A stretch of 64,000 bases of DNA, from contig CP075493.1 in the NCBI GenBank assembly GCA_021613535.1, positions 6,262,001-6,326,000 of the forward strand, in the 5' to 3' direction. Each line of letters begins with the position of its first letter. Position 1 is the stretch's first letter. The notes under the pieces were generated by a model. That model searched no databases. It was given only the letters and a program-made list of their open reading frames with translations, and was not told the DNA's origin. Made by a program: the position numbers and the translations under genes. The DNA comes from Adineta vaga. Its lineage: Eukaryota; Animalia; Rotifera. Below are positions 1 through 64,000 of this stretch, piece after piece.

Positions 1-950
1 TGAAGGTTATGGTCAAACAGAATGTTGTGGTGTATCAACATGTCAAACATTAGGTGATCCAACTGTTGGAAATATTGGTGTGCCATTACATTGTAATATG
101 ATTAAATTAGCTGATGTACCTGACATGCAATATTATGCAAAGGATAACGTAGGAGAATTATGTATTAAAGGACCAAATGTATTTAAAGGTTATTATCGAG
201 ATGAAGAAAAAACACGAGAAGCTATTGATAGTGACGGATGGTTACATACAGGTGATATTGCTAAATGGACAGCGGTAAGAAAACGAAGTTTTATGAGAGA
301 TTAAAGTAAAATATTTGATGTTTAGACTGGTCAAATTCAAATTGTTGATCGAAAGAAACATATGTTTAAATTAGCTCAAGTATGTAAATATTAACATTGA
401 ATTCGATGTTATTTCTTATTCTCTTATATTTTAGGGAGAATATGTTGCACCAGAACGTATTGAAAATATTTACATTCATAGTAAATATATTGCTCAAGTA
501 TTTGTTTATGGCAATGGTTATAAGGTAAAATAGATGAAATGATTTGTTTTGATTCTTTATTGGTATTTTCATTGTCTAGAGTTATACAGTAGCTATTATT
601 GTACCTGATGCTGAAGTACTTGAAAAATATGCACGAGAAAAGAATATTTCAAGTGATATGACAGAATTATGCAAGAAAAAAGAAATCAAAGATTTAATCG
701 TTCGTGATATGAAACAATTGGAAAAAGAAAATTCATTGAAAGGTTTCGAAATGGTAAGTTATTTTTATTGCTTGATGAATTGTTCATAGTTAGTTTTGTT
801 GTACATTTCTAGGTTAAAGATATCTATCTTCATCCAGAACAATTTTCAGTTGAAAACAATCTTTTAACACCAACAATGAAAACTAAACGACCTGAATTAG
901 GCAAATATTTTGAAAAAGAAATCGAAGAAATGTATCAAAATATTGAATAA
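1..950 (+). CDS. Long-chain acyl-CoA synthetase (ACSL1/5/6 type), 3' part, multi-exon, runs off the left edge
   Basis: Motifs EGYGQTEC, GELCIKGPNVFKGYY, DGWLHTGDI, IVDRKKHMFKLAQ|GEYVAPERIEN and FSVENNLLTPTMKTKR, joined across short GT-AG introns; stop TAA at 948-950. Confidence 0.93.
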
Positions 951-1910
951 GATATTTCTTATACATTTTCTCATCTTTCCAGTCAGATATTGTATTCATC
1001 GAAAATATGAATATCAACTTTTCTTTCTCTTTTGTTTACGTAAAAAATTTTCCATATTTGTTTTATTCCATATATATGTGTGTGTGTGTGTGTGTATTTC
1101 AGGCGATATTATTATTTGCTCATTCTTCTCTAAGTATCATTTGATATGACTACATTGAATCTCGAAATAACTGTTTCTTTACTTTTGTCTTTTGTGTAAT
1201 CAACAGATGATCTTGGAGAATGAACTATGGAGATGTTTTTTTTTGGTTATTTGTTTCTTTATTCTCTTGTTTTTGGTTTTATTCTATGTGTGAGGGTGAT
1301 GTTTTTTTATATTTTTAACGTAACATATATGTTTCATCATGTTTGAAAAAAAATCAAGAAAATAAAATAAAAAAGGGTAACTACCATTTAATTAGATTGA
1401 TGTTGACAAACTCTAAAATGACAGATTCAAACAGACAAGTTTTACTAATTGACTGTAGAAATTGCGTGTTATTCACTTGAATCGGTAGTTGATATTCTTT
1501 AATTTTACATTATTACCATCTGTTTTTCAGTTATATAAAAGCTATTGAAGATCCATTCGAACATTTAAAACTTTTTTTCGATTAATTTTGAAACCTGACG
1601 AGAAACAATTGACAAATATGCAAAAAATTCTCTTAATTCTTTCTTCTACTTCAATGCCATTGATTCGTTTAATTATATAATTGATAGTCATTGTCTATCA
1701 TCAACTGCCATCTATCGTGTCAATGGATATGATTTGTTTGTTTTGAACAGCTGTATTCAAATGTACATTGTTCTTAGACTGAGAACAATATTTTCTCATT
1801 TGATTGATCTTTTCTTCTTTTGAATGGAATTAAATTATTCTTGCTTTTTGATATAATTTAGATAATAGATTCTATTTTTTTTTTGTTTAAACCGGTGTAC
1901 AAAACAGCAA

Positions 1911-2700
1911 ATGATGGATACAAATCGTGTAAATCTTTCGGCAAAAGATGAAGCTTTATTAATCTTAGAATATTTGGAGAATGAACAGATGTCGAAAACA
2001 TTTTTAAATTTTCTTGATGAAAATCAACATCTCACTCAATTACGTGAACGTCTCTACACTAATTATGAAAATCCCGATCGATATTTTATCGAAACGGAAC
2101 AAGAAGTGATTGATTTTCAAAAATTTTTTAATTTATCAAAACAGAATGGTGCGTATAAATCAAGAATTACATTTGTTTAGGGAAGAAATTGTTCAATTTT
2201 ATTTAGAACGTCTTGACCAAACTTTTTTATCTTCCCAAATCGATACTAATAATCCTAATGATTTATTTTTTGATGATGATTTTTTAAATGTTAATCTCAA
2301 TGATTTAATTAGTCAAACGCCGCCAATGGATTATCCACATGAACTACCAGATACACCCGTACCATCTGTTCCACCTGTATCTATAAATGAGAATGATGAT
2401 TTTAATTCTGCACTTGAACAATTATTTGCTATGCAACATGAACCATTAGCTACACCACCACATCAAATCGTTCAAATCGTATCTGAAACAAATCCTAAAC
2501 CATCATTTACGAAATGTATTGTAGTGACACAAGATTTTCTACAATCGATGTATACCCAACAAGCACCGCAATCAACAATCACAAGTAATAATCTAAGTTC
2601 GGTTCTTCGACCAAAACGTCGCCGACGACGATTGAAAGCTGGCAAAGAAAATTATCATCAACAACGAAAAATCATGCCGAGAACACCACCCGATCATTAA
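1911..2700 (+). CDS. Small protein with an N-terminal LisH-like motif, acidic middle and basic C-terminal NLS-like stretch (NPAT-N-like)
   Basis: EALLILEYLENEQMSKTFLNFLDE fits the LisH pattern; the two ORFs join in frame through a 58-nt intron 2149-2206 (GTGCGT..TTTATTTAG); RPKRRRRRLK near the C-terminus. Confidence 0.55.
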
Positions 2701-4268
2701 TAGTAAAATGAGATACATTTTTCTCCATCTATTTGTTTGTTTGTTTTTCTTTCTTTCTTTATCTCAAGTTGTAACTATTCTTTGACTTTATTTTTTTTGT
2801 TTGCTTATTTGCTCTTCGCTCTTTAAAACAACTTCGTCGCAGATAAAACCAAACGATTCTCGTTTTTCTTTTTTGTATTTTCAACATTGACTTACGTTGC
2901 ACGTTCAGATATGATTGAGAGGGAAAAAATACGATATATTTGTTACATTTTTAAAGTTAATTCATTAGATAGATATATATACATATGCATTTATTTTTCT
3001 TTGTCGATTTGATCATCAGTTATTATTAAACGAAGTATGTCTATTTTTGTTATATCATATTTCTTTCACTATTTTCTGAATTCTAGTTACTATATTCATT
3101 GTTCGGACATAGAATTAGTATCTATGCAAATAACTTCAAAGATTGACTCAAATTGAAATTCTAGTTTACAAAATGTATGTTTTTGACATGAATGGATTTG
3201 CATATAGTTTTCATACATAGCTAATCCTATAATATTATCAGTATAAAATCATAGCCTGGATTTAGATCGTAACAATTCTTTCAGTTTTTATATCATCGAG
3301 AGCAAACTGTGAATATAGTTTCTAAACATAGTACAAGCATTTGCTATATGAACACGGAAGTCTGGTTTATTACTGATATTATTTGTTTCATATATAATTC
3401 TTGATGGTTTGAAATCTTTTTAATTATCAACCGTGATATTTGCGAACAACATCACTTATATGATAACAGAAAATAAAACAATAAAGTTCGTCTTGTTTTT
3501 TATCGTCAATTGTCAAATATTTTGTTATGAAAAAATAAATATTTTACTAACATATTGTTATGTTTTACTTCTATGGAGAGAATGAATCAAATATCTGGAA
3601 TTTGTAAACTTATCTCACTATCTCCACGTAAAAAATTGCATAAAATGAAAGAAAATCATAACGGACAACAGAAAAGTGTCTGTGCTCTGAGAAACAACAT
3701 TGTCTTTGGACTATCGGTACATTATTCTTAATGTTAAATGATATAATGTGAAAAATCGTTTACATTTTTCAGAACACTCGTGAAATTTCATTGGTTTTCG
3801 CACATTCCAGTAGATTTTAATCAAACAAGTCAACAACTTTCAAATGCATACATTTTCAATTCTAAGAAAATGTAAATATAAAATACATACATTTTCTTTC
3901 TTTTCTCAAACGTAAATCATCGTCAATTTATGTAAAAAAAAGTAAAGAAAAAATATTATTTTATTCTTTCTTTTCTTCCTTTTTTCCTTCGACGACCTAC
4001 GCGCTATACTATCAAGTATTTAAATCACAAGCCTAGTTGAATAATAAGTAATATCATTAACTATTGACTGCGCTTATCATTTTATTACCTAGCTTCTTAC
4101 TTCACCTGTACATTCAACGACTAACGAAAAAAAACCCCGACGCAATCATTGGGTGCGTTGATTATTTACCATGCTTCAATTTTTATCGAAGTTAAAGTGC
4201 GAGGATTAATCATGTGATTCGTATTAATTAGTTTATTTTTATGGTTTAGAAGACACAAAGAATCGTCT

Positions 4269-5685
4269 ATGGAAGAAATACCGTCGACACCAGGTGTAAG
4301 TTTACCAGTAATTAACGATGAAGTTCAAGGAGCAGCATTATTCGATCAAACAGCTTTGTTTATGGAAGCATACGATTGTGCTAAAAATAATAATCAATGG
4401 AATAAAGTTACCGCAGCAATATCAAATCATCCTGATTGGTTAACACGTATTCCTCAAGGTTCAGTTCATAGATTATCGAAATAAAGACAAAATTTTATAA
4501 ATGTTGTTTTTCTTTTGAAAGGTCGCCGTTGGACAATGTTACATCAGATTGTCTTTTGTGGAAATGTTCCGCATTTAAATGAGATTCTTGCTTTTCAAAT
4601 ATCCAACGATGAATTTCGTCTTCTATGTAAATCGTTAGATGATAAAACAGTTCGTGAAGTTGCAGCTGAACGTGCACATCTCTATCCTCAAATGTTACGA
4701 CGTATTGAACGTCTTGTTGCGATTGATCAGTTATTAAATAATGCTCGTGATGAAAAATGGGAATTAGTAAAACAATTTCTTCGTCAACAACCTGATATTG
4801 TTAATGAAAAACCACCCTATAGAAAGTATTATTTAGCACATTATCTAGCATCAACAGGTCAATTGGGTATGTTTATTGAATTAAGTAATATATGTGAAAT
4901 AAAACTTGATTTAATTGCTGATCATAAAACGGTTAATCGAGTTGCACGTGAAAATAATTTTATTGAATTTGCTCAATATATTGAAGCTCTTTGTCCGAAT
5001 ATAAATGAAATCACAGAAAATAGTACTACAACAACACAATTATCATCTGATCCAGATTCACCAAATGTAACTGATCAAATCTATCTTAGTCATGGATTTA
5101 ATGATAATCCAGGTATGATGATATTTTCAATGAATTTCAATTCATTCGGTAATATATTTTTTTTATCATCGAATAATCATGTAATTAGTATTCATCATCT
5201 TCTAGAAGGTAATACTGATTTTTATCAAGATCAATATCCAACAACGACAGCATCGAATATTGGAAATGATAAAAAAGTCAATGAAAATATACTACCAAAA
5301 ATGACTGAAGAAGAACAAATACAATATGAAAAAACAGTAATCGAAAATATGAAGAAATGTTCTGCCGATAGTTTTCTTAATTCAGCAGTTACATGTTGTA
5401 TTACGAAAGCAATTCTAAGAGATCCAGGTAAGAGATTAACATGTTTATATCAATTCTATTTGTATTTGTTTAGTATTAGCTGCTGATGGTTTTACTTATG
5501 AACGTGAAGCGATTTTGAATTGGTTTGAACAATCTAATCGAAGTCCCATGACAAATCAAGAACTTGAAAACAAAGAATTAAAACCTAATCATGCTATTAG
5601 ATCGATTTTACAATCACTTGCTGAAACACATAAAAAAGGAAAACAATCATATGACGAATCTTCAATCAATGATAATACAAAGTAG
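4269..5685 (+). CDS. Atypical ankyrin-like repeat + U-box E3 ligase, paralogue 1
   Basis: Exons 4269-4458, 4522-5427, 5474-5685; two W..V......P.....PxR...LH....G modules; U-box TCCITKAILRDP|VLAADGFTYEREAILNWFEQSNRSPMTNQEL..PN. Confidence 0.88.
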
Positions 5686-5834
5686 TCATTTAGTGTTTCG
5701 AACTTGTCTCGATATTTTTTTGCTTGTTGTGTATTTGAAATTTTCAACAATATTTCATTGTGTCTATGATTTTCTTTTTACAATACAAGAATACAACTTT
5801 CTCATGTTGTTTATCTTCAGATTTGTAGACAATT

Positions 5835-6942
5835 ATGGATAGTGTTCTAAGTCTTCAGGAAGCTATCGAAAATGCCAAACAATTTCAAAATTTTCAAGCT
5901 GTTTTTATGGCTGTTACTCTTCATCCGGAATGGTTAGTTGAGATTCCGGAAAATCGAAAATGGCCTATTCTTTATCATGTTGTATATTCTGGTAATACAG
6001 ATGAACTTGATCGATTACTTGCATTACAAAAGATGAATAAAAATTTTCGTTTATGTTATGAAACACCATCGAGAGAAACAGTATTCACTGTGGCTAAAAC
6101 ACGTCCTCAAAATACACGAATGTTAGAACGTATTGAACGTTTAATTAAACTCGATGAAATGTTAAATTATGCGAAAGATTGTGAATGGGATCGATGTTAT
6201 GAGATTGTTAAAGAGAATCCGAGTTATAAAAATGAAAAACCACCGTATCGTCGATTTTATTTAATTCATCATATTGCATATGCGAAGGATAGTATCGAAC
6301 AATTTGAACGATTTAAACAAATTGATGACTTCCCAATGGATATGACATTGAGAGCTGATCGAAAAAAAATCAATGTAATTGCACGTGAAGAAGGCCATGA
6401 GGAATTCGCCGAGTATCTTGAACAACAATATTCGCAATTTTTCGATGATGACGATGATGATGATCAATTATATGAACCATCTGAACAAGCAAGACAACAT
6501 ACCGAACATGTACATCTTCTTATGGAGCAACGGAATGTTTTCTCAGAGAGTAATGTTGTCTGGGAACCAGCTATAAAAAAACAAAATCGAAAAGAAATAG
6601 ATGATGAAGTGCGAAAACAACAAGAACAAAATAAACCACGCAGTATTCCTAGAATTCTTACTGAACATCCGATAGAACATATTCGTAGTCTTCTAACATG
6701 TTCTCTTACAAAAGCCATCGTTACTGATCCTGGTACGTATGAATATTCTATTGATGGGATATTTTTTTAAATCTATTATTCTAGTCGTTGCTGCTGATGG
6801 CTTTACATATGAACGTTCAGCTATTGAAAATTGGATGAAAAAGAATGATTATTCACCCATGACACATGAAAAATTTGCTCATACTAATTTAAATCCAAAT
6901 TATGTAGTTAAACAAATTCTTCATAGTATTACTCAGAAATGA
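5835..6942 (+). CDS. Atypical ankyrin-like repeat + U-box E3 ligase, paralogue 2
   Basis: Exons 5835-6732 and 6785-6942; shares HPEWL.EIP.NRKW and NEKPPYRRFYLIH with paralogue 1; U-box TCSLTKAIVTDP|VVAADGFTYERSAIENW..SPMT. Confidence 0.88.
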
Positions 6943-7352
6943 TTTTGATTTCACGCGTCTGTGATATGACTTTTGAATGAATTCAATGTTTGAAATAAAT
7001 ATTCTCAGAATGATATTTTATGATTTTAGGTACTATCATTTTTTCTGCATCTATTGCGAATGTCTATTTCTAAAATAGATTCGGTTTAATTGATAGCAAT
7101 TATCGATTGATTCGAAGGCAAATGTAAGCTTGTTTATGTAATATTTATTTTTCAATTAACATTAGTCATTATTTCGATGATTAGAAATATAACATTTGAT
7201 TTATAGAATGTATGAAAGGATAGAATGGAAACAAATCAATGTGAAACTATTTGCTCCCGAAGCATTTTTCTTGTCTCTCATGATGTATGTATCATTCAGT
7301 CTGATTTATTAAATACTATTTTTTATTCTAGATATCAATCGAAAAGATTGTT

Positions 7353-8507
7353 ATGACGTCGACTAATGATAATAACGTAAATAGTCTGCCAACATCACTT
7401 GAAATGATTACTAGTTTAGCGCGTTCAAATCGTGAATGGAATACTGTTTATCAATATATTTCTCGTCATCCAAATGATTTCTTTGTTATCTTACCTGGTC
7501 GTCGATATGCCATTGCTCATCAAGTAGTCTATCATGGAAATGTTGCTTTTTTCAAATGTTTTCTTGCTCTTTTTTCTGCAAATCAAATCAATCTTGATTG
7601 TAAAACGAATGACGATAAAACCTTTCTCGATATAGCTAGAGAAAAACAAACGATTTATCCAGATATGTACACCTATGTTGAATATTTGTACGCATACAAT
7701 CAATTAATTAATGAAGTACGAAATCAAAATTGGTCTTCGATCATTGGTATGCTCAATGAAAATAATCAATTAATCAATCAAAAACCACCTCATATATCAT
7801 GTTTTCTCTTACATTACATAGTTGAATATGGTAACGCACAAGTTCTAGAAGATTTATTAAATCAATTTCGTTTTCAAACAAATGTAAAAAATAGTGACGA
7901 TGAAACTCCATTAGATATGGCAACTAGATTGTGTAAACATGATATGTGTTCTATATTGCACGCTAAAACAAACATTCAATCGCAGTCTCATCCTAATCAA
8001 TCAAAATCCTTGTTTTGTTTACCTATTGAACCTGCACATTGTCACTCATCGAAATTGTCCTTACCAACAGCTCAATTATCTGAAAATGAATGTGACAATT
8101 TAGCACAAAATGTTAAACGAGACAGTCGAAGTATGAAGGAAACACGAAGTGTTTCTGATGTTGCTTTGAATCAGTCACGTCCACTTTGTCTAGGATCAAT
8201 TCAACATCGATTTACTAGAAAATCGATTATTAGCGAAGAATCTTGGTCTGATGAAGATTCTTCATCATCATCAACAACAAAATCCTCTTTATCAAATCAA
8301 GAATTAATGAAAACTTTAATATGTCCTTTAACAGATAAAATCTTTGTGGATCCAGTTATTGCTAATGATGGTTATACCTACGAACGTACCGCTATTCTTG
8401 ATTGGGTTAATAAATACCATACATCACCAAAGACGAATGTAGCTATGGATGCAACATTTACAGATAATAAAGAAATAAAAAACATTATACAATCAATGCG
8501 CAGCTAA
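7353..8507 (+). CDS. Atypical ankyrin-like repeat + U-box E3 ligase, paralogue 3 (intronless CDS)
   Basis: Single ORF with the same two modules plus a canonical ankyrin TNVKNSDDETPLDMA; U-box ICPLTDKIFVDPVIANDGYTYERTAILDW..SPKTN. Confidence 0.88.
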   Translation: MTSTNDNNVNSLPTSLEMITSLARSNREWNTVYQYISRHPNDFFVILPGRRYAIAHQVVYHGNVAFFKCFLALFSANQINLDCKTNDDKTFLDIAREKQTIYPDMYTYVEYLYAYNQLINEVRNQNWSSIIGMLNENNQLINQKPPHISCFLLHYIVEYGNAQVLEDLLNQFRFQTNVKNSDDETPLDMATRLCKHDMCSILHAKTNIQSQSHPNQSKSLFCLPIEPAHCHSSKLSLPTAQLSENECDNLAQNVKRDSRSMKETRSVSDVALNQSRPLCLGSIQHRFTRKSIISEESWSDEDSSSSSTTKSSLSNQELMKTLICPLTDKIFVDPVIANDGYTYERTAILDWVNKYHTSPKTNVAMDATFTDNKEIKNIIQSMRS

Positions 8508-8818
8508 TGTTAACATTTGCAATGCGTCAATAAGTATCTGTGATTATATTTTTAGAGACAAAGAAGAGTCATCTAATACTCAAGACTATATAGTGTCGTT
8601 TCTTTTTGATTTTGTTTATCTTAAAAGTTAATTCATAGTGATTCTAAGAGAATGTCTAACATATTTTTATAAGCTTCTTTTTTATTTAAAAACGATAGAA
8701 GACGTCCTTAACACATGGTCTTTATGTCTGAGTATTTACAACTGAAATGTTGATATTCCGAAGAGATACATTTGATTGTCCTAAATCGGATAAGCAAGAG
8801 TGTTGAAAACTCTATCGT

Positions 8819-9369
8819 TTAATATGTTGGATAATAATCATAAACAGTCGGCGATACCCATGGCCAATTCGTTGGAGATGGTATTGGTGGTATTTGAGTA
8901 TTTGCATAAGACTGTGATTGCATTGAAAGTGCTCGTTGTTCGAGTTCATCTGCTAGATGAATTTTTTGAGGTTCATTCCATAATGTTGAATATGGTTGAG
9001 TTTGATTTCGAATTAAATAACGTTTTGCACGTTTTGGATGTGTATTTTGTGTACGATTTCGTTTATTCGAAAACCATGCCTTCACTTGCGATTCTTTGAT
9101 TTCACCATTTGTTGCTAGATAATCCAAGTCATTTCGATTTGGATATGGATTATCTTCATTAGCGTCAAACCAAGCATTCATTAAACGAACAGCTTTTTCT
9201 GGTAATTGTTTGCTAGGTTTTGTTATGGAACGTTGGGTTCGATTTGTAGTATTCACTGTCACAGTTGTTTCATTCTAAAGACAAACAAGAGGTTTTTCAA
9301 AATAGATTTTTCATCTTTTCTTACTTTGTTATCATTTGAGAATTGTTGATCATTGTACGATGAAAACAT
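8819..9369 (-). CDS. Divergent TALE-class homeodomain protein
   Basis: LPEKAVRLMNAWFDANEDNPYP...QVKAWFSNKRNR (PYP loop extension, WFxNxR); first exon 9369-9325 (MFSSYNDQQFSNDNK), phase-0 intron 9275-9324. Confidence 0.85.
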
Positions 9370-9636
9370 GATGATAGAATTATTTACTTGTTGAATGAAA
9401 TTTTCAATGTATCTTCACGCATCTATATATCAATTCAAAAATATATCTATTGATTTTTTTCTCATTGATTTCGTCCAACCAAAATGATTACTCATGGTGA
9501 CGAAATTATTAGATGCGCACCACATTAATTGATATCTCGAATGAAGCATGGAACTGATAGAAAATTTATTCTTTTCTCTACGAAACAATTAGACCAATGT
9601 AATTATGTGTTAATCTCTTGCTCATTTTTAGATACG

Positions 9637-10627
9637 ATGCAGGAACAGTCGCAAGATTTTGACCAAATTCGTGAACAATTGATTGTTTTACGAAAAGAAA
9701 ATCATCAGTTAAAATTATACATAACTGCAAATGAACAACAACAAAAGATGCAATTGAAAGAGTATGAAGATGAATTAGAAAAATTACAAAATTTATTAAA
9801 TGATGCACGATTACGATTGACCGAAGGAAGTGAAATGATTAGAAAATTACAACAACATTTAAAAATTTGCCGAGAAAAAGTTGAATAAATTCACGTTTTT
9901 TTGATAAACAGATACAAGTCTATTTTTCCATTTTTAGTTATCAGAAAAATCGAAATTGATTGTTGCAAAAGACGAAAGACTTCACGATTGTCAATTACAT
10001 ATTCATCAACTCAATGATATGATAAAACAATCATTAAATGTAAGTCAAAGAACCTTACTGTATACCAAATATTATTCTGATTTACAAGTTACCATGATCT
10101 ACGACCTCTTTACTTCCTGTCTATTTATAGCTTGAGTTCAAACTAATCAACATGATTGATAGGATCATACTTTTCATAATTCTTTCAAAAAATAATCGTC
10201 AAATTTTATTCCGAAAATGGATAATTAATATGTTCTGTTGAGTTTTCTCTTTTTAAATAGATTAGAAATCATACCTACTTGTTAAGAATTCTTTTCTTCA
10301 TGGAAAAAGGTCAGATCAAAAGAGCATGAAGTTTCGATTTTATTTCTACCTTGTTCATTTTCCAGGTACTATCTAATTTAAACTAGAATCGAGTGTAAAT
10401 AGCCGAAAAGAAATCATTGGTTAGATCTTTTGTTTTAGTTTTCTCAACGACAGAAAATTGATGTAGCAATACAAACATCACCAGGACTTTCAACGCCACG
10501 TCGTACTGTTCGATTCAATCTTGATAAAGAAAAGTTTGTAATTGATTTATTCTTTCTAGTTTTGATATCATTTGATCTATTTAGTTGTCCAATTGATGCA
10601 AAATATTTTCAATCAACAAATCAATGA
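9637..10627 (+). CDS. Small orphan coiled-coil protein, multi-exon
   Basis: Heptad-rich first coding exon; later exons encode QKIDVAIQTSPGLSTPRRTVRFNL; stop TGA at 10625-10627; internal exons not fully resolved. Confidence 0.5.
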
Positions 10628-11990
10628 TTGAAATATGAACATTCTCTCTCATTTTCTCTCGTATTATACTTGAAAAATTCTATCTCGATCAGAAAATTAA
10701 AGATAAATATTTTCCTAAGTTCCTCGGAGCTTTCAGATCTTATCAAAAGATTGTACATATGCTTTAGTTAATTCAATATATTATACTAGGGAATTTGATT
10801 AATTGATAGCAAACATTTGAGTTGATATCTGAGAAGGATAGTAAAAAAAATACGAGACTTAATTTATCAAGTTGATACAATCTGACTTTGTTATGTTGTT
10901 AGATAATTGGCAAGTTCATGACATGAATGAATATCAAATGTTCATCGTTTTGATTCATTTTCATGCTTTCGTTCTTTTGTTATTATTAAACGGAAATCCT
11001 AAGAATAATATACCGTAGTCAACTGAAATGAGTCAGTGAGTCCTTCCCTGTCTTAGATCAATAAATGTTATATTAAGGGAATATATTTGTTCAAAGTAAC
11101 TTCTAGCATTCTTTTTCTCCTCTCAAACTAGAAAGATAAAAATCGACTGTTATTATTTTTCACAGATGAACGCCTATTTCATTTGAAGTTTATCAGATCA
11201 TTTACCTTTTTCTTCATTAATCTTAACCTTGTTAGAAAAAAAAACTTATTTGTCATATTTTCTTTTTTTCTTGTAATACTGTCCCAAAATTTGGTTTTTG
11301 ACAAGAGAAGTCAACACAGTGATGTAGAAAAAAAAGAGAAAGGAGAGAGAGAGAAAGAAAGAACAACAATTAGCTATACAAAAACAAAGAAAGAACATGA
11401 ATGCCATCAATCGAAGATCTTTCAAGATATTTTTTGCGTTTTTAAGCAACAAACAAACACATACATGCAGCATTCCATGTCACTGTTCGTTTAAATGCAG
11501 ACGGAGACGACTAAGAAGAAGAAAAAGAAAGAACCAGAGAGAGAGAGAGAGAGAAAACCGCGCATACACACACACACACACAAACAGAGATACACATACA
11601 CAACAATAGACAAGAGAGAAGAAAAAGATGAATTCATCACAGTTGAGAGACGGGGAATCGAATGTCGCGGGCACGTATGAGAAAATTTATATGTCTAAAC
11701 ATTGACGAAATATTCTGTAGAAAAATATACATATAAAGAAATACTTTGATTCAAACAGCGGGTGATGATGTATTAGACATCTGATTTGATTTTTAATTGT
11801 ATGTAAGAAATTTTCGTTTGGGTCAACGTCGGCGCATAAACGCGACAATGGTGCGTCCACACTGTGGAATGTGTCGTGAAGACAGATAGAGAGAGAAAGA
11901 GAAAGAAAGAAAGAGACAAAAAAAATGTTTCCACAAGTTGAAAAATGAATAAAGAATAAAACGACAACCGGGTAGGCGATTGATTGAAAG

Positions 11991-14900
11991 TTAACTTTTA
12001 GTGTCTTCACTACGTATTAATCGCCGGTACATTTGTGAATTGATAAAACGTGGATAGGAATCTCGATGCATTAATGTATAGATCTGCAATTGGGCTTCAT
12101 CGAATGTATGTGGAGATGGTTCGACCATATTTCGATTAATTACTTCGCGCACACGACTATCTAAACTTACCTGAAAAACAAAAATAAAAAAATCATCAAA
12201 TGCAATTAAAACGTTTCTAAATATGTCTTCTTTTTTTACCTCTTTCGGAGATAATATAGATATATAATCTTCATAGATTAATCTGGCTTTTTCTTCTATT
12301 ATATCCGGATTTTGTTCATTTTTTAATGATTCACAAGACATCCAAAATAAAAAATTTTCTTCACTATATTCCGATCTTAAGAACTCGCGAAAGTAATGTC
12401 GACCCGCTAGAATAATAAGTCACAGTAGAATATAAAAATTAGATTCGTTTATTTCGAATACATACCGGGACTCATCATTAATTTATCGAATGATTCTGAC
12501 CAACTTCTCAGTTCGTCGATAGATGGTCTAAAATCAATTGATAGAAATAAATCAATGATTATTATGTAGAAGAGGAAAGAACAATAAACTTACGGTTCGC
12601 CTATATCAATAGGTTCAACAGGCTGACGGCCTTCGTCGGTGCGCACAGTTAAACTAGAATAGAACAAAAGGCAATAAATCAATATATATATATTTAATGA
12701 TTGATGATTAAATAAAGAATAAAAGTAAGGGAAAAGAGAGAGAGGAAAAAACAATTGAGAAGACTTTTCTATTTGTTAGTTACTTTTTTGGTCCTGCTAG
12801 TATGCGACGAACGTTTTCCGGAAAAACAAAGACAAGATGTTCAAGAACACTTTTTCCGATTCCACGTGTTGATTGATGATCATCAAATGAAGTTGATTTA
12901 TGTTTTATCGAAAGATTTCTTGTTGATGTTGCGCCTGCTCCTCCAACAGCTTCACTAGCTGATTTAATTGAATGTTTATTTGCTATTAACATAGATGATG
13001 CAGATGAAGGCAAATAAGATTTTTCATGAGCAATGTTCATTTCATATGATGTTGACATAGATGTCTTACGTTGTGAATGATTATTCAATGTACGTAAAGG
13101 ATTATTAGAATCATTTGTTAAAGCAGATGTTGAAAGTGATGAGGCAATATTATTCGTTGTATTTATTATCGTAGTGGATTTCTGCGTTTGTGTTTGATGA
13201 AAATGAGAATTACGTGATTTAATCGATGTATCTGTATCACATGTGACAGATATGGCACTTAAAGTAGCAGAGTTTGAACGTTGTGGTCGAGGTTTTTGTG
13301 AACTACTATTTTCTTTTCGAGAATTATTATTATTCCCGCCACCGAGTTTGGCACGAGCCACGTGTTCAGGTACGACTTGTGTCATATCTGATGGAGTTGA
13401 AGGCTACTACTAGTCGTTGTTGTTGTTATTTCAAACGATTCCGGCTGCCAATTATGTGGCCACGAGACCAGACTTGAAAAGTCATGTTGATGCGAAAGAA
13501 ATGATGCTGATGCTGATGACGACGGATGACGCTCGGATTCCATGATCCATCGTTGCCGTTGACAAGAAAAAAGTTATTATTAATTCTTCTCTTTCTTCTT
13601 CTATTTATGTGTGTGTGTGTGTGTGTGTGTGTGTGAGCGCGCGCGCTTTCAACAATGTTGAGATGATGACGATCGTAACAGTCAAAGTTTTTTCACTATC
13701 ATCATTCTCACAGCTAGCGGCAGAAACAACACAAGAAAAGAGTAACATGTTCTTTTTCTCTCAATACTTATTTTTTTTCTGAATATCTCGCTGCCAACGA
13801 GAACATCACATCAAAGGCAACCCCGACGGCGAACGGGAAAGACATAGACCTACTCGGTTTTTTTCTGTTCGCATACTCGGCCGTTTGCAATTCTTCTTGT
13901 TCACGAATATGATTTAGCTAATAACATGTCTGGAATAGAAAAGAAAATTGACGACAAGACACGGACGCGCAACGTCGACGTTGAACACTTTTCCTTTCTC
14001 TTCTTTTCTTTATTTTTGTCACTAACGATGCAAGTCGAAAGAAAAACTAAGTAAAAAAAGAAGAATAAGAAGAACCAACAGCAGTAATAGCAGAAAAAAG
14101 AGGGATAGTTATATCTCTAATCGGATTAACAGTAAGAAGAGAAAGAAGAAGAATAAAAAGAAAATGAAACGTTTCGTTTTCGCTCGTCAAAGTGATAGCT
14201 ATATTAGAGAAGAAAAAGAAATCTCGGTATTAATAGAGAGCGTAATAAATAACAGCATCATTATCGAATTATTGAATACAATGGTAGACTATTTTTCATA
14301 TTATTTCCCAATAGAAATCACAAATAGAGTTTATATTCGATGAATAAATGAAGTACAACTCTAGTTGACTTACAAAATAGACAAATAAAAATCAATTAAT
14401 AAAAATAATAATAAAAGTAAACGAACGATTAGATCATCTTTCCGAAACGGAAATGATATTTAACGAGCGTGGGTCTCCTTATAATTGCTATTTCTTCGAA
14501 AATAATGCCACATCGCCATCAAAGATAAACTAGTTCGAGAAGTCTAGGATAAGAATAAGAACGAGAAAACATACTTTTGGCGACGTCGTATGGAACCGAA
14601 TGGCTTAAGTTTGAAAATTTTAATCATGTTCGTTTTCATATGCACATGTGCGCTATCAAAATGCGCAAATTCACCATGAAAAATAAAGAGGAGTAGGGGA
14701 CCAGAGTTTTGTATGGATAAATATGTGATGCTGCTGTCTGTCAATATGTGATGATGAGGAAACCCACGTCTAAAGCGAGATAGATACAGAAGACAACAAA
14801 AAAACATCGGCGATTATGTACAGATTTCGAAAGCGATTCATTATAAAATAAAACGATTTAAGAGAAGTGATTCAAATTTTTTGCGCAATTCACCTAATCT

Positions 14901-15171
14901 ATAAAGAAGTAATGTGCATGATCGACAAGAGAGAATGGTAAGAATAGAAATCGAAGGAAATCAACATCTTCTATACATACCACGAACAGGAACAACAGCA
15001 ACACCAACAAAAACAACAGGCTTTTGAGGCTTGATCACTATGAGATGGAGAAGAATTTAATGGTTCTTGTTGTTGATTTGAAGGTATATTTGAAGGTGTT
15101 GGTTGTTGGCGGCGTGATCGGTTACTTTCGAAAATTGATGAGTTTTCTTGATTCGATTGGCGTGTGCTCAT
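11991..15171 (-). CDS. Regulator of G-protein signalling, RZ subfamily (RGS17/19/20-like), cysteine-string isoform
   Basis: KACCFCWCCCCSCS|CLTVR; RGS box with FREFLRSEYSEENFLFW, EEKARLIYEDYISILSPKE|VSLDSRVRE and FDEAQLQIYTLMHRDSYPRF. Confidence 0.93.
12784..13385 (-). CDS. Probable alternative first coding exon of the RGS gene (Ser/Thr-rich, no cysteine string)
   Basis: 201-codon ORF inside the RGS intron, in-frame stops just upstream of the ATG; ends AA|GTAACT in phase 2, matching the shared LTVR exon. Confidence 0.65.
13608..13646. repeat. (TG)n microsatellite followed by (GC)5
   Basis: Read directly from the sequence. Confidence 0.9.
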
Positions 15172-15467
15172 AATCTAGACGAGAGAAAATGACGTAGAAG
15201 TTGTTTTCTCTTCTTAGAAGTTACACGCTTTCTTTTGATTTCTTATTTCTTACTTTATGGAAACAATTCTTTTGCACTTCTTCGACTTGACCGACAAAAG
15301 CCTCTATAAGCCGGAAAAGGATGTCGGCAGCTGAAAAAATCAGCACCGAATAAGGCGGTGAAGATGAATAAGAATCGCAGCGACAATGTTGTGCTGCAAA
15401 TATTGATAATGAAGTAATTGATAATAAGCTGGATACTTTTATATTCGTTCTAAAAAAAAATAGAATG

Positions 15468-15505
<38 letters not shown>
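15468..15505. repeat. (ATA)n microsatellite
   Basis: Read directly from the sequence. Confidence 0.9.
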
Positions 15506-15510
<5 letters not shown>

Positions 15511-17621
15511 CGAAACGATATATTCTTTCAGATAAAAATAATGTATAAACATCTACTTTCAATCATAAAAGAACAAACAAGATGGAAATAATAACTCCAC
15601 ATATATATATTATAATCTTTTCTTGTTTAGTATCTTAGATAAGAAGAGTGATCAACGGCATTATTCTAGATCTCATATTCTCTCGTTGTCTCTTCTTTTC
15701 TTTTCTTTTCTCTTCTTCATCTATTTTAATATGAGAAAAGAGAATCTATACAAGATTTTTCTTTCTCTAAAATAGATATAGATATGTATTCATATATATA
15801 TATCTATATCTATGTTTTAAAAAACAGACGTTAAAAGAAACATTTAAATGTGATCAAACGACTTGCTAGTTAATATCACTATTAGATTATTTTACTCAGT
15901 TTTTTTTCTTTCTTTTTTTCTAATCATACATACATATATATTCGAATCGCGTCATCTGGACGTATACACACACACGCACACACACGTTTGTAGGATATGC
16001 AGTGTAAATTTACTTTAATATTAGAGAAAAACATGGTGTGATATTTCACATACGTTAATAGTTAAAACGAAATTGTTTTTTCTTTTTTTAATAGAAAAGA
16101 AAGGTTTTTTTCTTTCTCTTTGTCTAACTACTTCAGGTATGTAGAATATAAAATTAAAATTAATCGATCATTATACCTAATTTTTGGATATTTCAATATT
16201 TGAGATGTCTCTTTGTAAACGACGAACATAATACGACGATCGCCTTCGTTGATTGTTAGCGTTCATTGAGATGTCTAAAAGAGAAAAAGTGGATAGCTTT
16301 TAAGATTACTTTTTCAAGTATAGTGCAAATATGAATGGTTCATGTTAAATAACTAACTATAGATGATATATTATTTTCTTCGAAACTTACCATGTAGAGT
16401 GCAAAGAATACAAAGAAATGAACAATGGCACAAATGAATTATAAACTTGAATGATTGAAAATAGTATTGTGTAAGTGCCGATATATATATATATATATAT
16501 ATAGAATCAAGAGAATAGTCGACAGATACTGATGATCATCTAGAAGAGAAACAAAAACAAAGAATTTCATATGAATGCATGTTCAATCAGCTTTACCATC
16601 TCGTGTTAGAATTCTCTTTAGATTCATGTTACCTATCTGTCTGTAAAGGACTAGTTAGGAAGCAAACTTTGCACCATCGTCCTCATTCTTTATTGCTCTA
16701 GTACGACTAATAATCGTGAACAGAACAAACAGACACACACACACACACATCGACATTAACAAGAGAATAGGAAGTTGAAGAAAGAAGAGAAAAGAAGAAA
16801 ATATTGGCGAAGATGATGATGATGATGCGCTTCTCCTATCAACTCGTTGCATCTGAAAATCCCAACAGTCAGTTAGCAATTATCCCAAATAGTAAAGAAA
16901 AATATAGACAAAAATGAGTGGCGCATAGGTCCGCTCATCAATCAGAAGGCGTGACAATGATCATTATCATTATCGTTAAGCAAATGGATAAATAATATAG
17001 ATAGAATATTAAAAAATGCTTTTTATATATATATCAATAATATCTAATCGAGGAAGAACTTATCGGTTATTATTTTAACTTCCGTGACTTGATCAATCTA
17101 GTAATTCGTTGTCGAATAGTAGCAGCAAAGGAAAAAGATTAATTTGGTTTTCTTCTTTTTCTTCTTCTTTTTCTTTTCTCTATGGATATAAGAATTGTAT
17201 GTGTGTGTGTTTCAATGAAGTAACACATACATATTCTATTAGACAGTTAGAGCTTCGTTCGTTTGGCATTGGTGACATTTGCCAGTTATTCCTAGTGGTA
17301 ATCCTGCTGATTGAACCAATTGATCTATTTCTTTTTAGATATAGTCTAATTGATCAATAGATGGACCTCTTACTGATATAATTCTCTTGTTTATTGGTAC
17401 TACCTTCAAAAACACCCAATGACAAACTTGTTCTACCGTACTTACTGAAACAATAATGTTCATTCTTTTCCTTTTTCTTTCTTTTTTTCTCTCTCATTAA
17501 ACAAATGGGTAGGCAAGCGAATATTGTAGAGAGGGGGAAAAATGAGAGAAAGGACCGTCAAGTAATTAGCAGAGAGAAGAGACTTCGTTTCTTTGTTGTT
17601 TTCTCTTTATTCGCTCTTGCT

Positions 17622-17650
17622 TTCTTCTTCTTCTTCTTCTTCTTCTTCTT
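17622..17650. repeat. (TTC)n microsatellite
   Basis: Read directly from the sequence. Confidence 0.85.
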
Positions 17651-18518
17651 TTTTGCTTTCCCCCAGTATTTCAATCAGACAAAATAGTTAAAATAAAGAG
17701 CGTGATTTCACCTGATAAAGTACAAAAGGAAGAGAAGAGAAAGAAAACTATCTAGTCGATGGCGAAGACGACGATTTAGCTGAGAAAAGAAGATGTTGAC
17801 TGCAATCTCTCAAAATGTAAAGGAAAAAAAGCAGAAGAACCGGAAGATGCTATATATATACATATATATCGAGTTAGACAACGTAGACTTCAACTCGAAC
17901 ATGATCATCTCAAATTTCTTGAGATATTAAATTTAACATGCAATCTAAAAACAATGATAATGACAACATCAAATTGAATATGTCGATGAATATGACAAGG
18001 AATATAAGAAAAGAATATTTTTTAACTAGTTGTCATTGATGATAAACTTACTTCAATTCTTTCCCACACTTCGTTTTATTCCTAAGTCAATAATTCTAGA
18101 AAAATACACATACTCCCACATGGCATTGATGATGCGCGAGATGGCAGCGTAGTCCGATCGATGATGCTCGGATAAAGTAGTAGTAAAAGTAGGAAGAAAA
18201 AAAAGAAAGAGAGAAGAGAAAAACAGAATATGCCAGTTCTACCATCAATCTTCAGTAATTTTTCTTTATCAGTCTCTGGTTGTTGTTGTTGTTTATGATT
18301 TTATGTAAGCGTTTCGTTCTTCTTCTTCTGACTATGTGTATGTTATGAAGGGAGAGGTGGAGGTCTCCCTCGTCTGTGCATCTTACCATCCATCGATCTA
18401 TCGACGCCGTCATCGCTCTCTCTCTCTCTTTTCCTCTCTGTCTTATTCCTCTTCTTTTTCTGTATTGTTGCATACAATGAAAATTGACACAAGAAATTAG
18501 AAATGACGAAGGAACAAT

Positions 18519-18638
18519 GAAGACGACGACGACGACGAAGAAGAAGAATCAGCAGCAGCAGCAGTAGCAGCAGTAGCAGTAGTAACAGCAGCAGTAGCAG
18601 CAGTAGCAGTAGTAACAGCAGTAGTAGAAGAAGACGAC
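18519..18638. repeat. Compound trinucleotide repeat (GAC/GAA/GCA/GTA) with a duplicated ~30-nt higher-order unit
   Basis: agcagcagtagcagcagtagcagtagtaac occurs twice in tandem. Confidence 0.8.
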
Positions 18639-19202
18639 ACTACTTCTCCTTTACCCATATTTTTCCGCGTCGTCTCTCTTCCTCTTTTTCTCAAGCTTTG
18701 AGTGTGTGTATATGCAGGAAAATGCATCGCCATACTTTACGAGTCGAACGAAGCTCGATTCGAATATACACAAAAAAAAACAGAAGAAAAAAAGGAAAGA
18801 AAGACAGAACAGAAGTCGACTGACGTTGCCTTGTCATTTTGAATAAAATGTGAGAAGCAAACGAGGGTCCATAGCTCAATTTGCTTGCGTTCTTTTTCTT
18901 CTTCGATTCTCAGACGTTTAACTAGGAAAAAATAGAAAGAGAGAAACAGGAGAAGAGAAAACCAACATTTGACTATATCAACCACAATACTCTCTCCTTC
19001 GTTTAAAGGTTTAGAACGACAGCAAACTATCAACATTCGATGCCGATGGGAGACAGAATAGGCGCAAGAGATGTTGTAATCTGTTATTAGTTTTCCTTTT
19101 CATTTCCGTTGCAGCACGCATATATAGAAAATGCCAGCTGTGTTCCATCTAACACATACAGACACACACATACACATGCAGACAAAAGAAAAACAAAAAA
19201 TA

Positions 19203-21327
19203 TCATTCATGTTTTGATGAAACAATCGATTGTTCCCATATAAAATCTCTCTTTTGTTTCTGAGTACGAATCGATGTTGTTAATAGTGATCGTGGTGTTA
19301 AAGTCGGCCGACATTCCTCCAAAGCAGATAGAGAAAGTGGTGGAAAACCTAAATAAAAATGAAATATATACAATGAATCGAGATTAGTTGTTTTTTTCTT
19401 TACTCACTTTCTCGATGTACATCAGAAACTGTCGAAACATCAGTTTTTGATTGTGAATCTCTATCTGATAACAATCCACTTGTTTTTGGCAAATTCAGAT
19501 CATTTGTCGAATTTAATGATAGTTTTGCGTGTGCATTGGCATCTTTTAAAAAAGTGATATGATATTTTTTCTCTCCATGCTCAACATGCATCGAACGTGA
19601 TTGATGATGAATTGGTTGATTAACCGATGAATCTTTTTCCTTGTACGAACATCTGGAATCTGACTATGAAAAATAAATCATACAATTGAACTATCTTCTC
19701 AAGAATGTTTACAATATATGTCTCAGGAAAATATTGTCGTAAATGTAGATTTTCATTTAATTGTTTTAATGTTTTATTTGAACTTGCTGATTTAATTAAA
19801 TTCGCCTTTTGTTCATTCAGTTTAGACGAATGAAATAGTAGATGAGCCTAAAATAACTCGCAAGTTTTATTTTAATAAATAAATAATTTATTTTGATAAC
19901 ATTTCTTCAAGCAGAAATTATATTTGTTTTTTCTCAATAATGCATAAGGAATGTGCTGTTTCTTCATGAAATATGAAATCTACCTGTAATGGATATGATG
20001 CTGATGGTGATGTATGATGGGATGAATTCAAATAATAATTGACATCTTTGATATCAGAATCATTTCGTACAAATTGTTCAAGTTCATCGCGATCACATGA
20101 TTTTTGTGCAATTTGACCTCGAATAAATGCTTGATAGGATGCCTAGATATGAATATATATTTCATGCAGAATATATTTTGGTAAAAAATAACTAAATCAA
20201 GGCGTGCATGTTAAGTAAAAGAATAAGCGAACTAGCAAGCATAGTATACTTCAAGATCGAGTCGAGAGAGCGACTGCGTAGTGGTTTGATAATATTCCAT
20301 CGAACGCAGTCGCTGAAAATGTTTATCACGTTGATCATTATTAACTACAAAAAGAATGTTATGATTAAATCACACATACACACATCATATTTCAATATTC
20401 GTTTCTAAAGTTTGACAAAAAACCAAACTTATTAGATCGGAAATAAAATTTGTTCCCTTTTTTTTCTTTTCTTCAGAGAAAATCTATTTCGCACGAATTG
20501 ATTTTGTTTCCTCTAATTAATATAAACAATTTTTCTTTTCATGTTTACTCGCCTCGAGCAAAACGACCTATAATCCATGTCTATTTGGAGTGGAAAACAA
20601 AGTTTTATATTACCTTTTATTCTCATAAATATGCTCATTAATAAAATTGTTCTATCGTGCAAAAAAAACTTTTGTCAGGACATTTTCATCTTTGAATTAA
20701 TTTAAAAAAAAGAAAGTACTGTTATTGTTTCAGGTGATAAAAAGCAGGATATCCGTTCGTAATTATGCATAAGCAATATAGGTTGAGGTTAAATCTATGC
20801 ATTTAAAATGAACAAATATAAAACTATCGTAAGTTTTCAATGATATCGGAAAAAATCAACTTCGATAATATTTGCTGTTTTTAAGTATCAAGCTATTCTA
20901 ATATGAAAAAGGCATAACAAATTATGTCTACGGTGAGAATAGTACAAAAATTTATATCATAGTTGATTTTCGAATCAATTCATTAGTAGATTAAAAAACA
21001 AAATTGATTGCACGAAAACGAAGTTAGTCAATTGTGTTTCGTATCTTACCATTTAATAAATCTTCTAATGTTAAATGTCGTCTTGGTTCGAATGGTTTTG
21101 GATTAACAAAGTCAATCGCTGTTCTCGGATCAAATACTGTCGATAATTTGTCTAATAAATCTTTCTTGTATTCTGGTATAACTTCCTATTGAAAAAAAAG
21201 TCAACATTGACAAAACATTTTTAGTTTTTGTAAAAATAAAGATTGCCTGCTTTTCAAAATCATGGTCATTTGTTGACATGTTGTTTTTGTCAATCAATTC
21301 AATCGAAAAATAATGTCTCCAAGCCAT
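19203..21327 (-). CDS. Uncharacterised multi-exon protein, head-to-head with MCM6
   Basis: Readable exons MAWRHYF..EKQ|EVIPEYKKDLLDKL..LTLEDLLN, RLRSMEYYQ..LDLE|ASYQAFIRGQ and terminal FPPLSLSALEECRP..HE*; at least one internal exon not resolved. Confidence 0.5.
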
Positions 21328-22032
21328 GATTTCGAATGTTTCGTTGCTATCGCAACTAATTTTCTCATGTCAGCACGAAATATAACGACATCTGTTATTC
21401 GATTCTGAACCAATTCCAATCGAACATATTATATAACAAAGAACACCGGGAAAAGAACAAAAGCCAGTATCTTCCCATTCACATTGTTGTTAATTATTTT
21501 CTATTCTATTGAACACACGGTGAGACATCAGTTTAGAAATTTCATCATTAGTTATGAAATCGATGTGAGAATATTTTAGAAGAGTCGAGTAGTAATACCT
21601 CATTATGAAGAAATTGTCCTGTCTTGTATATTCTCTTTTGTTCTGCTTTTGATAGTTCAATTATAATTGTTGTCAATATTAAATTTCTATTCTAATTGAT
21701 ACGATGTAAGTTGTTTAGGTCTTACATCTGTTTTTTTACGTATTTTCTGTTCAATAACAATGACATATTATTAGAATGTGATGTCGCACTTCTATTCATT
21801 CGATATTCTTTCCTTTCTTTCTTATCTATACATCGATTAGTGAAGTTTACTTTGAACAATAGAAGAGAAAAGTAGAAAAGAAAAGCAAGTTTTCGTCATG
21901 CATGCACACGACTGAAATATACCATGAAGAGAAGAATAAAGCGATGCTGATAAATACCGTTCTCTTTTCTTTGAATGTACATATAGTATATATAAAGAAA
22001 CGTGATTCTTTCAGATTTGAAACAAACATAGA

Positions 22033-24923
<2,891 letters not shown>

Positions 24924-25335
24924 ATTCAATTCATAGATAGATATATACATATAGATAGATATTCTCTTATTTTTCTGTACAATTTCAATACATCTATTTT
25001 TTTCTCGATAGAATAAATCAATAAAAAAAATGTTGTGTAGAAAGGTCATGCTTTATCAACTGATCTCTTTCAACAAATTACAGAAATCTACTTACATCGA
25101 TCGATAAAGACATACGCGCGAACTAAATGATCACATCACATACTTTTCTTAAATATATTTCTGCTAGATGTCACTTTCTTTAAAAACCACAATGTATGTA
25201 CGTTACGTTATAGATTGAATAAACCAATCAGAAAGCAATTCTATGTTATTGCTCATACAGGGTGTCATTTCTCGTTGATAGAATTATTTAAATTGATATA
25301 AACACTTGCGCTGAACATTCTTTTAGTTTATTAAC

Positions 25336-27786
25336 ATGTCTTTACTCGATCAAAATTGGGGTGGTACTGGTGGTGGTGGTGATGATGATGCACTTGATGA
25401 TAATCAACAAGGAAAACAAGTAAGATGAGAATTATCATTCGAAAAAAAAAGAGGTCAAATCGAATTTACATTTAGATTTTAACATCTCGAGATGGTACAT
25501 TAATGTTAATTGAATGTGCACCAGAAATGTTCGAATCATTATCTAATACGATGAAAACCGATTCATCTACTAATGATGATAATGATGATGAAGATCTAAC
25601 AACTGGTTTTCAATTAATCATGCGTGCTTGTCAACGTTTTTATCAATCAAAAATTATATCCAATGATAAAGATCTAAGTGGAATTATTCTTTATGGAACT
25701 GAAAAGAATAAAAATACATTTGATTTCAATCATATCTATATTCTTCATGAATTAGCACAACCATCCGCTGAACGTATAATTCAATTAGAAAATCTATCAA
25801 AACAAGATACATTTAAAAAGACTTACAAAGATCTATTTGGATCAACACAATCCAAAGGTTATTCTTTAAATGAAGCATTGTGGACATGTTCGAATTTATT
25901 TTCTAATTCACCACAACGTTTAACTATTAAACGTGTATTTATATTTACATGTAATGATCAACCACATGCATCGAATCTTACTTTAGAACGACAAGCGAAA
26001 CAGCGTGCAAAAGATCTAAATGATGTTGGTATTCAAGTTGAAGTTTTTCCTATTCTAACAGAAACACGAACAACATTTGATTATAAAAAATTCTTTCAAG
26101 ATGTTCTTATGTTAAGTGATGATGAATTAGAATTAAGAAATAATCAAGCACCAACAGGAAGATTAAATGAATTATTAAAATTAGTTTATTCAAAAGAACA
26201 TAAGAAACGTGCTTATTGTACCGTACCTTTTTCATTAGGAACAGCTTCAGATGGTACACCATTACAACTTTCAGTGTCCATTTTTAATATGGTAATTGAT
26301 TCATTGAAATTGTACACGAAAAAAATGATATCGACTTGTTCTTTAAGGTTCGTCCATGTACAAAACCATCGAAAATTAAATTAGATATGAAAACAAATAT
26401 GGAAACAAAAACTGTAACAAAACATTATCTTCCTGAAACAGGTTTGCTTTCATTTGAAATTATTCTCATCAATTTTTTTCTTCTTTATTTCTAGCGGAAA
26501 TTCTTATGCCATCGGATATTCAATATGGTATCGATGTTTCTAATCGTCGTGTTCTATTTGATGCTGATGAAATAAAAGCAATTAAGAAATTTGCTGATCC
26601 CGGTTTGGAAATTCTCGGTTTTAAAAGTCTCTCTTGTTTACTACCACATCATTATGTTAAACCCGGTCATTTTATTTATCCCGATGAGAAATATATTGAA
26701 GGAAGTACATGTCTATTTAATGCATTATTAAAGAAATGTTTAGAAAAACAAATGTTTATTTTGTGCCAATTTACTGCGCGACGAAATACTTCACCACGTC
26801 TTGGTAAATGAATTGAATTTAGATTGAAATTAAAGATTAATTTGTCTCTTCTTTTTTTCTTTCTCTTTCTAGTTGCACTCATTCCACAAGCAGAAGAAAT
26901 CAATAAAAAAGATCCGACGGATCGTCTGGCATCAAATGGTTTTCATGTACATTATTTACCTTATGCTGATGATATACGAACATTACCAAAGAACGATGTC
27001 GCACGTTTATCGGACGATCAAGTTGATGTTTTCAAAAATGTGATTCGAGGTCTGAAATTTAAATACCGTCCAGAGAAATTAGAAAATCCTGCATTACAAA
27101 CTCTATGGAGAAATATTGAAGCAACAGCATTAAATAAAGATAAACCGGAAGAATTCATTGATTTGACGGTTCCAAATGAAGAAAATCAAAATAAAAAAGT
27201 CGGTCAGTATGCAACAGAAATAAAACAAATGTTTTTCCCACCAGATTATGTCATGGGTGTAACAAAAAGAACAGCGGCCAAACGAAAAGTAAGTACAAAG
27301 TTTTGGAAAAAGTCTTCTTTTATCTTCAGTTCTATCTAGAATCTCATTCAAGCTCAGTTAGTACTTCTCTTAGTCTCTTATTTGATGAAGAATGTAGTTT
27401 AATATATTTTCTTTTGCAAGAAAGAAATAGAATAAATAAACGAACACAATTTAATTTACTATTATTTAATAATGATTACTAAAAATAGTAACGAACTACT
27501 TTGATCTCTAGGCTGAAACAACTGCTATTTCATCAAGTGCAAAACGAAGTAAATCGGATGAGAACATTGACGTTGAAGCTGCTGCACGTAATAATTTAGT
27601 ATGAAAAGAAAAAGAATAAGCGGAAGTATGTCGTTTCTTTGTGAACTTTTATTTCTATTTTAGTTAAACAAATTAACTGTTCCTATATTAAAAGATTATT
27701 GTAAAGAAAAGAATTTGAGAGCAAATGGTACTAAAAAACAAGATTTAATTGATGCAATAGAAAAGCATCTAACTATAACGACCTAA
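25336..27786 (+). CDS. XRCC6: Ku70 (vWA, beta-barrel, C-terminal arm, SAP domain)
   Basis: YSLNEALWTCSNLF, KRVFIFTCNDQPH, HFIYPDEKYIEGSTCLFNALL, GFHVHYLPYADDIR, ENPALQTLWRNIEATAL; SAP LTVPILKDYCK..KKQDLIDAI. Confidence 0.95.
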
Positions 27787-28249
27787 GTTTGATTATATTT
27801 TAATTGCAAAAAAAACTCACTAATTAGAAATGAACTCTGTTGTTTTTGCCTGAATATATCGTTTTTTTTAATTATTAAAAGAAATAAAAAATAATCCTTC
27901 TACAGATATTAATAAATCTCGGTTATTTTTCCTCTTTTTTTTCTTTCTATACACATACATTTTTTTGTAATTCACATTCCTACACGATAATAATTGCACG
28001 TAGGTAAAAGAAGAAAAAGATGAGTATTTCATTCTCACATATACATTCATCGCGAAACGAGAGAATGTGAATAATGAGAAAAGAAAAAAATGCACTTTAA
28101 TGATAATAGCATTAACTAATCTTTTGATCATTGCTATATAATCGGACTGCTATCGAAGAGATTCTCCGTGTGTTGCCTTCTTTGATTCTTCTTTTGTGCT
28201 TTAATATATTGCTTCTTGCTTGCTTTATCGTTTTAATTCAGATTTATTA

Positions 28250-29772
28250 ATGTCTCATAATATGAAATCATCAATAGAATCAGCACCTATTGCTGTTAGT
28301 GGTCCAACAGCATCTGTTGGTGAACATCCAAATGCTATCACTAATCGGTAAGTTAAATTATTTGCAAGTTTGTTGTTTGAAAAGATGAAATTTATCTTCG
28401 AATAGATTTTATACATATGAATGTGTACAAGAAATCGTTGGTTTTATACAAAAATTAATACCAACAAAACCTGAAATAGCAATTATTTGTGGCTCAGGTT
28501 TAGGTGGTTTAGCTGAATTAGTTACCGACAAAATTATTATACCCTATGCCGATATTCCACATTTTCCAAAATCGACAGGTGAGATTGAATTTTTTTGTCT
28601 TATCAAATCATTTTAGAAAACATATCTCTACGAAATCTAGTGGTGGGTCATCGTAGTAATCTTGTCTTTGGTAATTTAAATGGACTTTATGTTGTCTGTA
28701 TGCAAGGTCGTTTTCATCCTTATGAAGGATATACAACAGCAACGGTAAAGATTATTTGTTTTATTCTTTTCAATATATGCATTGATATATAATTCATGAG
28801 AAGATTTCTTTGTCGTAAAAATGATATTTATAGATTTAGTAGAACAATAGTAGTTTTTCAACTTTTATTTGATAATCGATATTTTTAGTGTGCTTTTCCT
28901 GTACGAGTTATGCGTATGCTTGGTGCACATACATTAATTGTTACTTGGTATATTTTGTTTCGAATTTTGTATTTAATTATGAATAAATCGTTTATTTTAG
29001 TGCTGCCGGTGGTGTGAATAAAGATTTTAGTGTTGGTGATATTATGTTAATTAAAGATCATTTAAATTTTCCCAATTTAGCTGGTAACAATCCATTAATT
29101 GGACATAATGATGAACGGTAAATAAACTTGGAGAAATTGTCTTTTTTATTTTGTCTTCACTGTTCGTTTTTTTTTCATTTCAGATTTGGTAAGATGATAT
29201 ATAGTGAAAACATCACAATAATCATTCTTTTCTTACAGGACCACGTTTTCCACCTGTTGGTCATGCTTATGATCGTAAATATTTATCGAAAATGAAAGAC
29301 TTAGCAAAAAAGCAAAATGTCGAATTACGTGAAGGAGTCTATTGTGGCCTAGGTAGATGATAGTTTTATATTTATAATTGACATATGAGTCTAAATCGAT
29401 GATAAAACGTTTTTCTTTCTGCTTCCTGCATTAAGGTGGCCCATGCTATGAAACAATCGCCGAAATCAACATGCTTAGAATACTCGGCGGTGATGCTGTT
29501 GGTAAGCGAGATCATTACTTGTCAGAAATAAGAATCAGTTCTATTTGTACTTTATTTTAGGTATGTCAACTGTTCATGAAGTGACATTAGCAGCTCATTG
29601 TGGTTTTCGTACACTTGGTTTGGCATTGATTACTAATAAATGTTTATGGGATTATGATACAACATATGAACCTGTTCATGAAGATGTCATTCGTATAAGT
29701 GAATTGAAAGCTAATGAATTACAACAATTGATCTTCGATTTTATTGGCTTTATCAAAGATCATAGTTCATAA
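28250..29772 (+). CDS. PNP: Purine nucleoside phosphorylase (trimeric PNP type)
   Basis: [19 protein letters not shown]|[31 protein letters not shown] (through a 5-nt exon), [24 protein letters not shown]. Confidence 0.95.
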
Positions 29773-30014
29773 TTCAATCAACAGAAGATTAAGAAAAACA
29801 AAAACATTTGATTTCTCTTTTTTGTTCTTGCCGTCCTCATTCTTTCCATTTTTCTTGTGTTTCCCATTAATCGGTATCAGACCAACAACCGTGTTTTAGT
29901 CTTTTCTCTCTCTCTCTTTCTTTGTAACGCTATTGTCTTTGTGAAGATTTATGTGAAACAACAAACAAAAAAAGGCATTTTGCTATTCTCTTTAGATGTA
30001 AAGAAAGAAAGATC

Positions 30015-32996
30015 ATGTCCGATCAACTGACTGAGGGTAGATTGATTTTATTTTGGTTTTGTCTTGAAATTTTCTATCGTACTTCTTTCAGTTAAATCGG
30101 TTTTTCATAAACGATTTGCTCATCTTTCATCTGCAATTACGAATCGGTTATGGTTAAATGCCCATACCAATTATGATTGCGATGTTTTATTAACATTTCC
30201 AGCACGAATTGATGATAACGTCATTGTTTGGTATTTGGAGAAGTTTCTCCAACTCGAACCAGATATTCGTATTTCAATTAAATATCATTTTACTACAGGT
30301 AAACATCGATATTTTTAAAACTTATATCTGTATTTTGTTGACATAGGTGTTTACGGATTTTATTTAACTTTCACTTACGAAAGGTGAAGATTTTTGTCGA
30401 ATCATATGAATGAATAGTTTTTCTGTTTGTGTATAGAATTTTGAAGGGTGCTGATGCTCTTCAATTAGAAAAGCCGATAAAACAAGAGTTTGGTGGTGGT
30501 TATCAAATATTCTTGTTTGATGAATTAGAACTTTATCAAGGTAAAAGATGAAAATGAAATACAAAGTTCTATCTTTTCAAACGTTTATTTTAGGTGTTGA
30601 AAATGAAGATCAATTTTTTAGTACGCAAGAACGACAATCAATTGTTCTTCATCTTCTTTATTCAATGAGAATGAATGAAAATCAAATTCTCAATGGAACA
30701 AAATTTAAAATTGATCAATCATTAAGTAAATTGAGATTTATAATTTTCATGAAAAGATTGTCTCGTATTTATTTAGTTCAACGTGGTTTAGAGAAAAATT
30801 TCATTCGACAAATCATTCCATTACATAATAAAGAACAATTAAATCGTTTGAGAGATACATGGGTATGGCCGAAGAATGTTTTTAAACCACAACCTATCGG
30901 TACGACTAAATGATTCTTAAAACAAAATCTAATTGTATTCAATTCTTTCTAGAGGATATTCGACAATATTTTGGTGTCAAAATTGCTCTTTATTTCTGTT
31001 GGTTAAGGTAGATATAAGATTGTATATTTAAGAAGATCTCAAAGTTTCATGTAGTTTTTATACGAAAGCACTTTGTTTGCCAGCTGCTTACGGAGTTTAT
31101 ATATGGTATCATACGGGACAAAGTCAAGTTCGTAGAAATATGAACAATTCAATTCATAATATATACGAGAACGTTTTAGGAACTTGATGATAAACTATTT
31201 GTCATCAATTCGTTTTTAAATATTATTTGGGCAACTGGATTCTTAATCTTTTGGCGACGAAGACAAGCGGAATTAGCACATGAATGGAATACACTTGATA
31301 TGGAACAATTAGAAGAAACTCGGCCAACATATCAAGGTGAATTACGTCGATCACCAGTTAATGATAAATATGAGCCATACTATCCATTATGGAAACGATT
31401 ATTATTCCGTTGTTTAGTCACAATTCCATTATTAATTATCAATCTTGTTCTTGTTTCCATATGCATTGTTCTGATCATTCGTTTTCAAAGTTGGATTGAT
31501 CGACAACTAAAAGCTGGTCGATTACCTTGTATAAATTATAAAATATTTTATTCTCTAATCATTCTTTATTGTTATTTTTGTATAGCATTGATGTCATTAA
31601 CAGAATTATTTCCGAAAATTTTATTAGCTTTAGTCACAACAATATTTGATGATGTTTATAAACGTGTTTGTCGTTGGTTAACAGACAAAGGTATGAAGAT
31701 AGATTATAAATGAATGAAATATTTGTTTTTCTATTTCTTGGAAAGAAAATTATCGAGAACAACGTGCACATGATAATCAAATGATTGCAAAAATGTTTGC
31801 TGTAAGATTAATTGAGTTTACGACAATTATTTTCTGACAGTTATTTTCTTTCCTATGGAATTCTAGTGTGCCTGTGTTAATTCATATTTAGGCGTATTTT
31901 ATATTGCCTTTTTTACACATAAATATATTCGATTATCTGATGTAAGTAAATATATCTTAGATGAAGTGAAATCTTCAGAATAAATCGTCTATTTTTAAAC
32001 TTATTCTAGCAATTGATTACTATTTTTGTTATAAAGCAATTTTGGGATCATATTAAAGTGTGTAAATTGAAGAATTTTTCAACAATGAAAAATAATCTTT
32101 TGTTTTAGGAAGCAATTATTCCATATATTGTTTCGAATACACGTTTATCTGTTTTAATTCAATTGAGTAAGAAAGAACATGCACGATATAATGAAAGGAA
32201 TGAACTTAATAATGAATTAAAACGTATACTTGACCAATGGAATACTTCGAAACAAACAAAAATCATTGCATTTAATCCACGAGATTCTCTTCCAAGTTTT
32301 GAAACATTATCATTATCACAAGCCGAAATTGAATGTTTACAACCGAAATGGCCAGATTTATATGAAGATTCATTAGAATTAGTAATTCAATTTGGTTATA
32401 TCATCTTTCTATCAGCATTATTTCCTCTCGCAGCATTCTTCTCATTATTAAATAACATACTAGAAATTCGAACCGATGCATTTAAATTATGTATGATCTA
32501 TCAACGACCTTTTTCACAACGTGTCAAAGATATTGGTCATTGGCAGGTAGAGAACATTGTCTTGTTTATACAATCGAAATTGTTTTTGTTATTTTATTGT
32601 AGAAAATTATGGAATATATGATCATAGCAGCGATTATTATTAATTGTATATTTTGTTCGATTCGTGGAGTTTTTCGTCGACTATTACCAGGTCTTCCATT
32701 TGCAGCAGAAATTTTTCTACTTGTTTGTATTGAAGTATGTTAAAATAGTCTTAAATCTGAACTATAATGAATATGGACTATTTTAGCATCTATTGGTATT
32801 ATTTTGTAAAACAATTCGATCGAGTATTGAAAATGTACCCTATTGGGTTCGAGTAGAAAAAGCGAAAATGGAATATCGTCGACGTGAAGCATTGAAAGTA
32901 AGAGAGAAAATCTTCCATTCAATCTATTGAAATATACACTTTTAGAAACTTGAATGCAATGCATTACATAATCAATCTCATGTCAATGAAGAATAA
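30015..32996 (+). CDS. Anoctamin/TMEM16, ANO8-like
   Basis: CDVLLTFP, FFSTQERQSIV, PLH, QPI|EDIRQYFGVKIALYF, WRRRQAELA, ENYREQ, YEDSLELVIQFGYI, FPLAAFFSLLNNILEIRTDAFKLC, EYRRREAL. Confidence 0.92.
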
Positions 32997-33204
32997 ATAA
33001 TAATAATATATACTTCCTGAGAATTTTTCCATGAACAAATGTTCTGTCTTGTCTTGTCATATTCATGTACATACATATATAACATAATCTGACTGTTTGT
33101 GGTAGAATAAGAGAAAAAACATGTGTCTATATTCGTATAACCAAGCTGATTATTTCTTTTCATATCTTTTTCGACTTTGTTCATTAAAATTCAGAATAAT
33201 ATAT

Positions 33205-35951
33205 TCATCTACTCAATCTAAATTTATTTCGTTGATTTTTTGAACGATTAAGAAATGATTCTCTTCGCAGATAAATTTCATTTAAATAGTGATATAAAAT
33301 TTGTTTTTCATGAAATAATCGTTTTAAATGTGAAAGCTCATTGGATTTTTTTGAAAGTTTCTTTTTGGTTAGAATTAATTTTGATAGATTGTCAAATTCG
33401 ATAGGTGAATTGATTTTTAATGTATGCCAATGATGTATCGAGTTTGAGTCTATTTTCATTTTTAATTCAAGTTGATTTTGTAAATTCGTAAATTGATTAG
33501 ATAAGGATTGAGAATGAAGATATTCATGATTTTGTTGAGATTTAAATCTAACTGATTCTTGCAATTGATTGTTATAAATTCGTAAAGAAAAATAGTATTT
33601 ATGAAGAATATTAAGATCTAATTTTAATTCATCAATTATTTTAACTAGATGAAAAAAGCAAAGAATGTAATATTTAAGTTATTATTGATTATATACTTTT
33701 GTTATGATATTGTTGAGTGAAATATTTGATTTTATTGTTTAAAATTGGTGATTGATTATTAAAAATAGCGTGTTTTTCTCCAAGTAATTGGATCAGAAAA
33801 GTGAACTTTTCATATTGTCGTTTTAATTGTTTATTTTCATTGTTAATTGAAGTAAATATTTCTTTTAAGTCTTCATAACTATATTCTGATTGTTGAAGAT
33901 TATGATAAAAAGTTTTGATATTCATTTTAGTTTTCTCGTGTTCGAAAAGATATTGATGTAATGATTGATTCTCTTGTAGGAGAATGTCATCGATTTGTTT
34001 CGTATCGAAAGTTAATTTTGATATCATTGTTTTATAATGAATAATTTTAGCTTCATTTTGTTTTAAATTTTTGTCTAATGCAAGATGATTGACTTCATTG
34101 TGAATAAGTTGTCTTTGATTACGTGAAATTTCTTTCATTAATGGTCTTTCATCGATTGAAAGCTTATGAATCTTTTGTGTAAATGATAAAACTTTACATT
34201 TACTTTCAGTCACTTTTCTATGCTGACTTGTAAGTTCATCTTGTGTTGTAGATAAACAATGTTCTAAATTAAGTAATTCTTTTGCATACAAATCAATATG
34301 ATGGCCTTTCAAATTAATCAGATGATTCTTTTGTTCAACTTGTTCAGTTACACGATTGATTTCGAGGTTGGTCAAGTTGAATTGTTGATCATTGATTTGA
34401 ACTAAAGAAATACGAAATTTCTCATTCGTAAAGTTTATATCTTATCGACAACCTTTTAATATAGATTTATTATTTTGGAACCTTATCTCACTAGAGATAG
34501 GTCACCATGAAAAATAGGCTATGTGAGGCAAAGGGAGACAAGCGGTTCCTTATGGATTTGGCGAGAACTATCAGGAATTATTAGAATATCTCAGAATCTA
34601 TTAGGAATCGCTTTTTCGGATGGTACTAACTAGTTTTTTGTAAATTATTGGTGTATTGTTGTTGTTTTTTATGATCATTGATCAATTGTCGATAGGAATA
34701 TTGTGTATCTTTTTGATCATGTTTACAATGAATGATTTTCTTTTGTAATAAATGATTCTTTATTGTTGTTCGTTTTATAGTCTCGAGTAACTGTTGTTGA
34801 TTGTTTAATATTTGATTTCTTTCATCTTCTCGAATATGAATCTGTTTATGAAGTTGTTGTCGATTATTATGAATTTGTTTTTGTTGAAATTCTAATCGTT
34901 GAAGATGATGATTTTGTTCCTCAATACGTTTTTGTAGATTTGATAATTGTGTTTCATAATTTGTACGATTAATTGTAAGTAAAGTTAGATCTTGTTTATA
35001 TTTTTCGAATTTTATTTGATAATCGATCATTGATTTATGATAAAGTTCAATTTGTGTTTGAACATGAAAGATTAATTTTAATAGATGAGAAATTTCATTC
35101 ATAGTTGATTTATAATCAATCAGTAAGGTTTGAATATCATTCGTATTTGAAAGAAGATGATGGATTCTTTTGTTCAACTGTTCATGAGTATGAATATTGA
35201 TTTGTTGTTGAGTTTGAATTCTCATTTTCATTTCATTGATGTTTTGTGTTGCGTGTAAAATAGTTGTACGAAATTGTTCGAGAGATAAGTGAATCTCTTT
35301 TACTTTGAGTAATAGTTCACTATGTTCCTTTTCTATTAAAGTTAAATTTGCTAATTGTTCATCGTTTTCTAATTGAGTTCGATTGAAAAGTTTTTGTGAA
35401 TCTTCATAAATTAATTCTTGAGAAATTGTTGATCCTATTACTGTTTCAAACATCTGTCGTAGTCGAGATGTTGTCGTTCGTAGAGTCTTAAGAGATGATC
35501 AAAATTTCAAACTAGAGAAAGTCATAGAATCTCGAGGGTATATTACAACTTCTTCTACTCAAACATAATATGTCCTTTTTTTTTATATTAACCTGAACAA
35601 GATGCCATGTATTCATCTCTATGATCTTCATATTTGTTAGAGTTTGATTCAACTCTTGTAATTTTGTTTTCAATGTTTTCAATGTTTTCTTATCACTAGT
35701 TCGAAATTCATTCGTATAATTGATCTCTAACTCATGTTTTAAATGTTGAATTTCTTTTAAAAGAAAATCTTGTGAACTTTTCAAATGTTGACCTAAACAT
35801 TTCAAATTAAAGATTTATTTGAATTCTTTACTTTCTTTTCTTACAACAGACCAATCTGTTCGCTTTCGTTAACTAAATTATCAACATGAACATTATCCAT
35901 TGAATGAGCAATGACATGCAACTGTTTTATTTGATGAGAAAATTCCTCCAT
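33205..35951 (-). CDS. Long coiled-coil protein (CCDC-like), multi-exon
   Basis: Successive heptad-rich ORFs separated by short introns; ATG at 35951; no catalytic motifs seen. Confidence 0.65.
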
Positions 35952-36012
35952 TGTAGAATAAATTTCTATCTAATACGCGCTAAATAGATAGTTTTACTAC
36001 GAAAAACACAGT

Positions 36013-36501
36013 TTAATAATCAATACCAAAATATCGAAAAGCATGAGTTAATGTCCAAAGAGGACCAATCAAAAGAAATTGTAAATCTTTGAAAAATGCT
36101 GGTTTCTTTCCTTCAATTTCATGACCAATAAACTGACCAATCCAAGCCAGAATGAAAATAATCAATGCCAAACGAAATATTCGGAAATGATTTTTTTCCA
36201 TGATAATCAATGCCATAATTACAAATAAGAATATAATTGCCATTCCAATTGCTAATGAAGGCGATAGATTCCAATAGAAAGCTAAAATTGGTATAAGTAT
36301 AAGTGATGGATTGATAAGTCCCACTTGACCAATAGATATTGTATTACGAATATTCTTTGGTACAACTGGTAAACACCAAAGCATGGCAAAAATTGTAAAT
36401 GTTATTGCTGGTACACAGATCTTATGTATGAGAATATTCACAGGATTTTGATGTGATAAAGAATATTCATCTAACCATGCAGTTAATTCTTTTCCCGGCA
36501 T
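36013..36501 (-). CDS. Mpo1/DUF962-family membrane protein (2-hydroxy fatty acid dioxygenase-like), intronless, bacterial-type
   Basis: EYSLSHQNPVNILIHKICVP and AWIGQFIGHEIEGKKPAFFKDLQFLLIGPLW are signature motifs of the family. Confidence 0.9.
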   Translation of the reverse strand: MPGKELTAWLDEYSLSHQNPVNILIHKICVPAITFTIFAMLWCLPVVPKNIRNTISIGQVGLINPSLILIPILAFYWNLSPSLAIGMAIIFLFVIMALIIMEKNHFRIFRLALIIFILAWIGQFIGHEIEGKKPAFFKDLQFLLIGPLWTLTHAFRYFGIDY

Positions 36502-36658
36502 CTAGAATAAATGGAAGAGAATATTTTCTTTATTTTATTCAAATTGTAGAATTTCGTTTTTTTATTTTGTTTGTAAGAAATTATAAACATAAAAAAATAA
36601 TAGTAAGAGAACGCATAGAAGCTTATCTGACAAAAATCAAAAACTATTTCATTATTTA

Positions 36659-39600
36659 CTAACGACGACGTCGACCACGTTTCGCTTTTGGTGTTAATCT
36701 AAAATACAAATAAAATCCACTATTAGATATCATTTAATCGTCTCTAGAAAACATTTCTACTAAGATAGTCTGTATATCTCGAACTTACATTGTTTTATTT
36801 CCATTAAGATGCTGTTGTGGATCATATTTAAGAACTAAATCAGTTGCTTCTGGATGTCGTTCTATATACGCTTGTTTTGCTTCATCATAAGCTAAACGCA
36901 TTTCTTCTTGATGTAATTGCACAACATCATTTATCGCTCCACATTTTTCATTATTATTAAAATGTTCATAACCTTTGATCGGTTTACGACAAACATAACA
37001 CATTGATGCACCACACGCACAAGTCATTTTATTGCAACCTATTGAATAATATAAGCGAAAGAATTTTGGTAAGTGCAGGAAAATTCATTCAAAATTGTAT
37101 ACCTTCAAGCTTATAAAATCGTTGTTTACATTTATAACAAATTCGAATCATCGCTTCTGAAACACGATTTTCAATAAATGTTCGCATATCTAATTCATCT
37201 TTTTTCTCAACTTCATCACATCGTAATGGAATATGATTTGATTCTCCACAACTTCGACAGGTTTCTTTCAAACATTCTTGATTTAAACAACGAAAAACAC
37301 GTTCATTCGGATCATCAATAACTAGAATCATAAATGACATTTTTTCTAAAGTCACTTCTATGGATTAGAAAGAATTGCTTAACTTACTTGTTCCAAATGT
37401 ACAAAATTTACATTGTTCAAAATTTGAAATATTCGCTCGACGTAATTCTTCTTGTTGGATTTTAATAAGTAATCGAGAAAAAAGTGTCGGTGCCAATAAA
37501 TGACCCATTAATGATGTGGAATATTCTGATTTACATGTCGGATTTAAACATGTAAAAAAACATTCACCATTCGATATAAAACCATTCTCAATATAATTTC
37601 TTATACATGTTCTATAGAAAATGAATGTAGAAAGTAAAACTAGGCAGTTGAAACAGCCTACCGACAAAATCGATGATCATTATCACATTTAATCATATCA
37701 TCATCAAGTAATTGATCATCACAGCAACATTCACATGTTTGTAATGTTCCATTCAATGCTGCATCATGAATTTGTTCATCACGTAAATCTTTTTTCCGTG
37801 TCAAATATTCTTTAATGAGAAGAAGAAAAAAAAAGAAAAATTACTGCCAGATTAAAACATTCAAACAAGAAAGAAAACAATCTAATCTCTCATTATTTCT
37901 GTAAATCTTGAATATAATAAATCACGTCATCTTCTTTATCTCGTGTATAGAACATATCTCTTGATTTAGTTCTTAATATTGGATGTTCTTGACAAATTTG
38001 AACGAAACGATTCAGTAGTTCAGCGGATGGTTGACGTGTTCGTGTCATTAAATCAATGCCTGCACTAGTGAAAAGTGTTGAGCCAAACATTGTTGCTACC
38101 CATTGATAGGGCTGATCAGCAGGTGTTTCATCATCAACAAAAACAAAACCAAACTGACTAGTGAATAATTTCATCGCACCATTTCCTCGCCATTGAAAAC
38201 GACTTGGTTTCAACGTTGATTGAGTATCGATCCCACTGATACTCGTTGGTGTGTAATGTGAAAAAGGTCGTTTAGTATAATATTCAACAAGATCATTGAT
38301 ACGTACATGTCCATCAGGTAACGTATCACGAATTGAATATGTTATTGTTGGTGCTAATCTACTTTTCCACATGTTAAGATTTGTGGCATAAATATGCCAA
38401 AGACCCAAAGCACGATTAGGATTGAATTCCATTACACTTGCTTCATCGATTTCTTTCGATGACATGATGAGTATTGTGTCGAAAGATAGTTTGCCTTTGT
38501 TTTCGATCAATAAAGCAAATGCGTCCGGTAGCGTTTACGCGTCAATGAAGAATGGGTTGGTTAGAAGAAGAAAAAAAAAGCGAGAACTGACTAAACGTGT
38601 TTTTCTTTCTTTCGTTCTGTTTTTTTCTTAACGGTAAATAACATTACGACACAAAAGCATGTATTCTTTTGATCAAACTATTCTTTCCTGTACTTACTCA
38701 CCTATAATTTCATCTTCATGTTTTGTATAACACAATTCCTAGACGAAAGAAATGTTCATTAGTGAAAATGAATATTAAAAAAGAGTCTTACTTTGTAAAA
38801 TATCTCATCAGGAATATCAGGAATTGAAAGCGCTGCTCGAGCTCGTTGATTCATTCGTTTTGGAACAGCTAAAATCAAGTTTCAATGGAAACTTCAGAAT
38901 TTTCTTTACTTGAGATCGTTTTACCGTTAAGAGATTTGTTTCGATGATGATTTGAATTCATATGATATGTAAAAAATTCTTCTCGAAGTTGTTTCATAGC
39001 TGGTGCAAAACGATAATTATTAGTTTCTAACATCTGTTTGATATAATCACTGGACATTCGAACAAAAGCATTGGCTAAATAAATATAGGCATGTGTTTTA
39101 TATGATTCCGAAACATTCTTCGTTCGATCATAGAAATATTCTAATGGATTTGGAAATGTTTTGAGAAATTCTTCAACTTCAAATTTTGGATTACGTAAAT
39201 TTTCTTTTAATCGTTCATTACGTAAACGTTCTAATTTTTCTGTTAATTTTACATAACCATGTTCGATAAGACTTGTAATTAATGTATTTAAATCTGGTTT
39301 ATTCGATGAATTATCAAGAAATTTCATATAGGATTCTAATGCATAATCAGGATCAATATCTGGTAAAATAGCAAGTAAACGATGATACTCATCTGGAATA
39401 AAACCATCATCAATATTCATATCATCAAATGATCGTTTCGTAGTGGTGGTGGAGGAGGAGGTGGAGGACTGAACAGCATCATAGGAAAGTAATTCATTAA
39501 CAATATCATCATACCAATTTGGATTTGATTCATTTTTTAAACGAATATAAACATCTTTAATATGATCATGTGGAATTGAATTGAAGACATCGTAGAGAGT

Positions 39601-39914
39601 TTGAAGAGTATCATCAGTAATTGTTGGCGTAACTGTCGTTGTCACAGTGGTCGACGGTTCTGTTGTATAGATATCTTTTGTAGGATCAGTTACTTTACCA
39701 AACGAAAGAATTTCTGCAGCAATATTTGAACAAATTGTTTCAATTGAGGCAGTACGATGTATATGCCATCCGATGATTTCAAGAGGAACTTGAACACCAG
39801 GAAATATATCATGTAAACGATCACGTATGACAATGACGGATGGATGCTAAGAAATATAAATTGGTTTTCGATATAAGAAAAATGTAGTTATCTTACAAGA
39901 TTTGCATCCGTCAT
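36659..39914 (-). CDS. RNF216: RNF216/TRIAD3-like RING-between-RING E3 ubiquitin ligase
   Basis: N-terminal CUE-like [12 protein letters not shown]; RING1 CECC..HRFC..C..CLNPTC; IBR CKFC..CLNQEC..CRSC..HIPLRC; RING2 [23 protein letters not shown]. Confidence 0.88.
37893..38465 (-). CDS. Intronless lipocalin-like (fungal/bacterial-type) protein nested in an RNF216 intron on the same strand
   Basis: [14 protein letters not shown] (GxW), ITYS, GIDT, FQWRGNG and [21 protein letters not shown] resemble an uncharacterised calycin-like family of fungi and bacteria; lies inside intron 37810-38701. Confidence 0.75.
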   Translation of the reverse strand: MSSKEIDEASVMEFNPNRALGLWHIYATNLNMWKSRLAPTITYSIRDTLPDGHVRINDLVEYYTKRPFSHYTPTSISGIDTQSTLKPSRFQWRGNGAMKLFTSQFGFVFVDDETPADQPYQWVATMFGSTLFTSAGIDLMTRTRQPSAELLNRFVQICQEHPILRTKSRDMFYTRDKEDDVIYYIQDLQK

Positions 39915-41926
39915 TGTGGAATATGCTGAAGAAGCAGAGGTCGCCAGTTGATCCTTAAATTTACAAGAAGAAAATGATTATCAGTTGATAATTATATTAC
40001 AATTCCGTCGGTAATTGAAGCTAGTTGTAGTATAGAATTGCACATAACAGATGAAAGTCCTTATCTGAAATGGTTGCTACGATTAACAAATAGATATATT
40101 GCTACAAAACCATCTAAAGATGGCAGACTGATACAGATTTTCAAAAACGCTTCTTTTTATTCATTTTAAATATATCATCCATCGGATATGAACAGTACTG
40201 ATATTGTTGAAACACCAGGTTTTACATGAAATCAAACTGATTATTCCGAAAGGTAATCAGCAATCTGTATTATGATGTTAGGTAAGTTTTGTGATTTGAG
40301 TTTACTTTCAAAGCGTTTTTTTATTATACGATTCTCTTGTGATTAAAGAAAGCTTATGAATCAATTTTTTTAATCAGATATTAAAACAGTAGAGCATGCA
40401 ATTTAGAAAGCAGATAGAAGTGAAAACTTTTCATGGTCTTTCATTTTTCAAATCAATAAAGAAGAACTCGGATAAAGTTGTCAACTTCTCTATACTATCT
40501 CAATTACGAAAATTATCAAAATTCCGAGTTTATTTTACACTACTTTTTATATAAGATTTGAACTCATGAATATAACTCACATTCCTCATAGTTATTTCAT
40601 TTACATATAAATAGGATACATATTAATCTTATTCAAGCACTTGTAATATGATACGGTATAGGCAAATGTGAAAGTTTAAGTACATGCACCAATATAATCC
40701 AACAATTACACCAACTTACTTTTCTTATAAAAGAACACGAAAGCGACAACAAATGGATCTATCTTTGCAAATGTATATCATCGATAATCTTTTTGGTGAC
40801 ATTAAAGTTCTTAGTAATACATTCAATCAAATATATTTATACTTCATTTCGTATTGCTTATTATTCGTAAGTAAAATGTACCTTAATCAGTTATATAAAT
40901 TGTGTATTAATGTATTCGTGAAGTAATTGCTCTGTGTCCTCCATCAATTGGTGGAAAAAGTTTCATGCATCATTCAGCAGTACACGTCAATAACGACTGA
41001 AGGAAAAAAGTACATTAAACATACTGCTATGCAGAAGCAACTCAGAAGTACTTTTCTTCTAGACATAGAAATATAAATGTTGTGTATTTTAGGTTGTTTT
41101 CGTGTTTATCTGAATGGGTGTAAGCGTTTATTTAGTCTTCCAGTAAGATTATAGAAATAATAAATACCTTTTGCGATGTTTTTCATGTATGAAGATATAT
41201 ATTTGTATTTGAAAGCATCACCTATCAGGTTATGAATTTTCTATGACGGATGGGATGGTATTGGAGAGATTTGGTTTTTTTTCGATGCGTTAGGATAGTG
41301 TTTTCTTTTTGCCGTCAATAACATATCGACAGTGAGAAGAAACTATTTGACGCGTATCGATCATAGGAAAAGTAAAATCAAGTGTGACAAGCCGTATTTT
41401 TCAATGAAGAAAAAGGTGTAGATAATAATGTTTGATTGATGAGAATAAAAGCTATAATTTGGATTATTTTATCATATATACATATATATATAAGCTAAGC
41501 ATTCATGCGTGAACTATACAAAAGACGACTCATGCATCACTGCTCACAAACATAATATATATAAAGATACACACATTTAGCCGTTCGTTATTTGGTATTG
41601 TATATGAATTAGTTTAAGCTATATTCAAACGTCAAACAGTAAGTTCAGATTTCTATTTTTTTGTTTGGAATTACAGTATTTGTAAGTCACATGTATGCTA
41701 AGTTAATTAAATACAAAAAAAAGGTGAAAATATCAATTTTATTGTTGCATACACTCTGATATTGTGAGTAGTCCGTTTAGTAGGAAACATGTCGTTTTGA
41801 TGTGTTATTTACGAATGACGCGAAGCGTAAGGAATTACTTAAATTATTAACTGAAAAAGTGAATAGAATAGAAAAAGTCAGACCGAGTATACAGACGTAT
41901 TTTTTTGTTTTCTTTTGTTTTCTTAG

Positions 41927-44900
41927 ATGGAAGAAAAAACTTCGAACATGGAGGATAATATGATACCAGTGACTTTTGTTGACGAACCTTTATTGGTCGT
42001 TCTTGATGATGACGACGATGATGGTGGTTATGCTGATGATCATAATTTTGATCTTATATCAAAAAAATCTAATGAAATCGTATCAAAATCTGTTGAAGAA
42101 CAACAAATTGATTTAGTTGAAATATCTCCGAATGGTAATTTGATATTTTAGAAATTGAATAATTGAACTTCTATATTTTCTTTCAAGAATATTTAGAAAA
42201 ACAATCCGAAATATCAATAAAAAATGCAACTAAAAAACCGAAAATATTCTATCATTCTTCAAAATCTCCTCGTGTATTAGATCAATCAAATCAACTTTTG
42301 TCAACAACTAAAAATGAGAAAAAAAAATCACAAAATCAACGACGTATTAAAAATCGATCGAAAAATAAAGATGTCTCTTCGTCAACTCATCAACAAGATC
42401 CTTATGTTATGAATCATTCTACTGATTCAATATTCTCATTTATTTCATTTGAAAATACATCGAATGTACTCACCGTCTCTCGTATGGGCTCTATATATTA
42501 TTGTATTGAAGATCTCTATTTGAAAGTTTTCTCAACATTATGTACATTAGAAGAATTCATAGATTTATTACTTAAACCTGGAATAATTCATCTGATTCCA
42601 ATGACTTTATCAGAGAAAATATCTATTGAAGAGCTTTGTTCCAAATTAAAAGAATTTAATCGAACACGTTATCGTCTTGTAACTATTAATTCAACAGAAT
42701 ATTTAAGTAAATTAAAACGACTATTATCAATACATAGAAAGGGAAAATAATCGATGTAGTTATTGAAGAAATGCAAACATTCAAATGCTCATCAATATAC
42801 ATTAATCCAAACAATAAAGGTAAATATAGCAGCAAACAATTATATTCTAATGAAAATACGTTCTTTTTAGACTCATCACATTTATTGACTAATGATGAAA
42901 TACATCAACAAAATAATTATGGATTAGATGATTTAGTTGAAACAAATAAAACAATATCGCCAAAAACAGTCTCCGAAATAATTTTAGAAAATATCTCAAA
43001 ATATATAATGACAGACAAACAAATACAAGATATGCCGTATGTGTTTTTAACTAATTTAGAAACCTTTGACTAAAGAAAAAACTACAAATTCCTAATGATG
43101 TTCATTTTTATCTTGCTGGAAAACGATTGATAGTAAAGTAATGAAAAAATGTTTGAAAGTAATATTTGAAGTCTATTTTCTCTTCTATTGATCTTAGACA
43201 GTTTTTTTTGTGTACTATTTCGTCAAACTTTATTGTTTAGTAAAGGTCATTGTTCCCAAGACTGCTATATATATTTCTAATTTTGACAAGGTCATGTTTA
43301 CATAAGAATAAAATGTTCTCATATTAAGATTTCTTTCATGATGTTGACAAAACTGATTGAAATTCAAGTATTTGAAACTATCTCTAACTTCATATAAATT
43401 CGCGTAAATAAACTAATACTTATATAGATAAAATAAAGTTGTCGTATGTTTTAATATTTCTTATTTTCTATATTTAGTTCATTCGAATCTTCGCATGACA
43501 AAATAGAAAAGTGCTCCTCTCGTCGTCCTGTAAACATTCTATTTGAACAGCACACATCAGATTTATTGGATATCAATACCAAGAAAGTGTCTATTCATAA
43601 ACCCAAGCAAATTTCACGGCCTTCAACTAGCACATCGACTACAATGCAGACTAACGGTAATACCATGTTAGAATGTCAATCAAAAACAGTTACAACTAAA
43701 TCGATGGATCAAAATAATGGTAGTCATATAATGCCAATGATTATTGAAGTAGAGGAAAATGTTGATTTTACGAAAAAGAATGGTAATTTTACTGTACAAC
43801 ATGAATTTTAGATGGCTTTACTTGAGAGAAAGAGAGATTTTAAAATTTATTAGAGATACTACAATATGGTTTCATATAGAATGATTTGTCCGACGTATAC
43901 TCACTAGTTTTTATTTCAGTATTCTAACGAAATCGAAGGAAATAATCTTTCTAGAGTGTGAAGGCGATTACGATAAGAATACTGAACTCACTTATACTCT
44001 GTAGTGTGTATCACACATGAATAATATATTATTTCAGGATCGATCATGGTTCCTTCCAATTCTCAAGAAAGATCCTCATCTAACCAAATATCATCTCAAA
44101 ACACAATTACAAATGCGTATAAATCACCATTCAAATCCGTTTCTCATTCTCATTCACAATCACAGGATCCTACGCGTCAAACACAAATACAGTCATCGCG
44201 TCATATCCTTCCTCGTGATGAATTCCTTTCATCATATGAAAATTCTGAAGACGTATTTTGTACACATCAAACTACTGAATCAAAACACTTATCCTTACAA
44301 AACATGTCTGTTCCACAAAGTCAAAATACATCCATATCTAGTCAATCATCTACGTGTTGTTTACCTTCTTGTACTTGTCAACAAACTCCAAAAGGACCAT
44401 GTTTGAGAGAAAATTCCATCTTAAAATTACCGCCATCCATATCTACTCCTCATTATGAGAGAACAATCCTTTGTAGACAACATAAAACTCCTTCATGTTC
44501 AAAATGTACTTCAACCAAAGTAATTATATCTTCAAAACAACATCATATACGGTCAACTCCTTATCCGTTAATAAAAACCTATTTTGCTCCACTCAATACA
44601 ACTCAATCAGAAATGAATAAAAAAGAAAGTCATAGATCACGTCTTCATCAGCCAGCTCCCGTCCATAATTCTTCCACATTGATTAGTCCACCCAATACTC
44701 CTAATGGTTTAACACTAACAAAGATTCCAATGAGTGGTATTAATCTCAGTAAAGCTATAGCTCGATATGGATATTCCGATATAGATAAATTACCGAAACT
44801 TGTCGTACGATATAAGAAAATATATACATTTCAAACGATCGATGTTATGGGTCAATTATTTCCAACATGGTTTAATGAACCTGATTATCGTTGTGTACAT

Positions 44901-45264
44901 TGTTTTACTTGTGATCAAGTTTTTACGCCACAACAATTTATGACACATATCGATGATGAAAAACTAGCGAATAAACAACCAATAGATATCACATCCATTG
45001 AATTATTACCATCAGAAAAATTCTCAAAACATAAAGTTGAATTGTAAGTTTTAGAAGAAGAAAAAACAAACGAGAAATCAATCATCGATTCTTTTTTTAT
45101 TTCTTTAGATGGAATCAATTTTGTTTTAATTTAGCAATTCATTCCAAGTAAAGAAATCTTTTATTAGATAATTTCATAAAGAAAGGATTAAAATACAATT
45201 GAAATTCTTTTTCTCTTTCAGAACTGGTCAAATTGATGGCTTCATAAGATATGAAAATTTGTGA
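41927..45264 (+). CDS. Highly divergent Ski/Sno-like protein (N-terminal DHD-like region, C-terminal c-SKI SMAD4-binding/SAND-like domain)
   Basis: GQLFPTWFNEPDYRCVHCFTCDQVFTPQQFMTH resembles SKI GLLVPELY..CIQCLDC..F..H; middle exons uncertain. Confidence 0.55.
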
Positions 45265-45898
45265 AAGACTCCTGTTTGTAAAGTGAATATTTACAATCTT
45301 AAATGTCGTTAGTCATTCGTTTGCATGAATATATTCAAACAAAAAAAAAACAGACATTTTCATTGAACATAATTTATCTGTGATATAATTGTCATTTTAT
45401 TTGAAAAACAAAACTTTCGTTGTAATATTTGTAAAGAATTGTTTTTAGTAAAAGAAAAAAGAGTTACAAATCTGCTAGTACTTGTGCACAACGACTTGTC
45501 TGATACAGATTAAAATATCATTCGATATCAATTAGTTTCTTGTCTAATTTAGATTAAAATCTTTTCGTTTTCTATAATTCTATTCTATTTATACAAGAGA
45601 AAATGAATGAATCAAATATGTTAATCAACACATTATAAATCGATATTATTGTTGTCAAAGGTTAATCTTAGATATGTACATCAAGTCTTAGACTAACTTG
45701 ATATTTGATACAAGATGGCATGTATTGTTTATATGAGAGTATTTCTATTTATCGAATGTCAAATTATGAGAATTCTAAGGTCAAAGTCTTCGCTACGGTT
45801 ATATATATATATCTTAACATACGAATACGAGTTTGTATTTTTCATCAGTGTAGATTTATATCGAAATTTAAAAATGTACAAAAACGACACACTCTATA

Positions 45899-47257
45899 TT
45901 AGTTTTTTCTTGTGACAAAATTTGAACATTTGGACAGTTCATTTGTGGAAGATTTATCATCTTGTAATGTTGTAAATGCTTGAATTAATGTTAATTTATC
46001 TTGATGTAAGAGATAGATTTGTTGTTCAGCATCGGTGAGATTCTTGAGAGAAAAAAATTCGATTTACAGAAGAAGAAAAAAATAATTTACTCGAGTTGTA
46101 TTGTCAAGTTTACGTTGCAAATCATATATGAGAGAATCTTTTTCATGTAAAAGTGATTCAAGTGTACGAATATGTTCTTCAAGTTGACGACATTTGATCA
46201 TTGATGAATCATCATCATTTGTTTGCTGAGATAAATGAACAGAGTGAATGATAGAAATGAGAAGAGTAAAAGAATGTTTTAGAATACTTTTTCTATTCGA
46301 CGTACGAAAAATTCTTGTGGTCGAAACATCTTTGTTGCTGATGGTGGTGTTGGAGTTAGTAATAAGGATCTTGAGAAAATTATACATATTATAAAAGATA
46401 AAAGAATCTATTTTACCTGTACGTGATATAGACACGTTTTCTAAGGATGATCTATTGAGTAAAAGACACAAATCATAATTTGATCGTTTTGTAGTTCACT
46501 TTCTTACTGTATTCGGCTAACTGTAAACATTGGTTTTAAAGAAGATAACTAAAAGAATATTCATTAATAATATACAAAGACTTGAATTCTCATACATTTC
46601 GATTATGATCAAATGTATCATGGGACTCAGCAATGTATGTTGAATTATTTTCTTCTTCATCATTTTCGGCTTCATCTTCATTAGCAGAACCCTAAAAGAA
46701 AGATTAAATACAAATGTTATCTACAAAAACAACGATAATAACATTGAATGAAACATACGTTATCATTTTATTAAATAGTCAAACTATCATATGACTAGAA
46801 ATTAGTATTAGCATTCGGTAGAATAAAAGAAAAATCTTTTCTATACTATTTGAACTATCAAAATGACGTTAACATAGACAATATCTCTCAATCATCTGTA
46901 AAAACAATTGACAATTATTACTTAATGATATCAAGAGTTCGAGAAGTCATAAATGTCAAAGAACAAAATATAAAGTTCGTTTTCTTTTGAAAAGAAAAAA
47001 GATCCTTCATATACCTCTGTTGATGTACTCGCTAATGAAATATCATTTGGTCGAATACCAGTTGATCGACGTTTATCTCGTAAATTTCGTTTTATTCGTC
47101 GATTCATTTGTGTCATTGATTTGTTTGTTGTTGATGATTGTTTAACTATCGGTATTGTTGTCTCAGAAGAACGACTTGTTAGAATAAGATCATGATGAAA
47201 ACGGCGATCTGCAGTTGTTGGTATTTCATTTGTCGTTAGAAAAGCCGAGCGAGACAT
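45899..47257 (-). CDS. Small protein resembling the MYPT/PPP1R12 C-terminus (RRST motif plus leucine-zipper coiled coil)
   Basis: RRIKRNLRDKRRSTGI; terminal coiled coil QLEEHIRTLESLL..LHQDKLTLIQAFTTL. Confidence 0.5.
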
Positions 47258-48644
47258 CTAGAATCAATGAAAACAATGATAAAATGTATGTCGAATAACA
47301 TTATTTATCCTTCAGAGCTTGTCAATGTTCTAACAATAATAACAATCGTTCGATTTGTTCGAGAGAATGTTTGATCCATATGTGTGATGTGTTTATTTAT
47401 ATTCGAACTAGTTCTGTCTTTTGCGTATTTATCATGGACAAAATCAAGACATATTGTCTACACACGTTAGTTACCATCGATGTATTCATTGTTGATTACA
47501 GTTGTTAATAGCGTGGGTTAATCATAGAGAGAAAATAAAAAAAAGAAATTTCTCTGATATGGAATATTTATCATTCTATGATTCAAGGTTAATCATAAAA
47601 AAAAGGAGAAATTCTTCAAATATGTATATTTACAGTCAGAAAAGGTTACTATAGAGGACACAAAGAAAACATGACATGATATTTTTTATTTCTTCGGTAT
47701 ATTGACAATTTATTAGAAAGAAAAAACGTTTTTTACATTGTTGTCATTTTTCGATAAGTTATCGTAATAGTTTATCGATGAGTGGGTGTTCATGATAATA
47801 TAATAGAATATGGTAACAATAAAAGAAACTCAAATTAGAGATTCACGATGTTGGTAAGCACAGAGAAACAAAACCCCAAATCGTATTAGCTAGATGTTCT
47901 TGAACAAAATCGAAGAATTGTTTGTATATGAATGTAAAAAAAAGGGTATAAATTATTATTTAATATCATCTGCAGGTAATTGTAGACTTTCAATCGATTA
48001 GTTTTCGATACAATCTCTCGAATGACGAGTTATTAGTCTCGTCCGGATTTATTAAGATTATTATCTGAATAAGTCTATGAAAGTTATCATGCTTACATAA
48101 ACATCTGTACCATAAACGTACTCTTTGCCATATCGAGGAAAACCTCATCTTATAGAAATAACTCAAGAATAATTCTTCCATGAAGTTTTTTTTGACATAT
48201 CATGTACTCATAGACAAGATATCCTTGAAAAGAGACATATTTGATAACCAAGAACAGAAATTATTAATTTCTGTAGACCTTGTTAATGAAGCTCATGAAT
48301 GTTGTTAATATCCAAATATATAATTAGTTGATCAATGATTGATATTTCAAACGCTGATTCGTTGATCTGAAATAATCAAGTAAATATAGAACAAGCTATG
48401 TACTATTTTTAGCTGCCTGATTATTATTAAAAATAGATTAAATCCTAATGAGATCAGTGAAATATTTGAATCTATTTTTCTTTTTCATTAGAAAATGCTT
48501 AAAAATAAATTATGAACTGATGCATAAAAATCAACGTCAGTTGTCGTCGATGAAATTTGATAATTTGGTTTTCTTTTAGTCGAAGTTTCTGTACATTTCT
48601 CTTGTGTTGTATTTATTTAAATTAATTAAAAAAAAGAACATAGT

Positions 48645-49406
48645 TCATGATTTTAAGTTAATTTTAGGTAAAATAAATGGTCGGGATGCTGCTGTTTCTC
48701 GAGCTTTTTTACGATTAGCAGCATCTTGTTGAAGAATATTTGTATGACGATGAAAATCTTCATCCATTTTTTTCGCATCATAAACACCTTTGACGTTAGC
48801 AAGACGATTAATAATACATAGATTATCTTGATAGATAGGAATGTAACCTTTCAAAATTTTTCGACGATGATCAAGTACTTGTCGTTCACGTCGACGTTCT
48901 TGTTCAAGATACATCGTTGGATATGCACTTGGTTCACGAGCTATTTTAGCTAAGCGTTCTAATTTGATTCGATTTTCATGATAAATTCGATCATTTTCTT
49001 CTCTTTTAGCTATTTGACGATGATGCTGTTTCCATGTACGAACATTCATACGGTCAGGTGGTAAATATGAAAATGATTTTTGAGGTGAATTTGAACGTGT
49101 ACGTTGTTTCGAATGATTTGAAACTGGACTATGTTCTTTTGAATCACGATGACGATTGACTGGTGATGGTGGTCTTTGAACGACATTTTTCGAACGTTGT
49201 ATATGTTTTGAAGATGTGGATGAGTGGGATTGAGAACGAGTTAATTTTGGTGAATTCGATTGACTATTCGGATGATTGGATTGCTGTGATGTTGGTGTAT
49301 TCAATTGATTTTCTTCTTTTTGTTCACTTGAAATCTGCGAGGAACTATTTTCATTCTTAAAGATATTACTATTGTTGTTTGAATCTTGTTTTGAATCAAT
49401 CGACAT
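48645..49406 (-). CDS. CFAP97/KIAA1430-domain-like protein, intronless CDS
   Basis: Two repeats, RIYHENRIKLERLAKI and IYQDNLCIINRLANVKGVY..MDEDF, after a Ser-rich N-terminus. Confidence 0.6.
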   Translation of the reverse strand: MSIDSKQDSNNNSNIFKNENSSSQISSEQKEENQLNTPTSQQSNHPNSQSNSPKLTRSQSHSSTSSKHIQRSKNVVQRPPSPVNRHRDSKEHSPVSNHSKQRTRSNSPQKSFSYLPPDRMNVRTWKQHHRQIAKREENDRIYHENRIKLERLAKIAREPSAYPTMYLEQERRRERQVLDHRRKILKGYIPIYQDNLCIINRLANVKGVYDAKKMDEDFHRHTNILQQDAANRKKARETAASRPFILPKINLKS

Positions 49407-50260
49407 TATTTAATAAAAGAAATTTAATATGACACGATGGAGAAAATAAAAATTCCTTTTTCTTCTTCGTCTGTTTTTTACCTGTTGTATACAGCTTGTT
49501 TCAATATTTAAAGTGTCTCCCAACCATCTATGGTTATCAGCAGACAATAAGAGGCGAGAGAAGAGAAAAAAAAGACGAGTGATGAAAGAAAAAACTCTTT
49601 GTAAAGTTATACTAGACTTTGATGAAGAAGAGTAGAAATCGTGTAAAAGAAAAAAGAACGACATTGAAGAAAAAGATGAGCGGTAGCGTCGTATTTTTGA
49701 CGTGTATCGGTGTGTGTAAGAAAAAGTTGTTGGTTGGTTGGTATCTATGGCAGCGTTTCCGCTCGTAAACATCCAATGTTTTGCTTCTTTCGTTTAAAAT
49801 GAAATTTGAGCTTCCTTTTTTCATTATTAGACATCAAACAATTAAAATAATTAAAATAAGAAACAGATATACTAGCAATTTTTTGTTCGTGTTCTTCTTT
49901 TACTACTTTTACTCCTACTTCCAATGATGATACACTCGATTACCCATCAATATAAGAGACCTCGTGCAGCATACAATGAGCAAATTTGATTTTGTATGAT
50001 ATTATGAAGGTTTTTTTATCAGAAGATAGACGATGCACAATCGCTCTAACAAGGATATCCCATAATCGTTGACTCAATCTTTAGCTCATATGATGACTAA
50101 TCTGCCCATGTGTTCAATTACGTATGAGAGAAAAGTCAAGGATATCGAACATGAATGGGATGTTAAATGCGTATTTGATTCATATTATGACTGTATACGT
50201 ACAAGTTCAATGTCAATCATGGTTGAATGAGCAGGATGCTTTAATGACATAAAGTAGAGG

Positions 50261-50267
50261 TATATAA
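50261..50267 (+). promoter_or_regulatory. Candidate TATA box
   Basis: TATATAA about 80 nt upstream of the ATG at 50344. Confidence 0.35.
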
Positions 50268-50343
50268 CCAGACAGTTAAATCGATCAGAATACGAGTTAC
50301 GCTCATTTTATTATACATATCATTGACATTTATAACCAGAATC

Positions 50344-52064
50344 ATGGCCAATTTCGATGTTACTAAAGCAATATTTGCTCAAGCGGATGCCAATAATGAT
50401 GGAAGGTAGACGACTAGAAAAGAAAACTTCTCAACTATTTTCAATAACTATTTGAATCTTTCTAGAATTGATCGAAATGAATTTCAAAATTGGGCAACTG
50501 GCGGTTATACTGGTAATACTGGAGGAGGCTTAACCTCTTCCACATACGAATCATCTTCATTTCAATCGGCTAATGGTGGAATTGATGCAGCACAAATTCT
50601 TGCTGCTAGTGGTAACACTGGTTTAGCTGGACAATCATCAGCTAGTGGATATGAGGCATCATTTAGTTCACATAGTGGTATTGAAACTGCTGGTGGACAA
50701 TTGAATGGAAATGCAGCAACAGCATCAGCTTCATCCATTGAACTTGCTCAAAGTGGTAGTGGAACAATAGAATCCAGTAGTGCTCAACAAATTTCACAAT
50801 TTACTTCATCTGCTGGTCTTTATAATGATCCTAATCCACAAATTATTCGACGAGCAGCAGTTGGTGGTGCTGTTACTTATCAACAGAAGATTCTTGTTCG
50901 ATTTCTTCAACCACCAGCAGTACCACCACCAGGCGTAAGTAATATTTTTTAAATTTATGAAAAGAAATTTTTATATATCCTACTTTTTTTCTGATATTAT
51001 AGCCACTCATTATCAAAGAAGTGCGTCCACCTCAACCACCTCCACCACCACCCCTTGTTGTACGTCAACGTGCACCACCTATTCCTCAACCTCCACCACT
51101 TGTCTTACGTGAACGTCCACCAGCAGCACCGGCATCTGTGGCCAGTCAAACAAGTAAAAATATTTAATGTCTTTTGTTTCCTAATGAAATTAATTATCAA
51201 ATATTGTTTAGTTGTTCGTCATTTGGCTGCAGTAGCTGTACCACCACGATCAGTTATTATCGAACGTCTTCCAGCACTTCCACCTAAACCACGTAAGAAA
51301 TATATATCGTCTATGTTCTTTACTAATTATATAGTTTTCTTCTAGGTGATATTATTATCGAACGATGGATTCCATACGGCGCTATGGCTAAACGTCGTAC
51401 TATCGTTCAACGTGCTACTGCTGCTAAAGAATATCCAAAACCACGCAATATCATCATTCAATACGAAGCACCACAAGTTCGAATTGTTCGACAATTCGAA
51501 AGACTTGGTGTTACACAAGAAAATCCTCAAGCTTATATATCACGTTATGGTGCAACACTTTTGGAGTCTAGTGTACTCGTTCAACAAGCTCGTGCTGCAG
51601 GTGTTGTTGAAGATATTGTATGTAATCGAATTTTTCGTAAACAAAAATAAACAATACTTCTTCTTATCATTTTAGTCTCCTCCAGCAGGTGCTGCTTCAC
51701 TTTCGACGCAATTCAATGCGTCAGCTTCTAGTACGGATGCTGCATTTAATTATTTAAATTCATCATCCAACCAACAATTTTCATCATCAAGTGAAGGTGC
51801 AAATTTCGGAGGACTTCAAATTGCGGGTGATGGTCAAGCTAGTGCAAGTGGCATAGAACTTGCTAGCGGCGGTGCTGCTGCAGCTGGCGAAAGCTATTCA
51901 TCCGAATCATTTTCATCAACATCAGCAAGTTATGGTATTGAAGGAGCTACAAATGCTGGTACTGATATCGATCCTATCGCAGCTAGTTTCGCTGCTGCTG
52001 ATACGAACAGAGTGGTAGATTAGATCAAACTGAATTTCGACGATTTATACAAGGCGGTCTTTAA
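50344..52064 (+). CDS. Rotifer-type EF-hand / proline-rich repeat protein; C-terminal EF-hand frameshifted
   Basis: N-terminal EF-hand ADANNDG|RIDRNEF; core DPNPQIIRR..VRFLQPPAVPPPG|PLIIKEVRPPQPPPPPPLVVRQR..PPRSVIIERLP..DIIIERWIPY; in-frame TAG at 52021, EF-hand tail ends at 52064 in another frame. Confidence 0.85.
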
Positions 52065-52261
52065 ATAGAAACGTTCTATAAACATTTATTTCGTCGACAA
52101 TATTTTTTAGAACAGAACATGTTTTTTTTTATAAAAAATCGCTTTTTTTAATATATAAGAATAAATTACGTTTACAGTAGAGAGAGAGAGAAAAAAGCAA
52201 AACTGCACATTGTCATGTACATTAAAAAAAGATGGAAAAAAAAGAAAAGGTAATAAAGAAA

Positions 52262-55200
52262 TTAACCAACAATACTCACACCACTATCAGATGAATCACG
52301 TTTTCTTATATACCATGTCGGAAGTGTTGTCGAACGAGCTAGTTGCATGGCTGCAAACCAAAGATCTGTATAAAACGTTGTTTTATTAGCAGAATTCTTC
52401 AAATTTTCATTGAGTGCATCACTTTTTTGATAGGTTATCTGATGATTGACTTCCAGAGAAAATGTATGTGTCTTTGTCGTTTCACGTAAGGTAAATGTTC
52501 GTGTTTCATTATCTAATTGTAATTCAAGTAAATCAGGTAATCTTATTGCATAATCTTCAGCTTGATCAAGTTTAGCTCCATAGACATGTAATTGATAATC
52601 TTCTTGTAAAGCAATCCAGATAACAGTACCAGAATTGTTTGTACGAAAATCACCGAAGAGAACAGTTTCATCAATATCACGTGTTAGTTTTGGCCAAATA
52701 CTCGTATTTTTACTTAGGATTGTCCCAGTAAAATGTGTATAACATGTATCACAAACACGTACTTCACCTTCATTTTTACAATATTCTAAAAGTAATTTCT
52801 TTGTTGAACAAGAACCACATATACAGCGACCACATGAACGACAATGGTGTCGACGGGAGGAGAGTAATGTCTGTGGAAAACGGTTATTGCAGTTTTGACA
52901 ACGAGTTACATCAATGTCATTAACCCAAGCAGGTGCACGAAGTCCAAGTTGTTGTTGACCATCGGAACGTCGACCAGATTGACGAACTGAAATAAAAAAA
53001 ATCAAACTTAGATGCAAATGAAAATCTTTCAATTTCACTTAAAATTTTCATTTCATTTGAAATATGTCTTACTAAATAGGAATAAGACTACACTTTGTAA
53101 ATGAATACGTAGCAGTTAAGTTTCTCTCGCGTGTGTATATTATTAGTAATCTAAATACGTTTCATAGTACATTCAAAAAACAGTGAATATATGTTTATCA
53201 TTAGTAACAATTTATCAACAAACAAAATAGGACAATAAGTCAAATTTCTAAAATTGAGAAATAATTTACGATCATGTCTATTGTTCAACTAGATTTAAAA
53301 TTAGATTCAAATTTAATCTTAGAAACACTTAAATTTACCTTCAATAGTCGTATTTCGTTTGTCAAAATCTTCGCATGCTTGTCGAATTTTCTTAACCCAA
53401 CTATCTCGATCGGATTCTTTATCCGTTAAGAATTCATAAGATTTCTCTACAGCATTAACACGAAATGGATAATAAGTAATTCCTGTCAATTGTTGATCGA
53501 GATTTGGTACTATTGATGTTCGTCCACCTTGAATAACATCAACCGTCATCCTTTTCATAGATAATTCTCGATTGATATCAAGTTTACGTCCTGATTCTTC
53601 CGTACAAACAAGTATACAATCCGAAAAAAGGATCAGATAACGTGAAGCTATATCTGCATGTCGACGTGGTGATTGTTTTTTTAATGAACCATGCCAGAGA
53701 AGTTTACGATGTTCTTTAATACATTCAAATTTATTTTCGAGACGTTCTTTTAATTCATTAAGTTGAACAGAAGATACAACTAATTCTTCTTCACAACGAA
53801 CAGCTATTCGATCAAGTTCATCATGAATAAAACGAGTATATTTATAATCATTGGAATTTTCACCAAGATATTTCATATATGTCTTTAAACAAAGAATATA
53901 ACTAAAATGAAATTGTAAAAACATAATATAAATAATCTGATAAATTGATCTTACCGAAGTAAACGTTGATTAGGACAATTAAGTTGAGTAATTGGATATA
54001 AATTTCCAAGATGAACTTGACATTTGAGCATTGCTTCATTAATTGAAGAAGATGTACGACATAAATCATCGATTTTACCTTGTGTATCATAATACGTTAC
54101 ATAATAATGTTTATATAATACTTCAATCACTTTGAAATTCTTTTCCATTACTGACCACATATTACCGACACGATGTTCAGTAATATAATCTTCCATTTCA
54201 GGTAAAATAAGTTCATTATGAAGTTTATATATTTGTTGAATTGTTCCAAGTAATGGTTTATATGTATTATTAAATTTCAATATTGTCTCATCATCTTTAT
54301 CACATGTATTTTTCACTTCAGCAGAAAGTTTTACTGATAGAACATAAAGAATATTTACATAGGTTCTTTCAGTGGTATGAACCTCTTCTATACATTTACG
54401 AAGTTTAACTTTCTAGAATTGAATTAAAATTTCCTAAGATTTAAAAGATGTTGAAAAATAAAAACAACATACTTGAGCATCATACTCAGCTTCTTCATCC
54501 GAAAATGAACTATTTGATGATGTACGATGGCTTAGATTTTGATTGGACGAAATACTAGAATCACCTGTTGTACTCTCAGCTGGATCAAACGATGGCATGG
54601 AAGGCCAAGTATTTATTTGTAATTTTATAAATTTTTCTGGACGAGGTGCTGGACGTGGTGGAGGTTGATGAGGGTTTTGTGTAAGAATAGGTGTTGATAG
54701 TTTATCTATCGGTACATTATCAGGTTTACATGACGGCGGAAGATAGAAATGTTGTTGTTGAGGTTTTTCAAAAAATGCACGCATCTAAGAAAGAGAGAAT
54801 AGAGAAATTTTCAATCGATTAGCTTTCATCTATTTTTTAAAATGAGTTGTTCAATTAAATTCTGACCTTCGTACTCAAAGTATGGTGTAATTCAGAATAA
54901 CTTTCATTGCGTATCTCTTATCAATAAGATTCAGTCGGGAATTAATAAAGTATGAGACTTGTTATCATTAATGTGTTCTATTTTTGTCCAATATGGCTAT
55001 TCTTGAAAATTATAAATAGAAAACCTGTATAAACAGTAGGAATCTGTCTATGCAATCAATTATGAAGTAGTTCTTTCATATTATATTAGTTACCATTCGA
55101 ATCACACTTATTCCTCTCGAGGACAAAAGAACGAAGTATAAAAATAAGTAAAGAGCATATTTTTTAAGGTCTTTATCGTCATTGGTAGAAGTATTAATCG

Positions 55201-56142
55201 ATATATCGCTTGATGATTCAATTCATGTAAATCTTTTCCTAATCATAATTCTACAACGTCAAATACACAATGAAATTATCAGCGAATAACTTTTTTCAAT
55301 TATTCTTTGAAATGCGTATTTAAAAATGATTGAAATTCAAAGTATTTACTTTTTGTACTGATTCTTGTTTTTCATTAGAATTATTTTCTGATATTGATAA
55401 TGAATTATTGGATGCCGATATTGATAATGAATTATTCGATGCCGATATTGATAATGAATTATTGGATGCAGATATTGATGATGTTGTCTTTTCACGCTCT
55501 TCTATTGACGATGAATTCACGTCGTTATTGATAACCTTCTTCATGGATAGAACGAAAGCTTTTTGTACTGCTGAACTATTTGTCGAATGTCGTGGTGGAA
55601 CGGGTGGAGGTGATGTTGATTTCGATTTTTCAAAACCATCAAATGTGAAAATTAACGATTTAGTATTTGGAGCTGTTGTTGGTTGATTGTCCTCTGTCGA
55701 CAAGGCTAAAAGAAAATTTCAAGGTCAATGATTCTTCGAAAATGAGTTAGAGAAAATATGTTTACTATTATTCAATGCCGATGAAGCAGGAGACAAAAAA
55801 GAAGCATGATTTTTCTGAAAATGTGATGGAAATACGGCTGGAATTGAAGTTTTTCTACCGGAATTATATGGTAAAGATTTTTCTTCTGGTTTAAGATTTT
55901 CAAATTGTTTTCGAATTTCTTTAACATCGAGTTTTTGAGAAGATTGTGAATTAGTTGTTTCATCATTCAGTGATCTATATCAATTATAGTAAAGACATAT
56001 TTAATAAAACTTGAATGAAATCTTACTTTTGGTCAGAATCTAGATCAGTACTGACTGAATTCGATCGGGATCTTTTCCAAGATGGTATAGGACCAGATTT
56101 ACTAAAACCATTAGGAGGCGTTTCGTGCCGTCGTGTAGCCAT
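52262..56142 (-). CDS. FGD-like RhoGEF (DH-PH-FYVE-PH)
   Basis: DH EEVHTTERTY..PNQRLLR; PH RYLILFSDCILVC; FYVE LGLRAPAWVND..CQNC..RRHHCRSCGRCICGSCS..RVCDTC; second PH domain. Confidence 0.88.
55390..55479 (-). repeat. 27-nt coding minisatellite, about 3.3 copies, encoding SISASNNSL
   Basis: gatattgataatgaattattggatgcc repeated in tandem within an FGD exon. Confidence 0.9.
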
Positions 56143-56669
56143 CAAAAAAAAAGAAAAAAAAGCGTTATAATCGTGATAAAAATAATACAGCAAGAAATGA
56201 GTAGTTTCATTTTTTTCTCTTTTTCTCCCTGATGAATCATCGATATGACTATGAATTGAATGACTCATTTCGAAGAAACACTAGTTTATTGGTAAACACA
56301 GAATGTTAAGGTTCAAAAGTGAGTTAATTATATCACGACTTGTTAGAAAGAAAAACATGTTAGTTTTATCAGTTATATGCTCGTCAAAAAGTTATCTCGA
56401 GATAGTCTATCGATATGGCTGTTGTTACCTTCTCTTCATCTCATTCTCATTCAAGTAGTGTATTTTAAAGTGAAAGAACTCACGTCATTCCCTTTTTTTT
56501 CTCTATCAGGTAAACCTGGACGAAAACAAAACACGAAGAAAAACGAGAGACAGATTTTTATTCACTCGACATTTTTTTTTCACCATACAAAAAAGAAAAC
56601 AAAAAAAATTACATTGATTTGGCAAGTGTGTATGTATTTTTCTCTCTGTTACTCAACAAATATTCATCT

Positions 56670-58485
56670 TCAATGAAAAATCGAAAATGAATTTTGTTTA
56701 TCTGTTGATGTTTGTTGTTGATTATGTTCACGTGATTGTAATTGACGAAGATATTCATCATACTCACGAACTAATTGTTGATATTTATCATGAATAAATG
56801 TTGAATGATCCTGTGATGGTTTAAGTGAATGGGATAAATATTTACTAACAAGATTTGTACCATTTGGTTTATGTAGGACATGTTTAAGTAATATTAACCC
56901 ATAATATAACACAAATTCATGTCCTTGTGCTTGTAAAACAAAAAATCTATCTAATAAAATTCCAATATAATGTATTTGTTCAACAGATTGTCGAACAAAA
57001 TAAACTAATTGATGTAAAAATAATTTATCTCCTGAACCATTTTCTACAAGTTCATTTAAATAAGGTATTAATTGTGTTGCTAACCAAAATTGTTTTTGAT
57101 GATAAATTTCAATAATAAAACGAAGAAATAATTGACACGCTAAACGATTAGTTATCATATATTGCACGAATTCCGTTTGCGGTAAGACAAGTTTCAATGT
57201 TGATGATGATGATGTATCTGTATTTAAACGATTTTCAACAATTAAACGAATAAGAAATGGTAAATAATTTGTTAATAATTTCGAATCAATTGGATCATGA
57301 TAGGACATAGCACCATCGAGAACATCCCAAGCACATAAACCCATGTTTAATAATTTCAATAGAAATTGTAATTCTTTATTTGATCGTGGCAATGGAATTT
57401 CATCATCAACCTAGAGGAGAAAGTTTTACACTTTATTCTTTATTCTTTATTATTTACTTTCTCTTTCAGTCAATAGATCTAACCTGTTTATGTAATGATA
57501 AAATACACGATTTGGCTAATATTGAAATAACATTAGGATCCGCAAGTACGAATGGAATATATTTATTGATAATGTCTGTATCTCGTACATTTGCGTCTAG
57601 AAATTGTTCGATTTCTCGTTGTTTTTTCACATCTAATTTTCTTTCTTTCAATGCAGCATCAAGTGTCCAAACAAATATATGAATTGAATCCGATTTTGAC
57701 ACACTATTATTTTCTAAATCATGAAATGCCATTAATAATAATAAACGTAAGGATGAATAATGCACAATTTTTGTTCGTTGAAATAATTTTTGTAGACTAG
57801 CTCGAACAATATCATAGAGTTTGATATTTGTTCCTATCATTTGTAGAAGTGATTGAATTGTTGGTGAAGTTTGTCGACGTTGTTTAGGTAATTGAAGAAA
57901 ATAATTTTGATCACATTGTAGTAATTGTTCTTCGACATTGGCTAAATATTGCGAGATTATAGGTTGAAGTTCTTTTTGAAATAATGTTGGATTATCTATC
58001 CAAATTAAACGTTTTAATTCAATTGGAGCTCGTGAATAAATTTGTTCATGTTCAACGATATATTTCACATATCTATAGAGAATTAAGAAAATAATCAAAC
58101 TATATTTGATTACAATCTTGAACAAGAATAAACTAACTTACCTATCAGGTATCCTTGGCATGTGTTTAACAATTTCCATGACAATGGGTGTGACATGTGT
58201 TAAATTAATCACACTAAAACTTTTTTCTAATAAAACTTCTAATTGTTTTTTATCACCATGCTGTGCTAATTCTTGTATTCGTTTAATTAATCTATCTTTC
58301 ATATCATCAAGAACAGCTAGATGAAAATCTAATCGTTTTACGCCTAATAAATCTAGTAATGGTAATGCTGGTCGAATTTGTGCAAGAGCAATACCATTTT
58401 CATCTTGAATATCTTTTATAGCACGAAATGGATCTTCACAATTGGTTAAAGTTGTTTTAAGATCTTCTTTAAAATTAATATTCAT
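56670..58485 (-). CDS. NELFB: Negative elongation factor B (COBRA1)
   Basis: LTNCEDPFRAIKDIQDENGI..PALPLLDLLGVKRLDFH; LEKSF; LKRLIW; PKQRRQ; HYSSLRLLLLMAFHD; FVWTLDA; LADP; PRSNKELQFLLKLL. Confidence 0.92.
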
Positions 58486-58587
58486 CTAGAAAATATTTTC
58501 AGAAAACAACGACAATTGACAACAAAAAATGGCACAATGAAAACACAAAAGAAAAGTGCGAGAAAAAAAAAGATTGAAATCAATGAG

Positions 58588-59165
58588 TTAATTTAATAAG
58601 TTACGCGTTGTTTGAATATCGGATTCAGTTTTAATCATTGATTCATGATTTTGAGTATATAAACTTGTATCTTTAACACGTTCGAGTAAACGTACTAGAA
58701 TGAAATATTCACAGAGAGAGAGAGACAGAGATATGAAGTATCTTTTCTTTTTTATTCTTACTTTGAAAATCTAAAATTGCATTTTGTCGTTTAAGTTCTT
58801 CAATCGTTTTTTGATGTTGTTGATTTTTTGCTTTTGATGTATGAATATGATCCGTAGCAGATTTTAGAACATGAGCACGTGAAGCCTGAAATAATTGATT
58901 CAAGAATTTTATTTTTAGCTGAAACTAGAATTTAAAAAACCTTCTTTTTTTTCCTTACCTTTTCACCTTTGATAAATGGAATAACATCTCGTAAATCATT
59001 GAAACTACCTTTGATATGATCACGTCGTTTACGTTCTAAAGCATTATGATGTGCACGTTTTTCCGCTTGATTTTGACCATTATGTGACATTGTTGAAGTC
59101 ATTTCAACATCATCCATAACAACATTATTATCAGTGAAATGATCAAGATCAAGATCTAAGGACAT
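58588..59165 (-). CDS. MAX: MAX bHLH-ZIP transcription factor
   Basis: [29 protein letters not shown]|[28 protein letters not shown]|IRLLE; three coding exons. Confidence 0.93.
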
Positions 59166-59697
59166 ATTATCTAGAAAAGAAAAAACAATCGAATCAACAA
59201 ATTTCATGTTCTTTTGTTTACGATTAATGATTGATATGCATTAGGTTAGTTTAGTGATTTGCATTATCAATACTTTTAAATAATATTTCGATGGGTAAGA
59301 GAACAAAACATCTAAACTTTATGACTCATCGACGTTGTCTGTCAAGTATACTGGAGAGAAAAAAAATGTAGAAACGACATCTATCGAAAACTTATCTACA
59401 AAATTTGACCATAAAAATTGTCGAAAAATGTTACATTGATGTTTAGAATAAATAATCGTAGATTTTGATTGGTTAAATTATCTCAGTTAAAAAAATATAC
59501 ATACAATAAATCTAACCAAACCAACATTCATCATCACATGTAAGCTATCTACCTGTCGTTTGTCTGTCTATTGTGCTTTTCTTTGCCTTCGTTCTTGCAC
59601 AACCTTGTTTTTACTTGAGAGCTTTATTTTATTGTAGATTTTTGTTACGAAATCAAAACGAAATGTTTCAAATATTTTCCGATCATTTCATTTGGCC

Positions 59698-62148
59698 ATG
59701 CGGATGAATCAACAATATCCAACAAGACAAAATGGCTTTCCAGCCAGACAAAAATATAATAATAAAAATAATGACCAACAACGTCATCAACATCAACAAC
59801 AAGCAGCACCGAAACAAGAATTTAAACCGGTTGCTATATTAAAACGTGGCGATCCATCAGGAACCACCGTTGTTAATAAAGATGAAAGTCAATCGAAAGA
59901 GAACATTTCAGCAAATGGACAACAAACAAAACCAATAAGTTATAGAGTATATATCATTTTTTCGTTTCTACTTTTTACATCAGTATCATCCAAATCTGAT
60001 CATTGGAAATAAGATTTGATTGATTTCATAGGAAAATAGTTCCTTGACATGATCTTGAATGTTGAAAACTTGCTAGAACTAAACTAACTAAACTTAGAAA
60101 CTGATGTTTGCAAAAAAAAGAAAGATTCTTTTCACGTTGTAAATATATTGATTCTATTGAAAATTTCTCATTTTAAATAAGTTTTAATCTATAATAATTT
60201 CTTAAACAGTTGATCACACAACAGCAACAACAACAACCACAACCTTCGATACCCATAATTTTATCTTCAACAAAACCTCAATCAAATGCTTCACCTCCAG
60301 TAGGAAGTCCTTCAATATCTACACCTGCACCTCCGACACCTTCAGCAGTTCCAGTAACAACACCTACAGCTATAAATTCCGTTAATGTTCCATCAACTCC
60401 TTCGCTTCCACCTGTTGTTCATCGACCAAGTGGACCAATAAATTTAACACGTTCAACTTCTACACTGGCATCTCCATCATTAACTCAAGTACAACATGAT
60501 CAACATATTCAATCGATTAATACTCGTTTATTGTCATCTTCAATGACAATGAAATCGTCATTAAAATTAATCGATGATTCTTTAACATGGTGTGAAAATG
60601 GACAATTAAATAATTACTTACAAGATTCTGATGGTTTCGTTGTTATTGGCGCTATTGGAAGAGAAAAAGTCGGTAAATCAACATTACTTTCATTATTAGG
60701 TGGAAATCAATTCATTGATGAAGATCGTTTAATGATATTTCCTGCTGCATCATCGAATTCACAAAAAATTACACGTGGTATTGATGTTTACATCACCAAT
60801 GAACAAACAATTCTTTTAGATACTCAACCATTATTAAGTTCTCAATTACATCAACAACAAATTTTACAATCTTCGAATGATTATCATCATTCTCAACAGC
60901 AACAACAACAACAACAACAATCATTAGCAATACCACATTATTGGCAACAACAAAATGATCCTCGATCAATGTTCATTGATAATATATTAGAATTACAAAC
61001 ATTAGAAATTATTGCTTTTATATTAGCTGTCTGCCATGTTGTTCTCATTGTTGAAGATCAATTTGCCGATCCATATTTATATCGTTTATTACAATTAGCA
61101 GAAATCTTACGACCAGTTTTAAAACGTAATTCTAATGAAATTATTCGTACACATTCACCACATATTGTTTTCATATTAAATAAATGTAATAATTATATTT
61201 CACCTCAAGAACGTTTATTAATCAAACGTTCATTAGTACAAATGATGATGGATACACATTTTCGAATCTATTCATCATTAAAACAAACCAATAAAATTAA
61301 GATACAAACAAATTTAAAACATATTGTTTCGGATTTCAAACAACAAGAATTAAATGAAAATCTATTAGTGAAATTATTACAACAGATGAAAATCAATGAA
61401 AATAATGATGAAGATTTTGATGAAATAAATAAAGTAAATAAATCATTCAAGTCTTTTTTTTCTTTCGAATAGAAAATTTTATATCTATCTTATGACATCT
61501 ATTATAAGAGTTTATAACGTTAAAGATATAATCGACAAATAGATTCTTCATCTCCGAGAACTTTTTTCCGTACTCGAACGTAGCTTTTGTAAACATTGTC
61601 TGTTAGATTTCTTAGAAATATTTTACTTTCATCTATCGTTCTCATTAGAAGAATATCACATTGTTCAGCGTAAATATTTGATCGTAGTATAGTTTTTGTC
61701 TCTAATTCATGATTATTTTATTTTAGGAAAGTGATCTGAGCAATGATCCTGACGATAATTTCGATGAGAAACGTAAGTCAAACTTGTCGATAACTTTTAA
61801 ATAGATAATGTATTTTGTTTGTAGATATAAATTACGATCATGTGAATACAATATTTATTCCACGTCGCGATTTTCGAGATTCTCATTCATCTCATTGGCA
61901 ATCACGTTTTCTTGGTTTTTCAAATGCTGATTCGATTGTTCGACAACTTCGACAACAATTACTTGCTATTGATCGTCCTCATATTGAACAATGTCAAACT
62001 CAACGTGCTTGGTTAACACATGCATCTCGTGTATGGGATATGATAACGAAATCGAGTCAGGTAGAAAAGAATGATTTCAATTTGATTTCTATATATGAAA
62101 TTCTTCGGATTTGTTTAGTTGGCTGATTTTAGTCGTTTATTAACATGA
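59698..62148 (+). CDS. SMG9: SMG9 nonsense-mediated decay factor
   Basis: KPVAILKR; VIGAIGREKVGKSTLLSLL; TRGIDVYIT..ILLDTQPLLS; ELQTLEIIAFILAVCHVVLIVED; AWLTHASRVWDMITKSSQ|LADFSRLLT*. Confidence 0.9.
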
Positions 62149-64000
62149 AATCATTGAAAATCAATGTCCATTCATAAGGACAACTATGGTAAATGAGCAA
62201 TATTAATAAAACAATCTGCATGGCAAATGATTGCTGACCGAGCAAAATAAAATCAAAAACAAAAATCGGCATGCACGTGCATGATGAGAAAGAAAATATT
62301 ATCAAAATCTATCATTGAAATGACCTTCAAGAAGATAATTCGACAAAAAATACTCCAAAATATAAAATAGTCTTCTAATACAAGACTATTATTCTTTGTC
62401 ATGGTCATTAATTCTTTTTTTCTCTTTTCTTTGATATTTTGCTTCTCTTCTCTCTGTTCTTTCGTTTTTGATCTTAACATATTTTTCCTTCTCTCTGGAT
62501 TGACGAGTTTGTTTCCACATACGTTTATTTTTTGGGTTTCTTCATCAAATCATATTGAAAGAAAAAACAACATATACAAAGATTAAAATAACTATATTAC
62601 TTTATATTTGTTCTCTCTCTCTCCTTTTCTTTTCTTTTCTTTTCTCCATGTATTCAAGTGTGCACGTATTATTTACTTATTTGTTATTATTCATCATATT
62701 TGTTTTCTTTACAGTTTCTTTTTCTCCTTTTGATTCGATATATCTATGCTTATGCTCGGTTTGTTTGTTTGATCTAATAAAGAAACAGAAAAAAAAAGTT
62801 GCGCTAAATTCGACTTCGTGATAATAAGAGCAATGATATATTGGTATTAAATGTCATCAACGTAATATTGACTCATTCAATATATGATCATAACATTTCG
62901 AATGTTTTTTATCCTCTTCCCAGGTTTCCAATTAGCTCTTACATATGGTCTCAAACAAATATGTTGATAGAAAGATTAGTGTTTAATCAAAAAACTTGAA
63001 TCGGTTTCGTATGAAAATCTGATTCGACGAATGAGAATATGTTTTGATAACTTCATCAATGAATATAACATCTGTAGTTTTAAGAGAATTTATCGATGAT
63101 GAGAAAATCCTTTTTCCTAATCGTAGAAAATGTTTTACCCATAGATTCGTCTATATCAAAACAAAAGAACAGGAAGTTTGAGAGATAGTAACATGTTTAG
63201 CTAAGAGATATCGTATTATTCTATTATCCGTCGACACCCAGTCAATAGAAGATCCCACTAACGAGTTATCGTTTCCTGATATATTTTTTTGTTCTTTATC
63301 AAAAATATAATAATATATAACTACTACTACCACCACCACCCACACATTGTAGTCTTCAGTGGCAACAAATCTTCTTGATTGATTGTTTCTTTTGCTAATA
63401 CATCAGTTACAATACAATGAATTCAATTAATAGAAACAAATTATCTCTAACTAAATTTTCAATGAATAGAAATTAATAATTGATAGAAGACCTTTTCTTA
63501 ATCTTGCTAATATAAACTAATTAATGAAAAAAATGAATCAATATATTCATGAAAAATCAATGTCATAGACTCGAAGTAGAAATTGATCGATTAGATTGAT
63601 GATACTCTAGTGTGTGTAAAACAAGCTTGCTGTTGATGTCAATCAGAAACCAAATACCAGTATGGATAATTGAAAAGAATAAGAGAAAAACTGAAGACAT
63701 ATAAGCTTTATAATCGAATGAGACAAAACCGATTTTCTTCGTTTTTCTCTCTTTCTCATAAATACACACATGTCCTATACTGTTTTTATGTCCTTGTATT
63801 GACAATCATATTATCTATTTAGATAAAAATTTATTTGAATTTTTGATAGTTTTTTTTCTCTTTCTTTCTCACTATCACTCTCTCTCTCTCTCTTTCTCTC
63901 TCTTTCGCTTCCGTAAATGAACCGAGAAGGTAGAAAAAAACACGATTGCTGACATTGATTGAATTTCCGTTTGTGATAGAAGAGAGAAGGAACAGAATAA

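What the first reader, a model, noticed from the sequence alone, without database searches (positions are those of the whole stretch)
37810..38701. Foreign-looking lipocalin-like gene nested on the same strand inside an RNF216 intron
Seen: RNF216 splices EDEII-G|AA-YLTRKK across an 892-nt intron, whereas most introns here are about 50-70 nt. An intact, intronless 190-aa ORF on the same strand fills most of it and stops about 83 nt before the acceptor. Recalled knowledge: its motifs (GxW, MWK, WRGxG, FxxTLFTxAGID) resemble a calycin-like family of fungi and bacteria that I do not recognise from animals. Inference: a horizontally acquired gene that uses the host transcription unit. It could be released by trans-splicing, have its own promoter, or act as an alternative last exon; a phase-1 AAAG|GC at 38495/38494 would fuse it in frame to the RNF216 N-terminus.
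Basis: partly seen in the sequence, partly recalled or inferred. Interest (0 to 1): 0.85.

Follow-up and report, generated by a model that had tools for sequence, protein, structure and literature searches.

The report
Foreign-type lipocalin gene inside RNF216 intron
A small, intact lipocalin-fold gene whose only relatives outside bdelloid rotifers are bacterial, fungal and protist sits on the same strand inside an intron of the rotifer's RNF216 ubiquitin-ligase gene, and comparison with its duplicate on another chromosome suggests it runs on its own promoter rather than on the host gene.

Summary
An 892-nt GT-AG, phase-1 intron of RNF216 (38701-37810, minus strand) holds an intact, intronless 190-aa ORF (38465-37893) that stops 83 nt before the acceptor.

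The protein has no Pfam hit. With a deep alignment it folds at pLDDT 95 into an eight-stranded barrel plus helix, matching E. coli Blc at Z 17.8.

About 60 homologues of about 191 aa occur in bdelloids. The next hits drop to E 5e-16, and every one of those that carries a name is from Actinomycetota, Myxococcota, Basidiomycota or protists. Bdelloids form one long-stemmed clade with no resolved sister, so ancient horizontal acquisition is likely, but the donor is unknown.

The nesting, splice sites and phase are conserved in Adineta, Rotaria and three unnamed bdelloids.

A second copy lies on contig 4 in a collinear (homoeologous) block that lacks RNF216. Its upstream DNA keeps a donor-like relic and two motif blocks also found in the host intron. 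The nest therefore probably predates the bdelloid tetraploidy, and the gene survives without its host. This favours its own promoter. A fusion to RNF216 is not conserved, because in-frame stops lie upstream.

This is an instructive example of known phenomena, not a new kind.

The parts
37893..38465 (-). Intronless CDS (190 aa plus TAA) of a cytosolic-type lipocalin-fold protein, the nested gene
   Evidence: ORF. 59 bdelloid homologues. AlphaFold2 pLDDT 95.4, eight strands plus a C-terminal helix. VIA Z 17.8 to E. coli Blc. dN/dS below 1.
37810..38701 (-). 892-nt phase-1 GT-AG intron of RNF216 that holds the nested gene
   Evidence: Sequence. The same donor (G|GTRAG) and acceptor (AG|AATAYTT) are found in A. 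steineri, Rotaria sp. Silwood1, L013 and L016, with the acceptor also in L019. Host intron lengths are 775-928 nt across species.
38702..38738 (-). RNF216 exon immediately upstream of the host intron ([12 protein letters not shown], then G of the split Glu codon)
   Evidence: tblastn matches at the equivalent position in L009, L010 and L013.
37662..37809 (-). RNF216 exon immediately downstream (…YLTRKK…CECCCDD…CDNDHRFC, the start of RING1). There is no in-frame ATG before the first zinc-ligand cysteines.
   Evidence: 73-78% identical to the first exon of the gene models carrying Rcat_RNF216/IBR in A. steineri and Rotaria.
36785..39914 (-). Whole RNF216 host gene: the N-terminal UBA_RNF216 part at 38702-39914 and the RBR part at 36785-37809
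   Evidence: ORF pieces. The orthologous public models carry PF26112 UBA_RNF216 upstream and PF26200 Rcat_RNF216 / PF01485 IBR downstream of the lipocalin gene. Window exons are 73-90% identical to them.
38535..38549 (-). Conserved upstream motif TTCATTGACGCGTAA, 70 nt before the ATG; candidate core promoter element of the nested gene
   Evidence: The only exact match in the window. Present as TTCATTCACGCGTAAACGC (A. steineri, nested copy), TTCATTCACGAGTAAATGC (Rotaria, nested copy) and CGTTCACGCGTGACAG in all three free clade-B copies.
38606..38641 (-). Conserved upstream block TTATTTACC…CAGAACGAAAGAAAG, about 140-175 nt before the ATG; candidate regulatory element
   Evidence: Aligned in nested and free copies. 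The AGAGAACGAAAGA core is also found upstream of the relocated copy in L026.
38494..38497 (-).
   Evidence: Exists and is in frame here. The upstream open frame is not conserved: in-frame stops lie at -9 (L009), -21 (L016), -33 (L019) and -36 (L007).

Best explanation
**What it is.** A member of a lipocalin-fold family otherwise found in bacteria, fungi, protists and giant viruses. It entered the bdelloid stem lineage, most likely by horizontal transfer, and came to lie on the same strand inside an intron of the RNF216 (RBR E3 ligase) gene. This happened before the bdelloid genome duplication.

**What happened after the duplication.** One copy (this one, contig 1) stayed nested in a still-functional RNF216. 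On the homoeologous chromosome (contig 4) RNF216 decayed and the lipocalin gene stayed.

**How it is expressed (inferred).** The gene is an autonomous transcription unit. Its promoter lies in the 5' 236 nt of the host intron, in the conserved blocks at about -70 and about -150. Its mRNA probably ends in or just beyond the 83 nt before the host acceptor. RNF216 is spliced across it.

**What the protein does (inferred).** It has no signal peptide and is probably a cytosolic binder of a small hydrophobic ligand or lipid.

**Shown versus inferred.**
- Shown: the fold, the conservation, the nesting geometry, the collinear duplicate without a host, and the shared upstream motifs.
- Inferred: the horizontal origin and its timing, promoter function, transcript ends and the ligand.
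For: **Fold.** pLDDT 95.4. 307 PDB lipocalin matches. Z 17.8, rmsd 2.3 A over 151 residues to E. coli Blc; ApoD 16.9; VDE 16.4. 19 of 119 family members hit PF08212.

**Foreign affinity.**
- After the bdelloid cluster (E 2e-91), the next hit among 1.84 billion representatives is E 4.7e-16.
- Named relatives are Pseudonocardia, Myxococcales, Entosiphon, Cronartium, Diphylleia, Auriculariales, Atractiella, Grifola and Meredithblackwellia. None is an animal.
- Bdelloids form one clade (SH-aLRT 99) on a stem of 1.22 substitutions per site.

**Integration and age.**
- Codon GC3 is 0.22, like the host.
- The order UBA_RNF216 / lipocalin / Rcat_RNF216 / Mpo1 is the same in A. steineri and Rotaria.
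- The second copy is at C4:6698931-6699497, in a block collinear with the window over four anchors but lacking RNF216 and Mpo1.
- Chromosomes 1-3 of A. vaga are homoeologous to 4-6 (PMC8494291).
- The Didymodactylos copy branches at the base of clade B (SH-aLRT 99).

**One host gene, not two.**
- The donor and acceptor and phase 1 are conserved.
- The C-terminal half has no in-frame ATG before the RING1 cysteines in four of six species, including this one.

**Autonomy.**
- Free copies are intact, with dN/dS 0.13-0.17.
- No gene is called around them within 6 kb upstream.
- Upstream blocks, including a donor-like relic ATGAAATAATCGGTATGTAGTAA, are shared between nested and free copies. Local alignment z is up to 6.7, with 0 of 300 shuffles reaching the score.
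Against: - No RNA evidence of any kind.
- Similarity between the upstream regions of nested and free copies is modest and not significant in every pairing (z 1.3-6.7).
- The tree gives no sister group, so a donor cannot be named. Differential loss of an old eukaryotic gene is not excluded.
- Only about 30 of the 240 distant hits could be given an organism name, so 'no animal relatives' rests on a sample.
- No canonical AATAAA lies between the stop codon and the host acceptor in any of six species, so where the nested transcript ends is unclear.
- Public annotations model RNF216 as two genes.
Confidence: 0.65

Rival explanations
1. Host-dependent expression. The nested gene has no promoter of its own in this locus. 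It is released from RNF216 pre-mRNA by spliced-leader trans-splicing plus intronic polyadenylation, or it serves as an alternative terminal exon.
For: - Same strand as the host.
- Very tight packing: 236 nt upstream and 83 nt downstream.
- AG sites preceded by pyrimidine runs lie upstream of the ATG in all species.
- From general knowledge, bdelloids use spliced-leader trans-splicing.
- The nested copies evolve about twice as fast as the free ones within Adineta: dN 0.173 against 0.077.
Against: - Free copies without any host gene are conserved and share the upstream motif blocks.
- A relocated clade-A copy (L025/L026) next to an FAD_binding_4/BBE gene keeps the AGAGAACGAAAGA block.
- In-frame stops upstream of the ATG exclude a conserved coding alternative exon.
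Confidence: 0.15
2. There is no nesting. RNF216 has been split into two independent genes (a UBA-only gene and an RBR-only gene), and the lipocalin gene simply lies between them, as in the public annotations.
For: - NCBI models for A. steineri and Rotaria sp. Silwood1 are split in this way.
- Reading through the donor reaches a stop after two to four codons in three species (GTGAGTAA), so a truncated N-terminal product is physically possible.
Against: - Consensus donor and acceptor with the same phase are kept in five or six species. Protein conservation runs right up to both splice sites.
- The downstream half lacks any in-frame ATG before the first RING1 cysteines in this genome, L013, L016 and L019. 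Where an ATG exists, it is at different, non-homologous positions.
- Gene predictors generally cannot model nested genes. One assembly instead fuses the lipocalin to the RBR half (P0220), which shows the models are unstable.
Confidence: 0.07
3. The gene is not horizontally acquired. It is an old eukaryotic lipocalin-like gene inherited vertically and lost in all other sampled animals.
For: - The family is present in several eukaryotic supergroups: fungi, Euglenozoa and Diphylleia.
- The tree is an unresolved polytomy with the bdelloids on a long branch.
- Codon usage is fully host-like.
Against: - It would need many independent losses across Metazoa.
- No hit falls between E 1e-30 and 1e-16.
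- No named animal appears among the sampled relatives.
- The gene is intronless in an intron-rich genome.
- Bdelloids are known to carry thousands of foreign genes, 257 of them predating the tetraploidy (PMC8494291).
Confidence: 0.15
4. The gene makes a fusion protein with RNF216. Either the RNF216 N-terminus is joined to the lipocalin through the AAAG|GC site at 38495/38494, or the lipocalin is spliced onto the RBR half.
For: - The acceptor-like site is in frame in this genome.
- A public model (P0220, 437 aa) joins the lipocalin to Rcat_RNF216.
Against: - In-frame stops lie 9-36 nt upstream of the ATG in four of the six nested copies.
- All homologues end at the same place with a stop codon, and the ATG is invariant.
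- Free copies function alone.
Confidence: 0.03

Closest known systems
Bacterial lipocalin Blc (E. coli; PDB 1qwd, 2aco, 3mbt) and the ApoD / plant temperature-induced lipocalin group (Pfam PF08212 Lipocalin_2)
   Same: - Eight-stranded antiparallel barrel with an N-terminal 3-10 turn and a C-terminal helix. Z 17.8, rmsd 2.3 A, 151 residues aligned.
- G-x-W motif in strand A.
- Some relatives reach PF08212 at E 2.5e-7.
   Different: - About 16% identity. The window protein itself has no Pfam hit at E <= 1.
- No signal peptide or lipobox, so it is presumably cytosolic.
- It carries its own signature: MWK, WRGxG and TLFTxxGxD.
- The ligand is unknown.
Unnamed lipocalin-like family of Actinomycetota, Myxococcota, Basidiomycota/Ascomycota, protists and Nucleocytoviricota. 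Some members are labelled 'lipocalin family protein' or fall in the Atlas cluster 'Botcinic acid biosynthesis cluster B protein 12'.
   Same: - 25-40% identity over the whole length (E down to 5e-16) and the same near-invariant columns.
- Best predicted-structure matches: TM 0.77-0.78.
- Top feature matches: 0.94-0.95.
   Different: - The bdelloid proteins form their own clade on a long stem.
- They have an extended, conserved C-terminal tail (…MFYTRxKxxDxIYYIRDLQ).
- No member has a tested function.
- Bacterial gene neighbourhoods are not conserved.
Ancient horizontally acquired genes of bdelloid rotifers. In A. vaga AV20 there are 257 'ancient' candidates in homoeologous synteny blocks (PMC8494291).
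   Same: - Non-metazoan affinity.
- Host-like composition.
- Present on both homoeologous chromosomes in collinear blocks.
- Shared by Adineta, Rotaria and Didymodactylos.
   Different: - Here one of the two copies lies inside an intron of a conserved animal gene, and the other marks where that host gene was lost.
- I found no report of this gene or arrangement.
Same-strand nested (intron-hosted) protein-coding genes of animals
   Same: A complete gene with its own start, stop and upstream conserved elements lies inside one intron of a larger gene.
   Different: - The guest is of foreign type.
- The host intron is only 892 nt.
- The guest's stop codon is 68-121 nt from the host acceptor in every species.

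Membership tests
Lipocalin fold (calycin superfamily) | Eight-stranded antiparallel beta-barrel followed by a C-terminal alpha-helix | tested here: met
   AlphaFold2 model at pLDDT 95.4 and pTM 0.90, with eight strands plus helix 148-160. Foldseek finds 307 lipocalin chains at E <= 1e-3. VIA Z 15-17.8 to Blc, ApoD, RBP and VDE.
Lipocalin fold (calycin superfamily) | Structurally conserved region 1: G-x-W in strand A | tested here: met
   G21-L-W23. G21 and W23 are near-invariant (at least 90%) across 119 family members.
Lipocalin families of Pfam (PF00061 Lipocalin, PF08212 Lipocalin_2) | Sequence score at or above the curated gathering threshold | tested here: not met
   No family at E <= 1 for the window protein. 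19 of 119 relatives match PF08212 at E <= 0.01, best 2.5e-7. The relationship is therefore at superfamily level, not membership of the curated family.
Classical secreted animal lipocalins / lipoprotein Blc | N-terminal signal peptide or lipobox | tested here: not met
   The N-terminus [20 protein letters not shown] is polar and acidic, with no hydrophobic stretch, in all bdelloid copies. This is by inspection; no predictor was run.
Lipocalin function | Binding of a small hydrophobic ligand in the barrel | not testable with these tools
   Needs expression and ligand screening.
Horizontally acquired gene in a bdelloid | Closest relatives outside the lineage are non-metazoan | tested here: met
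   All named non-rotifer hits are bacteria, fungi or protists.
Horizontally acquired gene in a bdelloid | No orthologue in other animals, including other rotifers | tested here: inconclusive
   Only one representative cluster has E < 1e-30, and it is the bdelloid one.
Horizontally acquired gene in a bdelloid | Phylogeny places the clade inside a donor group with support | tested here: inconclusive
   The bdelloids are monophyletic (SH-aLRT 99) but sit in a polytomy with Myxococcota, Actinomycetota, Basidiomycota and protists.
Horizontally acquired gene in a bdelloid | Physically integrated among bona fide animal genes, not a contaminant | tested here: met
   It lies inside an RNF216 intron on a 100.8-Mb, six-contig assembly. 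The same synteny holds in independent assemblies of two other genera.
Nested intronic gene | The guest lies wholly between a donor and an acceptor of one host gene | tested here: met
   The splice sites, phase and flanking exon sequences are conserved in five or six species. The host halves carry UBA_RNF216 and Rcat_RNF216/IBR in the orthologues.
Nested intronic gene | Host mRNA shown to splice across the guest; guest mRNA shown to be separate | not testable with these tools

The most novel reading that the evidence does not exclude
In the nested copy the foreign gene is processed out of the RNF216 primary transcript, by spliced-leader trans-splicing at an AG upstream of its ATG plus polyadenylation within about 80 nt of the host acceptor. 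One transcription unit would then yield either the E3 ligase or the lipocalin, in a mutually exclusive way. The free homoeologous copy would run on a promoter that the nested copy no longer needs. This would be an intron-embedded, operon-like way of expressing a horizontally acquired gene in an animal.
Probability: 0.12. Interest if true: 0.7.

Novelty: new member of a known kind. Interest (0 to 1): 0.45.

Why it matters
Bdelloid rotifers are the animals with the most foreign genes, but how such genes become expressed is poorly documented case by case. This locus offers a natural comparison inside one genome. The same ancient foreign-type gene is kept once inside an intron of a conserved ligase gene and once alone, where that ligase gene has decayed, with shared upstream motifs.

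That makes promoter autonomy, transcriptional interference between a host and a same-strand guest, and 3' end formation 83 nt from a host acceptor directly testable with existing A. vaga RNA data.

It also flags a systematic annotation error: public assemblies split RNF216 in two, or fuse the guest to it. Finally, it defines an uncharacterised cytosolic lipocalin-like family with a confident structural model.

Tried and rejected
1. **Pfam, NCBIfam and PDB sequence searches with the protein alone.** No significant hit.
2. **Structure prediction from the bdelloid-only alignment.** It failed at pLDDT 42. It only worked after distant relatives were added.
4. **Logan contigs as possible transcripts.** L014, L015, L017 and L018 all start 22 nt before the ATG. 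That leader equals the genomic sequence in L016 and the contigs keep genomic spacing, so they say nothing about a spliced leader or a transcription start.
5. **Profile search of the word-indexed database with the wide alignment.** It returned almost only bdelloids and added no names.
7. **Searching the own genome with Pfam PF26200 and PF26112.** These families are not in the local library.
8. **RNF216 identity.** It rests on precomputed Pfam labels of the orthologous models plus local exon-by-exon tblastn.
9. **Relics of RNF216 coding exons around the contig-4 copy.** None found by tblastn or tblastx. Only the donor-like relic upstream was seen.
10. **Bacterial gene neighbourhoods as a clue to function.** There is no conserved operon. 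In Pseudonocardia the gene lies next to rsmE and dnaJ/hrcA. In a Myxococcales contig it lies among acyl-CoA dehydrogenase and enoyl-CoA hydratase genes on the other strand.
11. **Sigma-70-type promoter and terminator scan.** Uninformative for a eukaryote.
12. **Literature.** No paper on a bdelloid lipocalin-like foreign gene or this nesting.
Full report
**1. Observation**

On the minus strand, the RNF216 exon ending ...GAAGATGAAATTATAG (last base 38702) is followed by GTGAGTAAGT. The next RNF216 exon begins at 37809 (AATATTTGACACGG...) after ...CATTAAAG. The intron is 38701-37810, 892 nt, phase 1, and the split codon G|AA encodes Glu. Other introns of the gene are about 50-57 nt.

Inside the intron an ORF runs from ATG 38465 to TAA 37895-37893, 190 aa. 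Its stop lies 83 nt before the acceptor.

**2. What the protein is**

Alone, it matches no Pfam or NCBIfam model at E <= 1. It gives only insignificant PDB sequence hits, to major urinary proteins at E about 0.6.

A word-indexed search found 59 homologues at 54-83% identity, nearly all 190-192 aa. The named ones are from Adineta steineri, four Rotaria species and Didymodactylos carnosus.

An exhaustive HMMER search of 1.84 billion representatives found 240 proteins at E <= 1e-3. One is the bdelloid cluster (E 2e-91). The next is at 4.7e-16.

Thirty of these were looked up. Those with names are:
- Pseudonocardia
- Myxococcales (three)
- Entosiphon
- Diphylleia
- the basidiomycetes Cronartium, Auriculariales, Atractiella, Grifola and Meredithblackwellia

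None is an animal.

Nineteen of the 119 proteins in alignment A2, which holds the window protein, ten other bdelloid copies and 108 distant relatives, match PF08212 Lipocalin_2 at E <= 0.01, and three match the VDE lipocalin domain.

The bdelloid-only alignment gave a useless model at pLDDT 42. The 119-sequence alignment gave pLDDT 95.4 and pTM 0.90: eight strands and a C-terminal helix.

Structural matches:
- Foldseek: 307 PDB chains at E <= 1e-3, all lipocalins.
- VIA-align: Z 17.8 (rmsd 2.3 A, 151 residues) to E. coli Blc; 16.9 to ApoD; 16.4 to the VDE lipocalin domain; 15.9 to Arabidopsis TIL.
- Nearest predicted-structure clusters are from Ascomycota, Nucleocytoviricota and Actinomycetota. 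Giant-virus lipocalins also match.
- Feature search ranks Basidiomycota, Nucleocytoviricota and Ascomycota clusters above nematode and arthropod lipocalins.

The N-terminus is polar, so the protein is presumably cytosolic. This is by inspection.

It is therefore a lipocalin-fold protein of an uncharacterised, mainly microbial subfamily. It does not pass the curated Pfam thresholds.

**3. Origin**

In a 118-row tree the ten bdelloid copies form one clade (SH-aLRT 99) on a stem of 1.22 substitutions per site. That clade sits in an unresolved group with myxobacterial, actinobacterial, basidiomycete and protist sequences.

The gene is intronless. Its GC3 is 0.22, in a locus of about 30% GC overall, and the other bdelloid copies are similarly AT-rich at third positions, apart from L013.

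Horizontal acquisition before the bdelloid radiation is the most economical reading. The donor cannot be named, and vertical descent with massive loss is not excluded.

**4. Is RNF216 one gene?**

In A. steineri (L007, L008) and Rotaria sp. Silwood1 (L009, L010), public models place the following on one strand:
- a UBA_RNF216-bearing gene
- the lipocalin gene
- an Rcat_RNF216/IBR-bearing gene
- an Mpo1-like gene

Exon-by-exon tblastn shows the same order in an unnamed bdelloid contig (L013) and, for the parts their contigs cover, in L016 and L019.

The donor (G|GTGAGT or G|GTAAG) and the acceptor (AG|AATAYTT) are conserved with the same phase. Host intron lengths are 775-928 nt.

The downstream half has no in-frame ATG before the first RING1 cysteines in this genome, L013, L016 and L019. 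The starts chosen by the annotators in A. steineri (an ATG inside the polypyrimidine tract) and in Rotaria (an internal Met) are not homologous. One assembly instead fuses the lipocalin to the RBR half (P0220).

I conclude that the split models are prediction artefacts and that RNF216 is one gene spliced across the guest. This is inference from conservation. No spliced read was seen.

**5. The second copy and what it shows**

The assembly has 100.8 Mb in six contigs, and the window is C1:6262001-6326000. A second intact copy (64% identity) lies at C4:6698931-6699497.

Thirty kilobases around it are collinear, in inverted orientation, with the window at four anchors:

| Window | Contig-4 region |
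|---|---|
| 45.0 kb | 7.7 kb |
| 42.6 kb | 11.5 kb |
| lipocalin gene | lipocalin gene |
| 32.9-29.6 kb | 24.5-29.8 kb |

RNF216, the Mpo1-like gene and the genes at 33-35.8 kb are absent from the contig-4 block. The 32.9-29.6 kb anchor includes the homologue of the Anoctamin gene that follows the free copy in A. steineri.

Size and contig number fit the A. vaga AV20 assembly, in which chromosomes 1-3 are homoeologous to 4-6 and 257 foreign gene candidates predate the tetraploidy (PMC8494291). The species identity is my inference.

Sequences fall into two groups:
- Clade B (SH-aLRT 99), the free copies: contig 4, A. steineri P0033, R. socialis P0048, with Didymodactylos at its base.
- An A-type grade holding all the RNF216-nested copies.

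One A-type lineage (P0015, seen in many metagenomes) has the gene next to an FAD_binding_4/BBE gene, with no RNF216 nearby.

Upstream of the free clade-B copies three blocks align, in order, with the 5' part of the host intron:
- ATGAAATAATCGGTATGTAGTAA, against GATGAAATTATAGGTGAGTAAGT, which is the end of the RNF216 exon plus its donor
- TTATTTGCC...AGAGAACGAAA
- CGTTCACGCGTGACAG, against TTCATTGACGCGTAAACG

Local alignment scores between nested and free upstream regions exceed all 300 dinucleotide shuffles in two pairings (z 6.7 and 4.5). They are marginal in others. Within clade B the upstream 300 nt are strongly conserved between Adineta and Rotaria (z 75), although synonymous sites are near saturation. 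No RNF216 relic is seen downstream of the free copies.

My reading is that the guest was already inside the RNF216 intron before the tetraploidy. On one homoeologue the host decayed while the guest and its upstream region were kept. The guest therefore does not need the host transcription unit.

**6. Selection**

All ten genomic copies are intact. Nei-Gojobori dN/dS is 0.07-0.66, most 0.13-0.37. The strong AT bias at third positions probably deflates dS. Within Adineta the nested copy has diverged about twice as fast as the free one (dN 0.173 against 0.077).

**7. Fusion and alternative-exon ideas**

The AAAG|GC site is in frame here. However, the first in-frame stop upstream of the ATG lies at:
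- -9 in Rotaria (L009)
- -21 in L016
- -33 in L019
- -36 in A. steineri (L007)
- -72 in this window

An N-terminal fusion is therefore not conserved.

The gap between the stop codon and the host acceptor is 68-121 nt in six species. It holds no AATAAA, and ATTAAA is present in two. Where the guest mRNA ends is open.

**8. Function**

This is inferred only: a cytosolic barrel that binds a small hydrophobic molecule. Bacterial neighbourhoods give no conserved operon. A few relatives are fused or adjacent to PHP phosphoesterase domains.

**9. What could not be done**

All statements about transcripts are therefore inference.

**10. Verdict**

This is a real, conserved, foreign-type lipocalin-fold gene nested in RNF216. 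Its idea that the gene depends on the host transcription unit is disfavoured by the host-less duplicate.

Horizontal transfer in bdelloids and nested genes are both well known, so this is a new and instructive member of known kinds.

Noticed in passing
window 36013-36501 (-): The intronless 162-aa Mpo1-like (PF06127) gene directly downstream of RNF216 keeps this position in A. steineri, Rotaria sp. Silwood1 and the L014 lineage. It is missing, together with RNF216, from the collinear contig-4 block.
   Followed up: partly
L007-L010 (A. steineri, Rotaria sp. Silwood1) and protein P0220: Public annotations split RNF216 into a UBA-only and an RBR-only model around the lipocalin gene. In one assembly they fuse the lipocalin ORF to the RBR half (437 aa). 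These are probably prediction artefacts caused by the nested gene.
   Followed up: partly
window 37893-38465 versus L021 (G000 C4:6698931-6699497): Within Adineta the nested copy has about twice the non-synonymous divergence of the free homoeologous copy (dN 0.173 against 0.077 at similar dS). Terminal branches are about four times longer. Whether this is relaxed constraint or a change of function is unknown.
   Followed up: no
L025-L034 (metagenome contigs carrying P0015): An A-type copy, 74% identical to the window's, lies between an FAD_binding_4/BBE gene and BTB/TLD genes with no RNF216 nearby. It still has the AGAGAACGAAAGA block upstream. This is a third genomic context, probably a relocation in one bdelloid lineage.
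   Followed up: partly
L013 (ENA ERZ26165376 contig, 74 kb): This bdelloid-type contig has the same nested arrangement, but the lipocalin CDS has GC 0.48 and GC3 0.53, against GC3 0.06-0.24 in all the others. It comes from an unidentified, much more GC-rich bdelloid.
   Followed up: no
L014, L015, L017, L018 (Logan contigs of four SRA runs): Four independent assemblies break at exactly the same base, 22 nt upstream of the lipocalin ATG. The 22 nt equal the genomic sequence in L016. The cause is not determined; it could be a variant bubble or a repeat.
   Followed up: partly
L009/L010 5828-6400: In Rotaria sp. Silwood1 the RNF216 intron after the first RBR exon is about 570 nt, where the window has about 52 nt. 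Its content was not examined.
   Followed up: no
proteins P0175, P0212, P0140: Distant relatives of the lipocalin-like domain occur fused to, or labelled as, PHP-family phosphoesterase: P0175 has PHP at 5-219 and the barrel at 378-531. P0140 joins the domain to a GINS Sld5 domain, which is possibly a mis-prediction.
   Followed up: no
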